Shown here: piece by piece, positions 1 to 64,000 of the stretch
Position numbering within the stretch: position 1 is the stretch's first letter
How the letters are laid out: each line of letters begins with the position of its first letter
Sequence record: NC_028999.1
DNA: 64,000 nt
Reading direction: 5' to 3' (one strand)
The notes under the pieces: model-generated
What the model was told of the DNA's origin: nothing
What the model saw: the letters and a program-made list of their open reading frames with translations, nothing else
Database searches by the model: none
Position numbers and translations under genes: made by a program

Positions 1-12
1 TGTCTAGACATA

Positions 13-384
13 ATGCAAAAGGACTTTTTCATGCCTTTATACCAAGCGATTCAACCGCTTATTGAAGCACATCCTTGGACCAAGAACGGTGATCACCCAA
101 TGGATCGTACCGTTAATAACATCAACGAAGGGGCCGTCGTAGGGCGACATCCTTCTAGTTGGGACCCCACAGGTGACACGGTTTGTAAAACGTGTGATCG
201 TCCCATGAGAGAACACGGTATCCTGAAAATTGCCGCTAAAGATAGCCCATCTGTGGTCTGTCCAGGCGATTATATTGAAACAATACGTGATCCGAAACAA
301 CGGATCATGGGTTATCGCCTACACCACAAGAAAAGCTTTGAGTCTAAGTTTGAAAAAGTAATCACACAAAAGGTTAAGAAATGA
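13..384 (+). CDS. Hypothetical phage protein with CxxC...HG...VCPGD motif (putative metal binding)
   Basis: 123-aa ORF containing VCKTCDRPMREHG and VVCPGDYI; its stop overlaps the next start (TAAATGA-type coupling). Confidence 0.7.
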   Translation: MQKDFFMPLYQAIQPLIEAHPWTKNGDHPMDRTVNNINEGAVVGRHPSSWDPTGDTVCKTCDRPMREHGILKIAAKDSPSVVCPGDYIETIRDPKQRIMGYRLHHKKSFESKFEKVITQKVKK

Positions 385-974
385 CTGACGTCGCCTACCC
401 CTACCTGGAAACCTCCACTCTGTTTGACAATATCGTCAAAGGGCAGATTCTTGAACCAGATGCAGAGAGTCCCCAACTGAGTCATGTTCTGAAGATTACC
501 GATGCGGCTGGTATTGGCCACGAGGTAACGTTCTTCCAGTTATCGATTCTGTTGGCTATTTTGCAAGGCAATAAACATGAGCTGACTGACAATCAACCAC
601 ATCAATATCTGGTCAACCAATGGGTGCTGACTGATCTGCACAACATCTACGATGAAGGCTACGTGATGACCTCTCATCGGGTTATCGTAGATCACGTTGA
701 AGAAGTCGCTACCTTCACAGGTACTCTGGTACACCAGAAGACAATCCGTTCCCACCCGAACTGGCAGGAAGGCTTCACCGCACCGGTTAAAGAATTTGAG
801 TTCAATCTGGAGAACTTCGGGATTTTCCATCAGATCGTTTTCAGTCAGTGTATTGCTAACCTGACTCCGGAACTGGACTGGGTGGCGCGCACCTTCGGTC
901 ATTCGTACATCTTTGAGATGGAAGGGCGTAACGTTCGAGTAGCTAGCATTCAGGAAGAAGGAACCACTGAATGA
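381..974 (+). CDS. chmB: Probable ChmB (phiPA3/phiKZ gp2-like), chimallin-interacting nuclear-shell protein
   Basis: 197-aa ORF, second gene and upstream of DHFR, as recalled for gp2/ChmB of phiKZ-like phages. Positional assignment only, no motif evidence. Confidence 0.6.
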   Translation: MTDVAYPYLETSTLFDNIVKGQILEPDAESPQLSHVLKITDAAGIGHEVTFFQLSILLAILQGNKHELTDNQPHQYLVNQWVLTDLHNIYDEGYVMTSHRVIVDHVEEVATFTGTLVHQKTIRSHPNWQEGFTAPVKEFEFNLENFGIFHQIVFSQCIANLTPELDWVARTFGHSYIFEMEGRNVRVASIQEEGTTE

Positions 975-1492
975 AGCTTGCGTTAATCGTAGCTGCTTCT
1001 AAGAACGAGGTCATCGGTGTGAATGGGGAAATCCCATGGCACATCCCCGAAGACTTCAAATGGTTCAAAGAGAAAACCTTGGGCCATCCAGTGATCATGG
1101 GTCGTAAGACCTGGGAATCCATTGGTCGTCCTTTGCCGGGTCGTCTGAATATCGTGGTCAGTTCTACGATGACGCGTGGCCACGAGAACATCATCGTCGT
1201 ACCGACTCTACAAGCTGGTATTAAGCTGGCTGAAGAACAAGGTGCTGAGAAAGCCTTTGTGATCGGTGGGGAACGGATGTACCATGAAGCCCGTCCGTGG
1301 GTTAACGATATCTATCTGACACAAGTAGATACCCTGGTGGAGTACACGGCTGGAGCTGACGTGGCTAAGTTCCCCATTCGTCATCAGTTCCCTCCGGTAC
1401 ATTGGCGTCTTCAATCTGGCGTCAAAGGTGTGACTCAAGCAGAACGTAATCCGGGACTGGGTTATGAACTCCAGCATTGGGTAAGGAGATAA
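971..1492 (+). CDS. folA: Dihydrofolate reductase
   Basis: LIVAASKNEVIG..IPWHIPEDFKWFKEKTLGHPVIMGRKTWESIGRPLPGRLNIVVS and FVIGGERMY are canonical DHFR motifs. Confidence 0.97.
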   Translation: MKLALIVAASKNEVIGVNGEIPWHIPEDFKWFKEKTLGHPVIMGRKTWESIGRPLPGRLNIVVSSTMTRGHENIIVVPTLQAGIKLAEEQGAEKAFVIGGERMYHEARPWVNDIYLTQVDTLVEYTAGADVAKFPIRHQFPPVHWRLQSGVKGVTQAERNPGLGYELQHWVRR

Positions 1493-1493
1493 C

Positions 1494-1709
1494 ATGTACC
1501 TGATCGGTTGTCTAGCTGCAATCGTAATGGTTGCCTCATTGATCTACATGATCGCTGGCTCTATTACCCAGGACTACCATGCACATTTCCACAAGATCTT
1601 TCCAGACAACTGGTCAGCTTATGGTCTCCGTTGGTTGTTCGGTAGCTGCGCAGTGATGTTGCTTACCTGGGGACCCCTTAAGGATATTTCCTTAACGGTG
1701 TGTCATTAA
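1494..1709 (+). CDS. Small membrane protein (two hydrophobic segments)
   Basis: 71 aa; LIGCLAAIVMVASLIYMIAG and WLFGSCAVMLLTWG; upstream AAGGAG. Confidence 0.7.
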   Translation: MYLIGCLAAIVMVASLIYMIAGSITQDYHAHFHKIFPDNWSAYGLRWLFGSCAVMLLTWGPLKDISLTVCH

Positions 1710-1771
1710 CATATCGCCCAGCTTCGGCTGGGCTTTATGCCGCAATTTTATGCGGGGTTCATTATAAGGAA

Positions 1772-2272
1772 ATGGCTATGAGCGACTTCACAAGGTTCAG
1801 TGGTGACCTGGACACAACGTATGACAAGGCTGCTTCTAAAGAGCTGGGTAAAGATTACTGGCGAGTAACGACCGCGTTCGACTACAAGATCGGTTCGGAA
1901 GACTCTAACAAGAAAGTCTCGATTGCTAAAGGCTATCTGACTGATGGCGCTTCGGTTCCGTTCTTTCTGTGGTGGCTGTTGCCGGCCTGGGGTGAGTACG
2001 GCCAAGCAGCTGTCGTGCATGACAAGCTCTGTGAGACATGGAAGATTATTGAGATTGTTGAAGGTAACGAAATCGAGCGAGACATTGATCGGGCCGAGTG
2101 TGATCGCATTCTCTATGAAGCGATGCGAGTACTGGAAGTAGAAGCCTGGCGGCGTGTGGCTATTCAGATTGGAGTAGACCTGTATCGGTTCCTGCGGCGT
2201 CCATCCAAACCAACCAAGAACAAAAAGAAGCTCCAACTCGAAAAGGGCTATGGACTTCCTGTTGCAGCTTGA
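1772..2272 (+). CDS. DUF1353-family protein
   Basis: KGYLTDGASVPFFLWWLLPAWGEYGQAAVVHDKL matches the DUF1353 pattern (TDxASVP...AAvvHD); ATG 1772 follows AAGGA. Confidence 0.8.
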   Translation: MAMSDFTRFSGDLDTTYDKAASKELGKDYWRVTTAFDYKIGSEDSNKKVSIAKGYLTDGASVPFFLWWLLPAWGEYGQAAVVHDKLCETWKIIEIVEGNEIERDIDRAECDRILYEAMRVLEVEAWRRVAIQIGVDLYRFLRRPSKPTKNKKKLQLEKGYGLPVAA

Positions 2273-2279
2273 TATACTG

Positions 2280-2304
2280 GCCTCTCCTTCGGGAGAGGCT
2301 TTTT
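2280..2304 (+). terminator. Intrinsic terminator (UUCG loop)
   Basis: GCCTCTCC-TTCG-GGAGAGGC followed by TTTT. Confidence 0.85.
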
Positions 2305-2326
2305 ATATTCGAAGTGTTTAAAAGCC

Positions 2327-2334
2327 TATATTAC
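2327..2334 (+). promoter_or_regulatory. phiKZ-type early promoter TATATTAC
   Basis: Exact TATATTAC with AT-rich upstream, directly after a terminator and before a small ORF. Confidence 0.75.
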
Positions 2335-2387
2335 AACCGTGATGTTCAAGAGAATATCATCGATCCAAAACCAAAAGGAGCTTTACT

Positions 2388-2612
2388 TTGGATAAATTAA
2401 GACTCATGAACAGCATGACGCTTCTGGTTCTTCGAGGGCAGCGTCAAATCCAATTGCCTCGCTATCGTCTGGTGGTGATGCAAGATGGAATCAACGTCTA
2501 CAAAGACGGTGTGCTGGTTGAGAAGCTGGAGCATGAAAAAGCTCCAGAGATGCCAACCGATGAACTGCAAACGGTTCTGGACCTCGCCATCGAGGTCACG
2601 GCAAAGTTCTAA
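2388..2612 (+). CDS. Small hypothetical early protein
   Basis: 74-aa ORF with AAGGAG before a TTG start; lies between a promoter and a terminator. Confidence 0.7.
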   Translation: MDKLRLMNSMTLLVLRGQRQIQLPRYRLVVMQDGINVYKDGVLVEKLEHEKAPEMPTDELQTVLDLAIEVTAKF

Positions 2613-2620
2613 CACTACGG

Positions 2621-2692
2621 CCCTCTCCTTCGGGAGAGGGCTTTATGCCATATTTTTTTTGCGTTATAAAGCCCCTCCATTACGGAGGGGCC
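2621..2692. terminator. Pair of convergent terminators
   Basis: CCCTCTCC-TTCG-GGAGAGGG (2621-2640) and GCCCCTCC-ATTAC-GGAGGGGC (2671-2691) between convergent genes. Confidence 0.8.
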
Positions 2693-2708
2693 ATATGTCG
2701 TTTTTCTT

Positions 2709-4910
2709 TTACCAGCTAAAACTATTGGCGTGGCGTCGAGTCCGTTCAGTGCCGTAGATACGGTCATCACGGAAACGATTAGTCCGCACTTTACGGGTAC
2801 GTTCATCCTTGACCTGTTTGATCATGGCGTCAATACCCACGCCAGCTTGTTCTTCCAAGTCAATGTGTTTCGACAGGGAACGTAGACGCATCTCCAACTT
2901 AGTGATAACGAATGGGTTGGCTTCAGCTTTAAGCTGTTCCAGCAATTCATCAAACTCGGCTTTCTGTTGTTTCTTCTTGTCTTCCTTATACTTCTCCAGA
3001 GCGGTAGGTTCTGTGTCACGCAGAACAGCGCGAGAGAAGATAGTTGACGGGTTAATACCGTAGTAGGACAAGTGTTGGCCACGGATCAATACCCAGTGAG
3101 CCAGCAACATCGATACGACCATGTCATCATGATTATCGCGAGTGTGGTCAATCCGACCATTCTTGATAATCATAGCCAGTAGCTCAACAATAAGCTGTTT
3201 GTCTTTCATCCGACGAGAACCAAACTCCATCGAGCTTGGAAGGGCTTCTAAGAACAAGCTGTTACGAGAATAACGACCACCACCAGAAGTATTGAAACCG
3301 AAGTAACGCTTGAAGCGATCGTAGAACCCAGCGTGCCGCATAGACAGCGGAGTTTGGATATCACGGAACTCAGATTCAAGTACTGTGTGTTCATCCACAA
3401 TCCGGTTAAAGATACGTTTGAATGGGTCAATACCGACTTTGTGTAGCTCAAGGATAACAATGTCAATCAGAGCTGTACCCATCGACTTGCGTTCAGGAAC
3501 CCACAGGATGTTTGGGTATTTGATCAGCATCTGAGCAAAGAACTTAGCTAGAACCGGAACCGAAGTTTCGTTATAGCGACCAGCACAAATCACTTCGTGG
3601 GTTTCAACGTCAATCACTACAGCACCAGTAGCATCGTTGTCTTTACCGAGTAGTTCACTCGGGTCAGTACCCATGACAAATCTACCATTAGCCATTCTCA
3701 ATTCAATTTCTGGTTTCGGTATGTACCAACGTAAGGCGTAACCGTCAGCTGTCAGTTCAGTCCACAGTGGTTCGTTCTCAGATTCCTTCAGTTGTTTCTT
3801 CTGCTCGGGGCTTAGCGGAGAACCTTCACCCCCCACAGTCCAGACATTGAAGAAGTCGCGGTCTGCAATTTCCCCGAACGAACCAGATTCACGTAGTGTA
3901 TTGAACATCCATTGATCATCGCGTCCCAACTGTCTATGGTTAAACGCACCATAGATCAGAGGCTTCTTACCGGTCGAGCCTTTCTCTACCACCAGATGAA
4001 GCGCACGTTCGTTTGGTAGGTCAAAGTAAGATTCATCCCAGATTGCCCCACCCGTCAGGAACTTGTGAGCGAACTCACCATCACGTGTAGTGATGTTACC
4101 CGCGGTAGTTGTGAAGATGTTACCGTAAGGTTGGTTATTCATTCGCGCTTCGTCACGTGCAGCAGAACCTGACGCCAGTGCTACCGGAAGCGATACTTCA
4201 ATCAAGTTGATGTAGGCAAATTCGTCAAACTGCATGATTGGTACAGTAAGACCACGACCCAGTTTGTCTGCGGCAATACGGTCGTTACGACCTACAGCTG
4301 ATTTGTAACGATTACCAAGACGAACACATGTGAGCATCTCGGAATTGTCCACGTCATCACGGCTGATCATGTCGATGTAATCCGGGAGCAGTTCCCGCAT
4401 CTCTTTCAAACGCTCAATGTTCGCATTTCGCAGTTTGTTATCTTTCGTGATCAGGTTAATCGTGGTTTTCTCACCCCAGATATACATCATGCCGGTGTTG
4501 AGAATGTCAGTGGATACTGATTTACCTGTCTGACGTGGTTGAAGTAGTCCGAAGTCAACATGGTTAAAGAAACTCCAGTACAGTGCAATGTTTCCCCGAT
4601 TGGCACGGAACCTAGCTGGAACGCTACCAGAAGTCGCCGGCACACGAGCCACCTCACGGAAGTAATACCACGGGTTATATTTGCACTCTAAAGCGATCTT
4701 TATTTTGGTTGCGTCGTCCAAGTTCGGGTCGTATGGATCAACTCCCTGAAGATCTGGCTGAAGCAATGCAAGAATGAATTTCCAGTTCTCAACTTTCAGT
4801 TTATTCTTGTAAAGATCTGCGAGTTTTAGGAAGGTCTTATTTGAAGTTTTGGTGTCTGCAATGGCGGTTGGGAAGCGTTCCCAATCGCTGCGGAATAAAA
4901 TAACATCCAT
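2709..4910 (-). CDS. terL: Terminase large subunit (phiKZ gp25-like)
   Basis: Walker A LQPRQTGKS, Walker B IMQFDEFAY, RNaseH-like nuclease residues in MGTDPS, WVPERKS and HDDMVVS. Confidence 0.93.
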   Translation of the reverse strand: MDVILFRSDWERFPTAIADTKTSNKTFLKLADLYKNKLKVENWKFILALLQPDLQGVDPYDPNLDDATKIKIALECKYNPWYYFREVARVPATSGSVPARFRANRGNIALYWSFFNHVDFGLLQPRQTGKSVSTDILNTGMMYIWGEKTTINLITKDNKLRNANIERLKEMRELLPDYIDMISRDDVDNSEMLTCVRLGNRYKSAVGRNDRIAADKLGRGLTVPIMQFDEFAYINLIEVSLPVALASGSAARDEARMNNQPYGNIFTTTAGNITTRDGEFAHKFLTGGAIWDESYFDLPNERALHLVVEKGSTGKKPLIYGAFNHRQLGRDDQWMFNTLRESGSFGEIADRDFFNVWTVGGEGSPLSPEQKKQLKESENEPLWTELTADGYALRWYIPKPEIELRMANGRFVMGTDPSELLGKDNDATGAVVIDVETHEVICAGRYNETSVPVLAKFFAQMLIKYPNILWVPERKSMGTALIDIVILELHKVGIDPFKRIFNRIVDEHTVLESEFRDIQTPLSMRHAGFYDRFKRYFGFNTSGGGRYSRNSLFLEALPSSMEFGSRRMKDKQLIVELLAMIIKNGRIDHTRDNHDDMVVSMLLAHWVLIRGQHLSYYGINPSTIFSRAVLRDTEPTALEKYKEDKKKQQKAEFDELLEQLKAEANPFVITKLEMRLRSLSKHIDLEEQAGVGIDAMIKQVKDERTRKVRTNRFRDDRIYGTERTRRHANSFSW

Positions 4911-4954
4911 GATGCTTTCCTTAGAATAAGCATAGCTCTATACCGTTAGGGCAT

Positions 4955-4978
4955 AAAAGCCCCGCCAATAGCGGGGCT
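4955..4978 (-). terminator. Terminator hairpin between the baseplate gene and terL
   Basis: On the minus strand AGCCCCGC-TATTG-GCGGGGCT followed by TTT and TATG. Confidence 0.7.
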
Positions 4979-4989
4979 CGTATGTTTTG

Positions 4990-6648
4990 TTACGACCTAC
5001 GGTATACTGGGACAGCAGTCATAGCCAGCTGTAAGTCCTGCGATGCGAGACGTTTAATCCACTGTATATACAAGAGTTCACCATTGTTCAGCAGATCGTT
5101 GTTAACCCGCAGAACCTGGTTCCATTGCTCAACCGAGAACTCGTACGTGTTGTGCAGGAAGATACAACGGAAGTGAGTCGGGGTTGGTGCCACGGCTTCA
5201 GAAGCCGGGTTGACCAACGGCTCAGCCGCCTCGTACATCTTGCGTAGCCACGCTTCTTTGGTACTGGCACCGTTTGCCAAACGCAGATCCCATGCGTTGG
5301 TCTGAATGTAATCCAGATCAGCAATGAGATCACGGCCATAGCTGGCACCGGAGTCTGGACGCGGGTAGACTTCCCACTTCGCTTGAGTCTCACCCGATTG
5401 CAGCAAGGCAATCTGGAAGGTCGTGGTGAAGCGGTGAGGTGCAAAGCGACCATCAACCTTGTTCAGGTTAACAGCGTATTGCAGTGTCTGAAGAGTACCA
5501 TAGGCTTTCGGGTCGTACGGAGCCGAGTTGGTACCCAGTTCCACCAGAGCGGTAACGTTGTAGAAACGTGCACGATCCAGGTTGTACAGCCAGAACTCCA
5601 GACGGTAACCGGTGATAGCGTTGACCCATACTGGATAGACGAACAGACGACACTCATAAGCGCCATCAGCTGCTACCGTACGAGCTACGTAGTTCTCAGT
5701 AACCGAGCGATCAGCCGTTGGAGTAAGGGCGTAAGAGATCTCATCTTCGGCCAGCTTGTATACCAGCGTTAGAGGGAACTCTTGATCAATCTCGGTAGCG
5801 ATGTAATTCTCCAGACCCAACAGAGACATTTGGGTGGTGTTAATACCCAGACGAATCTGATTCCCGCCACGGTACGTTACCACACCGGTCATCGGGAGCG
5901 ACTCAACAGTAACGTTAAGTGGGAACTCGATTACCTTCGGATCAGAAGCAGACAGGAACGGAGTATCAATGGAGATACCCTTGACGTAACGTTTTGACTT
6001 GTCGGATTGGCGAATGGCTTCAGTATTCTGAATAAGAAGCTGGGCAATCGAAACCACCCCACCCTTATCGTCATACGCTACCAGTGTAACCTTCTCACCG
6101 TCGGTCAGTTCTTCAGCAGTGAATCCAACCATCGGAGCTTTGATGACCGTCTGAGCACTACCCGGTACCGGTACAGTTTCAACCGGTATCATCGGACCCA
6201 TGTATTCACCCGAGGGATCGTAGAAGGCCGAAATGATCTTACCGAACTCTTCCGAGATATCACTACCCAGGAAGACTTTGTAGCCAGCGACCATCGAACC
6301 ATAGAAATGTAACCGACGATCAGGGGCTAAGGTGTGAGGGGTAACCGAGGTGTCCAGGAAGCAACGATAACTTTCCGAACTGTAACCTGGACCAACACCC
6401 ACCAGAACGTTTTCATCGCCATCAGGATCACTGGCCGCCGGTGGAGACCACGGAGCCAGTTTAGCAATGTAGGTACCCAGTTCCAGTTCCGTTACACGGA
6501 AGAAACCTTGTGCCCAGTCTACGACACCATCCCCAACATTGGGGATGTATTTATCGGTCTGACCTACTTCCTGCTTAATCTGATCCCGACTCCACCAACG
6601 GAACGATCGAGTGGGATCATAAAAGTTTGTTTTGTCATAATCAGCCAT
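4990..6648 (-). CDS. Virion structural (baseplate-region) protein, phiKZ gp26-like
   Basis: 552 aa, beta-rich, in conserved synteny between terL and the tail sheath. Confidence 0.7.
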   Translation of the reverse strand: MADYDKTNFYDPTRSFRWWSRDQIKQEVGQTDKYIPNVGDGVVDWAQGFFRVTELELGTYIAKLAPWSPPAASDPDGDENVLVGVGPGYSSESYRCFLDTSVTPHTLAPDRRLHFYGSMVAGYKVFLGSDISEEFGKIISAFYDPSGEYMGPMIPVETVPVPGSAQTVIKAPMVGFTAEELTDGEKVTLVAYDDKGGVVSIAQLLIQNTEAIRQSDKSKRYVKGISIDTPFLSASDPKVIEFPLNVTVESLPMTGVVTYRGGNQIRLGINTTQMSLLGLENYIATEIDQEFPLTLVYKLAEDEISYALTPTADRSVTENYVARTVAADGAYECRLFVYPVWVNAITGYRLEFWLYNLDRARFYNVTALVELGTNSAPYDPKAYGTLQTLQYAVNLNKVDGRFAPHRFTTTFQIALLQSGETQAKWEVYPRPDSGASYGRDLIADLDYIQTNAWDLRLANGASTKEAWLRKMYEAAEPLVNPASEAVAPTPTHFRCIFLHNTYEFSVEQWNQVLRVNNDLLNNGELLYIQWIKRLASQDLQLAMTAVPVYRRS

Positions 6649-6663
6649 GTGATTACGTCCTCG

Positions 6664-9348
6664 TTAAGAAACGGTAAAGAATGGGGAGATATCCATCGGC
6701 TGACGTAGATACAGCTTAATGATCCTGACGTAGTAGTCATACTCATCGCTGGTCAAACTCACCGGGGAAGTCTCCCAATGTGGGAAAACTTTCACATGGT
6801 TGGTGTTGTAACCGTTGTTGAGGATGTCGTACTCTTGTAACCACTCGTAAGACTTGAGTTGGTCTACGATGTCTTGATCTGAGTAATGACCATTGACAAA
6901 CGGAGGCTTGAGGTTACCATTCTTGATCTCTTTCACAATACGGTTCGAGAAAGCCGAATATACCGTGTAGTGATCAGTGATCAAGTCGTCGGACGTATGG
7001 ACTGTCTGACCGAAGTAAGCCGTCAAGTAATCGCTGGCTTGCTGGTCTTTCTCATCATCAATGATTCGGGCTTTAGTGTCCGTATCGTAAACGTCTTTGA
7101 AAGTAACCTGTGGGGTTTGGATCTGGAACGGGGCACCGTTACGCTCGCCGGGAGTGGTGAGTGTATTACGGTCTTCATCAAACACAATGTCCGCCGGATC
7201 TTTATAGTGTCCGTCAATGATAATTCTCTGCATCTTGTTGGTATGGATGTTGAACCTGGAGTCAGACGACACCAAACCATACTCGATGAAGCCAATTTCA
7301 CCCGGTGGATACTGCTTAAGATCAGTAGTACAGAAACCTGTACCACGAACCAGAACTGTGTTGATCCCACCTACATTACGATATTCAAGGTTAGACATCA
7401 CAGTACGTGTCCCTTTCTGGATATAGTCCAACCCACTGATAACCGGACGGTTATTCAGGAATACGTCGTACTGACCAAATGGGATTTCTAGCAGTTTGTT
7501 AACTGCCTCGCCATTATGGGTTTCCCAGTTATCCAAAGCCCACCAGATTAAGCCAGCATCGTCACTGAACCGCATTTCCTTCATGTAGAAGCGGTGATCA
7601 CGTCGAACATAGCCGTACCACTTCGTTGGATCGATAGTCCACTGCCAAATCGGTTCATCGCCTGTATTGTCCAAAAACCCCCAATCACTGCGGTTTTCTA
7701 ACTCCGTAATGTCTTTCCATTCATTGGTGACAACACCCGCCCACACAGGGGAGACATAGACACGGAAGTTATAACCGCCAGGAAGGGGTACAGGAGCGTT
7801 ACCATAAGTGCCATCAAGATCAGTCGAGCCTTGACCTGTGATCGCCTCGATCATCGCACAGTCGGCGTTTTGGATAGGCCAACGCTTACCCGCAGTATGG
7901 TAGTAATACCCCAACAGAATTCCTTGCGCATTATACTCGAAGATGGTGGCATCTTCCCAGTAGTTGTATGCAAGATCAGCATATCGCTGTGTCTGGTCGG
8001 TATAGACCTTACTCGGATTATGCGCTTGGATATTAGCCGCTTCGTGATAACCGAAGACATCTCCTGCAAAGTTCTGTGCTGCTACCTTACCACTGGAAGT
8101 TGCATCAGGATCTTGGAAAGCGATTGGGTAGATCACATCCGGATGAGCCGACATGAACTGAACATACGCTGCACGTTCTAAGTTCTCAGCTCGCCAGATC
8201 GGACAAGTAGCATCCGCGCCAGTCATAGCGCGAACGATGTCCTGATCTTTCAATCGATACAGTAGATTGATGCGAGATGATTCCGCTACCAATGGTCGAT
8301 CATAACCGGAATGGCGAATATACAAACGTAGTACCAATCCAGCTGTACCAGTCCACTTGTCAGAAGGCCACCGAGTTGGGTTAGCTGCATGTCGAGGATC
8401 TTCCGGATGGTTAACGATGAAGGTATCAATGCGCGCGACTGGGACTGAGTAGTCCTTGTGCGTCAGCATACGCATCCAATTACCTTCATTGTGATGGTAC
8501 ATAACACCCATGAACCGATCCGCCGTGGAACCAGTTTTGATTAGATAAGCATCGATATCATCGAAGTAATCTATCGTTTTTACTGTGGGGTCATTGTAGT
8601 GCAGGATGTACTTACGTTCTTGGTCGAGACTCGAATTAAACACCGGCAATGAGGAAATCGGGAAATCCACGACTTTCTTAATCGATGGGTCCAGTACGAA
8701 TTCACAATAGTCTCCGACGCCTGCGGTGGTGAGAGAGATCTCATTGACGATACGACCGTTAACGAAATACTGGGGATATCCACCCTTCTCTGCCACCAGA
8801 TCCATCAAGGTGATCTGGAATGCACGCAGTTCCGCATCTGATTTCGGTACGAGTGTCCGCACATCGATCCAACGTTTATTAGCATCACTGCTACGTTTTG
8901 ATTCGAAATAGGCGTTGGAATATACGTGTAGATAAGGTTTGAATGTATCGAGGTCTGGATACCGATCATTGATACGAACAGCAATGAGCAGGTTCTGACT
9001 CGATGTGATCATCAGGAAAGTTTCAGAGCGGGGGAATTGAATGCCACTTGTGACATACACCTCACTCAACAGCTGGTACGTATTGGCAAGAGCAGTAAGC
9101 GACATCCATTGATTCTTCAGTTTGGGTAAACCCATGAGCTGAGGAACCATTTGGCCGATCTGGTAAACATGCCAGAAGTCTTTAAAGCTTACGGTCGGTA
9201 AAGCAATACGTTCATGATCGACCACGTAGTTTCCCCGCACACCGTAGCGCGGGGTAAGTTGGCGAATTTCATAAACGTATTGTTTATCTTGCGTTGGGTT
9301 ACACCAGACTGTATCGATCGCATGACGCAAAAGATAGTCGTTCATCAT
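6664..9348 (-). CDS. Large virion structural (baseplate-region) protein, phiKZ gp27-like
   Basis: 894 aa starting MMNDYLLRHAIDTVWCNPTQD; conserved synteny. Confidence 0.7.
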   Translation of the reverse strand: MMNDYLLRHAIDTVWCNPTQDKQYVYEIRQLTPRYGVRGNYVVDHERIALPTVSFKDFWHVYQIGQMVPQLMGLPKLKNQWMSLTALANTYQLLSEVYVTSGIQFPRSETFLMITSSQNLLIAVRINDRYPDLDTFKPYLHVYSNAYFESKRSSDANKRWIDVRTLVPKSDAELRAFQITLMDLVAEKGGYPQYFVNGRIVNEISLTTAGVGDYCEFVLDPSIKKVVDFPISSLPVFNSSLDQERKYILHYNDPTVKTIDYFDDIDAYLIKTGSTADRFMGVMYHHNEGNWMRMLTHKDYSVPVARIDTFIVNHPEDPRHAANPTRWPSDKWTGTAGLVLRLYIRHSGYDRPLVAESSRINLLYRLKDQDIVRAMTGADATCPIWRAENLERAAYVQFMSAHPDVIYPIAFQDPDATSSGKVAAQNFAGDVFGYHEAANIQAHNPSKVYTDQTQRYADLAYNYWEDATIFEYNAQGILLGYYYHTAGKRWPIQNADCAMIEAITGQGSTDLDGTYGNAPVPLPGGYNFRVYVSPVWAGVVTNEWKDITELENRSDWGFLDNTGDEPIWQWTIDPTKWYGYVRRDHRFYMKEMRFSDDAGLIWWALDNWETHNGEAVNKLLEIPFGQYDVFLNNRPVISGLDYIQKGTRTVMSNLEYRNVGGINTVLVRGTGFCTTDLKQYPPGEIGFIEYGLVSSDSRFNIHTNKMQRIIIDGHYKDPADIVFDEDRNTLTTPGERNGAPFQIQTPQVTFKDVYDTDTKARIIDDEKDQQASDYLTAYFGQTVHTSDDLITDHYTVYSAFSNRIVKEIKNGNLKPPFVNGHYSDQDIVDQLKSYEWLQEYDILNNGYNTNHVKVFPHWETSPVSLTSDEYDYYVRIIKLYLRQPMDISPFFTVS

Positions 9349-9356
9349 TCACCCAG

Positions 9357-10298
9357 TCAAACTTGGTTAGAGAATTGTTCCGCAACTGCCTTGAAAACAA
9401 GGTCAGTGAACTGACGATCTTCATTACCCCGAGCAAGAGTTTCAGCTCGTTGGGTAATTACTGTTTTACGGTATGAGCGTTCCGCAAATGCCATATACAA
9501 CATCGCAGTAAATGTTGGCAAATGTTCAAGTGCTACACCTACGTTTTCACGGGCATTTACCCCGAACCACGAAGTCGATAGCAACAAGAACAAATCCGCG
9601 AACTTCAGGTCGCCTGTGCGGTCTTGACGAGAGTTCGTCGACATCTCATGGACAAGGTCAGTTGCATTACGTAGCGGACCCAATACGTCAGCGATATCCA
9701 TCACGAACTCAATCGGAACAGAAGTTGCTTTGGCGACGATCGGTGCAAAGCGGTGACGAAAGTCAACGTTTACATCACGAAGTTCCGGAACGCACATCGC
9801 ATAGAAGTAGTATGCAGTGATCACATACAGTGCCATCTGGGATTCCGGAGGCAGGTTGTATTTAGTAATCAATGCACCACTAACCCAACGGTTGAATACT
9901 TTAGCGGGCAGATCGCCCAGGCGGCTAAAGAATCCTTCGTCACCCAAGATCAGGCGATTGGTCAGTGCCAAACGAACACACTGGAATTGCCAGTCGTTAT
10001 TTGCAACCAATCTGTATTGCTCTGATCGCGGATCATATTTCATGTATTGGCGACTGTCTACAAGAAGGCGCGGTTTATTCGGTTCGCCGATATTGATAAT
10101 CTGAGTGAAGTTCTGAATATCTTCATGCTCATCTCGGGGCGTTACGAAACCAGAACTAGCCAACGTGTTTCCATGGGGTGTCATCACCGCAGGAAAAGGC
10201 AACGTTAGCTCTGCCCTTTTGACTTGATTGAAAAGTTGGTCAAGTTTGTTCTTGGGATAGATACTGCAAACAGTCGTCTGATACGGTAGTGTAAACAT
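9357..10298 (-). CDS. Virion structural protein, phiKZ gp28-like
   Basis: 313 aa, RBS GGAG, divergent from the sheath gene; synteny. Confidence 0.65.
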   Translation of the reverse strand: MFTLPYQTTVCSIYPKNKLDQLFNQVKRAELTLPFPAVMTPHGNTLASSGFVTPRDEHEDIQNFTQIINIGEPNKPRLLVDSRQYMKYDPRSEQYRLVANNDWQFQCVRLALTNRLILGDEGFFSRLGDLPAKVFNRWVSGALITKYNLPPESQMALYVITAYYFYAMCVPELRDVNVDFRHRFAPIVAKATSVPIEFVMDIADVLGPLRNATDLVHEMSTNSRQDRTGDLKFADLFLLLSTSWFGVNARENVGVALEHLPTFTAMLYMAFAERSYRKTVITQRAETLARGNEDRQFTDLVFKAVAEQFSNQV

Positions 10299-10428
10299 TA
10301 CCGTTACTCCTTAAAGGGTAGAAAAATTTAACTAGGGCAGCCATCTATGTTTAATATCTATGATTGACTGTTTTAGTTAACACTCATAACATCGAGTTTA
10401 AAGCTCCACATCTGGGAGAAACAAAGAG

Positions 10429-12525
10429 ATGTCCACGTACTTCAACGCTACCCCTAAGGTTGTGTTCAACGGGATTCGAGATCGTAGCCGCCGGCCGCTT
10501 ATTCGTCCGGATGTTACCTTCGCCCAACACACTCCTTTGCTGCGTCTTTTCACCGAGACTGGTCCGTCCGAAACTACTTACGTAGGTGATTCGGATGACG
10601 GTTTCGCTTCTGTGTTTGGTCAAAATTCCCTTGACTACCGTAGCAAGTATTTCAACCAGCAATCGCTGCTTGCTCTGCAAATGCTCGGCCAGGGTAATGG
10701 TTTCTACGTCAAACGTCTGAAACCTGAAGATGCTGCCAACCCGGCACGTATCATTGTTGCTCTGGACCTGGTCCAGGACAATATCCCGCTGACCATCACT
10801 CAACTGAGTGGTTTCAACTATCCCGATACCGTGCAAGACACTGGTAACGGTCCGGTAGCTTCGGCTAGCGATAAGGTTGAAGGTCTGCGTGCTCGTCTGA
10901 CCCTGATTCACGACAACGTGTCCGAAGTAGGTACCCAGCGCGTACTGCCAGGCAACCTGACTTCCACCATCGACAATACCCAGTCCACCCTGTATCCGCT
11001 GTTCGAGCTGCCCGCTTCGTTCTTCGGTGCACCAGGTAACAACCTGGGTATGCGGATCTGGGCTCCGACTGAAATCGATCCGGATGGTTACGACCAAGCC
11101 ACTGCGGCTAAGTTCCTGACCCGTCTGTACCGCATTCAATTCGTTGAACTGATGGATGGCTTCAACACCCCGACAATCATTAAAACTGCCAACGAAGAAG
11201 ACTACGTTAACGTATCCTTCGATGAAGGCGTTTGGTCCGCTTCTTATGATCGCGACCTGACTGTCGACCAAGTACTGATCGATCAGTATGCTGACGACGG
11301 CGTTGAATCGGGTCTGTCTCCGCTGTACAGTCCGTTCAGTGAATTCTACGTTTACCGCGACAACATCCGCTTGGTCCAAGAGCTTATCTACGACAACGAA
11401 GTACGGGTTAACCCGGCTATCGCTGCTGCTGTAACTGCTCCGACTCAAATCGACTTCCTGACCATGCTGCAAGAAGACGGCGATGCTTATCGTTCTGTTC
11501 TGCTTGAAGGTGCACTGGAAGGCGGCGTTGTCCTGGGCAAGAACTACACCATCTACGCCAGTGGCGGTACCGATGGTACTACCTCGCTCGACGAGTATGT
11601 CAAGCAGGTAGACATCGAGAACCTGAACTTCGGTAAACTGGGTGACCAGTACGAGAACGTTGCAAAATACCAATTCGGTGTTCTGTACGACTCGGGTCTA
11701 CCGATGGAATCCAAGTACAAGGCCATGAACGTGCTCGCTGCTCGTCGTGACCTGCAATACTTCTTCACTACCTTCGTAGAAAGCGACAAACGTCTGCCGA
11801 CTGCCTCGGAAGAAGTATCCCGCGTACAGGCTCTGATGACTCGTCTGAAGGCCTTCCCGGAATCTACTCTGTACGGTACTCCGGTTTGCCGAGCCATGAT
11901 TGTTATGCAATCGGGTCGACTGGTTGGCGGTGGTTATAACAAGTTCGTCCCGCAACTACTCGATGTAGCTGTAATGTGGGCCAAATATGCTGGCGCCGGT
12001 ACCGGCGTACTGCGTCCTGGTCTGGAGATGGACGTTGATCCGAACAACCGTGTCACCATGGTTAAGAACCTGAACGTTCCGTTCTTCAATGCTCGGACTT
12101 CGGCCAACCTGTGGGCCAATGGTGCAACCTATTCGTCCTCCTATGACCATCGTAGCTCGTACTATCCGTGCCTGCGTTCGGTGTACCTGGATGACACATC
12201 GGTTCTGCTCAGCCCCGTGACCGTTAACATCTGCTGCGTGATCATGCGTCTGATCCACAAGATCCACGCTAAGTTCTCGGGTAATGCCTTCCTGACCAAG
12301 GAACAACTCGTTGAGCGTTGCGACCAGGAAATTCTGGATCGCACCCGCGATATGTTCGGTGGTCGTGTGGATATCATCCCGCGCACCGAGATCACTCCGA
12401 TCGATGAAAACAACGGCTTCAGCTGGACTTGCACCGTGACTGTTGCGGCTAACAACCCGCGCACCGTTCTGGACTTCCGCCTGGAAACTGTACGTCGTGA
12501 GAACGTTACTGCGGATCAGCAATGA
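10429..12525 (+). CDS. Contractile tail sheath protein (phiKZ gp29-like)
   Basis: 698 aa; [28 protein letters not shown] and a sheath-like C-terminus; followed by the tube gene. Confidence 0.88.
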
Positions 12526-12556
12526 TCCCAGTAACACACTCTTTTGAGGATTTAAA

Positions 12557-13432
12557 ATGAGACGTTATTCTGACCCGATCGCTCCTCAGTCTGGTTATGG
12601 TGCTGGTGGTTCTCGTAACACCATCAACATGGCTCAGGCTGGTACGGACGTAATGCGTCCTGATCTGGCCAACCTGGCGAGCAACACCCCTTACGTAGGT
12701 CGAAACGTGATCCCCTTCCTTCTGGAAGCTCCGCGTTTCTTCCAATACGCTAAGAACAGTCGTCAGCTGGTCCGTTCGCTCAAGGCTCTTATCGAGAACC
12801 ATGTGCGGACTATCGATGGTCTCCAGCAGACCATCACTGTCGACACCGCAGAAGCTCCGTGGGGCGGCTCCGGTGAAGCAATCCAAGCTGCCACCAACGT
12901 TACCCGTGCCCGTTCGACTCCGTCGCTGGGTTGCTGGGAACTGCAAGGTCGTGCTATCCAGCGCTTCCTGAAGTGGTGGATCACCTACGGTATCGGCGAC
13001 GAGAACACCAAGTATCCGCGCATCATTGCCGAAGGTAATGTACCGCCGGAGAAATACGATGCCACCTTCTACGGTGCCACCGTGCTGTTTGTCGAACCCG
13101 ACCCGACCTTCCAAGACGTTGTTAGCGCATACCTGTGCACCAACATGTTCCCGCTGTCCACTGGTCCGTGGGAATCCCGTAAGGATGCCGCTCAGATTGG
13201 TCAGAACCTCGATCTGTCGATTGAGTTCTCTGCCATGACTGACGTATCTGAAGGTGTGATCATGTACGCTCGTCAGCTGTTCCGTACCCTGAACATCAAG
13301 GGCATGAACCCCAACGACCAGCGTTCCTGGATCGAAAGCATTAGTGCTGACGTCCGTGCTGCGAACCTGGGTCTGGCTGACCAGCTGAACAACAGTGCTT
13401 CCAACCGCGTTACCTACGATGGAGCTGACTGA
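12557..13432 (+). CDS. Tail tube protein (phiKZ gp30-like)
   Basis: 291 aa directly after the sheath; LFVEPDPT and LCTNMFP..G motifs; strong RBS GAGGA. Confidence 0.82.
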
Positions 13433-13659
13433 TGGAATTCCCCCTAGTCGCTGAGACTGACCAAGTACAATCTACTGGTAAGACCCCGATGGCTACGGGG
13501 GATGCCACTGAAGCCTATCGTAACTTCCTAAGCCCAGATGTGGCTGCTGAAGACGTTGGTTTGATTTACCAGTTGAACACAGCCGTGAAGAACGACATTG
13601 CGACATTGGATCAATCTAACCAAAGCCTCGTGGTCGAGGCTGGCGGCCAGTACGCTTGA
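13432..13659 (+). CDS. Small hypothetical late protein
   Basis: 75 aa, start overlaps the tube stop (TGATG), followed by a terminator. Confidence 0.6.
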   Translation: MEFPLVAETDQVQSTGKTPMATGDATEAYRNFLSPDVAAEDVGLIYQLNTAVKNDIATLDQSNQSLVVEAGGQYA

Positions 13660-13665
13660 CATATT

Positions 13666-13729
13666 GCCCCACCTTTTCGGGTGGGGCTTTATGCCGTCTA
13701 GATTTAAAGCATTTAAAACCCTATATTAC
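13666..13729 (+). promoter_or_regulatory. Terminator hairpin (13666-13690) followed by early promoter TATATTAC (13722-13729)
   Basis: GCCCCACC...GGTGGGGC-TTT, then TTTAAAACCCTATATTAC. Confidence 0.75.
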
Positions 13730-13772
13730 AAATGTGATCTAACCCTTTCAAATACCAATAGGAATCTTCAAA

Positions 13773-14165
13773 ATGCAACAGATTAAAAACGCCATGGTTA
13801 CTCTGGTTGATACCATCCAACAAGGACTCATCAACCGTCCACAAAATTTCAACCATGGTCAAAGTACCTTGGTGGTTCGCGGTCTCAAAGAAGACAATGC
13901 ACGAGTAATCCAGTATGGTAACTCGCTTGAAATTATTCAACATGAGCAAAAGATCGCCCGTCTAAAAGTGACGTTTACCCACACCGATAATAATCATATC
14001 GTCACCACTGTAGGTGTACATGTAGATGGTGCAAACATCACTTACCTCAATGACAGTGATGTACTTGATACCACCGCACTGGTGGATGACTTTAAAACAG
14101 AAGCCGATATTTCTCAACGTTTGGATAACGTCGCTTCTCTGATGTGTAAGTTCTATTCCCACTAA
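13773..14165 (+). CDS. Hypothetical early protein
   Basis: 130-aa ORF after the TATATTAC promoter. Confidence 0.7.
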   Translation: MQQIKNAMVTLVDTIQQGLINRPQNFNHGQSTLVVRGLKEDNARVIQYGNSLEIIQHEQKIARLKVTFTHTDNNHIVTTVGVHVDGANITYLNDSDVLDTTALVDDFKTEADISQRLDNVASLMCKFYSH

Positions 14166-14175
14166 GGAAATTCAA

Positions 14176-14562
14176 ATGGCTATTTCCAAGGCGCAGCTGC
14201 AAGAAATGATTACTGAGTTGGACAACGGTTTGCGTACCAACCCAGATATGTTCAACATGGTTGCTGATGAACCGCCGTTTTATATTGATGACGGTCGTTC
14301 GGTAAACCAACTCGGCAACAACCTGTTCTTCACCTCTGGCATGCATACCACGGCCAATATCATGGTCATGACGCGTATCAATGACGAGGGTAGGCGTTTC
14401 GTACATGGGATCAACGTGGTCAACATGCACAACAACATCGTCTACTCACTAGCCATGGAAGAACCTGATGAGACCGATCACATTACATTCGATCAAATGA
14501 TCGAACTGGTGCGCGGTCTGTACAACCTTCCCAAGAAAAACAAGGAAAATGATGATGCGTAA
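14176..14562 (+). CDS. Hypothetical early protein
   Basis: 128 aa, RBS AAGGA. Confidence 0.7.
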   Translation: MAISKAQLQEMITELDNGLRTNPDMFNMVADEPPFYIDDGRSVNQLGNNLFFTSGMHTTANIMVMTRINDEGRRFVHGINVVNMHNNIVYSLAMEEPDETDHITFDQMIELVRGLYNLPKKNKENDDA

Positions 14563-14899
14563 AATTCTCGTAAGTGTTCTGTTCGCTCTGGTACCTTGTG
14601 TAGTACAAGCCGAGGACAACCCTGACTTGCTCACCCAGATGTACCTGGACTCTGAGCTGGTCTACTGCAAGACCGGGGAATGCGTAGTAGTTGACACTGG
14701 TGAGACCTGGGAACAACCAGATATCACTGACGGCGTCTACAGTATCGCTTTCCCGGAAAACAAGTACACCGAGCAACAGATCGCAGACAGCGGTCCGTTT
14801 ATCTCCGACGCATGGCGCACTCGCATCGAAATGATGGAGCGCGACTGCACCCCACCGACCATCTCTCAGAAGTACAAGGACATGGTTGGTTGCCAATAA
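14549..14899 (+). CDS. Putative exported/periplasmic protein
   Basis: N-terminal MMMRKILVSVLFALVPCVVQA resembles a Sec signal peptide with an AxA-like cleavage site; four Cys in the mature part. Confidence 0.65.
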   Translation: MMMRKILVSVLFALVPCVVQAEDNPDLLTQMYLDSELVYCKTGECVVVDTGETWEQPDITDGVYSIAFPENKYTEQQIADSGPFISDAWRTRIEMMERDCTPPTISQKYKDMVGCQ

Positions 14900-14945
14900 C
14901 GGCATAAGCCCTCCCTTCGGGGAGGGCATTATGTTGTTTTTCTTT

Positions 14946-16196
14946 TTAGGTTCGAGTGTAATAGTTCTTACACATCGCCCTCAAGATAACATAGAGCATC
15001 AAACCTGTTCGAGTAGCCGCAATGTGGCCTGCATATCGGTTACCGGTTGCATCACGTACCATCTTCTCCCCTGTGTCACGAATGAACAGGACTTGCTCGT
15101 TCGTGGTCTTAGAGGCCATGATCTTAGCTCGGATCTTCGTCAGCAGACCAATGAGATCGTTGTTACGTTGAACCGAGGTACGGATCGACTGCATGTAGTC
15201 AAAAGCGTAAAGCAGGGATTCATCGATGAATTTCTCAATGAACTCCATCCGCTTCAATCCCACGTTACGAGAAATATACTGAAGCGTGGGGACGAGCATG
15301 TGCTCTGGCATGGTGGGCATTGCTTTGTAGATCACTGACAGCAATTCTGGACGAATGAACGATTGCTCTGATGTCACCACCCCATGCATGTACCGCAGGT
15401 AGCTGGCGTAACCTGATGACTTGTCTTTAAGGACTTGTTCGCCATCGGTGTTCACTTGGACATCGGATGTAATGATCACCTTGGCTCCAGACTGAAGTGT
15501 CTGGATGTAAACACTGTAATACTTGTTGACGAGTTCACGAATACGGGACTGCGTGTCTGTTACGATTCGCTTAGCCCAATACGTGTCATCACGTTCACGG
15601 TCCAACAGATAGTTCTGATAGATATTCTCGTGGGTATTTGCAACAATCCCTTCAGCACGTTGACGGATGAGTTTACCCCAACTACCAATCGCTTTGATAT
15701 CGAACTTGTAGTTCAATGCAGCGAAGGTAGCTTCAGCAACTTCCCGACGAGCCGGATATTTGAAACGTCGAACCAATAGTGAGGTCAAGTACTTAAAGTG
15801 CAGGACCATAAAAGCACTGACCATTGCCTCGTGACGAATGTTCAGGGGAATGTTGGTTTCTTTGTTCAAGCGCATTGTGATATACCCTGGAAGGTAGTTG
15901 AATGCGTCTGAAGCAACAATGTGTGATGTATCGATTCCCTCTGCACGGTCGAAGTCGTGTTTGAGTAGATCGTCATCTACTCCGAGCACGTCATCAAACC
16001 AAAGCTCCCGATCTGTGTCGTAGAACTTAATCTCGTTCACACCCATCAACACTCCACCAAAGAACGCGGAGTGATCTTCGTTTCGGTTCATGAACCGAAC
16101 ACAATAATCGGTGATTCGTTTGCAGAGGTCACGATCAAACTTGACACCCTCGAAATGCTTGTCGAGTGTCTCGCGGACGGTGAGAGCCATGACCAA
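14946..16196 (-). CDS. Conserved virion (head) protein, phiKZ gp32-like
   Basis: 416-aa single minus-strand gene; MNRNEDHSAFFGGVLMGV, GSWGKLIRQRAE. Confidence 0.65.
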   Translation of the reverse strand: MVMALTVRETLDKHFEGVKFDRDLCKRITDYCVRFMNRNEDHSAFFGGVLMGVNEIKFYDTDRELWFDDVLGVDDDLLKHDFDRAEGIDTSHIVASDAFNYLPGYITMRLNKETNIPLNIRHEAMVSAFMVLHFKYLTSLLVRRFKYPARREVAEATFAALNYKFDIKAIGSWGKLIRQRAEGIVANTHENIYQNYLLDRERDDTYWAKRIVTDTQSRIRELVNKYYSVYIQTLQSGAKVIITSDVQVNTDGEQVLKDKSSGYASYLRYMHGVVTSEQSFIRPELLSVIYKAMPTMPEHMLVPTLQYISRNVGLKRMEFIEKFIDESLLYAFDYMQSIRTSVQRNNDLIGLLTKIRAKIMASKTTNEQVLFIRDTGEKMVRDATGNRYAGHIAATRTGLMLYVILRAMCKNYYTRT

Positions 16197-16242
16197 ACCT
16201 CATTGATTAATCAGATCATTGTAGTAAAAAATATTTAAGAAC

Positions 16243-16250
16243 TATATCAC
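16243..16250 (+). promoter_or_regulatory. Early-type promoter variant TATATCAC
   Basis: AAAAATATTTAAGAACTATATCAC in a divergent intergenic gap. Confidence 0.6.
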
Positions 16251-17273
16251 ATGGCTGCATTGACATTAACTGAACAAGGACATGCAATGAAATTCAATGA
16301 TTACAAATACGAGGAATGGAACCCGCAGGCGTCTGGGTTTGATATTTTTGAATCCAGTACTCAGTTCACGGAAGGTAAGCTGTTTATTTCCCCATGGCAA
16401 TTCGAGAACGATCAGAGGACTATCGTCGACAAGCGTCATCCGGGTGCATTCAACCAGTTCTTCGTGAACCCTGAAACCCGTGTGGCACTTGCCAGCATCC
16501 GCGTAAGTCTGGCGGGTGGTATGTACTGGCGTGGGGATAGTCTCGGTTACTCGGATGTCGACGAGTACGATACTGAGGCATCACCACATAAGTTCGTCCA
16601 ACGTTCGACCGATGTTTCCAAGTTCGCTTTCGAGGAATTCCTCAATCGTCAACTGGGGCGTGCTGAGATCAGCGCGTATGATCGGACCGTAGTGAAGAAT
16701 CTCGCTAAGATGTATACCAAGCTCGCCCGCGAAGGCGAGATCACGGAGATGCAGTTCCACGATGCATACCCCGACGTTGGATACCATTACGTACATGTCC
16801 GCATCGATGGCCACATTGGTGACATCAATGTCTCCATGAATGGCTATCTTGGTCTTGGCGACAAGGTTGATTTCAAATGGCTGTCTAAATGTGGTAGCTT
16901 GTTTGCCGTGGCCGATATATTAAACTACGCACATATCCGTCAAATGTTCGGGAATATGTGCGTCAGGATCTACAAAGCATCGGGGGATGTAACGTATGCT
17001 CTGGCTTCACTTGGCAAATATGCGATAAATGATCCGGACAATAATCCTGGTGTTCTACATCAGCTCCATACTGCCAATCATTTACAGGAACTTATGGTTG
17101 AGTCGGATAACCCGAATGCCGGGTTAATCATCGAACTGGTGAATACCGCCATTAAGGAACTGGGTCTTCTCACCTACCAAGGTTCAGATCTGAATGTTCT
17201 GAAGTACGGAACTCAATTGCGTTTGAACTACGCGAGTGCCAGCCACCAATACACCTTCACCGTAGACCATTAA
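16251..17273 (+). CDS. Hypothetical early protein (start may be ATG 16287)
   Basis: 340-aa ORF. Confidence 0.7.
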   Translation: MAALTLTEQGHAMKFNDYKYEEWNPQASGFDIFESSTQFTEGKLFISPWQFENDQRTIVDKRHPGAFNQFFVNPETRVALASIRVSLAGGMYWRGDSLGYSDVDEYDTEASPHKFVQRSTDVSKFAFEEFLNRQLGRAEISAYDRTVVKNLAKMYTKLAREGEITEMQFHDAYPDVGYHYVHVRIDGHIGDINVSMNGYLGLGDKVDFKWLSKCGSLFAVADILNYAHIRQMFGNMCVRIYKASGDVTYALASLGKYAINDPDNNPGVLHQLHTANHLQELMVESDNPNAGLIIELVNTAIKELGLLTYQGSDLNVLKYGTQLRLNYASASHQYTFTVDH

Positions 17274-17295
17274 TTCACACCAAGGGGAAAATGCC

Positions 17296-17958
17296 ATGTT
17301 TCTCACCAACGCCCTAATTGAAGAACTGGGTAAGCGCCTGATGAGCGGTAACCGTGATGAAAACGATCTAGGTAGTATGTTCGCTTATATCTTGGGTAGC
17401 GGCTTCGTTCAAGATGGATCCAATGTCACTCAGGAAGAACGTTCGTTCTATCTGAATATGGAAGACGGCACTACGGGTGAGTGGGAAATTGAGGTAAGTT
17501 CCCGAGATCGGTTCAACTGGCATAATCCTCGTCTGCGTGAGATTAACAACCAGGAGCGTTGGCGTACGATCCTCCATGGGAAAGATGAGGTATGGCAACT
17601 CAGTGCACGTCTTGCATTTAATGCGCTAAGATACGTGCAAGAAGCGATTATGTGGCATCGTTTGGAACATGAGTTCGTTCCTGAGATCTCCGTCTTCGCT
17701 GATACCGAACTGGGTCGCACGTACTTCATGTGCGGTAAATTCGTACTGTGCATCAGCTATCGCTCTGACCCCACCCAAGCAATCTCCAGCAATGGAATCT
17801 TTGCTTGGTTGGATGCGATGGAGAACCATTACGGTGCGGTGAGTGATGATGACATCGTGTGTGCACTGATCGATAATGGTAACGTGGTTATTTCAGTAAA
17901 TGGCATTCGCTATGACACCGGGATGAAACGTCATCAGTTCTCGGCAATGTTCGACTGA
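17296..17958 (+). CDS. Hypothetical protein
   Basis: 220 aa, RBS AAGGGG, followed by a UUCG hairpin at 17965-17984. Confidence 0.7.
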   Translation: MFLTNALIEELGKRLMSGNRDENDLGSMFAYILGSGFVQDGSNVTQEERSFYLNMEDGTTGEWEIEVSSRDRFNWHNPRLREINNQERWRTILHGKDEVWQLSARLAFNALRYVQEAIMWHRLEHEFVPEISVFADTELGRTYFMCGKFVLCISYRSDPTQAISSNGIFAWLDAMENHYGAVSDDDIVCALIDNGNVVISVNGIRYDTGMKRHQFSAMFD

Positions 17959-18046
17959 TATAACGCCCTCCCTTCGGGGAGGGCTTTATGCCGTTTTTCT
18001 TTTTATCATGTGTAAGCATTCCCTAAATATCATAAAAGAGGTGCGT

Positions 18047-18805
18047 ATGGGCTGTTGTAAAGATAGGCCGGCTCCTGACACGAACGTTCCGTTCGATCAG
18101 ATGGGGTCCAGCTGTGGCGTCTATGCACATCTGCATGACATGTTTGTTTATTTTAAAGATGAACGGGCTGGGGCTATCCCCTGCGATACTTCTCGCTACG
18201 CCGTTGAATGGATCGGTATTGATGCTTCGACGTATGGTTATATCGTGACGGACAAGCTGACTGGTGAAACTCTGGAATATCAGGTTGTAAAAGAGTTCAC
18301 CAAGGAAGGCCCTCAGGAGGCGTTTGAGCGCGATTGGCGAGATCGTGAGCTACGCTATAACAGAGGCATCAATCGTGCGTTAGAGGACCATTTAGAGGCC
18401 TTGCAGGACAACTCCCCTGATAAAGACTATAAACTGGTTCGAGATAGTGAAGGTTACAAGATTATTCGAGCACTCGATGATAAGCTTGGAGTGGTGTTGT
18501 TCCGTGTAGATTATCGTCATGAACTGCTCGATGGTCCGGTACCCCTGTTTACCGAGATCCCCGAATTCCCCGAGATTCCTGGTGAAGTGGGTCGTTCATT
18601 TGATCGTCTGGTTAAGCGATTCAACAAACTGGGTGTGTTCTTTGATCCACCGGTAATCGAAGAAGTCAAGGACTATCACAAAGTGAGCATGTCTGGCAAA
18701 GCTTATCGGAACTCTACGACCAAGAATATCGTAACCATTACCTACCAAGAACTTCTGATGTCAGATGATGACCTGAGACGCTACCATGCCTACTACTCCA
18801 TCTAA
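18047..18805 (+). CDS. Hypothetical protein
   Basis: ATG 18047 after GAGGT (MGCCKDRP...). Confidence 0.7.
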   Translation: MGCCKDRPAPDTNVPFDQMGSSCGVYAHLHDMFVYFKDERAGAIPCDTSRYAVEWIGIDASTYGYIVTDKLTGETLEYQVVKEFTKEGPQEAFERDWRDRELRYNRGINRALEDHLEALQDNSPDKDYKLVRDSEGYKIIRALDDKLGVVLFRVDYRHELLDGPVPLFTEIPEFPEIPGEVGRSFDRLVKRFNKLGVFFDPPVIEEVKDYHKVSMSGKAYRNSTTKNIVTITYQELLMSDDDLRRYHAYYSI

Positions 18806-19109
18806 CTTAGTTCCTGTAACTGTTGAAGAGATCAGAGCCGCGTTAGCGGTACCGATCGGCTACACCCGTGAGACCATTCATCGACTGTTCAATATTTCCA
18901 ACAACGATCCGCTGCCAGATACCTTGAAGTTCTTTAAGCAGGTCGAACAAGCCAACGGTTATCGTTACATTGCACGTGAACCCAATAGCATGACCATCGG
19001 CATTACCTTGGGGGATGAGGCTGTAACCAAAGCTAACATCCTGGCCTACATCAAGAAAGCTGCACCTAATGTGATCGACTTGAGTCCTTGGGCTACAGCT
19101 GAGACCTAA
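18786..19109 (+). CDS. Hypothetical protein
   Basis: 107 aa overlapping the upstream stop; followed by a hairpin at 19116-19135. Confidence 0.6.
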   Translation: MPTTPSNLVPVTVEEIRAALAVPIGYTRETIHRLFNISNNDPLPDTLKFFKQVEQANGYRYIAREPNSMTIGITLGDEAVTKANILAYIKKAAPNVIDLSPWATAET

Positions 19110-19159
19110 CATAACGCCCTCCCTTCGGGGAGGGCTTATGCTGTAATTAATTTCAGATC

Positions 19160-19167
19160 TACATTAC
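19160..19167 (+). promoter_or_regulatory. Early-type promoter variant TACATTAC
   Basis: AATTTCAGATCTACATTAC directly after a terminator. Confidence 0.55.
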
Positions 19168-19191
19168 AACAGTGCATTTATCCCAAACCAA

Positions 19192-19974
19192 TTGGAGCGT
19201 TTAATGTCTAAGCTGAAGAACATTTCGGACCTGGTTAACATCCCATCGAAAGTAATCGACCATTACGCCGCCATCTACCTGCGGACCTATAACACGCATG
19301 GTGACCGACAGTTTTACTGGGAAGTCAGTGAATCACACGGTACGGTCGCTCCGATGTTGCTCATGGACAAAGCCTCCATTGCACGTATTCGCTGTAATGC
19401 ACCATTTGGTTCAGCCGAATACGACATTGCATGCGCTGAAGCAATCGAAAAGGTTATGCTTACCCCCAGCGTTTGGAACATTCCTCGGGTGCGCCGGGCG
19501 TTTGCCGATCTTGAGGAAGATGTTGTTGAAATGGATCTGGGCTTCGACAGCAACTGCATCTACAAATATATCCCTGAAGATGGGGATAGGAAATCGTTCC
19601 GTATCAAGCTGGTGAATTTTGAATCCAGTTTTGATGTATCGAACAAGACGCTGGTATCCAGCCATGAATACACCATTGGTCAGCCTACCAATGACACTGT
19701 TTGGCCACAGTGGCTGCTACTGAGTGCTGAACGGTTGATGGCAGTAGCTATGCTTCGCGCAGCTAAAGAATACAACATGCAACTCAAGCCTTGGTTCTAT
19801 CTGGAGGCAAATGGTGACCGATGGTTCACCCTCACGAATGAGAGTGCTAATCTGGGTGAAAATGCTAAGGGTGTGGGGATTGTAATCCACATCCCCAACA
19901 ACCCTTACATTGACATGGAAACATGCAAGCTGCGTAAGGAGTTTGTTCGGGTTGTTCAAGAGATGGTTGTTTAA
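19192..19974 (+). CDS. Hypothetical early protein (TTG 19192 or ATG 19204 start)
   Basis: 260-aa ORF between a promoter and a terminator. Confidence 0.7.
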   Translation: MERLMSKLKNISDLVNIPSKVIDHYAAIYLRTYNTHGDRQFYWEVSESHGTVAPMLLMDKASIARIRCNAPFGSAEYDIACAEAIEKVMLTPSVWNIPRVRRAFADLEEDVVEMDLGFDSNCIYKYIPEDGDRKSFRIKLVNFESSFDVSNKTLVSSHEYTIGQPTNDTVWPQWLLLSAERLMAVAMLRAAKEYNMQLKPWFYLEANGDRWFTLTNESANLGENAKGVGIVIHIPNNPYIDMETCKLRKEFVRVVQEMVV

Positions 19975-20005
19975 GGCATAATAGCCCTCCCTTCGGGGAG
20001 GGTTT

Positions 20006-20300
20006 TAAACCGTTTTTTTTTCGCGGCCGGGCCCGGCGCCGCGCGTAATATATCTTGTTTAAAGAGGTTAAGTACTCCGATAGGAGGAATTTTCTCTTAT
20101 TTTGTTTTTCTTTAAGAAAAGATTTACTCAGATAAATAGTAATTATATGTGGGGGGACCCTTTGGGGGGGTCCCATATATAATTTCCTTATTCTTAGCTT
20201 TAGCTAAGTTTAAGGGAAATATACCAATATGACCTATTTTAATAGAAGAGGGTGTTGGGACTCCAAGTCCCATTCCACCCATTAAATATTATTTTAAATC
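20006..20300. other. AT-rich non-coding island with clustered palindromes
   Basis: No credible ORF; inverted repeats at 20022-20043, 20141-20184, 20184-20218 and 20250-20280. Confidence 0.6.
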
Positions 20301-20308
20301 TATATTAC
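20301..20308 (+). promoter_or_regulatory. Early promoter TATATTAC
   Basis: ATTTTAAATCTATATTAC upstream of the operon ending in phuZ. Confidence 0.75.
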
Positions 20309-20346
20309 CTAGTTGTATTTCATAAAAATCTAAAAGGACTATCACA

Positions 20347-20589
20347 ATGACCAAAACTCTGATCTATGACAAACTCTATTTGGTAGAGAGTCTCATTGAC
20401 CTTTCTGATCTCATTGAACAAGTAAAAGAAAAGCAAAAAGTTGATGAAGTCAGTTATCATACTGCCACGGGTCGTAGACCCTTATTCTCATCCTCCTTTC
20501 CCCAAGTAGTCTTGTTGGAGATTGATCGGGAGTATGCCTCCCCCACGATCCTGCGAGTCTACCACGTTCCTCCCTCTGAAATCGTCTAA
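20347..20589 (+). CDS. Small hypothetical protein
   Basis: 80 aa, RBS AAGGA. Confidence 0.7.
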   Translation: MTKTLIYDKLYLVESLIDLSDLIEQVKEKQKVDEVSYHTATGRRPLFSSSFPQVVLLEIDREYASPTILRVYHVPPSEIV

Positions 20590-20598
20590 GGACTGAAC

Positions 20599-20730
20599 AT
20601 GCTGAATCTCAATCGCCTACTGCAAGAAGCCATCGATAACGGTTATACCCTAGAGTTGGTTGTAGGGCGTGAAGGGTATTGTAATCTTCGTGTTATCCCT
20701 CACCCGGTGGAAAAACAGGAAGCGGCGTAA
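20599..20730 (+). CDS. Small 43-aa protein absent from the ORF track (MLNLNRLLQEAIDNG...KQEAA)
   Basis: AAGGA RBS, ATG 20599; stop TAA overlaps the next ATG (TAATG). Confidence 0.7.
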   Translation: MLNLNRLLQEAIDNGYTLELVVGREGYCNLRVIPHPVEKQEAA

Positions 20731-21200
20731 TGGATAAGCTCAGACTCCTGGTTGATCGATACCAGATGCAACAACACTTCATCCAGGAACGGTTTCATGT
20801 TCCGATGTATGAGTTGCAACGATTGGAACAACGGATTCGAAAGACAGTGGAATCTGGTGGGTATTACTACATGACCCATCTGTCGTCTGGTGAAGGGTAT
20901 GCCTGGTTGTTCTTCTCCAATGAGGATGGCTTTAAGTCTCAGATCGAAATCCGTCGCCCTAAAGCTGACCCAGCTACAAAGATCCCCAAATTGGAATGGT
21001 TGAAGGAATTCCTTCGTCCACTTAGGGAATTGGATGTAACTGACGAAGCCAAAGAGCTCCTGACCAAGATCACCAAGCACATTCGTGATGGGGGTGAATG
21101 GGAGCCTTATGTTGGGAATGGCTACAACCAAGTTCGCCTGTCGTTCAAAGGAGAGCTTAAAACCACACTGACTTATCATCAAGAGGTTAATGCGCTATGA
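20730..21200 (+). CDS. Hypothetical protein
   Basis: 156 aa, translationally coupled. Confidence 0.7.
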   Translation: MDKLRLLVDRYQMQQHFIQERFHVPMYELQRLEQRIRKTVESGGYYYMTHLSSGEGYAWLFFSNEDGFKSQIEIRRPKADPATKIPKLEWLKEFLRPLRELDVTDEAKELLTKITKHIRDGGEWEPYVGNGYNQVRLSFKGELKTTLTYHQEVNAL

Positions 21201-21913
21201 GTAAGCTCCTTCCGTACTTGTTGCCCCTGAACAAAACTCGCAACTACATTGACAAGAATTATCAGTACTGGATTGATGGCAGTAACTTCGCTTGGCTGGA
21301 AATGGTTACTGAAACCCAGAAAGCCAGTGAAGCTATCGAGACCAAAGGACTGGGTAAAGAACTGACCGAGCGTTGTGCCCTGAAGATCTCCATTGATCTC
21401 GCACGTCTGGTAACCGATTATCGGTTCATGCAGCAAGCCCAAACCTTCCACAACCTGATCGACAATCTGCGTCATGCGCAAAACGTGTATCTGTACAACT
21501 ACCAGCTTACGCAACGCCATGGCACTGACGTGATTCGCATTACGGCATTGATTGTGACTCCGGGGCTGCCGCAGGCTGAAGAATGTCATTTCACCTTCAC
21601 GGCTACCCACCGTACGTTTAATGACGTTGCTCAACCCAGTGACGGCTGGTACCGCATCGAGCATGACGCGCAAGCTATGCCCTCGCGGGTTAGCTGGTTG
21701 GTTGGCGTTCGCCTGACAGCTGACCTGTATCTGCGTTATAATAACGTTTGTCAGCTGAATACTGTACAGCCGCTGGCCCTTAGTGCGTATCACCTCGATA
21801 ATATCTCCAGCCAGAGCTTCCGCCATTACGTGGACAGCTCGGAGATTGAACTCGATGGGTTCTACGAGGGCAACCGCGTTAACGCCACGTACTGGGTTTA
21901 CCATCAACTTTAA
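21197..21913 (+). CDS. Hypothetical protein
   Basis: 238 aa, RBS GAGG, ATGA overlap. Confidence 0.7.
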   Translation: MSKLLPYLLPLNKTRNYIDKNYQYWIDGSNFAWLEMVTETQKASEAIETKGLGKELTERCALKISIDLARLVTDYRFMQQAQTFHNLIDNLRHAQNVYLYNYQLTQRHGTDVIRITALIVTPGLPQAEECHFTFTATHRTFNDVAQPSDGWYRIEHDAQAMPSRVSWLVGVRLTADLYLRYNNVCQLNTVQPLALSAYHLDNISSQSFRHYVDSSEIELDGFYEGNRVNATYWVYHQL

Positions 21914-21992
21914 AGGTAACGGAGATCGAAGGAAGTTAATACCGCGGTCTCCGTTAGTATGTGAGTAACCAAATTCCACAACTGGAAGAAAC

Positions 21993-22322
21993 ATGACGAC
22001 CGCTACTAGCGAATCGCCCCTCGGTAATATCCATTTCGGTTTCGGTACTAAGACTATCGCATTCGATGCCAAAGAAGGCATTGACGCTATGGTTCGTGAT
22101 GCCGGGATTCGGGATTATGCTGGGTGCAATATTCTGGCTCGTGAACTGCTTAAGGTTAAATGTCCCGAGCAGTTCAAGAACATGAGTGAAGAAGAACTGA
22201 GCAAATGGGCACTGGGCGGTATGTCCCGTGAGCTGGCTCAGTACCTGAATTCGTTCATGACGAACGAACCTACCCGAGAAGTTGTCGAAGTAATTGAAAC
22301 TCCCTTGATTGAAGAGGCTTAA
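21993..22322 (+). CDS. Hypothetical protein upstream of phuZ
   Basis: 109 aa. Confidence 0.7.
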   Translation: MTTATSESPLGNIHFGFGTKTIAFDAKEGIDAMVRDAGIRDYAGCNILARELLKVKCPEQFKNMSEEELSKWALGGMSRELAQYLNSFMTNEPTREVVEVIETPLIEEA

Positions 22323-22324
22323 GC

Positions 22325-23272
22325 ATGTCCAAAGTTAAAACTCGCGTTTACTGCTGTGGTGGTACCGGTATGGATATCGGTGTCAATCTGCAATGGCACC
22401 CGGATCTGGTATTCATCGATACCTGCGATAAGAACGTCACCGCAGATCATGACCTGGAGCGCGTGTTCCTGACCGAGGGCACTCGTGGTGCAGGTAAGAA
22501 TCGTCGCTACATGTTGCCGATCATCCGTCCACAAGTTCCTGGCTTCCTGGAACGGTACCCGGCTGGTGATTTCAATATTGTGGTGTTCGGTCTGGGTGGT
22601 GGTAGTGGTTCGACCATTGGTCCGGTAATCGTATCGGAACTGGCGAAAGCTGGCGAATCGGTTGCTGTGGTTTGCATGAGTGGTATCGAAGCTACCGAAG
22701 TCCTGCAAAACGACATCGATACTTTGAAAACTCTTGAAGGCATTGCAGCGGCTACCAATACCCCGGTTGTCATCAACCATATCGAGAACGTGAACGGCGT
22801 ACCGTACACCGAACTCGATAAGGAAGCGATCTTCAATATCCATGCACTGATCAATCTGACCAGTCAGAAACATGTTCGTCTGGATAAGCTGGATATCGAC
22901 AACTGGATCAACTTCACCAAGAAGCATAACCAGATTCAACCCCAGCTGTGCCAACTACATATCTCCAACAATCGTCAGGAGGCTACCTCTGTTCCTGAGC
23001 CCATTGCGATTGCTTCGTTGTTTGCTGACGCCTCTCGGGAAGTGGCCTTTGGCACTCCGTTCGTCCGTACCGTTGGTATCTCTGATGTGAGCGATCCTGA
23101 TCTGCTGGCTGACCAGCTGCACTTCGTGATCAACTCGATTGGTGTTGCTAGTTTGTTCGGTTCTCTGACCAAACAAAAACAAGAACTGGAAGCTGCACAA
23201 GTGCGCTACCAACAGCGCAACGCCATTATCGATATCGATGACAATCGTACCGACGACGGCTTCGTGGTCTAA
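22325..23272 (+). CDS. phuZ: PhuZ phage tubulin (spindle)
   Basis: CCGGTG, FIDTCDKN, GAGKNR and tubulin signature GLGGGSGS; acidic tail IIDIDDNRTDDGFVV. Confidence 0.96.
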   Translation: MSKVKTRVYCCGGTGMDIGVNLQWHPDLVFIDTCDKNVTADHDLERVFLTEGTRGAGKNRRYMLPIIRPQVPGFLERYPAGDFNIVVFGLGGGSGSTIGPVIVSELAKAGESVAVVCMSGIEATEVLQNDIDTLKTLEGIAAATNTPVVINHIENVNGVPYTELDKEAIFNIHALINLTSQKHVRLDKLDIDNWINFTKKHNQIQPQLCQLHISNNRQEATSVPEPIAIASLFADASREVAFGTPFVRTVGISDVSDPDLLADQLHFVINSIGVASLFGSLTKQKQELEAAQVRYQQRNAIIDIDDNRTDDGFVV

Positions 23273-23280
23273 AGATAACG

Positions 23281-23302
23281 GGGGAGCTTCGGCTCCCCTT
23301 TT
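23281..23302 (+). terminator. Terminator after phuZ
   Basis: GGGGAGC-TTCG-GCTCCCC-TTTT. Confidence 0.85.
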
Positions 23303-23327
23303 ATCCGTCTTTTATTTTGGAGGAGTA

Positions 23328-23765
23328 ATGAGCATGTTAGACATTTTTGTACAACGTGAACTGCGCACTAAGATCGAAAACATTCTGTGGGAAGAAATCG
23401 TTGCTCGCCAACCACCCCTGTCCATTCAGGAACTGATCGATCGGCTGAACATGGGGATCGACCGCCAGACTCTGGAATCGTTCCTGATCTGGCACTACAA
23501 GTCCCCAGGACGTGGAAATATCATCAAAGATCTGATCTGGATGATCAAAGGCGAAACCCCGACAGAGATCCGTTACGGTTTCCCACCCCTGCGCTTTATG
23601 CAACATGTCCTGGGACACGAATACAGTTACCACACGCCAGAGCATCAGCTTTGCATGAACAGCTGGAAACAACGTGCTCGGGAAGACTACGTCCAGCAGT
23701 ATAAGTACGACAGTATCATCAGCGACAATGTCAACCGGTTTATTTCGTCTCGGGTTAAAGAATAA
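23328..23765 (+). CDS. Hypothetical protein
   Basis: ATG 23328 after GGAGG. Confidence 0.7.
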   Translation: MSMLDIFVQRELRTKIENILWEEIVARQPPLSIQELIDRLNMGIDRQTLESFLIWHYKSPGRGNIIKDLIWMIKGETPTEIRYGFPPLRFMQHVLGHEYSYHTPEHQLCMNSWKQRAREDYVQQYKYDSIISDNVNRFISSRVKE

Positions 23766-23852
23766 CTGAGAGTGTAATGATCTGTAATACGTTTTACTTT
23801 AGTAGAAGGAACAGCTCAGTGAAACCAGATTAAACACCTCTTAGGAGGGGTT

Positions 23853-24347
23853 ATGGCTAAGACAGCAGCAAAAAAGCTCGATGAGCTTATGGCAGCTGAG
23901 CTTAACCTCAAACTCCCCGTCCAAACAGCGATGATACACCACGCGGTATCACTCAAGGGTAGTATGGAAGGATTCATCTTTGCTTACGAGCACGATGGCC
24001 TTGTGTTCTATGATCGAGTGGACATGTGGGACGAAGTTAACGGAATGCGTTTGAGGATAGCTCGCTTTAAGTCGCATCCAGTAATCGAGGATCGGCTGAA
24101 CAAAAGGTTGTATCGGCGTTGGTATGTTTGGGGAAACGGGTTATTAGTGCCTGTCAACATATGCAAAGTCGACGATTTGAAAGACCGCTTTTACTTTTTG
24201 ATTGATGATGACCCCAGTTATCGTACCATCAACGTCATGCCTGATGAGACATTGTTTATTCGGAAGAAGCCTTTACAACACTTAGCAAGAGTGCACCCAG
24301 GCTGGGGTGTGAAGTTTAACAGAGTTCGTGAATGTGCAGTGGCATAA
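23853..24347 (+). CDS. Hypothetical protein
   Basis: 164 aa, RBS AGGAGG. Confidence 0.7.
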   Translation: MAKTAAKKLDELMAAELNLKLPVQTAMIHHAVSLKGSMEGFIFAYEHDGLVFYDRVDMWDEVNGMRLRIARFKSHPVIEDRLNKRLYRRWYVWGNGLLVPVNICKVDDLKDRFYFLIDDDPSYRTINVMPDETLFIRKKPLQHLARVHPGWGVKFNRVRECAVA

Positions 24348-24395
24348 AGTGCTCTCCCTTTGGGGAGAGCGTTATGTCATCAAGGAGGGTACTTA

Positions 24396-24761
24396 ATGCA
24401 GTATCACAATACAATTTCAACAAAAGGAGCTACGTTGAATAACTACACAGCTAATCTCGTTAGAGAAGTTGTGTTAGAAGTCGACATGCATTTAAATGGT
24501 CGAGTAGTTAAACGTCAATCTGGCGTCTGGACTATGAAAACCATCCTGGGAGAAGCAGCTGATGTTTTGTGGTTGTATAAGGGGGAGTGGAAAACTCGAC
24601 CCAAGGGCGATCATCTAATGGAGTTCTACTTCGACGAACAGCACACCTTGAACAACTCAGTCGAGATCGACGTGGTTGAAAAGAAAGTCATCATCCGGGC
24701 CTCGGGTGTGACGCTGGAAGAAGTACGACACATTCTGCAAGCCCCTTGGATAGAAAAGTAA
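24396..24761 (+). CDS. Hypothetical protein
   Basis: ATG 24396 after AAGGAGG. Confidence 0.7.
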   Translation: MQYHNTISTKGATLNNYTANLVREVVLEVDMHLNGRVVKRQSGVWTMKTILGEAADVLWLYKGEWKTRPKGDHLMEFYFDEQHTLNNSVEIDVVEKKVIIRASGVTLEEVRHILQAPWIEK

Positions 24762-24769
24762 GGAATACC

Positions 24770-25033
24770 ATGCTCTCCCAAATCTGCGATGCCGCCAAGC
24801 TTCAACGTGAATGCCCGGAAACTCGGGTTGCTGGGGTTTCCAAAGGTCAGTATCTGGTTGTGTTCCCAGAGAACCAACCCACAGTTGTGCGTATCATCGA
24901 TACTAAAAAACCTGGCCTGCATATCCTGGCGGATATCGATTATCGCCACCGCTCCATTTCCCGTGCCCAAGAAGAAAATGATCAACTGCTGTTGGAAATC
25001 CTTCAGGACGTCCATAAGCCATCAATGCAATAA
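24770..25033 (+). CDS. Small hypothetical protein
   Basis: ATG 24770 after AAGGA. Confidence 0.65.
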   Translation: MLSQICDAAKLQRECPETRVAGVSKGQYLVVFPENQPTVVRIIDTKKPGLHILADIDYRHRSISRAQEENDQLLLEILQDVHKPSMQ

Positions 25034-25042
25034 GGAATCTTT

Positions 25043-25240
25043 ATGATCACCATCCCTGTTTCCCGTCTTGTAGGTTTCCGTAAACCTGAAGGCCAACGTC
25101 TTGGTCAAGCCGTACACAATCTGCTACAACTTTGTAAGGTCACCAATCCTGAGGACAAGGAATGGTGTGATCGGCTGTGGAACGCCGATGGTGAGGTCGC
25201 CCAGAGAATGATTGATGAGCGACTTGACAGAGAAAATTAA
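25043..25240 (+). CDS. Small phage protein with QRLGQA motif
   Basis: 65 aa, RBS AAGGA; QRLGQAVHN resembles a recurrent phage motif. Confidence 0.65.
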   Translation: MITIPVSRLVGFRKPEGQRLGQAVHNLLQLCKVTNPEDKEWCDRLWNADGEVAQRMIDERLDREN

Positions 25241-25333
25241 CTGACCAAGCGTATCGTGTGTTAGAAGTTACCCTGTTTGTCTGCCTGCTCTTTGCAAAGG
25301 TGCAATTCGCACAGACGACACAGGAAACTGAAA

Positions 25334-25660
25334 ATGTATTACGGTTGCTTTAAATCCCTAGAGGATGTCCTCGACTTCTATCACATCGAAGAATCTGATC
25401 TCATCGGTTGTACTATTCTGTTTGCAGCTTACGATGACTCTGAAGGTTACTCGGGTTATTCTTTCGTGCTCTTTGAGCGCGAAGGTAAACTTTACGAGGT
25501 AAACGCAAGTCATTGCAGTGGCTACGACTTAGAAGGCCAGTGGGAACCGGAGGAAACGACGATAGAGGCGTTGGAAGTTACCAGAGGGGGTTACTTTGTT
25601 GGCATCTATGATGACCAACTGAAAGACTTCCTCACCGCATTTAAACAGGGCAACCAATGA
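25334..25660 (+). CDS. Conserved phage protein (LYEVNASHCSGY.LEGQWEPEET family)
   Basis: Motif recalled from large phages; ATG 25334 after CAGGA. Confidence 0.7.
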   Translation: MYYGCFKSLEDVLDFYHIEESDLIGCTILFAAYDDSEGYSGYSFVLFEREGKLYEVNASHCSGYDLEGQWEPEETTIEALEVTRGGYFVGIYDDQLKDFLTAFKQGNQ

Positions 25661-25718
25661 CAAACATAGCCCCGGCTTCGGCTGGGGTTTATGCCGACAT
25701 GTTCAAGAGGAAACTGTA

Positions 25719-25961
25719 ATGACCATTATCCAAATGATCTTCCAACAAGCCCTCGAAGTAAAGCGTCGTTTCTTTGATGAAGTCATCGATTACGGTAATA
25801 TGGAAGTCCACGTGAATGGTGCTTCTATCACCTTCAACGATGATGATGGTAACGATGTAGCCAAAGTGGATTTCATGACTAATGAAGTCGTGTGCTACCG
25901 TTGTGACACCACCCAGGTTTACGACGTACTGAAAGCAATTGCTGACCAAGAGGAAGACTGA
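25719..25961 (+). CDS. Small acidic hypothetical protein
   Basis: 80 aa, RBS GAGG. Confidence 0.7.
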   Translation: MTIIQMIFQQALEVKRRFFDEVIDYGNMEVHVNGASITFNDDDGNDVAKVDFMTNEVVCYRCDTTQVYDVLKAIADQEED

Positions 25962-26536
25962 TGTTCTGGTTACTCTTTACAGCTATCACTGTAGTTGGCG
26001 GTATGCTTGCTGTACCAATCCATTACCACTACCTCTACAATACATTCGATGGCATCAAGACAGCGCGTAAGATCCTGATGAAGCATTACGTGACGTTAAT
26101 GCATAACCGCTACAATCAGCATGTACTCTACTTGATCAAAAGTGAGTACGGTATAAAGGCGATACTGGCAAACCATAACAGGAACACTGAGAAAAGTGAG
26201 TTGTTTAAGTTATGCCGTGAAATGGAGAAAACCATTACCGAATGGACAGGCGGCATCAAGGGACTAGACTTCTTGGAATTTGCTACTCTAAGAGACAATT
26301 TCCCCGCTGAGATGTACGATGAATGGATTCACCAATGGACCGCGGTGCTGGTGCAATTGCATGGTGAGTTCAACAATAATTTTGCTGACCTCAAGTTGTC
26401 ATACGCGATGGTTACTCCACAGAATGAACTGGTTATAGCCGAGTATCCAGCTATCAAAGAAGAAATGATCATGACCTTGGTACGAACTTCCCCCGATAAA
26501 CTGGATAAGATTCGTCGATGGGCTAACGCGTCATAG
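25961..26536 (+). CDS. Membrane-anchored hypothetical protein
   Basis: N-terminal hydrophobic FWLLFTAITVVGGMLAVPI. Confidence 0.7.
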   Translation: MFWLLFTAITVVGGMLAVPIHYHYLYNTFDGIKTARKILMKHYVTLMHNRYNQHVLYLIKSEYGIKAILANHNRNTEKSELFKLCREMEKTITEWTGGIKGLDFLEFATLRDNFPAEMYDEWIHQWTAVLVQLHGEFNNNFADLKLSYAMVTPQNELVIAEYPAIKEEMIMTLVRTSPDKLDKIRRWANAS

Positions 26537-26601
26537 GAAATAAGCCCCCTCCATTACGGAGGGGGTCTATTCCGTTTTTCTTTTTTAGATCGACCTGATC
26601 A

Positions 26602-27402
26602 TTACGGTGCTGCCATGATAGTTCGAATGTGGTGACGATTGCCTTCCGGATCGTTGAAGTTCCGGGAGATCTTCCGCCAGCGTTTGAGCTCTTCGTCGTA
26701 GAGGTCATTCGCTTCAGCCCATTCGTAAACTTTATCACGGAATACGCCAAGCTCTTGGCCACCTGAAAGTTGAGCCTCGGCCATCTGAATATACAGTTCA
26801 TTGTAGCAATAAGCTTTAACAGCGTATTCTACCAGCTTACTGAACGGTTTGATGGATTGAGGACGGATATTAAGTAGTTCATCATCATTACCCAGCCGGC
26901 AGGCCAAATACGCAGCGTGACTAGGTAAATAAATGAACCTAACCATAACCGTATTATGGTTGATCAGGCTGATGTACGATGTTTGTGCTACTGGGAGTCG
27001 CCTTGCAGCATCCAGAACCTTTCGAGTTTCAGCACCCATGCTCGATTCGTTATAATGCATGGCATAACCAGAGTTCTGATAACCCAGCAACCCAAAGTGT
27101 ATACTGAATACCTGAACGATCGGACGTTGTTGGGTGTACTCATCGGGGATGTAGTACACGACAGTGTAAGGATCAACGTATTCAGACTTGACGGGAAAGT
27201 CCAGTGGGATGTATGTTTTAGAACCACCAATCAAGTTAATGTCGGGCATTACCCGCGCTTCAATCACCATTTCACGAATACGATGTTCCAGTGATACGGC
27301 TGCACCACAAGCATTCATGTCTTGGCTAATAAATACTTGTTCTAGAATCTGTTTTGGGATTCTGAACTTCAGGTCAGAGAGTGCATGTTGAATAGCATTC
27401 AT
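26602..27402 (-). CDS. Conserved core virion-associated protein (phiKZ gp42-like)
   Basis: 266-aa single minus-strand gene; [16 protein letters not shown]...[12 protein letters not shown]. Confidence 0.65.
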
Positions 27403-27491
27403 TTTAACGGCCTCTAAGGCCCCTTCCTGAGGCGATCGTACGGGAGATAATACCTACAATGGGTATAGTATACGAACGCCTAAATTCGGGG

Positions 27492-27521
27492 CATTACAAA
27501 AGATTTCAAATCTATATCATG
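27492..27521 (+). promoter_or_regulatory. Promoter repeat copy 1 (CATTACAAAAGATTTCAAATCTATATCATG)
   Basis: 29/30 identical to 37470-37499; contains TATATCA. Confidence 0.7.
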
Positions 27522-27550
27522 ATCCTGAAGAAATTCTTGGAAGACTTCAA

Positions 27551-28000
27551 ATGAACATTCACGAAACTTTAACAACAGAGCGTGAAAAGGAGATCATCGA
27601 TCGTGTCCTCGATGGAAAAGGTTTCGACCTCCATGCGTTCGATATTGGTCTGGTGTTATCTGAACTGAAGAACCACGAGTTCCGTACCTTTGTTCTGGAG
27701 CGAGTAAAGGCCAGTATCGGTATGGACGATATCGAAATCGGGCATGCCCTTGCTACGCACACTGAGCTGCTCATCGACGAGATGTTGATGCAGATTATCG
27801 AAACATTTGAACAGTGCTACGTAGCCAGAATCACTCGATTCTTGACCCGTGAAGAAATGGCCTGGTTGGCAACTTCGGTACCTGCCATGCGGGCAGCTAA
27901 ACTGTTGTATGAAACACTCGTAATCCCAGATTCGGCGTCAGGTCGTTTCGTCCGTATGCAACGGGTAGGAACGACTCTATACCTGGTCTACCCTAATTAG
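27551..28000 (+). CDS. Hypothetical protein
   Basis: 149-aa ORF. Confidence 0.7.
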   Translation: MNIHETLTTEREKEIIDRVLDGKGFDLHAFDIGLVLSELKNHEFRTFVLERVKASIGMDDIEIGHALATHTELLIDEMLMQIIETFEQCYVARITRFLTREEMAWLATSVPAMRAAKLLYETLVIPDSASGRFVRMQRVGTTLYLVYPN

Positions 28001-28017
28001 CCAATTGGAGCACTACA

Positions 28018-29031
28018 ATGTCTAAGCGGTTTGTTATGCTGGAAACTCAGCCTCAGGTTGAATTGGTGCATGAATACCTGCGCCACTTCATCTCTGTAAA
28101 TCCGGCTGCTGGGTTGCCAGTAGCTAACAAAACTACTGCCCTCAAGGTCGTCTTTAGTTTGGTGGAAAACCTACTGATCGGACGCAGTGCGTTCGAAGAC
28201 GAATACAACCTTGATGTAAAAGTCGCAGCGGCAATCTACGGGCTTGCCGAGACTGGTCTTAAGGACAAGCATTTCAAAACAGCACAATTGTTCATGGATA
28301 ATCCGTTGTTTGATGGTATTATCCAAGACCTGGATACCCAGCTCGATCCACATATTGAACGACGTACTTACACCATATGGAAAGTCATTCAGTTCGCCGG
28401 TGTGATCGGTATAGCTGAAGGTGAAGACCATCGTATCAGTGAATACTATCGACTGACCGATCAGAACAACGGTGACGATAATGCGGTGCTGGCATTGAAC
28501 TGTCAGAACCTCGTTTCGTTCCTGATGACTGAGTTCATAAAGAGTTTCAATGCGGTCTTAAGTGACCCACGTACTGCTCAGCGTATTGCAGCGTTGTATA
28601 GCAACGACGAAAAACAAATGCTGCGGATGCTGAACGAGCTGGCTCACCCGTATCGACAAGTTATCGCCTTGTTCTTAGATACGTTGACTACCATGTATCC
28701 CATGGTTGAGTTGGCTCCGGAGTGTCCTCAGCTCAATGAAGACTTCTTTGCAGTGATCGGGCTGATCAACATCAATGAGTTCAAACAGAACTACGTGCGC
28801 AAAGTCATTGCGGCATTTGGTCTGTCGTACTTCAGTGCTTACCTCAAGAAAGACAAACGCTACCTACTGGAATACAGCGCTGCTAACATCATGGCATTGT
28901 ACGAGCAAACGATCACCAACAAGACGGAGAAAGATATGCATCAACTGCTGCAATCTCTGATCAATGGGGATTACCTGCCTCCGGAAGAACGAGCTATCGC
29001 CGAACGTCTATATCAGGAAAGCAATCGATAA
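28018..29031 (+). CDS. Hypothetical alpha-helical protein
   Basis: 337 aa, RBS GGAG. Confidence 0.75.
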   Translation: MSKRFVMLETQPQVELVHEYLRHFISVNPAAGLPVANKTTALKVVFSLVENLLIGRSAFEDEYNLDVKVAAAIYGLAETGLKDKHFKTAQLFMDNPLFDGIIQDLDTQLDPHIERRTYTIWKVIQFAGVIGIAEGEDHRISEYYRLTDQNNGDDNAVLALNCQNLVSFLMTEFIKSFNAVLSDPRTAQRIAALYSNDEKQMLRMLNELAHPYRQVIALFLDTLTTMYPMVELAPECPQLNEDFFAVIGLININEFKQNYVRKVIAAFGLSYFSAYLKKDKRYLLEYSAANIMALYEQTITNKTEKDMHQLLQSLINGDYLPPEERAIAERLYQESNR

Positions 29032-29073
29032 CATGGAGCCCAGCTTCGGCTGGGCTTTATGCGCGGAGCCCAA

Positions 29074-29487
29074 ATGAACAGTCTAGCCATCTATATAGAC
29101 GCTTACGAGTATGTCCGGTTTTTAGATCCCGGTTACATCTTTGCTGCCGCCGCTTTGGGGCGTGATCCTCTAATCGAGATCATTGGTAGTATTGCATGTG
29201 CTAGATCTTTTGACGATGTAGGTGACCTCGACCACGAGGAATCCATTCGTTTATTTCTAGGTTACCACAGTTGGGATGGTAATGATGAAGAAACCGAAAT
29301 CATCGTAGACCACATCATGACCTGTGCCAGAAGTATCAAGGCTTACATTCCGGATGTTGGAGTGACGGTCTTGAAGAAAGTGATATGGGATACGCTACAT
29401 GAAGGTGGCGTACTACCCAAGGATAAAGTCCTACTGTTGGTGAATCACTATGACGAGAAAGAATATACTGGTGAGGTTGTCCCCTGA
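29074..29487 (+). CDS. Hypothetical protein
   Basis: ATG 29074 after GGAG. Confidence 0.65.
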   Translation: MNSLAIYIDAYEYVRFLDPGYIFAAAALGRDPLIEIIGSIACARSFDDVGDLDHEESIRLFLGYHSWDGNDEETEIIVDHIMTCARSIKAYIPDVGVTVLKKVIWDTLHEGGVLPKDKVLLLVNHYDEKEYTGEVVP

Positions 29488-29815
29488 GATCCTGATTGGA
29501 GAAGATAAGGTCCAAGCTGAACTGCTTTCCGACCTGACAGGCATCAGTATGTCAGATCTGTACAGCTTTGTTTTACAAGTGGCAGATCTTTATTTAAGTA
29601 GAGAACAAATCTACGACGAGCATGAACTCGTGGAAGTGTTCTTCATGGGTCGAAGCGAAGCTTGGGATTTCCTAAAGCAAATCGAAAAACAGCTACCTGA
29701 AATTATGTCGTTCTTCCCAGATCGTGTACAAGAAATCAGGTACCTGCGAACTATGGATAACGGCGTCTATGCAATCGGATCTTACACAACTGATCTACCG
29801 ACTGGACAAAGCTAA
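29450..29815 (+). CDS. Hypothetical acidic protein
   Basis: 121 aa, overlapping chain of ORFs. Confidence 0.6.
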   Translation: MTRKNILVRLSPEILIGEDKVQAELLSDLTGISMSDLYSFVLQVADLYLSREQIYDEHELVEVFFMGRSEAWDFLKQIEKQLPEIMSFFPDRVQEIRYLRTMDNGVYAIGSYTTDLPTGQS

Positions 29816-30242
29816 CTATTTTCCTCACTACGAGGAATTAGAGAAACTTTACCGACAGGTGTACCTGATCAAGAAAACGTTCAGTGGTTACGGCCCTGGC
29901 GGCGTGTTCGATGATGTAATTCAATGGGTCAAGGAAGCCTCCAGTAGACTCTCTATTGATCCTAAGACAATCCCCACGGATTTGGTCATACCTAATCTAA
30001 CCAGCAGCGGGAAGCGAGCTGAGCGTTATCGGGAACTGTTCCTGGAAGCTGCAATCTCTCTCCTGCGGTTATTACCACGGGGATTGATTGACCTGTTTCC
30101 AGTCATGTCCAAAGGTGACGCTATCGTCTTTCTGCTGACTTTCACCGGCAGGACTTTTTTACAACATGAAATCGTTGCTAGTTTTCGAGTCGAAGACTTT
30201 TGTAACACAACTGACAAAAGAGGAAGATCCAAGGTTAGTTAA
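29769..30242 (+). CDS. Hypothetical protein (start uncertain)
   Basis: Frame open from 29724; first ATG at 29769. Confidence 0.55.
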   Translation: MQSDLTQLIYRLDKANYFPHYEELEKLYRQVYLIKKTFSGYGPGGVFDDVIQWVKEASSRLSIDPKTIPTDLVIPNLTSSGKRAERYRELFLEAAISLLRLLPRGLIDLFPVMSKGDAIVFLLTFTGRTFLQHEIVASFRVEDFCNTTDKRGRSKVS

Positions 30243-30600
30243 GCATGTACTGCATCAATACCTGGAGTGCATCGTTCTACATTCGAAGTATTCTACACCG
30301 CCACCTTGGGGTGCGTTCTTTGAAACCTTCATGGAAGATGCCTATCTCGCGTTGATAATGGATGAGAGCCTCAGTTTACCCACAATCGATGAAGATGGCG
30401 TCATTACCAATCTAAGACTTCGTTTTCGTGAATTAATCGAGGTTTTAGCCAATGGTTACACTGATGAACTTGCTGCAACATTACGTGGATTCACGTCTAG
30501 CGGTGAGAAAATAGTTACCATTGATGTAGTAGGTTATGACAAATACAAACTCACCCTGTTGGTAACTACCGAGGTTCCCAAACATGTCGAACAATCCTGA
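30166..30600 (+). CDS. Hypothetical protein (start uncertain)
   Basis: 144-aa ORF. Confidence 0.55.
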   Translation: MKSLLVFESKTFVTQLTKEEDPRLVKHVLHQYLECIVLHSKYSTPPPWGAFFETFMEDAYLALIMDESLSLPTIDEDGVITNLRLRFRELIEVLANGYTDELAATLRGFTSSGEKIVTIDVVGYDKYKLTLLVTTEVPKHVEQS

Positions 30601-31096
30601 ACAGATAGTTCTCCCCGAGTACAATGTCGGGGTGATGGTTGACCACAAAGATATCGACACCCATCTCACCAGAATGTGCGATGTCATTCGTAACGTGGCT
30701 TTACAGACCTTCGTCCCCAAAGACGAAAACGACGAGATCATGCCAGAGGACTCCGTTAAAGTACTTCTACATACCTGTGTAAATGAGTACATGCAGTATG
30801 TGTTCTCTCAACCACCAAAGGTCAACATGCCCTTCGTAAACTACCTGGACGAACATTTCGCTCGGGTAGCTGAGCCAATTAAGAACGACCCACAGAAACT
30901 GAACTATCTGGAAACCAAGTTTGCTCAGGCGTGTGGTGCCGTAGGTAATTGCTTGATTCCAGCAGCCAATGAGCTGGCTCAACAAGGTTATGCCGTAGAG
31001 CAGGTACAGAACTTCCACGTGGGTTATAACAACACTTACTACGTTCTGACGGGTGAAGATTTCGGCATTGAAGCTGAGATGGATGAAAATAGCTAA
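30584..31096 (+). CDS. Hypothetical protein
   Basis: 170 aa, RBS GAGG. Confidence 0.7.
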   Translation: MSNNPEQIVLPEYNVGVMVDHKDIDTHLTRMCDVIRNVALQTFVPKDENDEIMPEDSVKVLLHTCVNEYMQYVFSQPPKVNMPFVNYLDEHFARVAEPIKNDPQKLNYLETKFAQACGAVGNCLIPAANELAQQGYAVEQVQNFHVGYNNTYYVLTGEDFGIEAEMDENS

Positions 31097-31548
31097 TGGA
31101 TAACAAAACTCACTATGAACTGGTGGTTCTTGGGAGTATCTCTGGCGCTCAGCTAGCTGAGTGGTTTCGCCTTAAATTCTACCAAGACCACCTAGCGGAA
31201 GAACACGACGCCACTGAACTCGAAGATCTCATGGGTATGATGCGGCGCCGCAAAAAACACACAATAGGAGAAATCAGAAAGAACATCCTGCATTTTTTCC
31301 AACGTACAGTGATGACCAACTTCGGGGAAACCATACTGGAAACCGCTGCAAACTTGGAAGACCTGTTGGACGACGATGATCATTCGGTGGTGATGACATA
31401 CAAAACCTACAAGGAATTTAAGCTCAATAACCCATTCCTGGATGTTGTTGCCATGTTCCCTTTGGACATGAATGGGACCTTTGGGTTCGTGGTCTGTCGT
31501 AACAATATGACCGCAGATTCGTTCAGGACCCTGACCCATGGCAATTGA
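31096..31548 (+). CDS. Hypothetical protein
   Basis: 150 aa, TAATG coupling. Confidence 0.7.
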   Translation: MDNKTHYELVVLGSISGAQLAEWFRLKFYQDHLAEEHDATELEDLMGMMRRRKKHTIGEIRKNILHFFQRTVMTNFGETILETAANLEDLLDDDDHSVVMTYKTYKEFKLNNPFLDVVAMFPLDMNGTFGFVVCRNNMTADSFRTLTHGN

Positions 31549-31948
31549 TATTCAGACGGTCCCTATTGGGACCAAGATCTCCTTTGAACTTTACCCGTCG
31601 TCCCAATATGGTAACAACTTCCAGAACGTAACGCTAGCAGCTACGATGGATTCTCGCCTGGCCCAAAAGCTGGGCTTTGATCCTATAGCAGCACATCAAA
31701 ACGTATGGCCCTCACTACCATCTGGTGTACCGAACGACGCCACTCAGTACAATTACTTCCAAGTCGACTTCGATAATGGTAGTAGTCAAATCCTGGGTAT
31801 TCCATGGATTCGTGCTGACTCGTTGACTATTCACAACGGTAAAACGTTGACACTGGTCTTCGAGGATATTGACGAAACGCGTAAAGACCGCATCATCAAA
31901 GCGGTTAAAGCGCAGAACGAGAACCCGTCATCGGTAACGTTCGTGTGA
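31538..31948 (+). CDS. Conserved core protein upstream of the DNA polymerase (phiKZ gp49-like, beta-rich)
   Basis: 136 aa; FELYPSSQYGNNF...ILGIPWI; synteny. Confidence 0.65.
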   Translation: MAIDIQTVPIGTKISFELYPSSQYGNNFQNVTLAATMDSRLAQKLGFDPIAAHQNVWPSLPSGVPNDATQYNYFQVDFDNGSSQILGIPWIRADSLTIHNGKTLTLVFEDIDETRKDRIIKAVKAQNENPSSVTFV

Positions 31949-31949
31949 A

Positions 31950-31979
31950 ATATAGCCCCTCCTTCGGGAGGGGCTATAT
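31950..31979. terminator. Perfect 13-bp UUCG hairpin
   Basis: ATATAGCCCCTCC-TTCG-GGAGGGGCTATAT. Confidence 0.8.
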
Positions 31980-32129
31980 GTCGTTAAAGTTTTACCTGCG
32001 TGCTTCTCCCTATGTGAATGTAATTTGATGTGTAACCAATTGAGCCTTTGGACACCTTAGGGTGTCCTTATTTTTCCAGTCGCTCAGAACACATTACATT
32101 CTAAGAATTAGAAATTCATTGAGGGGCAA

Positions 32130-34283
32130 GTGATGGGCACGCAATTCCAACCGAATCCTTTTATTCGTCCGGTCGACGAGTATTGTCGTGATCTGGAGAT
32201 CATCGATGCGTATCTAAACGACCAAGCATTGTATCTGTCTGCCATGACAGGGGATCCGGTAGAACAATGCCTTGAGTTTGTAAAGGCTCAATCTCGTCCT
32301 GAGGGAGCAATGGCACTTCAGAATCCGAAGGCCTTGATCCTAGATAAGAATCCCGCAGGTGACCGTGAACTGAAAGAAACTACGTTCATGGGTTTCCTGA
32401 ATCGAGTGAAGAAGCAAGAACTCTTGTTATCGCCGAGCATGACTGTGTACATGCCGGAATCGCAACGTCAGTCTACACACTCGCAATACATTGCCGAAGG
32501 CGTGGCTAACCGCAAACGCGTAAAGAAAGAACAAATGCGTTTGGAAGGTGAAGGTACCACTGAAGCACTCGAATTAGCCCAGGTTCGTAAAGGCGAACAA
32601 GAGAACTTCAAAATTAACAATAACTCTTACAGTGGGGCAACTGTAAGTGCGGCAACTATTCTGTACTACAAGTCGACTCACTCGTCTCTGACGTCCACTT
32701 GCCGTACCGCAACCTCGTATGCGAACGCCAACAACGAGAAGTTCATCATGGGGAACCGGCACTACTACACGCCGGAGATCACCAAAGCCAACCTGCTGTC
32801 GATTGCCAACATCACCGACCTTAAGAAGCTGCAAGAGTGCATGGATCACTTCCAGATGCATTATCCGACCGCTGACGAAGTCGTTGAGATGGTACTGCGT
32901 TCGACTGCACACTACTGGCAGAACCAAGATTACACTGCCCAGATCCACACCATGGTTAGTGGCTTCACTCCACTGCAACGAGCTGCTGTTGTTTATGTCG
33001 GTGATCTGTACCACACCTACAAACACAACAAAGATCTGATCCGAAACTTCCTGATGGAACTGTCTCAAATCGGACGGCCTGATCAAGTTATTTCCAAGGA
33101 AGAATACAATACTTACGATGGCGACATGGATCTGCTGGCTAACTTCATTTGCTATGATCTGGTTAAAGGTCGTAACAAAGAGAAACTGGCAGCCGAGAAC
33201 CCGGAAGTGTTTGACACCATCTACGCTACTGGTAAGAATATTTCGGAAGTCTTGCACAAGTACAAGTTGATCATTGAAGCATTGCTTTTGACCAATAACG
33301 TTCCATCTAGTATTCATGCCTTCCCGACTATTTATCGTCGCGCAGCAGTGATTTCTGACACTGACTCAACCATGTTCACCATGCAGTATTGGGTGGAAGA
33401 GTTCTTTGGTCGTGTCTGCTTTACTTCGGAAGCTAAACGTCTGGTGTTCGCACTGGTGTTCTTGGTATCTGAAGTAGTGATGCACATCCTGGCGATTCAA
33501 TCGGCCAATATGGGTGTATCCAAAGAGAAGCTTCGTCTGCTGGCGATGAAGAACGAATACTACTTTGCTGTACTGTCATTGACCACACGTTCCAAACACT
33601 ATTACGCATCCCAGGATGCGCAGGAGGGCGTAATGTTCGCTAAAGCGCGAATGGAAGTGAAGGGTGTCGGTCTTCGTGACTCTAAGGTACCCCCGAAGAT
33701 CAACAAGGCTGCGAAGAAGATGATGGAGAACATCATCAAATCGGTTAAGGAAGAGATCCCATTGGATCTCCCAGCAATGTTGAAAGAAGTGGCTGATTTC
33801 GAACGTGACATCATCAACTCGATCTTCTCGGGTAAATCTGAATACCTGACCACCGGTAAGTGTAAGAAGCTTAACGCGTATAAGTCAGAAGACAACGCTA
33901 CGTACGCTAAACACCGATTCTGGGCTGAGGTATTTGGTCCGTCTTATGGTGGCACTGAAGAACCACCTTACTCGTTCGTTAAGGTATCGGTTACCGTCGA
34001 TAACCGTACTCGCTTCAACGAATGGGTAGAGTCCATCGAAGATAAAGGTCTGGCGATGCGCCTGAAGAAATGGGCTATGGAAAACGATAAGTCCGGCATC
34101 ACCACGTTCCACGTACCAATGACCGTTGTAGAGAACCATGGTATCCCGAGTGAGATTACTCGTGTGGCGGATGTACGTACTGTAATCTCCAACACCATGG
34201 GTGTGTTCTACCTGATACTCGAATCGCTGGGGATCTTCCTCATCGACAAAGATAACTCCCGTCTGATCTCTGACTTTTATTAA
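32130..34283 (+). CDS. Divergent family-B DNA polymerase, polymerase-domain subunit (phiKZ gp50-like)
   Basis: 717 aa; KINNNSYSG (motif B-like), AVISDTDSTMF (motif C), KHYYA, MEVKGVGLR; no obvious Exo motifs, consistent with a split polymerase. Confidence 0.88.
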   Translation: MMGTQFQPNPFIRPVDEYCRDLEIIDAYLNDQALYLSAMTGDPVEQCLEFVKAQSRPEGAMALQNPKALILDKNPAGDRELKETTFMGFLNRVKKQELLLSPSMTVYMPESQRQSTHSQYIAEGVANRKRVKKEQMRLEGEGTTEALELAQVRKGEQENFKINNNSYSGATVSAATILYYKSTHSSLTSTCRTATSYANANNEKFIMGNRHYYTPEITKANLLSIANITDLKKLQECMDHFQMHYPTADEVVEMVLRSTAHYWQNQDYTAQIHTMVSGFTPLQRAAVVYVGDLYHTYKHNKDLIRNFLMELSQIGRPDQVISKEEYNTYDGDMDLLANFICYDLVKGRNKEKLAAENPEVFDTIYATGKNISEVLHKYKLIIEALLLTNNVPSSIHAFPTIYRRAAVISDTDSTMFTMQYWVEEFFGRVCFTSEAKRLVFALVFLVSEVVMHILAIQSANMGVSKEKLRLLAMKNEYYFAVLSLTTRSKHYYASQDAQEGVMFAKARMEVKGVGLRDSKVPPKINKAAKKMMENIIKSVKEEIPLDLPAMLKEVADFERDIINSIFSGKSEYLTTGKCKKLNAYKSEDNATYAKHRFWAEVFGPSYGGTEEPPYSFVKVSVTVDNRTRFNEWVESIEDKGLAMRLKKWAMENDKSGITTFHVPMTVVENHGIPSEITRVADVRTVISNTMGVFYLILESLGIFLIDKDNSRLISDFY

Positions 34284-34296
34284 TAGGTACCCTGAA

Positions 34297-34644
34297 GTGA
34301 AAGGTCAAGAATACATTGCCAAAAAGGGTGATGCCGTTAAGGTTATTTTCCATTCGGGTATAGGTTCTATTAATGCAGGACGCATTAAGTTAGACAAAGA
34401 ATACGATGCTACGATTTCTTACTTCTCGGATAAAGCTACGCACATGATGTTTAGCTTTACTAGGGAGGACGGTGAGAAAGGTGAGTTGATGCGCCACGTT
34501 ACTGGTAGCGATACTACATGGACGCTCATTCTGACAGAAGACGAGGCACGGCGCCGTAAACAAAAGGTCATTCAACGTCGTACTAAACAGGCCGAAGATC
34601 AATGCAAACGCAAGATCATTGAAGCCAACATGTTGTTCGATTAA
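34297..34644 (+). CDS. Hypothetical protein
   Basis: 115 aa, GTG start, followed by a hairpin at 34651-34666. Confidence 0.65.
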   Translation: MKGQEYIAKKGDAVKVIFHSGIGSINAGRIKLDKEYDATISYFSDKATHMMFSFTREDGEKGELMRHVTGSDTTWTLILTEDEARRRKQKVIQRRTKQAEDQCKRKIIEANMLFD

Positions 34645-34680
34645 CATAAGGGGAGCTTCGGCTCCCACTTATGCCATTAG

Positions 34681-35814
34681 GTGAATACAATGATTGAACA
34701 AAGAAGCGCTTACGAAGAAGCTGTATTACACGGCTTCAAAGGTTCTCAGGATGATTGGTTCCGTAGCTTAGAGGGACGTAAGCATCCGTACGACACGCTG
34801 GATACAGTGGTCAATGCTTCGCAGGCACACTTCGATTACATCGCTAGTAAAATAGCACCAGGGATGAGTAGCCTGTTTATCGAACAGAAGTTCGACCTCG
34901 CCCTAGATGAAAAGAACTACCTCGACAAAGTCGTTGAACTCTACAACGACGAATGCTCGGATCTGGATAACGCCGACCGTGCTCGTCTTTTCAACATGGT
35001 CAAGGCAGCTCGTTACCTGATCAAAGGCATTATCTACGGACGTCCCTACTCCCAACCCCGTTTACTAGAAGCTTGGGCACAATGTCCGAAGAGTCGTTTT
35101 GACTATTTCAAGGATAAAGTACCCAGGTACGATACCGAATGTACACAGGTACACCCTGATATCGATCTCACATGGCGTCTTAACAAAGGAAAAGACATGC
35201 AAGCTTCTCAGAACACTCTTCGTGGCCAAACCTCAAGCATCACCCACATGGACGACGCTATGTTTATGTCTACCCACAAGATACCTGAACTCCTGACCCC
35301 GGTCGAAGAGATTTCCACCGCTGACGTACCCCCGGCAAATCAGTCTATTCCTCAGGGTAACCGTAAGGAACGTCGTATCGCTGGTAAGAAACAAAAGAAC
35401 AAACGCAAGAAACACATCGCCAACTGTAAGTCTGGTTTCCACAAAGCAGTAATGGGTTCTATGGTCCTCAGTCGCCTTGGTCGTGTCCAACAAGATACCC
35501 AAGACAACCTGAAGAAAGCCCTGCTCAAAGACCATGCCATGGCTGATGTCGTGGAAGCGGCCACCGGTGAGAAGCTCCCAGCTTATCAACGTAATCTGTT
35601 GAACCAAATGCAAGAGCGTGCTCAGCATGGTAAATCGATCGTCGAAGAACACGAAAGACTGGTCAGCGAAGAGGATGCCGAAATGTTCGTCAATAAGGGA
35701 GTCCCTGAGGAAGTCCTCGATGGGCAGTTTAATCTGGTACCAGCTGGAGATAGCAGCGCAGAAGAGTCTGACGAAGGACTGGAAGTAGACGACGGCGTAG
35801 CCGATCGCGATTAA
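34681..35814 (+). CDS. Mosaic hypothetical protein
   Basis: 377 aa; N-terminal SAYEEAVLHGFKGSQDDWFRSLEG motif, basic stretch NRKERRIAGKKQKNKRKK, acidic tail. Confidence 0.7.
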   Translation: MNTMIEQRSAYEEAVLHGFKGSQDDWFRSLEGRKHPYDTLDTVVNASQAHFDYIASKIAPGMSSLFIEQKFDLALDEKNYLDKVVELYNDECSDLDNADRARLFNMVKAARYLIKGIIYGRPYSQPRLLEAWAQCPKSRFDYFKDKVPRYDTECTQVHPDIDLTWRLNKGKDMQASQNTLRGQTSSITHMDDAMFMSTHKIPELLTPVEEISTADVPPANQSIPQGNRKERRIAGKKQKNKRKKHIANCKSGFHKAVMGSMVLSRLGRVQQDTQDNLKKALLKDHAMADVVEAATGEKLPAYQRNLLNQMQERAQHGKSIVEEHERLVSEEDAEMFVNKGVPEEVLDGQFNLVPAGDSSAEESDEGLEVDDGVADRD

Positions 35815-35864
35815 CATAACGCTCCTGCTTCGGCAGGAGCTTATGCCAATTTAAGGAAAATACA

Positions 35865-36335
35865 ATGGCCAAAGTAATCATGCCGTCTCAGTTGAAGAAA
35901 TTCAACTCGTTCAACATCATGTACATGCTCCGCTCGGTATTCTGCCTGTACAACATCCAACAGAGCGAGATGTACGCTCTGAACGATACCGCCATGTTGT
36001 TGAATGGCAAACTGGTGGAAATCCCCGAGATCGAGATTGGCGTCCCTGCACCGATCTTTGATCGCGTCCACAAAGCCTTCCCTCAGCTGTTCGATCCCAA
36101 GAAAAAGGTATTGCGTCTTCGTGAACGGTTGATTGCCCGTCGACTGGAAGTGATCAAGAAGAGTGAGTACCAATATCAAGGCCCTTACTACATTCGTAAG
36201 TTGGAAGTATTGATCCGTGATGCTGAGGATGCTCTGCGTTGCCCCTCACTGTCTCAAGCCAAGCAGAAGCGTGTAACTACTAACTTGTTGATCATGAAGG
36301 ATAAAACTATCCAACATCGGGTCTACAACCGCTAA
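35865..36335 (+). CDS. Hypothetical basic protein
   Basis: 156 aa, RBS AAGGA. Confidence 0.7.
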   Translation: MAKVIMPSQLKKFNSFNIMYMLRSVFCLYNIQQSEMYALNDTAMLLNGKLVEIPEIEIGVPAPIFDRVHKAFPQLFDPKKKVLRLRERLIARRLEVIKKSEYQYQGPYYIRKLEVLIRDAEDALRCPSLSQAKQKRVTTNLLIMKDKTIQHRVYNR

Positions 36336-36385
36336 CGACATAAACCCCTCTCCTTCGGGAGAGGGGCGTTATGCATTTATTTTTT
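36333..36385. repeat. 53-nt exact direct repeat, copy 1 (bidirectional terminator cassette)
   Basis: TAACGACATAAACCCCTCTCCTTCGGGAGAGGGGCGTTATGCATTTATTTTTT, identical to 61380-61432. Confidence 0.9.
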
Positions 36386-37459
36386 CAGATCAGCGATTGT
36401 CTCAGCAATCTGTTTGTTGAATTGTTTCACGAATTCAGAACTACCCATGTTGCGGTAGACTTGGTCGTTAGAGCTATCGATCAGATCAATCATAACTTCA
36501 TTCAACTGCGAACGATCATAGCCATGGTTCTGTTGCATCATGCGAATCAGGTAACGAATGTAGGGTAAGCGGGCCATGGTAATAGCCCATTCGTTCTGAT
36601 ACGTCACTGGTTCACGTGGTAGCTTGATGACATCAAACAGATCGTTCTTAACGATCATCGGGGTAATAGCAGCCAACCCTTCGAGTTCAATCCCTTTCAG
36701 AATAGCTTCTTTGTTAATGTATTCAGCAAGCGTATCCAGACGGGGAGACATGTCGGTTAAGTAGAAGGGATGCGATACCGGGAACTTCGGGTTATCGATA
36801 TGCTGGGAAGCGCGATCCAGTCTATTAAAGAAGGCGATATCCAGATAACTCTCGATCATGTTGGGTAGTACAATACTCCCTACAAACCTGTAAGCGTTCT
36901 CTTTTTGATCTACGCCGTTTTGTATTTGCCATCTGAGCCAATAACGATACTGCACCAACAGCATGGGAATATTAACTGAGATCACGCCGTAGGCTCGCCC
37001 TTGGGTGGTGTTGTTCATGATCGGGAGGTTAACGTCTGTCCGTGTGTGGTACAGATACTTAACTGGCTGGAGATCCCGCCATGTTTTCCCCAGTCCTTTG
37101 GTCTCGAATCGTTCTAGGCTCGCCATTGCGACTTCTTCAGACTTGGGTCCTAGGGTGATTCCCCCTTCGTGGATTTTCCCTTTGTGAATGGAAGATGTCA
37201 TACCAAAGACACGGTACACGCCCTTAGCGTAATCTTCAACTTTCTTTGCCCAAGCGGCGTCATCAATCTTCCAATCGATCACAAACTGCTGACACAGTAA
37301 AGCAAACATATTGGAAGAGTCCACGTATTTCGGAGCTTTCCGATAATACGTTTGCACATCTTTAATAAGAGTTTTGTAGGTCCGACGAATATAGACAATT
37401 CGAGGATCCAAAGCTTGGCCTAAGCGACGCGTGGGTGCGTCTCTGAAGAGCATGTACAT
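36377..37459 (-). CDS. Conserved virion protein (phiKZ gp52-like)
   Basis: Single minus-strand ORF; ATG 37459 (MYMLFRDAP) preferred over TTG 37477. Confidence 0.65.
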   Translation of the reverse strand: MYMLFRDAPTRRLGQALDPRIVYIRRTYKTLIKDVQTYYRKAPKYVDSSNMFALLCQQFVIDWKIDDAAWAKKVEDYAKGVYRVFGMTSSIHKGKIHEGGITLGPKSEEVAMASLERFETKGLGKTWRDLQPVKYLYHTRTDVNLPIMNNTTQGRAYGVISVNIPMLLVQYRYWLRWQIQNGVDQKENAYRFVGSIVLPNMIESYLDIAFFNRLDRASQHIDNPKFPVSHPFYLTDMSPRLDTLAEYINKEAILKGIELEGLAAITPMIVKNDLFDVIKLPREPVTYQNEWAITMARLPYIRYLIRMMQQNHGYDRSQLNEVMIDLIDSSNDQVYRNMGSSEFVKQFNKQIAETIADLKK

Positions 37460-37469
37460 GTTAGTCGCC

Positions 37470-37499
37470 CATTGCAAAAGATTTCAAATCTATATCATG
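37470..37499 (+). promoter_or_regulatory. Promoter repeat copy 2 (CATTGCAAAAGATTTCAAATCTATATCATG)
   Basis: 29/30 identical to 27492-27521. Confidence 0.7.
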
Positions 37500-37540
37500 G
37501 TTTTGATAAGTCACCCCTTACATCTAAATAGGAAACTATA

Positions 37541-39274
37541 ATGCATTCCAATTATACCCCCACCCGTAAAAGCGTTACAGGTATTACCATCGGTAATATG
37601 CAAAACATCGCCTTACTCCATATGCCGAACATGTATAACCAGGTTTCTGAGCTGTTCCTTTATAGTACCTATTTCCATGGGATGGACCTCACCCGCTGTA
37701 ACCGCGATGCAGTCGAGTGGTTCATGACTCACCTCGCTGATGCTGTCCAACACGATTTCGATAATCTTGATGGCGAACAACTGGACGATCGAATCAAGGC
37801 ACGCATCGCCGGTTTGCAGGACGTAATCCAGCAAGCCTTAACTGGTGAAGGCGTGCTGTGTGAACAGCCAGGCGCCATCAAAGTGGAAGTTAATGGTATT
37901 CATCGCTTTATCCAGATGAACCATGATTTCAACCGGGTGAAGATGGCTGTACAAAAACTGATTACAGGTGCCATTGGCGTAATCCGCCCAGGCGTCACCA
38001 CCCATCAAGTCCGTGATCTCGAAAAGGTCCTTAGCAAAGAGTGGACTGTAATGACCAACAGTGCCCGTAAGGAGGCTTTGGTTAATTACATTGCTTTGCT
38101 GGCGAATTGCCATAACAACTCGCAGACTAACCAACTTCTACCGGAAGCTAAAGTCCCCCAACGTATTTTCCTCAACCCCCGTAACAGGAGTACTATCATG
38201 CAACACGATGATGAAAACATTCGTTCTGGTACTAGCGATAGCTTCGAAGATACCAACAACGAAAGAACAGGCCTTCCCCGTCTTAACGAGCGTCTACGGA
38301 GCAATCGAGCCACCAAAGTCGATATCACGGATGCTCCGGATCTGACTGATGCTCGTTACAGCGACAACGGTGATATTCATCTGAAGAAGATCTTCCTGAA
38401 CATCTCCGCTACCGCTATTGCTAAGGCAGGCCTACTCATCGAGAATTTCACTGACGACAACTTCGATCGCATCGTTAATCACGCTGCCTCCTTGTTTGGT
38501 CCTTGTTTGGATACCAACAGCGAAGAACTCATTAACAATCAGCTGTCTATCCTGGCCACCTTCGTCAGAGACGTTTACGATGAGCAGACTAAAAGCACTG
38601 GAGAACCCCGTGAGCTGTCTCTGATCGAGCGCAAATTCAGTGGGAACATTCCGCTGGATATCGACAAAGGTTACCTGTCCATCCAACGTAATGACACTGA
38701 AAGCTCCGATCAAATCGGTTTCGTCTACAATGACGAAAACCGTGAGTTCACGAAGGCATCTTCGGAAGAAGAACAGCGCATGCGTGACGAGATCGTAGCT
38801 ATTTGTTCTGGTCCGAGTATCGACGCTTTGCACCACAAAGCTGCTCTGGATTACCAGCGTGCTATTCAAGAAGCCAATGACGTCCGTGCGGAGGGTTCTA
38901 ATACCTCGCATATGAAGTACAAGCAGTTGATGCAGAAAGCTCGTGCACATTACCTGCAAACGGTTGAGATGATCGACAAAGGCGTCATGGTGGAGAACGA
39001 TGGTCTACTGGCCACCAACGTCATTAATGCCCGTACTCGCCTGGCAGCTTATCGCTGCAATGGTAATGAACTGGTTAAACTGCATCGTGAGGTGGTGGAA
39101 CGTCGAGATGCGCTTCAAGCGGCTGAAGAATGCCGACTGACCCAGGAACGTGGAGAGCTGATCCGCGACATCATGGAAAAGGTCATCAGCCGAATCATGG
39201 ATGCACAGCGCCAGGGCGAACTCACCGAAATTGTTCGCAACCTGATCGATGAGTTGAACGTCCACGCGAAATAA
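37541..39274 (+). CDS. Large hypothetical protein with coiled-coil C-terminus, upstream of chimallin
   Basis: 577 aa, RBS AGGA. Confidence 0.75.
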   Translation: MHSNYTPTRKSVTGITIGNMQNIALLHMPNMYNQVSELFLYSTYFHGMDLTRCNRDAVEWFMTHLADAVQHDFDNLDGEQLDDRIKARIAGLQDVIQQALTGEGVLCEQPGAIKVEVNGIHRFIQMNHDFNRVKMAVQKLITGAIGVIRPGVTTHQVRDLEKVLSKEWTVMTNSARKEALVNYIALLANCHNNSQTNQLLPEAKVPQRIFLNPRNRSTIMQHDDENIRSGTSDSFEDTNNERTGLPRLNERLRSNRATKVDITDAPDLTDARYSDNGDIHLKKIFLNISATAIAKAGLLIENFTDDNFDRIVNHAASLFGPCLDTNSEELINNQLSILATFVRDVYDEQTKSTGEPRELSLIERKFSGNIPLDIDKGYLSIQRNDTESSDQIGFVYNDENREFTKASSEEEQRMRDEIVAICSGPSIDALHHKAALDYQRAIQEANDVRAEGSNTSHMKYKQLMQKARAHYLQTVEMIDKGVMVENDGLLATNVINARTRLAAYRCNGNELVKLHREVVERRDALQAAEECRLTQERGELIRDIMEKVISRIMDAQRQGELTEIVRNLIDELNVHAK

Positions 39275-39279
39275 GAAAA

Positions 39280-39470
39280 GATACTGGGGTTTATCATTTA
39301 ATACAGGAGTTGGCCGTAAGGTACGATCCTGCACTAAAAGCTATGCCCCAGTGTCCACTGTTTGCAAATCGTTTTCAACTTAAGGAAGCGATTATGTAAT
39401 ACAGTATGTGGAAGTTCTGCTACCACAATGACCTAGCTTTTATAGCGGGTTTCGTGGTTTATAGCCCATT
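39280..39470. ncRNA. Candidate structured RNA upstream of the chimallin promoter
   Basis: GATACTGGGG(39280-89)/CCCCAGTGTC(39346-55) encloses CAGGA/TCCTG and CC-GTAA-GG; AATCGTTTTC(39367-76)/GGAAGCGATT(39384-93). Confidence 0.45.
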
Positions 39471-39487
39471 GAAAAAAATCTCACATC

Positions 39488-39495
39488 TATATCAC
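39488..39495 (+). promoter_or_regulatory. Early-type promoter TATATCAC of chimallin
   Basis: GAAAAAAATCTCACATCTATATCAC about 75 nt upstream of the ATG. Confidence 0.65.
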
Positions 39496-39570
39496 AGGTG
39501 TGCACTCGTTCCCGAAAGGTTCTGAGTCTACTTGATCAAGTATTGAAATACCATCGTAAAGGAAAAAGAC

Positions 39571-41454
39571 ATGTCTATTCGTGATAGCGAAAACAACAAC
39601 GGCCAACAGCAGCAGACCGCGCAAACTGCCGCCCCCGCCCCGCAAATGCAACAGACCCAACAAGGACCCAAAGTGCAAACTCAAACTCTCCAAGGCGGTG
39701 CTGGTAACCTGAACAGCATCTTCCAGCGTTCCGGCCGTACCGACGGTGGTGACGCTCGTGCCAGCGAAGCGCTGGCTGTGTTCAACAAACTGAAAGAAGA
39801 GGCAATCGCTCAGCAAGATCTGCATGACGATTTCCTGGTCTTCCGTTTCGACCGCGATCAGAACCGCGTAGGTTACTCCGCTCTGCTGGTTGTTAAGCGT
39901 GCCGCTATCAACGGTCAACAAGTCATCGTTACCCGCCCGCTGGTAATGCCGAACGATCAGATCACTCTGCCGACCAAGAAACTGACCATCCAAAACGGGA
40001 TGCATCAGGAAACCATCGAAGCGGAAGCTGACGTACAAGACGTGTTCACCACCCAGTACTGGAACCGCATCTGCGACTCCATTCGTCAGCAAACTGGCAA
40101 GCACGACGCCATGGTCATCAACGCTGGTCCGACCGTCATCCCCGCAGATTTCGATCTGAAAGATGAACTGGTTCTGAAGCAGCTGCTGATCAAATCCGTC
40201 AACCTGTGCGATGACATGCTGGCCAAGCGTTCCGGCGAACAGCCCTTCTCCGTTGCCATGCTCAAAGGCACCGACGAGACCCTGGCTGCCCGTCTGAACT
40301 TCACTGGTAAGCCGATGCATGACAGTCTGGGCTATCCGATCCGTTCGGACATCCTGGTATCCCTGAACCGCGTCAAGAAGCCGGGCCAGCAGGAGAACGA
40401 ATTCTACGAAGCCGAAGATAAGCTGAACCAAGTCAGCTGCTTCGTCAACCTGGAATACACTCCTCAGCCGCAACAAGCCATCTACGGTGCTCCGCAGCAA
40501 ACCCAACAGCTGCCTCCGCTCACTCCGGCCATCGTCATCACCGACGTACGTCAGGCTGAGTGGCTGAAAGCAAACACCATGGAACTGTACCTGTTCGCTC
40601 TGAGCAACGCATTCCGTGTAACTGCTAACCAGTCCTGGGCACGTAGCCTGCTGCCGCAACTGGGTAAGGTCAAGGACATGCGCGATATCGGTGCAATCGG
40701 CTACCTGAGCCGTCTTGCAGCGCGCGTTGAAACCAAGACCGAAACCTTCACCGACCAGAACTTCGCCGAACTTCTGTACAACATGGTTCGTCCGTCTCCG
40801 GTGTTCATGTCCGACCTGAACCGCTTCGGCGACAACGCTGCGATCGAGAACGTCTTCATCGACGCCCTCGGTGGTGTAAACCAGCAGCGCGCTGTAGCGG
40901 CTATCATTGCCGGTGTGAACAACCTGATTGGTGGTGGCTTCGAGAAGTTCTTCGATCACAACACCATGCCGATCATCCAGCCGTACGGCACCGACATCCA
41001 GCTGGGCTACTACCTGGATGGCGAGGGTGAGAAGCAAGACCGTCGTGACCTGGACGTCCTGGGCGCTCTGAACGCCAGCGACGGCAACATCCAGGAATGG
41101 ATGAGCTGGTACGGCACTCAGTGCAACGTCGCAGTACATCCGGAACTGCGTGCTCGCCAGTCGAAGAACTTCGACCGTCAGTACCTGGGTAACTCCGTCA
41201 CCTACACCACCCGTGCACATCGTGGTATCTGGAACCCGAAATTCATCGAGGCTCTGGACAAAGCGATCGCGTCGGTTGGCCTGACCGTAGCCATGGACAA
41301 CGTGGCTCAGGTGTTCGGTGCTCAGCGCTTCAGCGGCAACCTGGCTATCGCCGACTACGCCGTTACTGGTACCGCTCAGGTATCCAGCGGCCTGGTTTCC
41401 AACGGTGGCTACAACCCGCAGTTCGGTGTAGGTCAAGGCTCGGGCTTCTATTAA
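39571..41454 (+). CDS. chmA: Chimallin, major phage nuclear shell protein
   Basis: 627 aa matching the recalled phiPA3 gp53 sequence (QGPKVQTQTLQGGAGNLNSIF...QRFSGN...); canonical position upstream of the nvRNAP beta-prime gene. Confidence 0.93.
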   Translation: MSIRDSENNNGQQQQTAQTAAPAPQMQQTQQGPKVQTQTLQGGAGNLNSIFQRSGRTDGGDARASEALAVFNKLKEEAIAQQDLHDDFLVFRFDRDQNRVGYSALLVVKRAAINGQQVIVTRPLVMPNDQITLPTKKLTIQNGMHQETIEAEADVQDVFTTQYWNRICDSIRQQTGKHDAMVINAGPTVIPADFDLKDELVLKQLLIKSVNLCDDMLAKRSGEQPFSVAMLKGTDETLAARLNFTGKPMHDSLGYPIRSDILVSLNRVKKPGQQENEFYEAEDKLNQVSCFVNLEYTPQPQQAIYGAPQQTQQLPPLTPAIVITDVRQAEWLKANTMELYLFALSNAFRVTANQSWARSLLPQLGKVKDMRDIGAIGYLSRLAARVETKTETFTDQNFAELLYNMVRPSPVFMSDLNRFGDNAAIENVFIDALGGVNQQRAVAAIIAGVNNLIGGGFEKFFDHNTMPIIQPYGTDIQLGYYLDGEGEKQDRRDLDVLGALNASDGNIQEWMSWYGTQCNVAVHPELRARQSKNFDRQYLGNSVTYTTRAHRGIWNPKFIEALDKAIASVGLTVAMDNVAQVFGAQRFSGNLAIADYAVTGTAQVSSGLVSNGGYNPQFGVGQGSGFY

Positions 41455-41945
41455 TAGAAGCCTAACCAAATAACTCCCTCGGTAGATAGGGGTGTACGAA
41501 GGCGTACATCCCGATTCTAATGCGTATACTTAGGCCAACTCGAAAGAGATCGCCTAGAGATAGGTAGGTTCCGTGGTAGCCCCAGCTTTATCGGAAACTG
41601 ATTTATTGCAGACCTTGGTCATTGCCAGAGCGCTTATCTACGTTGTGGGGTAGGTTGATAAGACGACAATGACTCGGAGTGAGGCCCACTCTCCTTAACA
41701 GTGCAATTGGATCAAGTCTGGTCAGGCAGCGCTATCACTACACGAGTTGTGAGTTAGAACCACTTAACCCAAAAGGCGTCACTCTAGGGAGACGTTGTGG
41801 TTCACATGGGGCATGGAATCACCTAGCAGGCTTGATGGTAAAACATTAAGGTAACCAGCCGTGGAGGATACCCAACCCAAAATAGGGGTAACCCCCTGGG
41901 ATAAAGGCGGCTCCTTCGGGAGCCGCTTATATCTCCTTTTTTTGT
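41455..41945 (+). ncRNA. Candidate large structured ncRNA (about 450 nt) downstream of chimallin
   Basis: No credible ORF; about ten nested stems including long-range pairings; ends at a UUCG terminator (41904-41943). Confidence 0.7.
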
Positions 41946-41969
41946 CGTCGTAGTGGAGGGAATAACGAC

Positions 41970-43436
41970 ATGGGTCTGTATGCGGCAATCGTCAATCACG
42001 ACGAGATGCTTGCCAATGCAACTGGCAAGATCGTATTCGCAAATGACTTCAATACCAGTAACGCAGAACAGAAGGAGGAATTCACGCGACATCTGTATTC
42101 GCATTATCAGGATGCAGACGCCATTGAGAACTCGGCCTCGTGTGAATGTGAACACATCACAGATGCACACAAGCTCGGCGTAATCTGTGAAGTTTGTGGT
42201 ACACCTGTTGTTAGTACATCTAATCGTCCCATTGTTCCATCGATGTGGGTACGTGCACCGGAAGGGGTGGTGAGTCTGGTTAGTCCGGAACTCTGGATCA
42301 TGCTCAGTGGGTATATGACCATGAAGGAGTTCGACTTCCTGGAATATCTCACAAACACGGGCTATAGTTACGACTACGACACCATCAGCTCCAAAGAAAC
42401 CAAAAAGAAACTTGACAAGCTGTTACAACGTGGGTTTACTCGCGGCTTGAACCATTTCATCGAGAACTTTGATGAGATTTTTCAGTTCTTGCTTGATGCA
42501 AACATTATTAACAATAACAAAGGCGAGATGTATGCCTTTGTACAACAGAACAAACATAAGCTGTTCCCGAAGAATCTTCCAATCCCCTCCAAACTGTGTT
42601 TTGTGGTAGAATCAACCACATCGGGTACGTACATCGATAAACCAATTGCTGCTGCAATTGATGCGGTGTTGACCATCAGTTCGATTGGTTCATCTCCGAT
42701 TGAACTTAAGTCGATCGTTGTCCAAAATCGGGTAGCGCGATTCCTCAAATTGAATGCTACCTTCCACGAGAACTATGACAAACAACGGATAGCTCAGAAA
42801 CAGGGCCTGATTCGTCGACACGTCTTGGGTGGCCGTCTTAACCTGACCGCTCGGGCAGTAATCACCTCGATCAGTTCTCCGCATGATTACGATGAACTGC
42901 ATATCCCGTGGGGTGTTGGCTGTCAGCTATTGAAGTATCACCTGGTCAACAAGCTGAAACGTAAGTTCCGTATGACCACCCGAGATGCGATGTCCTACAT
43001 CTATTCGAAGGTACTAGCGTACGATCCGATGCTCGATAGCCTCTTCAAGGAAATCATTGCAGAATCCAAGTACAAAGGCCTGGCTGCGGTATTCCACCGT
43101 AACCCGACTCTACAACGTGGTTCGACTCAGCAGTTCTTCATCACCAAAGTGAAGAGCGACATCAGGGATAATTCCATCAGCATGTCTGTGCTATGTCTGA
43201 AGGCACCTAACGCGGATTTTGACGGCGATCAACTGAACTTGACGCTGATGCCTGATAACTATCTGGCTGATGCAACTGACCGAATCGCTCCTTGGAGCTG
43301 GGTACTGAGTACGGATGATCCCCATGAAATTTCGGGGAACTTGGAATTACAAGGCCCGGTTGTCGAGACGATCATTAACTTTGCTCACGAGGACTATCTC
43401 CCGCCGCTCGAAGAGTGGTTGAAGATGGCTGCCTAA
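41970..43436 (+). CDS. Non-virion RNA polymerase beta-prime N-terminal subunit (phiKZ gp55-like), uninterrupted
   Basis: Zn site CEC...CEVC, RRHVLGGR, RNPTLQRGS, catalytic KAPNADFDGDQLN. Confidence 0.93.
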   Translation: MGLYAAIVNHDEMLANATGKIVFANDFNTSNAEQKEEFTRHLYSHYQDADAIENSASCECEHITDAHKLGVICEVCGTPVVSTSNRPIVPSMWVRAPEGVVSLVSPELWIMLSGYMTMKEFDFLEYLTNTGYSYDYDTISSKETKKKLDKLLQRGFTRGLNHFIENFDEIFQFLLDANIINNNKGEMYAFVQQNKHKLFPKNLPIPSKLCFVVESTTSGTYIDKPIAAAIDAVLTISSIGSSPIELKSIVVQNRVARFLKLNATFHENYDKQRIAQKQGLIRRHVLGGRLNLTARAVITSISSPHDYDELHIPWGVGCQLLKYHLVNKLKRKFRMTTRDAMSYIYSKVLAYDPMLDSLFKEIIAESKYKGLAAVFHRNPTLQRGSTQQFFITKVKSDIRDNSISMSVLCLKAPNADFDGDQLNLTLMPDNYLADATDRIAPWSWVLSTDDPHEISGNLELQGPVVETIINFAHEDYLPPLEEWLKMAA

Positions 43437-43456
43437 ATCAACAGGAGACAATCGTA

Positions 43457-44068
43457 ATGAATTCGGCCTACGGCGTGGATTTGATGGACATCGCCGCTGG
43501 TGGACACCTGGATCAGCAAACAACCAACTGGCTAGGCTCGCGCATTGAAACCATGCGCAATACATTGTCTAGCGCGGCAATGGGGTTCTTTGACCAAGCG
43601 CGCAACATGTACCAGATGATCAGCGCCAACGATGCGGTTCAGGCTCTACGGAATCTGAATGCAAAAGTGGATAACGTCTGGAATGCCAACAACGTACACT
43701 ACTGCAACAGTCTGGAGCAGATTCAAACTGCGAACCCGATCATGCAGCGGTGGATTATGGCCATGCCCACAGTTCGTTCAATGTATCTGAACAACTCGCT
43801 GGAAGGATACGCTGATTCGTATGTGAATCACCACGGTGACGCCATTGGCGCAGCTCATTATGACTATCGTCGTGTAATGGACGGCATTGTTGAGGTCGCT
43901 GATGACCACTTCAAGGTTACTCATTATTACGAAGAGACGCCTGCTGAGGAGCGCCCGTTCACTCTCCACGAACAAGTGGATATCATTCGGACTTGGAACC
44001 TGGTTCAACAGGAACTGGATAAGAATGAGATGGATCCGACCAGTCCGGTCGGAAACATGATGGGTTAA
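43457..44068 (+). CDS. Conserved nucleus-block protein (possibly phiKZ gp59/Imp3-like)
   Basis: ATG 43457 after AGGAG; position after nvRNAP beta-prime N. Orthology is positional inference. Confidence 0.55.
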   Translation: MNSAYGVDLMDIAAGGHLDQQTTNWLGSRIETMRNTLSSAAMGFFDQARNMYQMISANDAVQALRNLNAKVDNVWNANNVHYCNSLEQIQTANPIMQRWIMAMPTVRSMYLNNSLEGYADSYVNHHGDAIGAAHYDYRRVMDGIVEVADDHFKVTHYYEETPAEERPFTLHEQVDIIRTWNLVQQELDKNEMDPTSPVGNMMG

Positions 44069-44076
44069 CGCCATAA

Positions 44077-44207
44077 GAGAGAGCCCTTCGGGGCTCTCTC
44101 GCTTTATTTTATTTTGTTTGGAGTAGTCATGGACCTTTACCATTCCTGCTTAATCATGTGAGCCCTGCGGAGTCTTCGGACTCCGCTTCAATTCCCTAAT
44201 TTTTTTT
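44077..44207 (+). terminator. Two tandem UUCG hairpins
   Basis: GAGAGAGCCC-TTCG-GGGCTCTCTC (44077-44100) and GCGGAGTC-TTCG-GACTCCGC (44167-44186), each followed by T-rich tracts. Confidence 0.75.
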
Positions 44208-44217
44208 GGGTGTTCAC

Positions 44218-44619
44218 ATGCCTGCTATCCCAACTTTAGACAGCCAAGGCTGGCTTTCGGACGTAGCCTCGAAGGCAGACTACGTTTTGTCATGCTTCCT
44301 AGCCACTAACCGTTCGCAATCCACACTGCACCGTGAACAAAATACCTCGATGCAATATCTGTTGAAGAAGAATGCCAATCGCACCCAATCCCTAGAGACA
44401 GATCTTCAGAATGCCTTACTGGAGAAACTGCAAACCACATTCGATGAAACGGCACAAGCTATCGTCACTGTGGAAGTATCTGATCCAAATGTACCGGACC
44501 AATACTCCATTCGGTTTACTGGGATTGTTTACGATGGCACTAAACAGTATACAGTCGGAAAACTGGTTCAGTTCCAGAATTCTCGTATCATCAACATCGC
44601 AGCTATCAACAACGGTTAA
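44218..44619 (+). CDS. Conserved hypothetical protein
   Basis: MPAIPTLDSQGW...; 133 aa. Confidence 0.7.
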   Translation: MPAIPTLDSQGWLSDVASKADYVLSCFLATNRSQSTLHREQNTSMQYLLKKNANRTQSLETDLQNALLEKLQTTFDETAQAIVTVEVSDPNVPDQYSIRFTGIVYDGTKQYTVGKLVQFQNSRIINIAAINNG

Positions 44620-44623
44620 TACA

Positions 44624-45163
44624 ATGTCCGAACAAGTTCATAATCCGAATGACCCCATCGATCAACTGTCTATTGAAGTCAACCGTTTGCGTCAAGAGAA
44701 TGATGCACTGAGTAAGCGGTTGGTTATGACTGAGAAAGCGGTACAAGAGCTCCTTACTCATACTCGTACCTCCATTGAACTGCAGGAACTAGTGATTACA
44801 CGTGTTCTGCATAAGTTCTTTGATGGTCTGACCCATTCGCTGGAACATTCCATCACGGCTGCTCAAACCGAATACATGAACCGCAAGCGTGGTTTCGAGA
44901 TTCGGGTAGTTGATGGCATTGAAGAGAAAGAGACTCCACACTCGATCATTGTTACCAAGAATGAAGACGGCACGTACGACTTCGCTGCTTCGTCAACTCC
45001 AGACAAGATCGATAATTCCAACACCGAACGTTTCGTTGATTTTCTGAACCACGAACCACAACTGTTCGAATCGAGTAACCAGATCCTGATTAACATCTAT
45101 GCCCATACAGAGCATGTGAAGGCAGTCGAGGAGCAACTCAATGAGCAGCAAACAGCCAACTAA
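44624..45163 (+). CDS. Hypothetical protein with N-terminal coiled coil
   Basis: ATG 44624 (MSEQVHNP); LSIEVNRLRQENDALSKRL heptads. Confidence 0.7.
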   Translation: MSEQVHNPNDPIDQLSIEVNRLRQENDALSKRLVMTEKAVQELLTHTRTSIELQELVITRVLHKFFDGLTHSLEHSITAAQTEYMNRKRGFEIRVVDGIEEKETPHSIIVTKNEDGTYDFAASSTPDKIDNSNTERFVDFLNHEPQLFESSNQILINIYAHTEHVKAVEEQLNEQQTAN

Positions 45164-45779
45164 GGGTAGCCTTGAATACTACGAGGCGATACGTAACCAA
45201 CAGGCTACTATTGAAATTGAAGACGTGATGAATGTGATTATTGGGAACGATGAGCGACAACAACCCATCGTTACTGAAGACGTATTCGTCTCACGTATTC
45301 TCCCATTGTTGGTTCATCCGTGGAATATAGATAACCTTCGTATCTATCAGAGTTACGTAATCGAGCTTACTAATCCTCTGCGTGTAGCGGGACTGGTTGA
45401 CGGTAAAACGGAAGTTCTCTTTACTGTTCCCCCATTGTATCCGCGTCCAGATCTAACGCGTGCAGATGGACCAGGTACTGCCACTCTGGCTCACGTGTTT
45501 GATCACATTGCAATCCTTCGGTCCCGTACCTCAGACCAAGAGCAATTTGAACCGCAGATTGCGGCCTATCTGCATGACGTCTCTGTTCGCACTCCGATCG
45601 AGAAGTCGACTCTTGGTCCGCTTGCTCTAATTTTGGCCCGCTATGGTCGTGTGTTCGAAGATGCTGAAGGCAACCCACTGTATACGCTCGACGGTACAGT
45701 TGTTACTCAGGGTGGTCAAAGTACACACGCAACAGCGGAGCCGATGAGTTCCATTGTTGAAGGCGAATATGAAGACTGA
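45141..45779 (+). CDS. Conserved hypothetical protein
   Basis: 212 aa; VLFTVPPL motif. Confidence 0.7.
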   Translation: MSSKQPTKGSLEYYEAIRNQQATIEIEDVMNVIIGNDERQQPIVTEDVFVSRILPLLVHPWNIDNLRIYQSYVIELTNPLRVAGLVDGKTEVLFTVPPLYPRPDLTRADGPGTATLAHVFDHIAILRSRTSDQEQFEPQIAAYLHDVSVRTPIEKSTLGPLALILARYGRVFEDAEGNPLYTLDGTVVTQGGQSTHATAEPMSSIVEGEYED

Positions 45780-46914
45780 TAAGACTAAAAAGCCTGGTCA
45801 GTTCCGTTACATTAGTTTTGGCGATGTCCATCTGGGGCATCGCCAGACTCCTACGGACAAGATTATCCAGAACCTTGATCTGGTGATCACGGACGACTTG
45901 CTTAAAGAATTGGATATGGTCATCATTACCGGCGATCTGTTTGATAGACAGCTGAATAATGGTGATGAAGTAGTACACCAGATCAACCGCTGGATGACGA
46001 TGTTTATGTTCCGTTGTGCGGCGTACAACGTCATGCTCCGTGTAGTTGAAGGCACACCAAGTCATGACCGGGAACAGTCTCAGTTCTTCGTAGAGCAGAA
46101 AGTAAACGCCAATATTCCGGTAGACCTCTATTACACCAAAGAACTAAGCATCGAGTACAATCAACGACTCGATGCACATTTCCTTTATGTCCCTGATAAG
46201 TGGCGACCGACCACACAGGAGACATTAGCCGAAGTTCGCGGTTTAATGGCGGAACGCAGCCTAGAGCAGGTCGACTTTGCAATAATGCATGGCGCATTTA
46301 GTTACCAGCTTCCCAGCATTGTTCCCGAACCTACTCACGATGAAAACGTGTATCTGGAGTTAGTTAAACACCAAATCCTGATTGGACATGTGCACAACAT
46401 GACCGTACACGAACGCATCTACGCAGCTGGATCGTTCGATCGGATTTGCCATGGGGATGAAATCCCTAAAGGCATGTTTGACTTTACAGTGTACGACAAC
46501 GGTAGTTACACAGCCACGTTCGTGGAGAACAAACGAGCTAAGCAGTTTGTTACTCTGGACGTCCACGGGTTCGATACCAAGCAATTGGCATTAACCGTCC
46601 GTGAGAAAGTCTCGGAACTTCCCAAGTATTCTGCCATTCGACTGCGTTGTGATCCAAACGACGTGGCTAACGGCGATATTGAAACCTTCCGTCGAGAATA
46701 TCCCAACATTGAGTGGTCGACGAAGGTAGAAAAACCTACCGCTAAGAAGAATACTGTGTTGGAAAGCATGAAGAACTTCGACATGTCTGAATTTGTCCCC
46801 ATCACTAAGGATAACATATCCCTTTTAATCGCAGAAGAAATGCGGCGACAAGGTGTCGATGAGGTACGAATTCAACGTAGTCAAGCACGCTTCGATAAAC
46901 TCAACCAGGTATAA
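45769..46914 (+). CDS. sbcD: SbcD/Mre11-like metallophosphoesterase nuclease
   Basis: FGDVHLGH, ITGDLFD, VEGTPSHD, IMHG, IGHVH motifs. Confidence 0.9.
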   Translation: MKTDKTKKPGQFRYISFGDVHLGHRQTPTDKIIQNLDLVITDDLLKELDMVIITGDLFDRQLNNGDEVVHQINRWMTMFMFRCAAYNVMLRVVEGTPSHDREQSQFFVEQKVNANIPVDLYYTKELSIEYNQRLDAHFLYVPDKWRPTTQETLAEVRGLMAERSLEQVDFAIMHGAFSYQLPSIVPEPTHDENVYLELVKHQILIGHVHNMTVHERIYAAGSFDRICHGDEIPKGMFDFTVYDNGSYTATFVENKRAKQFVTLDVHGFDTKQLALTVREKVSELPKYSAIRLRCDPNDVANGDIETFRREYPNIEWSTKVEKPTAKKNTVLESMKNFDMSEFVPITKDNISLLIAEEMRRQGVDEVRIQRSQARFDKLNQV

Positions 46915-46917
46915 AAC

Positions 46918-47748
46918 ATGGATCTCATTGAAAGAGAGGTTGGACAGATTCCTGTCAGCATCGGGACTTCTCTTGCCTTTGAGGGAATCTTGGGGATTCA
47001 TCCTGCGGAACCCAAGCAACCTATTGACGTTAAGTCGGTTAAGGAGATTTGGGTCAACCTTCGTACGTTGGCTCGAAATCTCTGGTCTGCTGTATCTACA
47101 TCAGATGTCCACTCTGTTAACCCTCGGGACGCAGTGGAGATACTGCTAAATGAGGTGCAGACAATTCCGGTGGCTCTGCTGCAAGCGAACTCCAAAATCA
47201 AGGTACGCTATTACATCGCGTCTACTGATGAGGTGAAATGGCTGTTCCCTAAGGCAGCTTTCAAAGAAGCCAAAACGCCAAAACAAATGGCATACGAAGT
47301 TTACGAACGATACGCCGCAATCGAATTACTCCAGCGCATGAAGGAGGAAAACATTGAGGTCATGGAGATTGCTCGTAAACCACCAAGAGCAGACGGAACG
47401 GTTGCGTTGCTCACCCACTTTCCACATGAACTACTATGGAAAGAACATTTCAACCGTCTTTTATTGTTAGAATCTCACACAGGGAAAATCAAGCCATACC
47501 AAATGTGGTATACAAAGCTACATGGTATCAAGGCGGACGATCAGCAACTCCCATTTACCAAGTTTACACTACAGGTGTTTGGTGATGGCGTTTTGCTAGA
47601 ACCGCAGTCCAAGGCTATAAAAGGTCAGCTTAAACAGTTGGCTAAGACCCGGAAATGGACTCCGGTCACCACCCAAGATAAGCTCTACCATGATATCCAA
47701 ACCCATGGTAGCAAAGAACTCAAAGAAGCTTACGCGCTATTGAGATGA
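46918..47748 (+). CDS. Conserved core protein of the nucleus block
   Basis: 276 aa; PVSIGTSLAFE, WVNLRTLARN, LLESHTG; between sbcD and chmC. Confidence 0.7.
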   Translation: MDLIEREVGQIPVSIGTSLAFEGILGIHPAEPKQPIDVKSVKEIWVNLRTLARNLWSAVSTSDVHSVNPRDAVEILLNEVQTIPVALLQANSKIKVRYYIASTDEVKWLFPKAAFKEAKTPKQMAYEVYERYAAIELLQRMKEENIEVMEIARKPPRADGTVALLTHFPHELLWKEHFNRLLLLESHTGKIKPYQMWYTKLHGIKADDQQLPFTKFTLQVFGDGVLLEPQSKAIKGQLKQLAKTRKWTPVTTQDKLYHDIQTHGSKELKEAYALLR

Positions 47749-47833
47749 GTAGCTGGGGAAAAATACCTGCTTCCTCAATAGTACGTAGAACACTTTGCGC
47801 AAAGTGAATAATATTTCCAATTGGAGTTACACC

Positions 47834-48592
47834 ATGTCTCAACAACCTAATGCACCGGCTCTAAACGCTTTCTCGGTAATGTCCACCTGGCTCAGTGCCG
47901 ATCCAGTGGAGGGGGCACAGAAGCGACCGAGTCTGCGTTTCGGTGTATTCGGCAACGTACCGCGGATCTCTGTGAAGACCAACGTACCCAACGACCTCAA
48001 TAACGGTAAGATCGACTTCCGTTGCGATCTGGCTACCTTTGCTGCGGCGATGACTTACGCCGATGATCTGGTCAATGATAAACCAGGCGTACCTCAGGAA
48101 CGCAAGTTCATCTTCCAAGATGATTTCGTTGCTGGTAAGAAAATGGACAAAGTGATTCCGATCACTTCGTTGGTAATTGGTCGAGAGGCCAGTACTGGCC
48201 GCATCTACATCGCTGTGCTGTCTACCCAGCAACAGCGCCCCAAAATCAAGTTCTACTTTGGTCCGTCGAAGTTCCACAACATCCTCAATGGCGATGGTTC
48301 TCAGATCTCACCGAAGGAAATGTCGGAAGCTTACGCGGCTGGTTTCCTGAAACCAGCAACCGCAATCGTTTACCACATGATGGTTTCCGCATTTGATCCT
48401 AACGCCAAGAACGTAGCCAACCCGGCTAATTTTAACGGTGGCGGCAACGGTGGTGGAAATAACTACAACCGCGGCAATGGCGGCGGCAATTACAACCGTG
48501 GTAACAACGGCGGTGGTAATGGTGGTTATCAGAAGCCTTCTAGTGGTGGGTTCAGCGATTCTGGTTTCGACGACGAAATCCCGAACTTCTAA
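47834..48592 (+). CDS. chmC: ChmC, nucleus-associated RNA-binding protein (phiKZ gp67-like)
   Basis: ATG 47834 after GGAG; folded N-terminal domain plus N/G-rich disordered tail; directly upstream of the gp68-like gene. Confidence 0.8.
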   Translation: MSQQPNAPALNAFSVMSTWLSADPVEGAQKRPSLRFGVFGNVPRISVKTNVPNDLNNGKIDFRCDLATFAAAMTYADDLVNDKPGVPQERKFIFQDDFVAGKKMDKVIPITSLVIGREASTGRIYIAVLSTQQQRPKIKFYFGPSKFHNILNGDGSQISPKEMSEAYAAGFLKPATAIVYHMMVSAFDPNAKNVANPANFNGGGNGGGNNYNRGNGGGNYNRGNNGGGNGGYQKPSSGGFSDSGFDDEIPNF

Positions 48593-48678
48593 TCTTAACG
48601 TACAGCATCTCTTGGGACAAAAACCCGGAGATGCTGTATGCCCTCTCGGTCTCCAGCCAATAGAAAAAATCTTAGATC

Positions 48679-48686
48679 TATATTAC
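48679..48686 (+). promoter_or_regulatory. Early promoter TATATTAC
   Basis: AAAAAATCTTAGATCTATATTAC upstream of the gp68-like gene. Confidence 0.75.
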
Positions 48687-48721
48687 AGCTGTGTACCACC
48701 GGCAGTAACAAGGAGATAACA

Positions 48722-50299
48722 ATGCAGATCACCGTCACGGGTGTACAAGGCTCTGGATTCGTTGAGTGTACCATTAGCCATAAAGGCCAGTCCATCACAT
48801 GGAGCACCCGTGCTTATAGCAAGGTGAAACTTCAAGATCCAACACGAGTATTCAAGGAGATTAACGACTACCTGGAATATGCTGGAGAAGATGTACAGGA
48901 CAAGATTTGGAACGAATACAAACGTATTCGCGATCTGTTCAACATGGACTTTGATCCAAGCCACATCACTGCAACGCTGATTCATTATATCCAACAAATC
49001 TACAGCGTGTTGCCGATGAACAACATGCGTCGTTGGTTGTTGACCGTAGGTAACCTACACATCCCAGCAGATATTCAGAAAACCATCACAGAAGACTCCC
49101 GTTACAACAAACGCGAACAAACTTATCTACAGCACGACTACATCAACCTGGCAACGGTAGCATTGGCTCTGCGCGTCATGATTCCGATCTGGGGCGAGTA
49201 CATGGATCAAGGTACTGACCAAGATCTGTATCGTGAAAACGATGTCGTTGGTTTGATCTCTCGTTGTGAAGTGGCCAACTGGCCGGCGATGGAAACAGAT
49301 ACCGTGGGAGAGCCCGTAGATACAGCGTTCGACAAGCTGGAAGGGTACGTGCGCTTCTGCGTTGAAGATGAACCCACCACGTTGGGTCGTCTATGGTCTG
49401 GTATGTCGTCGGTAGAAATCCCAGTGCATCTACAGTCCAAGGTATTGGTTCGTCGTCTGACTATCGTTCCACTGAATGATCCGAGTTCCCACTCGATCGT
49501 TGCGAACGTATTCCGTTACGTACGTTCCAACCTGAACCCCACTGAACGCAGTACGGCTGATCGTGTAAACGAAAAGCGTCCTGAAGGAGGTAGCGGTGAT
49601 GAGGATGATAAAACTTCATTCATTGAAGCTCACAAGACTAAGGGTCGAGTGAGTCCAGGTGATATCGAAGCATTTAACATAGATGCAATGGACTATGAGC
49701 TTCTGGCTGAAACCGTAGACCCCACCATTAACAAAGCCATGCTCAAGGCATGCATCAACTGCATTGATTACATTGCTAACAAGGAAATTCGCCCACACCA
49801 AGTGCTCTTAGCACAATGGGTAATGGCTAAAGCATTTCCAGCACGGGCGTTCTATCACATCGATAAGATGCCGGTGAACCATCTGCTGGCAACCACCCAA
49901 GCACTACTGTGGCATTGGGGTTTCCTCGATGTAGCGATCTTCATGCAGGTTGAGCCACTGTATCATGGCGATCATCAATCATCCAACCAACTTAGCCAAA
50001 CCCGCAGCGGTGCCCGCATTGCTAACCGGTATAAGCCGATGTTGGATGAGCTGTATCCACACATGAAACTTGCGAAGGTCCCCCAAAGCGGTGAAATACC
50101 CAAACCAGACAACATGGCCGGTATTGCGATCAATAGCGCAAATGCTTCCATCCGTTCGTCTAACTGGGTTTTCCGCGGCCCGCCTGAGCTCTTCAATGCC
50201 GCCAATCAGGTAGCGCAGAATGATGTTCTAATGGTTCCACCTAACATCAAGCATGCCCTCACTGAGATGGTAATGCATTTGGCCAAGATCAACCAGTAA
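48722..50299 (+). CDS. Non-virion RNAP promoter-specificity subunit (phiKZ gp68-like)
   Basis: 525 aa from ATG 48722 (AAGGAG); LRVMIPIWGEY, VLVRRL; synteny. Confidence 0.75.
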   Translation: MQITVTGVQGSGFVECTISHKGQSITWSTRAYSKVKLQDPTRVFKEINDYLEYAGEDVQDKIWNEYKRIRDLFNMDFDPSHITATLIHYIQQIYSVLPMNNMRRWLLTVGNLHIPADIQKTITEDSRYNKREQTYLQHDYINLATVALALRVMIPIWGEYMDQGTDQDLYRENDVVGLISRCEVANWPAMETDTVGEPVDTAFDKLEGYVRFCVEDEPTTLGRLWSGMSSVEIPVHLQSKVLVRRLTIVPLNDPSSHSIVANVFRYVRSNLNPTERSTADRVNEKRPEGGSGDEDDKTSFIEAHKTKGRVSPGDIEAFNIDAMDYELLAETVDPTINKAMLKACINCIDYIANKEIRPHQVLLAQWVMAKAFPARAFYHIDKMPVNHLLATTQALLWHWGFLDVAIFMQVEPLYHGDHQSSNQLSQTRSGARIANRYKPMLDELYPHMKLAKVPQSGEIPKPDNMAGIAINSANASIRSSNWVFRGPPELFNAANQVAQNDVLMVPPNIKHALTEMVMHLAKINQ

Positions 50300-50320
50300 T
50301 TAAACAAGAGGTAGCTTACA

Positions 50321-51967
50321 ATGAACGGCTTCATCATGGGCGCCACTCCCGGTAATGGAAAGCTCCGGATCACGAAAATGATTGCAGTGCAGACGGGCAC
50401 CTATCAGGAACAACACGTCCGTCCGTTCAATATTAACGCCAACAAGGAGGCGGTACAACGCCTGGATATCGCTACTCGTGGTGGTAACAACTTGGGCGTT
50501 CAAGCTGTACAAGAAGTTGCCTCGGACATCATCGTTCCGCAAGCGATGGTAGAAGGCGTAGTTGGCATCAAAGAAGGCTGGCGTTCTCGCCGATTCCGTT
50601 TCATGATGAATGTGAATGAAACCCATCCATTCATTCAGGGTACTGTTACTCAGCGTATCTTCTTTGGTTATTCCGACCACTGCGATGCGTCTGCTCAGTA
50701 CCTGCCTGACGACATGCGTGTCTACTTCAACTCCGAAACGATCGTGGTGTCTGCTATTCAAAACACTGTGAATGGCCCTCAACGGGTCGTTAACATCGTC
50801 GGTACCAACCAGATCGTGTCTCCAGTCGATATGATGGGTGGTAGTAACGGCATGTTTGCCCGAGCTACTTCACATCTGTGCCGTCCTGAAGACATGTTCA
50901 ACATTCAACAAACCCAGACTGTTGCACAGCGCCTTCAGGACTCGGGTATGTTCGATGGAGTGATTGCTCGTTCGATCGATCACCGTACTATGGTTGGTGA
51001 AGGCGGCGCATTCAAATACAGTACGCGTCGTGATACCTCTCCTGTTCGTTATCTTTCCAACAGCTTGAATGCCTACCAGCATTCGGTCAAGGAACTGGCA
51101 ATGGCGGAGCATGGTGATGACATGTTCGGTCAGCCATCGCAGGAAGTTCTGTTCGGTGAAGCTGCATCTCACTGCCGTAATGCCAGTATTCACAGCAACA
51201 CTTTCCTGGCAATGCTGAAAGATCATGCAGGTTACATGGAACGTGGTTACGTTACTTGGGGTGAGTTGCGTGCGATCTTCCCGGAGCTGAACCAATATGG
51301 CCAGGGTGGTGTTACCAACTTCGCAATGGACAACGGCCGTTCGATTCAGAAAGTTTCGATGGCTGAAGACTCCGCTGGTTGGGCAGGTGCGGACTATACC
51401 TCCATTGGGGCAAGCCTGCTTGCACAAGCGATTCCATCGATCATGATGGACACCTATCTGCGCCGCATCAGCTTTGCTGTTACCAACGGCATGGGTCCGA
51501 ACAACTACGCTGTCGAAATTCATCCAACTGGTACCAAATCCATCATCGATGACCTGGACACAGCCACCATTACCAAACACATCATGGAATTCGAACGTCG
51601 TTTGGGTACTGACATTCTGAATAACATCAGTCGCGGTAACCAGATTCCGTTTAAGATTTCCATGGCCTCCGATCTGGCTGGTGATTCCGTAATCGATATC
51701 AGTGTTGGCGGTGAACCGGTTGCTCGATTCGTAGCACCGACTTTCTCCGACAGCCTGTTCTCGCCGGTAATCACTCGTAATGATCAACTACCGACTAACA
51801 TGTCTGGTGACCTGACTTGGTTGGTCCAACAAGTCATCCCGAATCAAATGCAAAATCAAGCAATCAACATGGTTGGCTATAACCACCCAGTTGCACCTGC
51901 CGCTACCATGTCTGCCAATACCAATCAAGGAGTAATGAATAATGTCGCTGACCTTGGACTGCTATAA
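50321..51967 (+). CDS. picA: PicA/Imp1 phage-nucleus protein import factor (phiKZ gp69-like)
   Basis: 548 aa; QTGTYQEQHVRPF, GWRSRRFRF, FVAPTFSDSLFSPV; position after the gp68-like gene. Confidence 0.8.
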   Translation: MNGFIMGATPGNGKLRITKMIAVQTGTYQEQHVRPFNINANKEAVQRLDIATRGGNNLGVQAVQEVASDIIVPQAMVEGVVGIKEGWRSRRFRFMMNVNETHPFIQGTVTQRIFFGYSDHCDASAQYLPDDMRVYFNSETIVVSAIQNTVNGPQRVVNIVGTNQIVSPVDMMGGSNGMFARATSHLCRPEDMFNIQQTQTVAQRLQDSGMFDGVIARSIDHRTMVGEGGAFKYSTRRDTSPVRYLSNSLNAYQHSVKELAMAEHGDDMFGQPSQEVLFGEAASHCRNASIHSNTFLAMLKDHAGYMERGYVTWGELRAIFPELNQYGQGGVTNFAMDNGRSIQKVSMAEDSAGWAGADYTSIGASLLAQAIPSIMMDTYLRRISFAVTNGMGPNNYAVEIHPTGTKSIIDDLDTATITKHIMEFERRLGTDILNNISRGNQIPFKISMASDLAGDSVIDISVGGEPVARFVAPTFSDSLFSPVITRNDQLPTNMSGDLTWLVQQVIPNQMQNQAINMVGYNHPVAPAATMSANTNQGVMNNVADLGLL

Positions 51968-53267
51968 GGAAGTCCTGACCTCGCTTTCGTGTGTCTTCGA
52001 TGACGATGGTCTGATCTCCGTAGAAGCCCCAACCGGCTCTGCCAAGCCTGTTAAAGTCGAGGGGCGACGTCTGGTGCTCCCGACTAAAGAATGGCTGCGT
52101 AAAGGCTTCGGTGAAGACTACCAACCGTTCCACCCGCTGTGTGAGTCTCTGTCCCGTCGTGGTACCTCTCCGGTTATGCAGTTTATTCAGCGTTCCGTGA
52201 AGGCCAACCTGTCACACATCGTGGTATTCATGGCCACTAACCTGCTGCGAATTGCAGTAGATCAATCCACTCACAAGGATCTCCCGCCAGATACAACCGA
52301 CTTCCTCAAGAAGTTGGCTGACGCTGACAAGTCCTGCCTGACAGCTTTCGAGAAACTGATCGGCTCTGCCGTTAAGAAGAATCGTCTGATGACAGTCTAT
52401 CTGAAGAACGGCGGTACTTTTGACGGTAAGAAAGTGGACCGTATGGCAATCGTACGTTTCCCGATCCTCGAAGATCTGGCTAGCGAAAGCAAAGAAGTTC
52501 TGGGTATCGCATTGACCAAGAAACAACGCAAGGTAATTACTGCCCTGCTGCGCCTGGTCGTGCCTTTCGGCGACAATCCGGAAGAATACGCTTACGGTAC
52601 TCGTAGCCGTGTTGCTCCTTACTTCGAATCGATCCTGCATGCGTATCACAAGATCGCCACTGTACTGAACCAACTGATTCACCATTACGCGGTTCCGCTA
52701 CATATGCCCATCAAACCCATCGAGTTGTACGATCTTAAGATGCTGGAAAGCTTCGGTAAGATCTACAACGAGATTCCGGTTTTGGCTGGCAACGAAGGTG
52801 GTCACTCCGACACCCCGGAAGAAGCAGCAGGTACCACCGAACAGGCGCGAGCAGCTACCCAACCAACCGCCACCCAAACTGTTCAACCATCGCGTACCCC
52901 GGCTGTTACTCAGCAACCTGTCGCTACCACTGTGGCCCAACCTGCACATGGTAAAACCGTGAGCATGTCGGACTTCATGGCTGCGCAGAATCCGGCACCG
53001 ATGATGGCAGTCAATACCATGGTCAACCCCATGACCATGGGTGGAATGAACTCGGGTATGATGGGTATGGGTCAACCGATGATGTCTCCCATGGCTCCGG
53101 CCATGATGCCCATGGGTCAACCTACCGGCGGCATGTACGCGCCAACCAACACCTTGCTCCCATGGCAAGCGCAGCAGCAACAGATGATGCAGGCTCAACA
53201 GCCAGCTAATCCATTTGCGGCAGCAATTGCCCCGATGACCACCGGTGGTGGACTGGGTCTCCTGTAA
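51942..53267 (+). CDS. Conserved nucleus-block protein (phiKZ gp70-like) with Q/M/P-rich disordered tail
   Basis: 441 aa; RLVLPTKEWL...FHPLCESL; low-complexity C-terminal third. Confidence 0.75.
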   Translation: MSLTLDCYKEVLTSLSCVFDDDGLISVEAPTGSAKPVKVEGRRLVLPTKEWLRKGFGEDYQPFHPLCESLSRRGTSPVMQFIQRSVKANLSHIVVFMATNLLRIAVDQSTHKDLPPDTTDFLKKLADADKSCLTAFEKLIGSAVKKNRLMTVYLKNGGTFDGKKVDRMAIVRFPILEDLASESKEVLGIALTKKQRKVITALLRLVVPFGDNPEEYAYGTRSRVAPYFESILHAYHKIATVLNQLIHHYAVPLHMPIKPIELYDLKMLESFGKIYNEIPVLAGNEGGHSDTPEEAAGTTEQARAATQPTATQTVQPSRTPAVTQQPVATTVAQPAHGKTVSMSDFMAAQNPAPMMAVNTMVNPMTMGGMNSGMMGMGQPMMSPMAPAMMPMGQPTGGMYAPTNTLLPWQAQQQQMMQAQQPANPFAAAIAPMTTGGGLGLL

Positions 53268-53277
53268 GACGGCATAG

Positions 53278-53303
53278 AGCTGGGAGCCTTCGGGCTCCCA
53301 GCT
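53278..53303. terminator. Bidirectional terminator
   Basis: AGCTGGGAGCC-TTCG-GGCTCCCAGCT between convergent genes. Confidence 0.8.
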
Positions 53304-53309
53304 TAGCCA

Positions 53310-53672
53310 TTAAAATTTTCGACTCTGGTAGAATTGTTGAATGTCGGAAACCATGCTATCTGATGGTCGAATCAACACCGGTCGGTATTCCTTACCTAAG
53401 GGATCTCGTACCTCAGCTGCAAATTCATTGGGATTCATCATCCCGTTAACACGGGTGTATAACCAATGAAGATGGGCAGGAACTCCAATCTCAACAAGGT
53501 AACCATAGAAGTTCCCTTCGTACTGATAAAATAGTTCCAAAGGGATCTCTTCTCTAACCGAGTTCACGTTACGCAGACGGTTCATGTGCGTTTCAAGGAT
53601 CAAACGAAACGCTGGATCATAGAACATATCCGGACCGGGTTGTGCCATCTGGTCAAGAATTGTAAAGGCCAT
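53310..53672 (-). CDS. Small protein, possibly LysM/T4 gp53-like baseplate component
   Basis: 120 aa; YQYEGNFYGYL..GVP..LHWLYTRVNG..NP pattern. Confidence 0.55.
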   Translation of the reverse strand: MAFTILDQMAQPGPDMFYDPAFRLILETHMNRLRNVNSVREEIPLELFYQYEGNFYGYLVEIGVPAHLHWLYTRVNGMMNPNEFAAEVRDPLGKEYRPVLIRPSDSMVSDIQQFYQSRKF

Positions 53673-53699
53673 ATTTCACCATAAAAATAATTTAAGATC

Positions 53700-53707
53700 T
53701 ATATCAT
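53700..53707 (+). promoter_or_regulatory. Early-type promoter TATATCAT
   Basis: AAAATAATTTAAGATCTATATCATGGTTTTG upstream of nvRNAP beta. Confidence 0.65.
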
Positions 53708-53810
53708 GGTTTTGTAGAATCAACAAGGAGTGAGGCCATGAAGCGTTAAGAGTGTAAAATACTCAACATGACATAAGCGGTAGATACCGGCAATAAAAGG
53801 ACAGTTTAAG

Positions 53811-55004
53811 ATGTACGAAGAACACAACCTCCGGCGTGCAGTACGAGAGATCCATGCAAAACTTCTCGGTCATGCTGCACTGGATCCGTATTATGGAACT
53901 ACCTCCGCTGCTCGTGGAGCTATGTTCTTGTCTCACATTGGTCAGGCGCCCGTTGTGGAAGGGAACGAGCCCCGCCGTGTGATGACCGGTATGGAAATGC
54001 GTTATGCCGAATACACGTTCGACGTTCGTCTACCTACGGACTGCACGATTCTGCACAAAGTCCGTAAGTACCCCACTGGGCAAGGGTATGGGGCAATCCA
54101 ACATAACCCTGTAACAACTCTGATCTACGAGAACTATTACGACGAATACAAGACCATCGGCGTACTGCATGTTCCTGAGTACATGAGTTTTCACCAGGAC
54201 TTTGGTTATGAGCTAGTCAAGAACAAAGAAGTATGGGAATCTCTGCAACCTGACCAGATGTTCGCCAAAGATACCGTTATCGCTCAGTCCTCGACTGTAA
54301 AGTCTAACGGATTGTACGGCATGGGTGTAAACGCCAACGTTGCGTTCATGTCTGTGCCTGGTACCATTGAGGACGGTTTTGTCGTCTCCGATGAGTTCTT
54401 GGAACGTATGTCCCCACGTACTTACACCACCGCAGTTTGTGGTGCGGGTAAGAAGGCATTCTTCCTGAACATGTATGGCGATGACAAGATCTACAAACCG
54501 TTCCCGGATATTGGAGAAAAGATTCGGGAAGATGGCGTGATCTTTGCGGTACGCGATTTGGATGATGACTTGGCTCCGGCCGAAATGACTCCGCGCGCCC
54601 TGCGTACGCTGGACCGTACTTTCGATCGCGCTGTTATTGGTGATCCGGGTGCGACTGTAAAAGACATCAAAGTATATTGGGACGAACGTCAGAATCCCAG
54701 TTTCACGCCAAGCGGTATGGATGGTCAACTGCGCAAGTATTACGACGCGTTGTGCACCTATTACCGGGAGATCATCAAGATCTACCGTGGGTTGCTGGCA
54801 CGGCGTAAAGACAAGCTGCGGATCAGCGAAGAGTTCAACCAGCTCCTCGTTGAAGCCATGATCTACCTACCGCAAGCTGAGGGCCAGCGTAAGCTGACTC
54901 GGATGTATCGTCTGGAACAACTGGATGAATGGCGTGTGGAACTCACCTACGAATCCATTAAAGTTCCTGGTGGTGCATATAAGCTCACAGATTTTCACGG
55001 TGGT
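53811..55004 (+). CDS. Non-virion RNAP beta subunit, exon 1 (phiKZ gp71-like)
   Basis: TSAARGAM, GTIEDGFVVS; ends ...YKLTDFHGG just before the intron. Confidence 0.88.
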
Positions 55005-55454
55005 TCGCTATGAATGTCAATAAACATTGATTAAAGTATACTTATTTGTCCGTGGTATGTTGAACAAGTTGCCGTAGGATAAATAAGTGAAGATTTTAAT
55101 GGATGGATATTCAAAGAAATGTAAGAGCCTGCTTAATCAGCGATGGTTAAGTAATCGTCATCTAATTGCGGGAAACCCCTGAGAGCCTTATCTACTAACT
55201 CAACCCAGCGATGGAGTTGAGGGCCAGTCTAATCCACTGGGTACAGTAAAAATGATAAGGATTGGGCAATCCGCAGCGAAGCTTCTCTTTGAGAAGAACG
55301 TTCAACGACTAACCCCTAACCAGGGTGTAGAACTTAAGCGAGTTCGAAATGGTGACCCTCTCACGCAGAGGAAGATATAGTCTGTTCCCATGTGAAAGCA
55401 TGGGCGGGTGTCATAGCACACCGGGATAGCGTAGCGAACTATCTGGACAAAAAG
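55005..55454 (+). mobile_element. Group I intron (IA2-like) without a homing endonuclease ORF
   Basis: P AATTGCGGGAAA 55164-75; Q AATCCGCAGC 55268-77; R GTTCAACGACTAA 55300-12; S AAGATATAGTC 55372-82; P3 GTCATC/GGTGAC; P7.1/P7.2 hairpins; P9 with GAAA loop; terminal G55454. Confidence 0.92.
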
Positions 55455-56447
55455 AAAGGAGTAGTCTGTGAGGTGAGACCGAAAGCTGATATGCCAGTGG
55501 ACGAATTTGGTAACGTCGTAGACGCTATCATCTTCGGTGGTTCCACCATGCGTCGTTCTAACTATGGTCGGATCTACGAACACGGTTTCGGAGCAGCATC
55601 CCGAGACCTGGCGCAACGTCTACGTGTTGAAGCTGGCCTTCCCCGTCATGGCGTAGTACCGGAGCAAGATCTGAATCGGGTTTGCAGCAATCGAGAGTGG
55701 GTTACTTACGCTTTCGCTGAACTGCAAGAGTTCTATTACATCATCGCGCCAACCATGCACGAGATATTGAGAGAACACCCAAGTCCAGCTGAGTACGTAA
55801 AAACCGTTCTTCGTGATGGTTTCTCGTACATCTACAGCCCGGTAGACGATCCGGTAGACCTGATGAGTTCACTGAACTGCATCATGAACAGTCGTTTCTG
55901 CCCGAACCATACGCGAGTTACCTATCGCGGTCAAGATGGGAAGATGGTCACCACCAAGGACAAAGTTCTGGTTGGTCCGCTGTACATGATGTTGCTGGAG
56001 AAGATCGGTGAAGACTGGTCTGCCGTAGCGTCGGTAAAAGTTCAGCAATTCGGCCTGCCGTCTAAACTGAACAACTCTGACCGTTCCAGCACTCCGGGTC
56101 GGGAATCCGCCATCCGTTCGTTCGGTGAATCGGAAACTCGTTCGTATAACTGCACTGTTGGCCCAGAAGCTACGGTGGAGCTGTTGGACCAGACTAACAA
56201 CCCGAGAGCGCACCTTGCTGTGATCAACTCTATTCTGACTGCTGACAAGCCCAGTAACATTGAGCGTGCAGTGGACAGGACCAAGGTACCGTTCGGTAGT
56301 AGTCGACCGGTGGATCTGCTGGAGCACCTGCTGGAATGTCGCGGTCTTAAGTTTGAATACGCAACCACTGACGGCGTACAGCCTGTTCACACAGCTGTAC
56401 CAATCCGTGCCCAACAAAAGGTTAAGAGTGAGGCAATCGAGGAGTGA
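55455..56447 (+). CDS. Non-virion RNAP beta subunit, exon 2 (phiKZ gp73-like)
   Basis: KGVVCEVRP..DMP continues the rpoB HGxKG motif; GPLYMMLLEK, GESETR. Confidence 0.88.
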   Translation, partial: KGVVCEVRPKADMPVDEFGNVVDAIIFGGSTMRRSNYGRIYEHGFGAASRDLAQRLRVEAGLPRHGVVPEQDLNRVCSNREWVTYAFAELQEFYYIIAPTMHEILREHPSPAEYVKTVLRDGFSYIYSPVDDPVDLMSSLNCIMNSRFCPNHTRVTYRGQDGKMVTTKDKVLVGPLYMMLLEKIGEDWSAVASVKVQQFGLPSKLNNSDRSSTPGRESAIRSFGESETRSYNCTVGPEATVELLDQTNNPRAHLAVINSILTADKPSNIERAVDRTKVPFGSSRPVDLLEHLLECRGLKFEYATTDGVQPVHTAVPIRAQQKVKSEAIEE

Positions 56448-58420
56448 AGATGAACCAGTACAATGCTCGTGATCTCCTCAACATGTCGTATGATGACTTG
56501 TTCGCCATTCCGAATGAGTGGCACAAGATCATCTTCGACGATGGAGAGATTCTCACCAAAGATCGCGCCACTAAACTGTCGATTCTGCTTTGGCATCCGC
56601 TGAAGCAGTTTCCGAATGCTACGCTGTCCGTGAAGTACCACCTGGGAGACACTCGGGTTACCTCGAAGTCCCTAGTGAAACTCCTGAACAGCGTGATCTG
56701 GGGAATTCATGCGTGGAGTAATGAGCAGGTCGATCCGGAGGTTCTGGCCCGTCTCGCAATCGAAGCGAAGAACGTTCTGTATAACGAAGCTACTTCCCGC
56801 CTTGGTGCCTACGTAGCAACGCTGTCCATGTTCGAAATCGCGGAGGTTTACAATCATCCAAAAGTCCGTGAGGCCAACCAAAACATTGAGCCTACCACCC
56901 ACGGCATCGAAACTATTGCTTACGGCAAAATAAAGGAAGCTTTCAACGACCCAACACAGTTCCGCGGTAACAGCATCATCGAGGGTCTGCGCTCCGGGAC
57001 GCAAAAGATGGAACAGTTGCTCCAAGCTTTCGGTCCTCGTGGATTCCCGACCGACATCAACTCCGATATCTTCGCTGAACCTTGTCTGACTGGGTACATT
57101 GATGGTATCTGGGGTCTGTATGAGAACATGATCGAATCGCGTTCTGGTACCAAGGCTCTGTTGTATAACAAAGAGTTGTTGCGGGTAACCGAGTACTTCA
57201 ACCGGAAGTCTCAGCTGATCGCACAATATGTGCAGCGTCTCCATAAGGGTGACTGTGGTGCAGGGTACATTGAGTTCCCGGTCATCAAAGCTTACCTGAA
57301 ATCGCTACGCGGTAAGTTCTACCTGAACGAGGAAACAGGCAAGCGAGAGATCCTGCAAGGAAACGAGACTCATCTGATCGGTAAGAAGATCAAGATGCGT
57401 TCCGTGCTGGGTTGCGTACATCCTGATCCGCAAGGTATTTGTGCAACGTGTTACGGTACGCTAGCCGATAACATTCCGAGAGGCACGAACATCGGCCAAG
57501 TGTCTGCTGTATCCATGGGTGACAAAATCACCTCATCGGTACTGTCGACTAAACACACCGATGCGACTTCCGCTGTAGAGCAATACAAAATCACTGGCGT
57601 TGAAGCTAAGTACCTAAGAGAAGGTCAGGCGCCTGAAACGTTGTACCTGAAGAAGGAGCTTGCTAATAAGGGCTATCGCTTGATGATCGGCCGCAACGAA
57701 GCGCAGAACTTGGCTGACGTGCTGATGATCGATAACTTGAGTGCATATCCACCCACATCTGCATCCGAACTGACTCGTATCGGTTTGGTTCGCACGGTGG
57801 ATGGGATTGATGAGGGGGATGTCCTGACGGTATCGTTGTATAACCGTAAGGCTAGCCTGTCAATCGAATTGCTGCAACATGTGAAGCGTGTTCGCTGGGA
57901 ACTGGACAACCGGGATAACATCGTCATCGACCTGAATGGTTTCGATTTCTCCCTGCCATTCCTGACCCTACCGTACAAGCACGTTAACATGTACGAAGTG
58001 ATGAAGCGGATTCAAAGCTTCTTGCACTCCGGTAGCGACACCGAAGGTTCTAAACTGAGTTCTGATAAGGTAGGATTTACTAGCAAGACTTATCTTAAGA
58101 ACTACAATGACCCCATCGATGCCGTTGCAGCATTTGCTTCTCTGGTCAACGAGAAGATTCAATTGCCAATGCCGCACTGTGAAGTACTGGTTTATGCTAT
58201 GATGGTTCGGTCCACGCAACAGCGTGACTACCGTCTGCCTAAACCGGGTATTTCGGGTCAGTTTGAGAAGTATAACAAGCTGATGCAATCCCGCTCGCTC
58301 GCCGGCGCAATGGCGTTTGAGAAGCAGCATGAGCCGTTGAATAACCCCGGCAGCTTCCTCTATACGCTGAGGAATGACCACCCGTACGACCTTGCGGTCA
58401 AGGGAGGTAAGCTGTACTAA
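56444..58420 (+). CDS. Non-virion RNAP beta-prime C-terminal subunit (phiKZ gp74-like)
   Basis: 658 aa; RSGTQK, TEYFNRK, GDCG, RSVLGC..PDPQGICATCYG, ITSSVLSTKH. Confidence 0.9.
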   Translation: MKMNQYNARDLLNMSYDDLFAIPNEWHKIIFDDGEILTKDRATKLSILLWHPLKQFPNATLSVKYHLGDTRVTSKSLVKLLNSVIWGIHAWSNEQVDPEVLARLAIEAKNVLYNEATSRLGAYVATLSMFEIAEVYNHPKVREANQNIEPTTHGIETIAYGKIKEAFNDPTQFRGNSIIEGLRSGTQKMEQLLQAFGPRGFPTDINSDIFAEPCLTGYIDGIWGLYENMIESRSGTKALLYNKELLRVTEYFNRKSQLIAQYVQRLHKGDCGAGYIEFPVIKAYLKSLRGKFYLNEETGKREILQGNETHLIGKKIKMRSVLGCVHPDPQGICATCYGTLADNIPRGTNIGQVSAVSMGDKITSSVLSTKHTDATSAVEQYKITGVEAKYLREGQAPETLYLKKELANKGYRLMIGRNEAQNLADVLMIDNLSAYPPTSASELTRIGLVRTVDGIDEGDVLTVSLYNRKASLSIELLQHVKRVRWELDNRDNIVIDLNGFDFSLPFLTLPYKHVNMYEVMKRIQSFLHSGSDTEGSKLSSDKVGFTSKTYLKNYNDPIDAVAAFASLVNEKIQLPMPHCEVLVYAMMVRSTQQRDYRLPKPGISGQFEKYNKLMQSRSLAGAMAFEKQHEPLNNPGSFLYTLRNDHPYDLAVKGGKLY

Positions 58421-58477
58421 GCTGGAGGACGAAAAGGTTGGGGAGCTTCGGCTCCCCTGCCCGCTCGTTGATTTTTT

Positions 58478-60010
58478 ATGGAACCGATACTCAAAGCTGA
58501 ACGCTACACGCATGGTGTCCGACTATCTGGGTATACGCGGGAAACGTTTCACAAGATGCAGGGATTCCTCGAAGGCCTGATGTTAAAAGAGCCCAAGAAG
58601 ATCCCAGGTAATCGAGTGATCATGGAACTTAAGAAAAAGTACTATGGTTGCTTCGAAGATACATCCGAAACTTATATCCATCGCAATTGCTTGGAAGACC
58701 TGATCGGTTATCTGGCAAACAAAAATGTTCCACGCGATCGGATTGAAGTAGTCGATATCCCCGTGCCGGAGTCAGCGAAAGCTGTCTACGACATGTACGA
58801 GAAATACGTACTGCGGGAATATCAGGAAATCATTAAGGCGGATATTCTTCGACCGCATCTCCATTCAGCTCGTGTAGACCTGCAAACAGGAAAAGGGAAA
58901 ACGCTTACGAGCTTGGCGGCGCTAGCCGACCTGGGGGTTCGGTGCGTTGTGATGGTTCCACCCAAGTACTTCGGTATTTGGATTGAGGCATTACAGAACA
59001 CTTTCAAAGATATGGCACAGCGTTGGATCACCATCTCTGGCTCGGCTGAACTACAAAAGTTGATTGACCGAGGCATTGAAAATGATCTGGATGGTATTGA
59101 TGTCATTATCGTCTCGTCAACGACCTACAGGGCCTACCTAGATAACTTTGAGAAGTACGGTAATGAGTTGCATACCCTAGGGTATAACGCTCCACCACCG
59201 CGCTTCCACGAGGCTATCAAGGCAGGGTTCCAGATCAACGATGAGATTCAAGAAGACCCAGGCTTAGTATTCAGAACCGACATCTATTCGAACATCGCAT
59301 TGCAGGTTTATCTGTCTGCTACCCCCTACACAGGAAATGCGTACGTTACGAAGATGATTGATAAGATGCTCCCGGAAGAGACCATGTGTCGCCTGCCGGA
59401 TCTAGACGTCTACATCAATTGCATCGGTCTACTGTACAACGAAGCCAAGATCAAACCCAAAGACTACCTAACCCCGTTTAAGAACACCTATAACCATGCC
59501 CGTTACGAAACGGTCATGATGAAGGATCCTAAACGGATGGATCAATACTTCAAGATGGTGGCGAGAGTAGCAGAAGGGGTGTTCATCAAAGATCGGTTAC
59601 CCGGTCAGAAAATGCTGTTCCTTTGTGCAACTGTAGCTTTCATTGAGAAGCTGACCAAGTACCTGAAGTCGCGGTTCCCTGATCTCGTGATCAATGGGCA
59701 CGTCTCTGGGTGCGCCTACGAGCAACTCCTGAAGAATGACATTACTGTCTCGACGATTAAGTCGTCGGGTACCGGCGTGGACATTCCTAACCTACGGGAA
59801 GTGGGGCTGCTCCAAGCAACTGACTCGAAGAAGGATAACATCCAGATTCTGGGTCGACTCCGTAAACTCAGGGACTTCCCTGATGTGACCCCTCGGCTGA
59901 CGTTCATGGTGTGTGAGACTATACCGCATCATGTTCGCTATGCAAAATCGAAGCGGGATCATTTCAACGGAAGAACTCTTAGTTTCAAGTTCATGCGTAT
60001 AGCAATGTAA
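58478..60010 (+). CDS. SF2 helicase (phiKZ gp75-like)
   Basis: Walker A QTGKGKT, motif II NDEIQE, III LSATP, V GTGVDIPNL, VI QILGRLR. Confidence 0.9.
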   Translation: MEPILKAERYTHGVRLSGYTRETFHKMQGFLEGLMLKEPKKIPGNRVIMELKKKYYGCFEDTSETYIHRNCLEDLIGYLANKNVPRDRIEVVDIPVPESAKAVYDMYEKYVLREYQEIIKADILRPHLHSARVDLQTGKGKTLTSLAALADLGVRCVVMVPPKYFGIWIEALQNTFKDMAQRWITISGSAELQKLIDRGIENDLDGIDVIIVSSTTYRAYLDNFEKYGNELHTLGYNAPPPRFHEAIKAGFQINDEIQEDPGLVFRTDIYSNIALQVYLSATPYTGNAYVTKMIDKMLPEETMCRLPDLDVYINCIGLLYNEAKIKPKDYLTPFKNTYNHARYETVMMKDPKRMDQYFKMVARVAEGVFIKDRLPGQKMLFLCATVAFIEKLTKYLKSRFPDLVINGHVSGCAYEQLLKNDITVSTIKSSGTGVDIPNLREVGLLQATDSKKDNIQILGRLRKLRDFPDVTPRLTFMVCETIPHHVRYAKSKRDHFNGRTLSFKFMRIAM

Positions 60011-60069
60011 GAAACAAAAGCCCTCCCTTCGGGGAGGGTTTATGTCATCATTAACAAAAGGAAAATGCT

Positions 60070-60321
60070 TTGAACTGGGGATCTCTAGTAGATTTTATGT
60101 TTGCCATTGGTGGACCACTGTTGACGGTAGCTACCTACGCCCGACTGATCCACTACTTCCTACTGAAGACTTATTACAAGAAGAGTAGACTCCATCCATT
60201 CGATAAGCGGGTAGCAGGTTGGTTTAAGCGAATGTCCAATATCGCTTTCGTTCTGTATATCCCAGTGCTCTGCTTTTATATCTTCGGCCTTGGGTTAGTC
60301 GCATTCAAACGTCTGCAATGA
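60070..60321 (+). CDS. Small membrane protein
   Basis: 83 aa, two hydrophobic segments, RBS AAGGA, TTG start. Confidence 0.6.
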   Translation: MNWGSLVDFMFAIGGPLLTVATYARLIHYFLLKTYYKKSRLHPFDKRVAGWFKRMSNIAFVLYIPVLCFYIFGLGLVAFKRLQ

Positions 60322-60360
60322 TGACTTTGAATGCAGCTATATTTAATCCAGTTTAATGCC

Positions 60361-60368
60361 TATATTAC
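60361..60368 (+). promoter_or_regulatory. Early promoter TATATTAC
   Basis: TTTAATGCCTATATTAC upstream of the membrane-protein cluster. Confidence 0.75.
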
Positions 60369-60391
60369 AAGCTTGATATAAGGAAAGCCCA

Positions 60392-60682
60392 ATGTACGTT
60401 TTTGTTCAGGTTATGTCCATCGTTACTTTGATTGGTTTGGTCTCAATGTTCTTTGTTGCACAAAACTTTCAAGTAAAGCATCTGCGTGCTCAAACGACCT
60501 TCCTTAAGATAGCTACGCTCAGTGGCAACATCAAGAAGGAAGATTATGAGATCTACCATAAGTGGAAGAAGCTCCAACGTTCCTATCGTATCTTCCGGAA
60601 GATCTATCAGGTCTTTGCATACGCTTTCCTGCTCTTCGTTTCTAATTACTTCATTCTAGAATCCGTCCTCAAAGGAGGCTGA
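60392..60682 (+). CDS. Small membrane protein
   Basis: 96 aa, N- and C-terminal hydrophobic segments. Confidence 0.7.
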   Translation: MYVFVQVMSIVTLIGLVSMFFVAQNFQVKHLRAQTTFLKIATLSGNIKKEDYEIYHKWKKLQRSYRIFRKIYQVFAYAFLLFVSNYFILESVLKGG

Positions 60683-60683
60683 T

Positions 60684-60869
60684 ATGGGTTGGACAATCCT
60701 CGTCGTTGTCCATATGGCTGTGTTCGTTGTTGGTCTGATCTTCTTGGGTACAGGCCTGTTCGTGGCTCGTGACTGTGGTACACGTGTTAACTGTTTGGTG
60801 CTCGGTGTTGCTCTAGTGAGTAGCTCGGGCTGGTCTGCAATCGAGTTGTTTCACTTACTCCCCCACTAG
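60684..60869 (+). CDS. Small membrane protein
   Basis: 61 aa, two hydrophobic segments, RBS GGAGG. Confidence 0.7.
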   Translation: MGWTILVVVHMAVFVVGLIFLGTGLFVARDCGTRVNCLVLGVALVSSSGWSAIELFHLLPH

Positions 60870-60878
60870 GAAACTCCA

Positions 60879-61139
60879 ATGGAACTATTCCACAATCCGC
60901 TCGCTGTTGTGTACTTCCTGATCTCCCCCATCGGTATTTTCTTGTTCGTACTGATCTTGCTGTGGGGTCTGATCGCCCAACGCTGGATAGTCTATGGCTA
61001 TCCCAAGCATTCGTTCCTGCGCCGTCTGAACTGGTTGGTTTGGCTCGGCATCACACTCCTGTACCTGATGGTGTTCCTGTCGTCTTTGGGATGCGTCTTC
61101 GCTTTCCCGACATCATCGGTGTGCAACGTCTGGGGGTAA
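60879..61139 (+). CDS. Small membrane protein
   Basis: 86 aa, two hydrophobic segments. Confidence 0.7.
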   Translation: MELFHNPLAVVYFLISPIGIFLFVLILLWGLIAQRWIVYGYPKHSFLRRLNWLVWLGITLLYLMVFLSSLGCVFAFPTSSVCNVWG

Positions 61140-61145
61140 CTCCAA

Positions 61146-61382
61146 ATGAACAACTGGGAACTCATTGAAGTTGGTATTAGCCTGATCGCAGCTGCGGTTA
61201 CTTGCCTCATCGTAATGCGCCGTCGTGATCACACCTACCTTAATCAACCGGTTAAGGTAGAGAAGGTAGATGCAGAATCCAAGAGTGCCTGGGTAACACT
61301 TGGCTTCATCTGCATCTTCTTTCTGATCTTCTTGTTTATTTCTGGATACGGTATCATGAAACTAGTACAGATCCAGTCATAA
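61146..61382 (+). CDS. Small membrane protein
   Basis: 78 aa, two hydrophobic segments. Confidence 0.7.
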   Translation: MNNWELIEVGISLIAAAVTCLIVMRRRDHTYLNQPVKVEKVDAESKSAWVTLGFICIFFLIFLFISGYGIMKLVQIQS

Positions 61383-61432
61383 CGACATAAACCCCTCTCC
61401 TTCGGGAGAGGGGCGTTATGCATTTATTTTTT
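61380..61432. repeat. 53-nt exact direct repeat, copy 2
   Basis: Identical to 36333-36385. Confidence 0.9.
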
Positions 61433-61867
61433 TGTCATTCCCTGGATTTCTTTCTCCAGTTCTTTGATCTTACTGTCCCCAATAGTTGATTTATATTCAG
61501 CCAACTTCGTTAGGAACAGAGCACGTGGGTACGGTAGTTCGAAGAACTCGTCTATATTCAATCGGCTAATTTCGCCAATATTTAAATTGACGTATTTACG
61601 CATCCACGTGAATTCTGGCCCACCCTCCCAGATGTCCTCCTTTGGATGAAGTTTAACCAAATCCAAAGGAGTTGCATGTGGAGCGCTATGGTCAAATATA
61701 CCGTAGTCATGGTGGTAGGCTTTTCGAGTAAGCATTTCTGCTACCGTTGGCCTTACCGCATCCAAGTTGTTTATCAGCTCAGTTAACTGGACAACCTTGG
61801 TGGAAGGTTCTAACCCGAAAGTGTGCATGCAGATATGTCCGTTAGGGTCGTTCAAATCTACGTTCAA
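61424..61867 (-). CDS. Conserved hypothetical protein (possible tail/baseplate assembly chaperone)
   Basis: 147 aa; LNIDEFFELPY segment resembles the C-termini of baseplate-hub chaperones. Confidence 0.55.
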   Translation of the reverse strand: MNVDLNDPNGHICMHTFGLEPSTKVVQLTELINNLDAVRPTVAEMLTRKAYHHDYGIFDHSAPHATPLDLVKLHPKEDIWEGGPEFTWMRKYVNLNIGEISRLNIDEFFELPYPRALFLTKLAEYKSTIGDSKIKELEKEIQGMTKK

Positions 61868-61890
61868 ACGACTCTGACGGATATCTTCAC

Positions 61891-63525
61891 TTACAAGTCC
61901 AGGTGCGAAACTTTCTGGCGCGCCAGGGTAAAAAACACACCTACCATGTCGATCGGTACCAGATGCGGGAAACGTTCACTATGGGTTTTACCTTGCTCAC
62001 CTTTACAAGCTGGGCAATCGTAAGATGGCAACGCCACAATGCCGATGACACTAGAATTCACGTATTCGTGAACTGCCTTGAAGAACGAATCAGCAACCTC
62101 AGCGCTGGTGGCCAGGTTGTCTCGCAGATAAGGAACGATTACTTCGGGATCGTCCGTAACGAACTGATCTTCGAAATCTTCATATTCGTCTTCACGTTCA
62201 TAAATGCCATCAACCCAGTGAGCATACTGAAGTGCAGTAGTGGCTTGAGCAAGGTTATCGATGTAGCGTTGACGCTGTTGACCATGGGGCTGTTCGTTGA
62301 ACGCACCTTGGGTCATGTCGATCAGAGCTTGCATCCACTGACCACCGGAAGCACGGCGTTTCTCAATAGTTGGTACAGCCAAACGAAGACCAATATCGCC
62401 AAACCAGAATACTTTCTTCTGAGTAACGGTGAAGTCTTTGCGATAAGCTTCGAACTCTTCGTCAGTACTCGGTTGGAAACGCTTAGCCAGATGTTTGCGT
62501 TGTTCCTGAGTGAACACAAGGTTATCAAACCAAACGATCGATGACATGTTGAGTTTGAAACGTTCAACGTGGCTACACGTATTCGGATTGGCTACACAAG
62601 GCACAGCGTATTGGAAACCATCCGGGTACATAGCCGCTGCCAACCCGTGATGCAGCAGTACTTCATCATAGATCGATAGTACGGCCTCTAAATCGCTCGG
62701 AGAGACGTACTTGTGGTTAGACGATACTACACAGCTCAGTGCTAGGGTAGTGATCGCATCGAGCATGATAGCGCTGGCATTGGAGAATGCCATACCCTTG
62801 GACTCTGCACCCAACCGCAGCTTGACACTGGCCATCTCTGTGAGCAGTGAAACGATCTCAGCCAGAGTCGGTGCACGCAGACGCAGCCAGATACCGGAAT
62901 GCGGTAGGAAGGTATCGTAGAAACCACCGTTACCAGACTTACGTGCCAGATAAGCCAACATCTCTTCTTTGCTGGCGCGGCGATCTTTGTTCAGCTTCTG
63001 CGACGGGCGACCAGAACGAAGTTCCTGACCTTGTTCACCACCTACCGGCAATACACCCTGACGCCATTCCGAACCAGTACGTTCAGTAGCACGAACTGGT
63101 ACATCACCTAGTTGCAGGTTGGCCATACCACCGATAAGAGTTTCCATCCATGTAGCGTCTTTAATGCTAGCTACAGTATTACCGGTAGAAATGCTTTCGA
63201 TCAGTTCGTTATAGTGGTTCAGGATCTTCATCAAGCTGTTCGGGTTCTCACGAATGAAAGCCAGAACCGCCTCGTCAGCACCTTCAACAGCACTCGAATC
63301 TTTACGAGTCTGAATGAAGTTAATCAGTTGTTGATCAAGAGTCAGTGGTGGGCGCGTATCAACGATTGGACCTTCAGGTATCGTATCATCGACATTAGCT
63401 GGTTCGTCAGGAAGGGTCGGGCCAACCGGTCCGTTCTCCGGCTCAGTACCCGGAGGAACTTGGTCAGCATCCCACTGACCCTCAGCAGGGTAATGATCAT
63501 CTTGATCGAAATCTACTTCACTCAT
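61891..63525 (-). CDS. Conserved protein, possible baseplate-hub assembly protein (T4 gp26-like) with Cys pairs
   Basis: 544 aa; acidic N-terminus, LRAPTL, PCVANPNTCSH, CPACKG. Confidence 0.55.
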   Translation of the reverse strand: MSEVDFDQDDHYPAEGQWDADQVPPGTEPENGPVGPTLPDEPANVDDTIPEGPIVDTRPPLTLDQQLINFIQTRKDSSAVEGADEAVLAFIRENPNSLMKILNHYNELIESISTGNTVASIKDATWMETLIGGMANLQLGDVPVRATERTGSEWRQGVLPVGGEQGQELRSGRPSQKLNKDRRASKEEMLAYLARKSGNGGFYDTFLPHSGIWLRLRAPTLAEIVSLLTEMASVKLRLGAESKGMAFSNASAIMLDAITTLALSCVVSSNHKYVSPSDLEAVLSIYDEVLLHHGLAAAMYPDGFQYAVPCVANPNTCSHVERFKLNMSSIVWFDNLVFTQEQRKHLAKRFQPSTDEEFEAYRKDFTVTQKKVFWFGDIGLRLAVPTIEKRRASGGQWMQALIDMTQGAFNEQPHGQQRQRYIDNLAQATTALQYAHWVDGIYEREDEYEDFEDQFVTDDPEVIVPYLRDNLATSAEVADSFFKAVHEYVNSSVIGIVALPSYDCPACKGEQGKTHSERFPHLVPIDMVGVFFTLARQKVSHLDL

Positions 63526-64000
63526 TACTTGGTTTCCTCAGTAACCGGATCAGCGAAACTCCAGTTAAGGGTATCGATACCGGCGTCTTGCATGGTTTGA
63601 ATCATACCCAGGAGCAACGGTTGAATGCCCGTCTCCATAGCGGTTTGTAGTTTGGAATAGCCCAGGGACAGAGTAGAGATCAGAGCGATATCATCCAGGG
63701 ACGGCTCGCCTGATTTGTCTTTATGCTGAGTAGCCAGCAGACCCAACGCAGTAATCAGGTTATCCAGATCGACTTGCACGGATTTGAGTTGTGCATCAAA
63801 GCTGGTCGGATCAGGCAGGCGTGCCAGGATGTCATTCAGGTTAGCTAGCACCGGAACCATTACCGGTTGCGTTGCACCAATGAGCCCGGCAACAGACAGA
63901 TACAGTTGACGCAGAATGGCCCAACCATCCGCTTTGAGTAGTTCTTGTGCGACTTCCGCGGATTGTTCCACGGCTTGGTCGAGTTGTTCTTTGGCACAGG
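63525..64000 (-). CDS. Hypothetical protein, 5' end probably outside the window
   Basis: Frame is open to the window edge; its stop overlaps the next start. Confidence 0.6.
   Translation of the reverse strand, partial: CAKEQLDQAVEQSAEVAQELLKADGWAILRQLYLSVAGLIGATQPVMVPVLANLNDILARLPDPTSFDAQLKSVQVDLDNLITALGLLATQHKDKSGEPSLDDIALISTLSLGYSKLQTAMETGIQPLLLGMIQTMQDAGIDTLNWSFADPVTEETK

Follow-up and report, generated by a model that had tools for sequence, protein, structure and literature searches.

Of the products of nucleus-forming phages, chimallin is made first and in the largest amount, and its locus in Pseudomonas phage PhiPA3 raises the question of what is contained in the 515 nt that separate its gene, chmA, from the next one. 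The window, i.e. the whole stretch of DNA that was analysed, is the first 64 kb of PhiPA3 (HQ630627 / NC_028999), with identical coordinates. The gap extends from 41455 to 41969, directly behind the chmA stop codon (41452-41454), and none of the intergenic gaps of the first 50 kb is longer. The original prediction placed here one closed, multi-branched non-coding RNA, 430-450 nt long, that would serve the phage nucleus structurally or catalytically.

Location of the element and its flanking genes

The gap is delimited by the following features:

39571..41454, + strand: chmA (chimallin, gp053), identified by Pfam PF25677 (chimallin, E 2e-286) and annotation
41900..41943, + strand: intrinsic-terminator-like hairpin, pair probability 1.00, conserved in relatives and 97% identical to phiKZ
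41970..43436, + strand: gp054, the nvRNAP beta' subunit gene, identified by Pfam RNA_pol_Rpb1_2 and annotation

RefSeq puts the chmA start at 39646, and a Shine-Dalgarno-like GGAGGG is located at 41955-60, ahead of gp054. The open reading frames overlapping the gap are of 30-115 aa. A PHROG search of the small frames yielded no match and they were not conserved, while indels in PA1C and phiKZ disrupt every frame across the gap; a protein-coding gene was rejected on these grounds, in keeping with the original statement that the gap holds no credible open reading frame. A scan for sigma-70-like sites, which leaves out phage promoters, found none on the + strand of the gap.

The terminator-like hairpin consists of a G+C-rich core stem of 9 bp with a UUCG loop (41906-27), is extended to 41900-33, and is followed by UCC and a run of seven U residues (41937-43). 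It was skipped by a strict terminator scan because the U run begins 3 nt past the extended stem (9 nt past the core stem). The scan was empty on the + strand from the chmA stop to 41900, and the hairpin is conserved in relatives; both earlier observations, that no terminator separates chmA from the RNA and that a UUCG-capped, terminator-like hairpin follows it, were confirmed. The beta' ATG is 26 nt downstream of the U run in PhiPA3, and the U run lies 21-33 nt upstream of this codon in 27 of 30 chimallin loci from the Pseudomonas clade; in the three exceptions an extra open reading frame is inserted or the simple pattern saw no terminator. In these 30 loci the chmA stop codon and the terminator are 28-484 nt apart, and the length variation in relatives is wholly upstream of the terminator.

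Search for known RNA families

A search of the window with Rfam 15 (4227 models) at the gathering score returned a sole match, to RF00028 at 55111-55404. Only sub-threshold, terminator-like matches of 12-19 bits were returned from 41350-42050 at E<=10, nothing was found in the untranslated regions of six homologous loci at E<=5, and ARAGORN detected 0 tRNA or tmRNA genes in 41300-42100. The element thus matches no known RNA family. A group I intron was rejected, since RF00028 gave no match to the element at E<=10 and 79 bits on the true intron at 55111-55404, and since the element sits between the chmA stop and the terminator, both chmA and beta' being intact in relatives that lack it. There is no sign of a ribozyme, one of the functions first proposed, and no ribozyme family was matched. 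This RNA is not described in the transcriptome papers on phiKZ and 201phi2-1 or in two recent reviews.

Conserved structure of the chmA 3' untranslated region

A related element was present in the same gap of phiKZ (394 nt) and of PA1C-like phages (427 nt). Module A, a hairpin at the position of hp2, GUAGGUUCCG, GCUAUCACUACACGAG, a three-way junction with the sequence CUUAAC and the terminator are common to PhiPA3, phiKZ and PA1C. A comparative model was built on these three phages, comprising helices P1, P2, hp1, hp2, P5 and the three-way junction (41757-41803), and covariance models were built for module A (R1), the three-way junction (R2) and module B (R3). The element in PhiPA3 is arranged as follows:

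41472..41524, + strand: module A, helix P2 (41483-86/41516-19) capped by hp1; model R1, 79.8 bits, compensatory changes in P2 and hp1
41478..41481, + strand: 5' strand of P1 (CUCG), partner 41743-41746 (CGAG), closing the conserved 5' domain
41489-41512, + strand: hp1, GGGGUGUACG-AAGG-CGUACAUCCC, pair probability 0.99
41531..41556, + strand: hp2, UAGGC..CUC-GAAA-GAG..GCCUA, pair probability 0.95-0.99
41561..41572, + strand: conserved stretch UAGGUAGGUUCC, in which GUAGGUUCCG is invariant in the three phages
41573..41580, + strand: 5' strand of P5, GUGGUAGC, partner 41731-41738 (GCUAUCAC), pair probability 0.52
41581..41730, + strand: 150-nt expansion inside P5, found by alignment in PhiPA3 only, z = -0.2
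41731..41746, + strand: 3' strands of P5 and P1, GCUAUCACUACACGAG, conserved
41754..41806, + strand: three-way junction, with closing helix 41757-63/41797-803, mini-hairpin 41769-76 and hairpin 41778-93; model R2, 66.9 bits
41807..41905, + strand: 3' part found by alignment in PhiPA3 only, replacing module B of phiKZ and PA1C, z = -0.5

The conserved sequences CGGU.GAUAGGG and CAUCCCGAUUC.AAU flank module A. P1 is 100% paired in PhiPA3, PA1C and phiKZ, contains one compensatory pair (CUCG/CGAG versus CCCG/CGGG) and has a pair probability of 0.40 in PhiPA3, and P5 also has one compensatory pair, which is U-A in PhiPA3 and phiKZ and C-G in PA1C. The three-way junction, the closing helix of which has a pair probability of 0.87, shows three compensatory pairs against PA1C and phiKZ. 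The position of hp2 is conserved and its sequence is not, PA1C and phiKZ having another hairpin there. Within P5, a 35-nt hairpin in PA1C and phiKZ takes the place of the 150-nt expansion, which contains the predicted stems ATTGCA/TGCAAT, GTCATTG/CAATGAC and GAGTG/CACTC. The PhiPA3-only 3' part contains hairpins at 41831-50 (CUUGAUG/CAUUAAG, pair probability 0.94) and 41885-95 (GGGGUAACCCC), together with the 3' strands of the long-range stems of the original prediction (41807-25). The parts restricted to PhiPA3 gave no other match among 50,697 phage records. Three unpaired motifs, CAUCCCGAUUC, GUAGGUUCCG and CACUUAAC, are invariant in the three phages, and such sequence constancy suggests a specific partner for them.

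In the comparative model 92.6% of cells were paired, and in eight pairs both partners had changed; its score was reached by 0 of 500 shuffles, and slid controls were 36-49% paired. When the PA1C substitutions were placed on the single-sequence minimum free energy (MFE) structure of phiKZ, 14 pairs were kept (seven of them by double changes) and five broken, against 26 broken by random placement (P<0.0005). PA1C and phiKZ are 80-98% identical from +14 to +370 past the stop codon and 40-65% identical in both flanking genes, and the whole element is kept in 48/48 phiKZ-like GenBank records with at least 95.8% identity. The presence of G-U pairs in the conserved helices, and the better z score of the + strand given below, favour an RNA transcribed from the + strand. 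Parts of the gap are a real structured RNA under selection, and it is very probable that the gap as a whole is a transcribed, partly selected 3' UTR structure.

The gap had been said to fold extensively. Its excess over shuffled sequence was modest: the MFE of the whole gap (41455-41969) gave z = -3.1 (-2.5 for the - strand), and when the terminator was left out z was -1.8, 4/100 shuffles folding as well as the native gap. Piece by piece, z was -2.8 for module A with hp2 (41472-41560) and -1.9 for the three-way junction, while the interior (41581-41730, z = -0.2) and the 3' stretch (41804-41905, z = -0.5) were at chance level. Only the pieces that turn out to be conserved exceed shuffled sequence in folding, and approximately half of the PhiPA3 element is specific to its lineage and no better folded than expected by chance.

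Each helix of the original prediction was fully complementary at the coordinates given for it. The TACCC/GGGTA hairpin had a pair probability of 0.03, and the proposed CCAGA/TCTGG pseudoknot one of 0.00 in a calculation that cannot form pseudoknots. The predicted long-range stems (41561-84 with 41807-25) and closing stem (41474-82 with 41859-66) had pair probabilities of 0.34-0.46 in PhiPA3, compared with 0.40-0.52 for the conserved P1 and P5; the stretch 41561-41572 can alternatively join the long-range stems with 41807-41825. The two folds are mutually exclusive and iso-energetic (-168.3 and -168.8 kcal/mol) and have similar pair probabilities, so the fold originally drawn is possible in PhiPA3; it is not conserved. 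Neither the long-range nor the closing stems form in PA1C or phiKZ, homologues lend them no support, and 52 of 500 shuffles reached their covariation. Only one substitution is informative: at the position of 41574 PA1C has C instead of U, and the compensating change is seen in P5, not in the predicted stem.

Covariation in relatives was therefore found for the conserved core and not for the stems that would hold a large RNA together. What stands of the original prediction is a non-coding RNA on the chmA strand with parts under selection. It is not a single conserved, closed, large molecule: the closing and long-range stems are alternatives of PhiPA3 only, and 150 nt of the interior and a further 100 nt or so towards the 3' end are specific to the lineage and fold at chance level.

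Distribution among related phages

The element is missing in many chimallin phages, e.g. Noxifer, D6 and RVTF4, in which 28-44 nt separate the stop codon from the terminator and only the terminator is present. It cannot therefore be a core part of the nucleus, which disposes of the proposed shell scaffold and general export signal, and since many of the relatives that lack it have the same terminator and gene order, any role must be accessory. Extra open reading frames are inserted beside the site in 201phi2-1, Phabio, L134 and L163. The comparative data also flagged a likely spurious open reading frame annotation in Psa21.

Module B, absent from 41807-41905 of PhiPA3 with model R3, consists of two hairpins with the invariant loops GAGCGGAGGUUAAG and GGCUCCGUUGG, a loop-loop complementarity of 5 bp and seven compensatory pairs in its stems. 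It was found in phiKZ, PA1C, phiHQ and three metagenomic phages, the chimallin of which is only ~46% identical to that of PhiPA3. By eye, its loop 2 (GGCUCCG) repeats the 5' arm of the terminator. The phage phiHQ is a chimera, the 3' 230 nt being 98.7% identical to PA1C and the 5' domain of the Psa21 type, and this second type of 5' domain itself covaries (24/69 pairs compensatory between Psa21 and phiHQ). A PA1C-like patch is located within module B of PA7, which is phiKZ-like. The element is 82% identical between PA1C and phiKZ and 52% identical between PA1C and PhiPA3, although PhiPA3 is closer to PA1C in the flanking genes; with similarity reversed in this way, recombination within the UTR is part of the story. 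The PA7 patch and the phiHQ chimera indicate that the high identity of PA1C and phiKZ is partly due to recombination, and not purely to purifying selection.

Neither the 64-kb window nor any of 28 chimallin loci gave a further significant match to models R1-R3. A junction seen by eye in 201phi2-1 and Psa21, and module A in L150 (E = 4.2), were below significance, and Phabio gave a weak match to the junction only (E = 0.3-0.8); these are treated as leads. A match of R3 to 16047-16102 (- strand) is inside gp017 and has no loop 1, and was taken as chance. No copies of the modules were found in the window, in a second PhiPA3 stretch of 45 kb or in bacterial genomes. Scans for the conserved patterns detected only PhiPA3 and phiKZ-like contigs in IMG/VR and none in 185,579 bacterial and archaeal genomes; a pattern of 14 bases was too short and gave chance matches only. 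A metagenome scan for chimallin added six loci and no new element of the PhiPA3 type, and the gap between gp203 and gp204, the other gap named in the eCLIP paper discussed below, had nothing in common with the chmA UTR. An Rsm/CsrA GGA sponge, a CRISPR-repeat mimic, a hammerhead core, a mimic of the 16S 3' tail and a small open reading frame after the GGAGG loop of module B were dropped by eye, none being conserved across the three phages.

Possible functions

The explanation that accounts best for these data, which we hold tentatively, is that the modular chmA 3' UTR, or an RNA derived from it, serves as a protein-binding platform. The chmA promoters would drive the transcript, so that the UTR would be co-transcribed with chmA, and most transcripts would end at 41900-41943. 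The UTR is a mosaic of separately folding modules, namely a conserved 'type I' 5' domain (P1, P2-hp1, hp2 and P5, the last with its 150-nt PhiPA3-only expansion), the conserved three-way junction and a lineage-specific 3' part. The conserved junctions and loops may bind phage or host RNA-binding proteins, of which ChmC is the one with experimental support. In PhiPA3-infected PAO1, eCLIP of ChmC gave high coverage peaks between chmA and gp54, which were described in words (Enustun et al. 2024, PMC11077065), and the suggestion of a ChmC ligand in the original prediction thus has independent published support. ChmC binds phage mRNAs broadly and without a motif (PMC11077065). The UTR may remain attached to the chmA mRNA, or survive as a stable piece of RNA derived from it, and could influence the handling and stability of this very abundant mRNA; a platform that also has a role in stability is possible and rather doubtful. 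A point against this reading is that simple protection of the 3' end needs neither 450 nt nor invariant loops.

It is unlikely that the RNA acts in trans, one or more modules being cut from the chmA 3' UTR to act as a base-pairing small RNA, or to titrate, as decoy or sponge, an RNA-binding protein, a nuclease or a defence sensor of the host, with the swapping of cassettes mirroring an arms race. Such a role would agree with the exchange of modules between lineages (the phiHQ chimera, the PA7 patch and the PA1C-phiKZ similarity that is incongruent with the flanks), with two unrelated large 5' domains, both covarying, at the same site, and with invariant loops such as those of module B. Phage non-coding RNAs derived from 3' UTRs are known in phiKZ and PAK_P3 (PMC8545117, PMC10914365), and 'small regulatory RNAs' were proposed by the authors of the eCLIP study (PMC11077065). 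However, the searches for modules elsewhere in the window, in the second 45-kb stretch and in bacterial genomes returned none, and recombination alone yields mosaics without an arms race.

A broader and quite unlikely reading is that the space from stop to terminator is a dedicated cassette site, at which nucleus-forming Pseudomonas phages exchange alternative structured RNA domains as ligands of ChmC or as decoys against RNA-directed factors of the host. The domains would include the type I of phiKZ, PA1C and PhiPA3, the type II of Psa21 and phiHQ, and module B. If this were true, the chmA 3' UTR would be an accessory or counter-defence locus at the level of RNA; to our knowledge, such a cassette element has not yet been described for phages.

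Returning to the platform, the UTR may in addition alter the amount of transcription that enters beta', since this gene starts 26 nt after the U run. Gene 54 of phiKZ is preceded by early as well as middle promoters and has been described as a member of a six-gene operon (PMC8244752), which fits read-through into beta'. That the UTR is primarily a cis-regulator of this read-through, by attenuation or put-type antitermination and possibly by switching folds, is improbable. The spacing, kept in 27/30 relatives, leaves no room for a promoter, and the two exclusive PhiPA3 folds and the resemblance of module B loop 2 to the terminator 5' arm could be read in the same way. Terminator and spacing are nevertheless unchanged in relatives that lack the element, no helix that would pair with the terminator arms as an antiterminator was found in PhiPA3, and no class of ligand was suggested or riboswitch family matched. 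A riboswitch or attenuator was rejected, as no pairing competes with the terminator arms (pair probability 1.00) and as the alternative PhiPA3 fold, which is not conserved, spares the terminator.

It is improbable that the site is an insertion hot-spot with selfish or neutral filler, where the space behind an essential gene tolerates insertions and the modules are relics of mobile elements or hitch-hikers without benefit. The 28-484 nt range, the extra open reading frames beside the site in four relatives and the chance-level folding of the PhiPA3-only parts would be expected of filler, and these phages often carry group I introns and homing endonucleases (PMC11077065). Neutral sequence, however, would not keep its pairs through double substitutions, nor stay 80-98% identical while the flanking genes fall to ~60%, nor remain intact in all 48 phiKZ-like isolates, and no match to the intron model and no transposon-type repeats were seen. 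The single closed RNA is very improbable, for although all of its stems exist, the MFE and the centroid structure of 41455-41900 use the long-range and closing ones, and the whole-region z is -3.1, these long-range and closing stems compete with conserved P1 and P5 and lack covariation, the interior is at chance level, no ribozyme family is matched and many nucleus-forming phages have no such element.

PhiKZ and PhiPA3 are model phages that have already been engineered. The element is concrete and testable, and parts of it are more conserved than the essential genes on either side and are swapped between lineages. Should the modules prove to bind ChmC or host factors, they would be the first defined RNA ligands for the RNA pathway of the phage nucleus; if they tune read-through, this would explain how the ratio of ChmA to nvRNAP is set. 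The comparative data also correct the fold that had been proposed.

Comparison with known systems

GOLLD and ROOL are likewise large, multi-branched and phage-borne, but the chmA element is smaller, is part of an mRNA, is confined to phiKZ-like phages of Pseudomonas and gave no covariance-model match. The group I introns of phiKZ-like phages, such as that at 55111-55404, resemble it in size, multi-branched fold, patchy distribution and phage group, whereas the element lies outside any reading frame and RF00028 gave no match at E<10 (PhiPA3) or E<=5 (PA1C, phiKZ, Psa21, 201phi2-1, L138 and L150). HK022 put, lambda nut and riboswitch platforms also place a structured RNA directly upstream of an intrinsic terminator before a promoterless essential gene; in the chmA case, however, relatives without the RNA have an equivalent terminator at equal spacing, and no antiterminator helix or conserved switch was found.

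The 3' UTRs of RNA viruses (flavivirus xrRNA and dumbbell elements, plant-virus 3' elements) are similar in their tandem, separately folding modules, three-way junction, loop-loop complementarity (here in relatives), conserved loops, covarying stems and modules that are gained, lost or swapped. The chmA element differs in being part of a DNA-phage mRNA, in a bacterial host that has no Xrn1, and in having no Rfam match. Small RNAs derived from 3' UTRs, such as the PHIKZ298 3' UTR RNA of phiKZ and ncRNA1/2 of PAK_P3, also lie between a stop codon and the mRNA's own terminator with no evident promoter, accumulate reads in protein cross-linking and are conserved among relatives. They are of 50-210 nt, while the chmA element is of ~450 nt, has several domains and is mosaic between lineages. 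The element is thus a new, uncatalogued RNA of a known general kind, and it deserves attention for its modular exchange and for its place behind the key gene of the phage nucleus.

Mosaic structure of the chmA 3' UTR

Module B comprises two hairpins whose loops, GAGCGGAGGUUAAG and GGCUCCGUUGG, are invariant and could kiss via CGGAG/CUCCG. Comparison of distant phages demonstrated full compensation in the stems, and the sequence of the terminator 5' arm recurs in loop 2. Copies were located in these chimallin loci of relatives:

L001 1743-1818, module B copy
L002 1411-1486, module B copy
L138 4370-4445, module B copy
L151 4397-4471, module B copy
L158 4505-4580, module B copy

PhiPA3 has no module B. 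The module B model gave a weak match (22 bits) at window 16047-16102, minus strand, but this was probably due to chance, as it falls inside the reading frame of gp017 and the first loop is missing.

Three further stretches were compared:

L164 726-1267, phiHQ
L009 4274-4711, Psa21
L014 about 70-400, minus strand, PA7

The phiHQ UTR has a 5' RNA domain of the Psa21 type fused to a 3' half of the PA1C type. Compensatory pairs account for 24 of 69 in the Psa21-type domain; Psa21 gp057, an annotated antisense ORF, maps inside it and probably does not represent a gene. In the phiKZ-like phage PA7, PA1C-like substitutions form a patch that does not extend beyond module B's outer helix; pairing is preserved by eight of them and broken by one. 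The pattern points to recombination within the UTR.

The junction between chmA and nvRNAP beta'

The interval from the chmA-terminator U run to the beta' start was assessed in PhiPA3 and at the equivalent site in relatives:

window 41937-41969, U run to beta' start (equivalent site in L001, L002, L005-L012 and L134-L164)

The beta' start codon lies 21-33 nt 3' of the U run in 27 of 30 relatives, a distance that leaves no space for a beta' promoter; therefore, expression of beta' appears to rely on read-through past a strong-looking terminator. Some relatives harbour additional ORFs of unknown function between the terminator and the beta' gene, and this position seems to be a hot-spot for insertions:

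L008 4487-5053, gp106 of 201phi2-1 (no PHROG match)
L007 4549-4821, gp083 of Phabio (no PHROG match)
L134 and L163, inserted ORFs 3' of the terminator

Other non-coding regions of PhiPA3

Besides the chmA 3' UTR, two long gaps lie nearby, one 5' of chmA and one between gp055 and gp056. The literature names one other eCLIP peak, in the gp203/gp204 gap. This gap contains about 80 nt in addition to a terminator-like hairpin and is not similar to the chmA 3' UTR.

window 39275-39645, gap 5' of chmA (371 nt)
window 44069-44349, gp055/gp056 gap (281 nt)
L168 (second PhiPA3 stretch) 25482-25610, PhiPA3 185481-185609, gp203/gp204 gap
window 55111-55404, plus strand, group I intron (RF00028, 79 bits)

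The RF00028 match extends over the full model length and coincides with a self-splicing intron that has been reported for gp65-66, an nvRNAP gene (PMC11077065).
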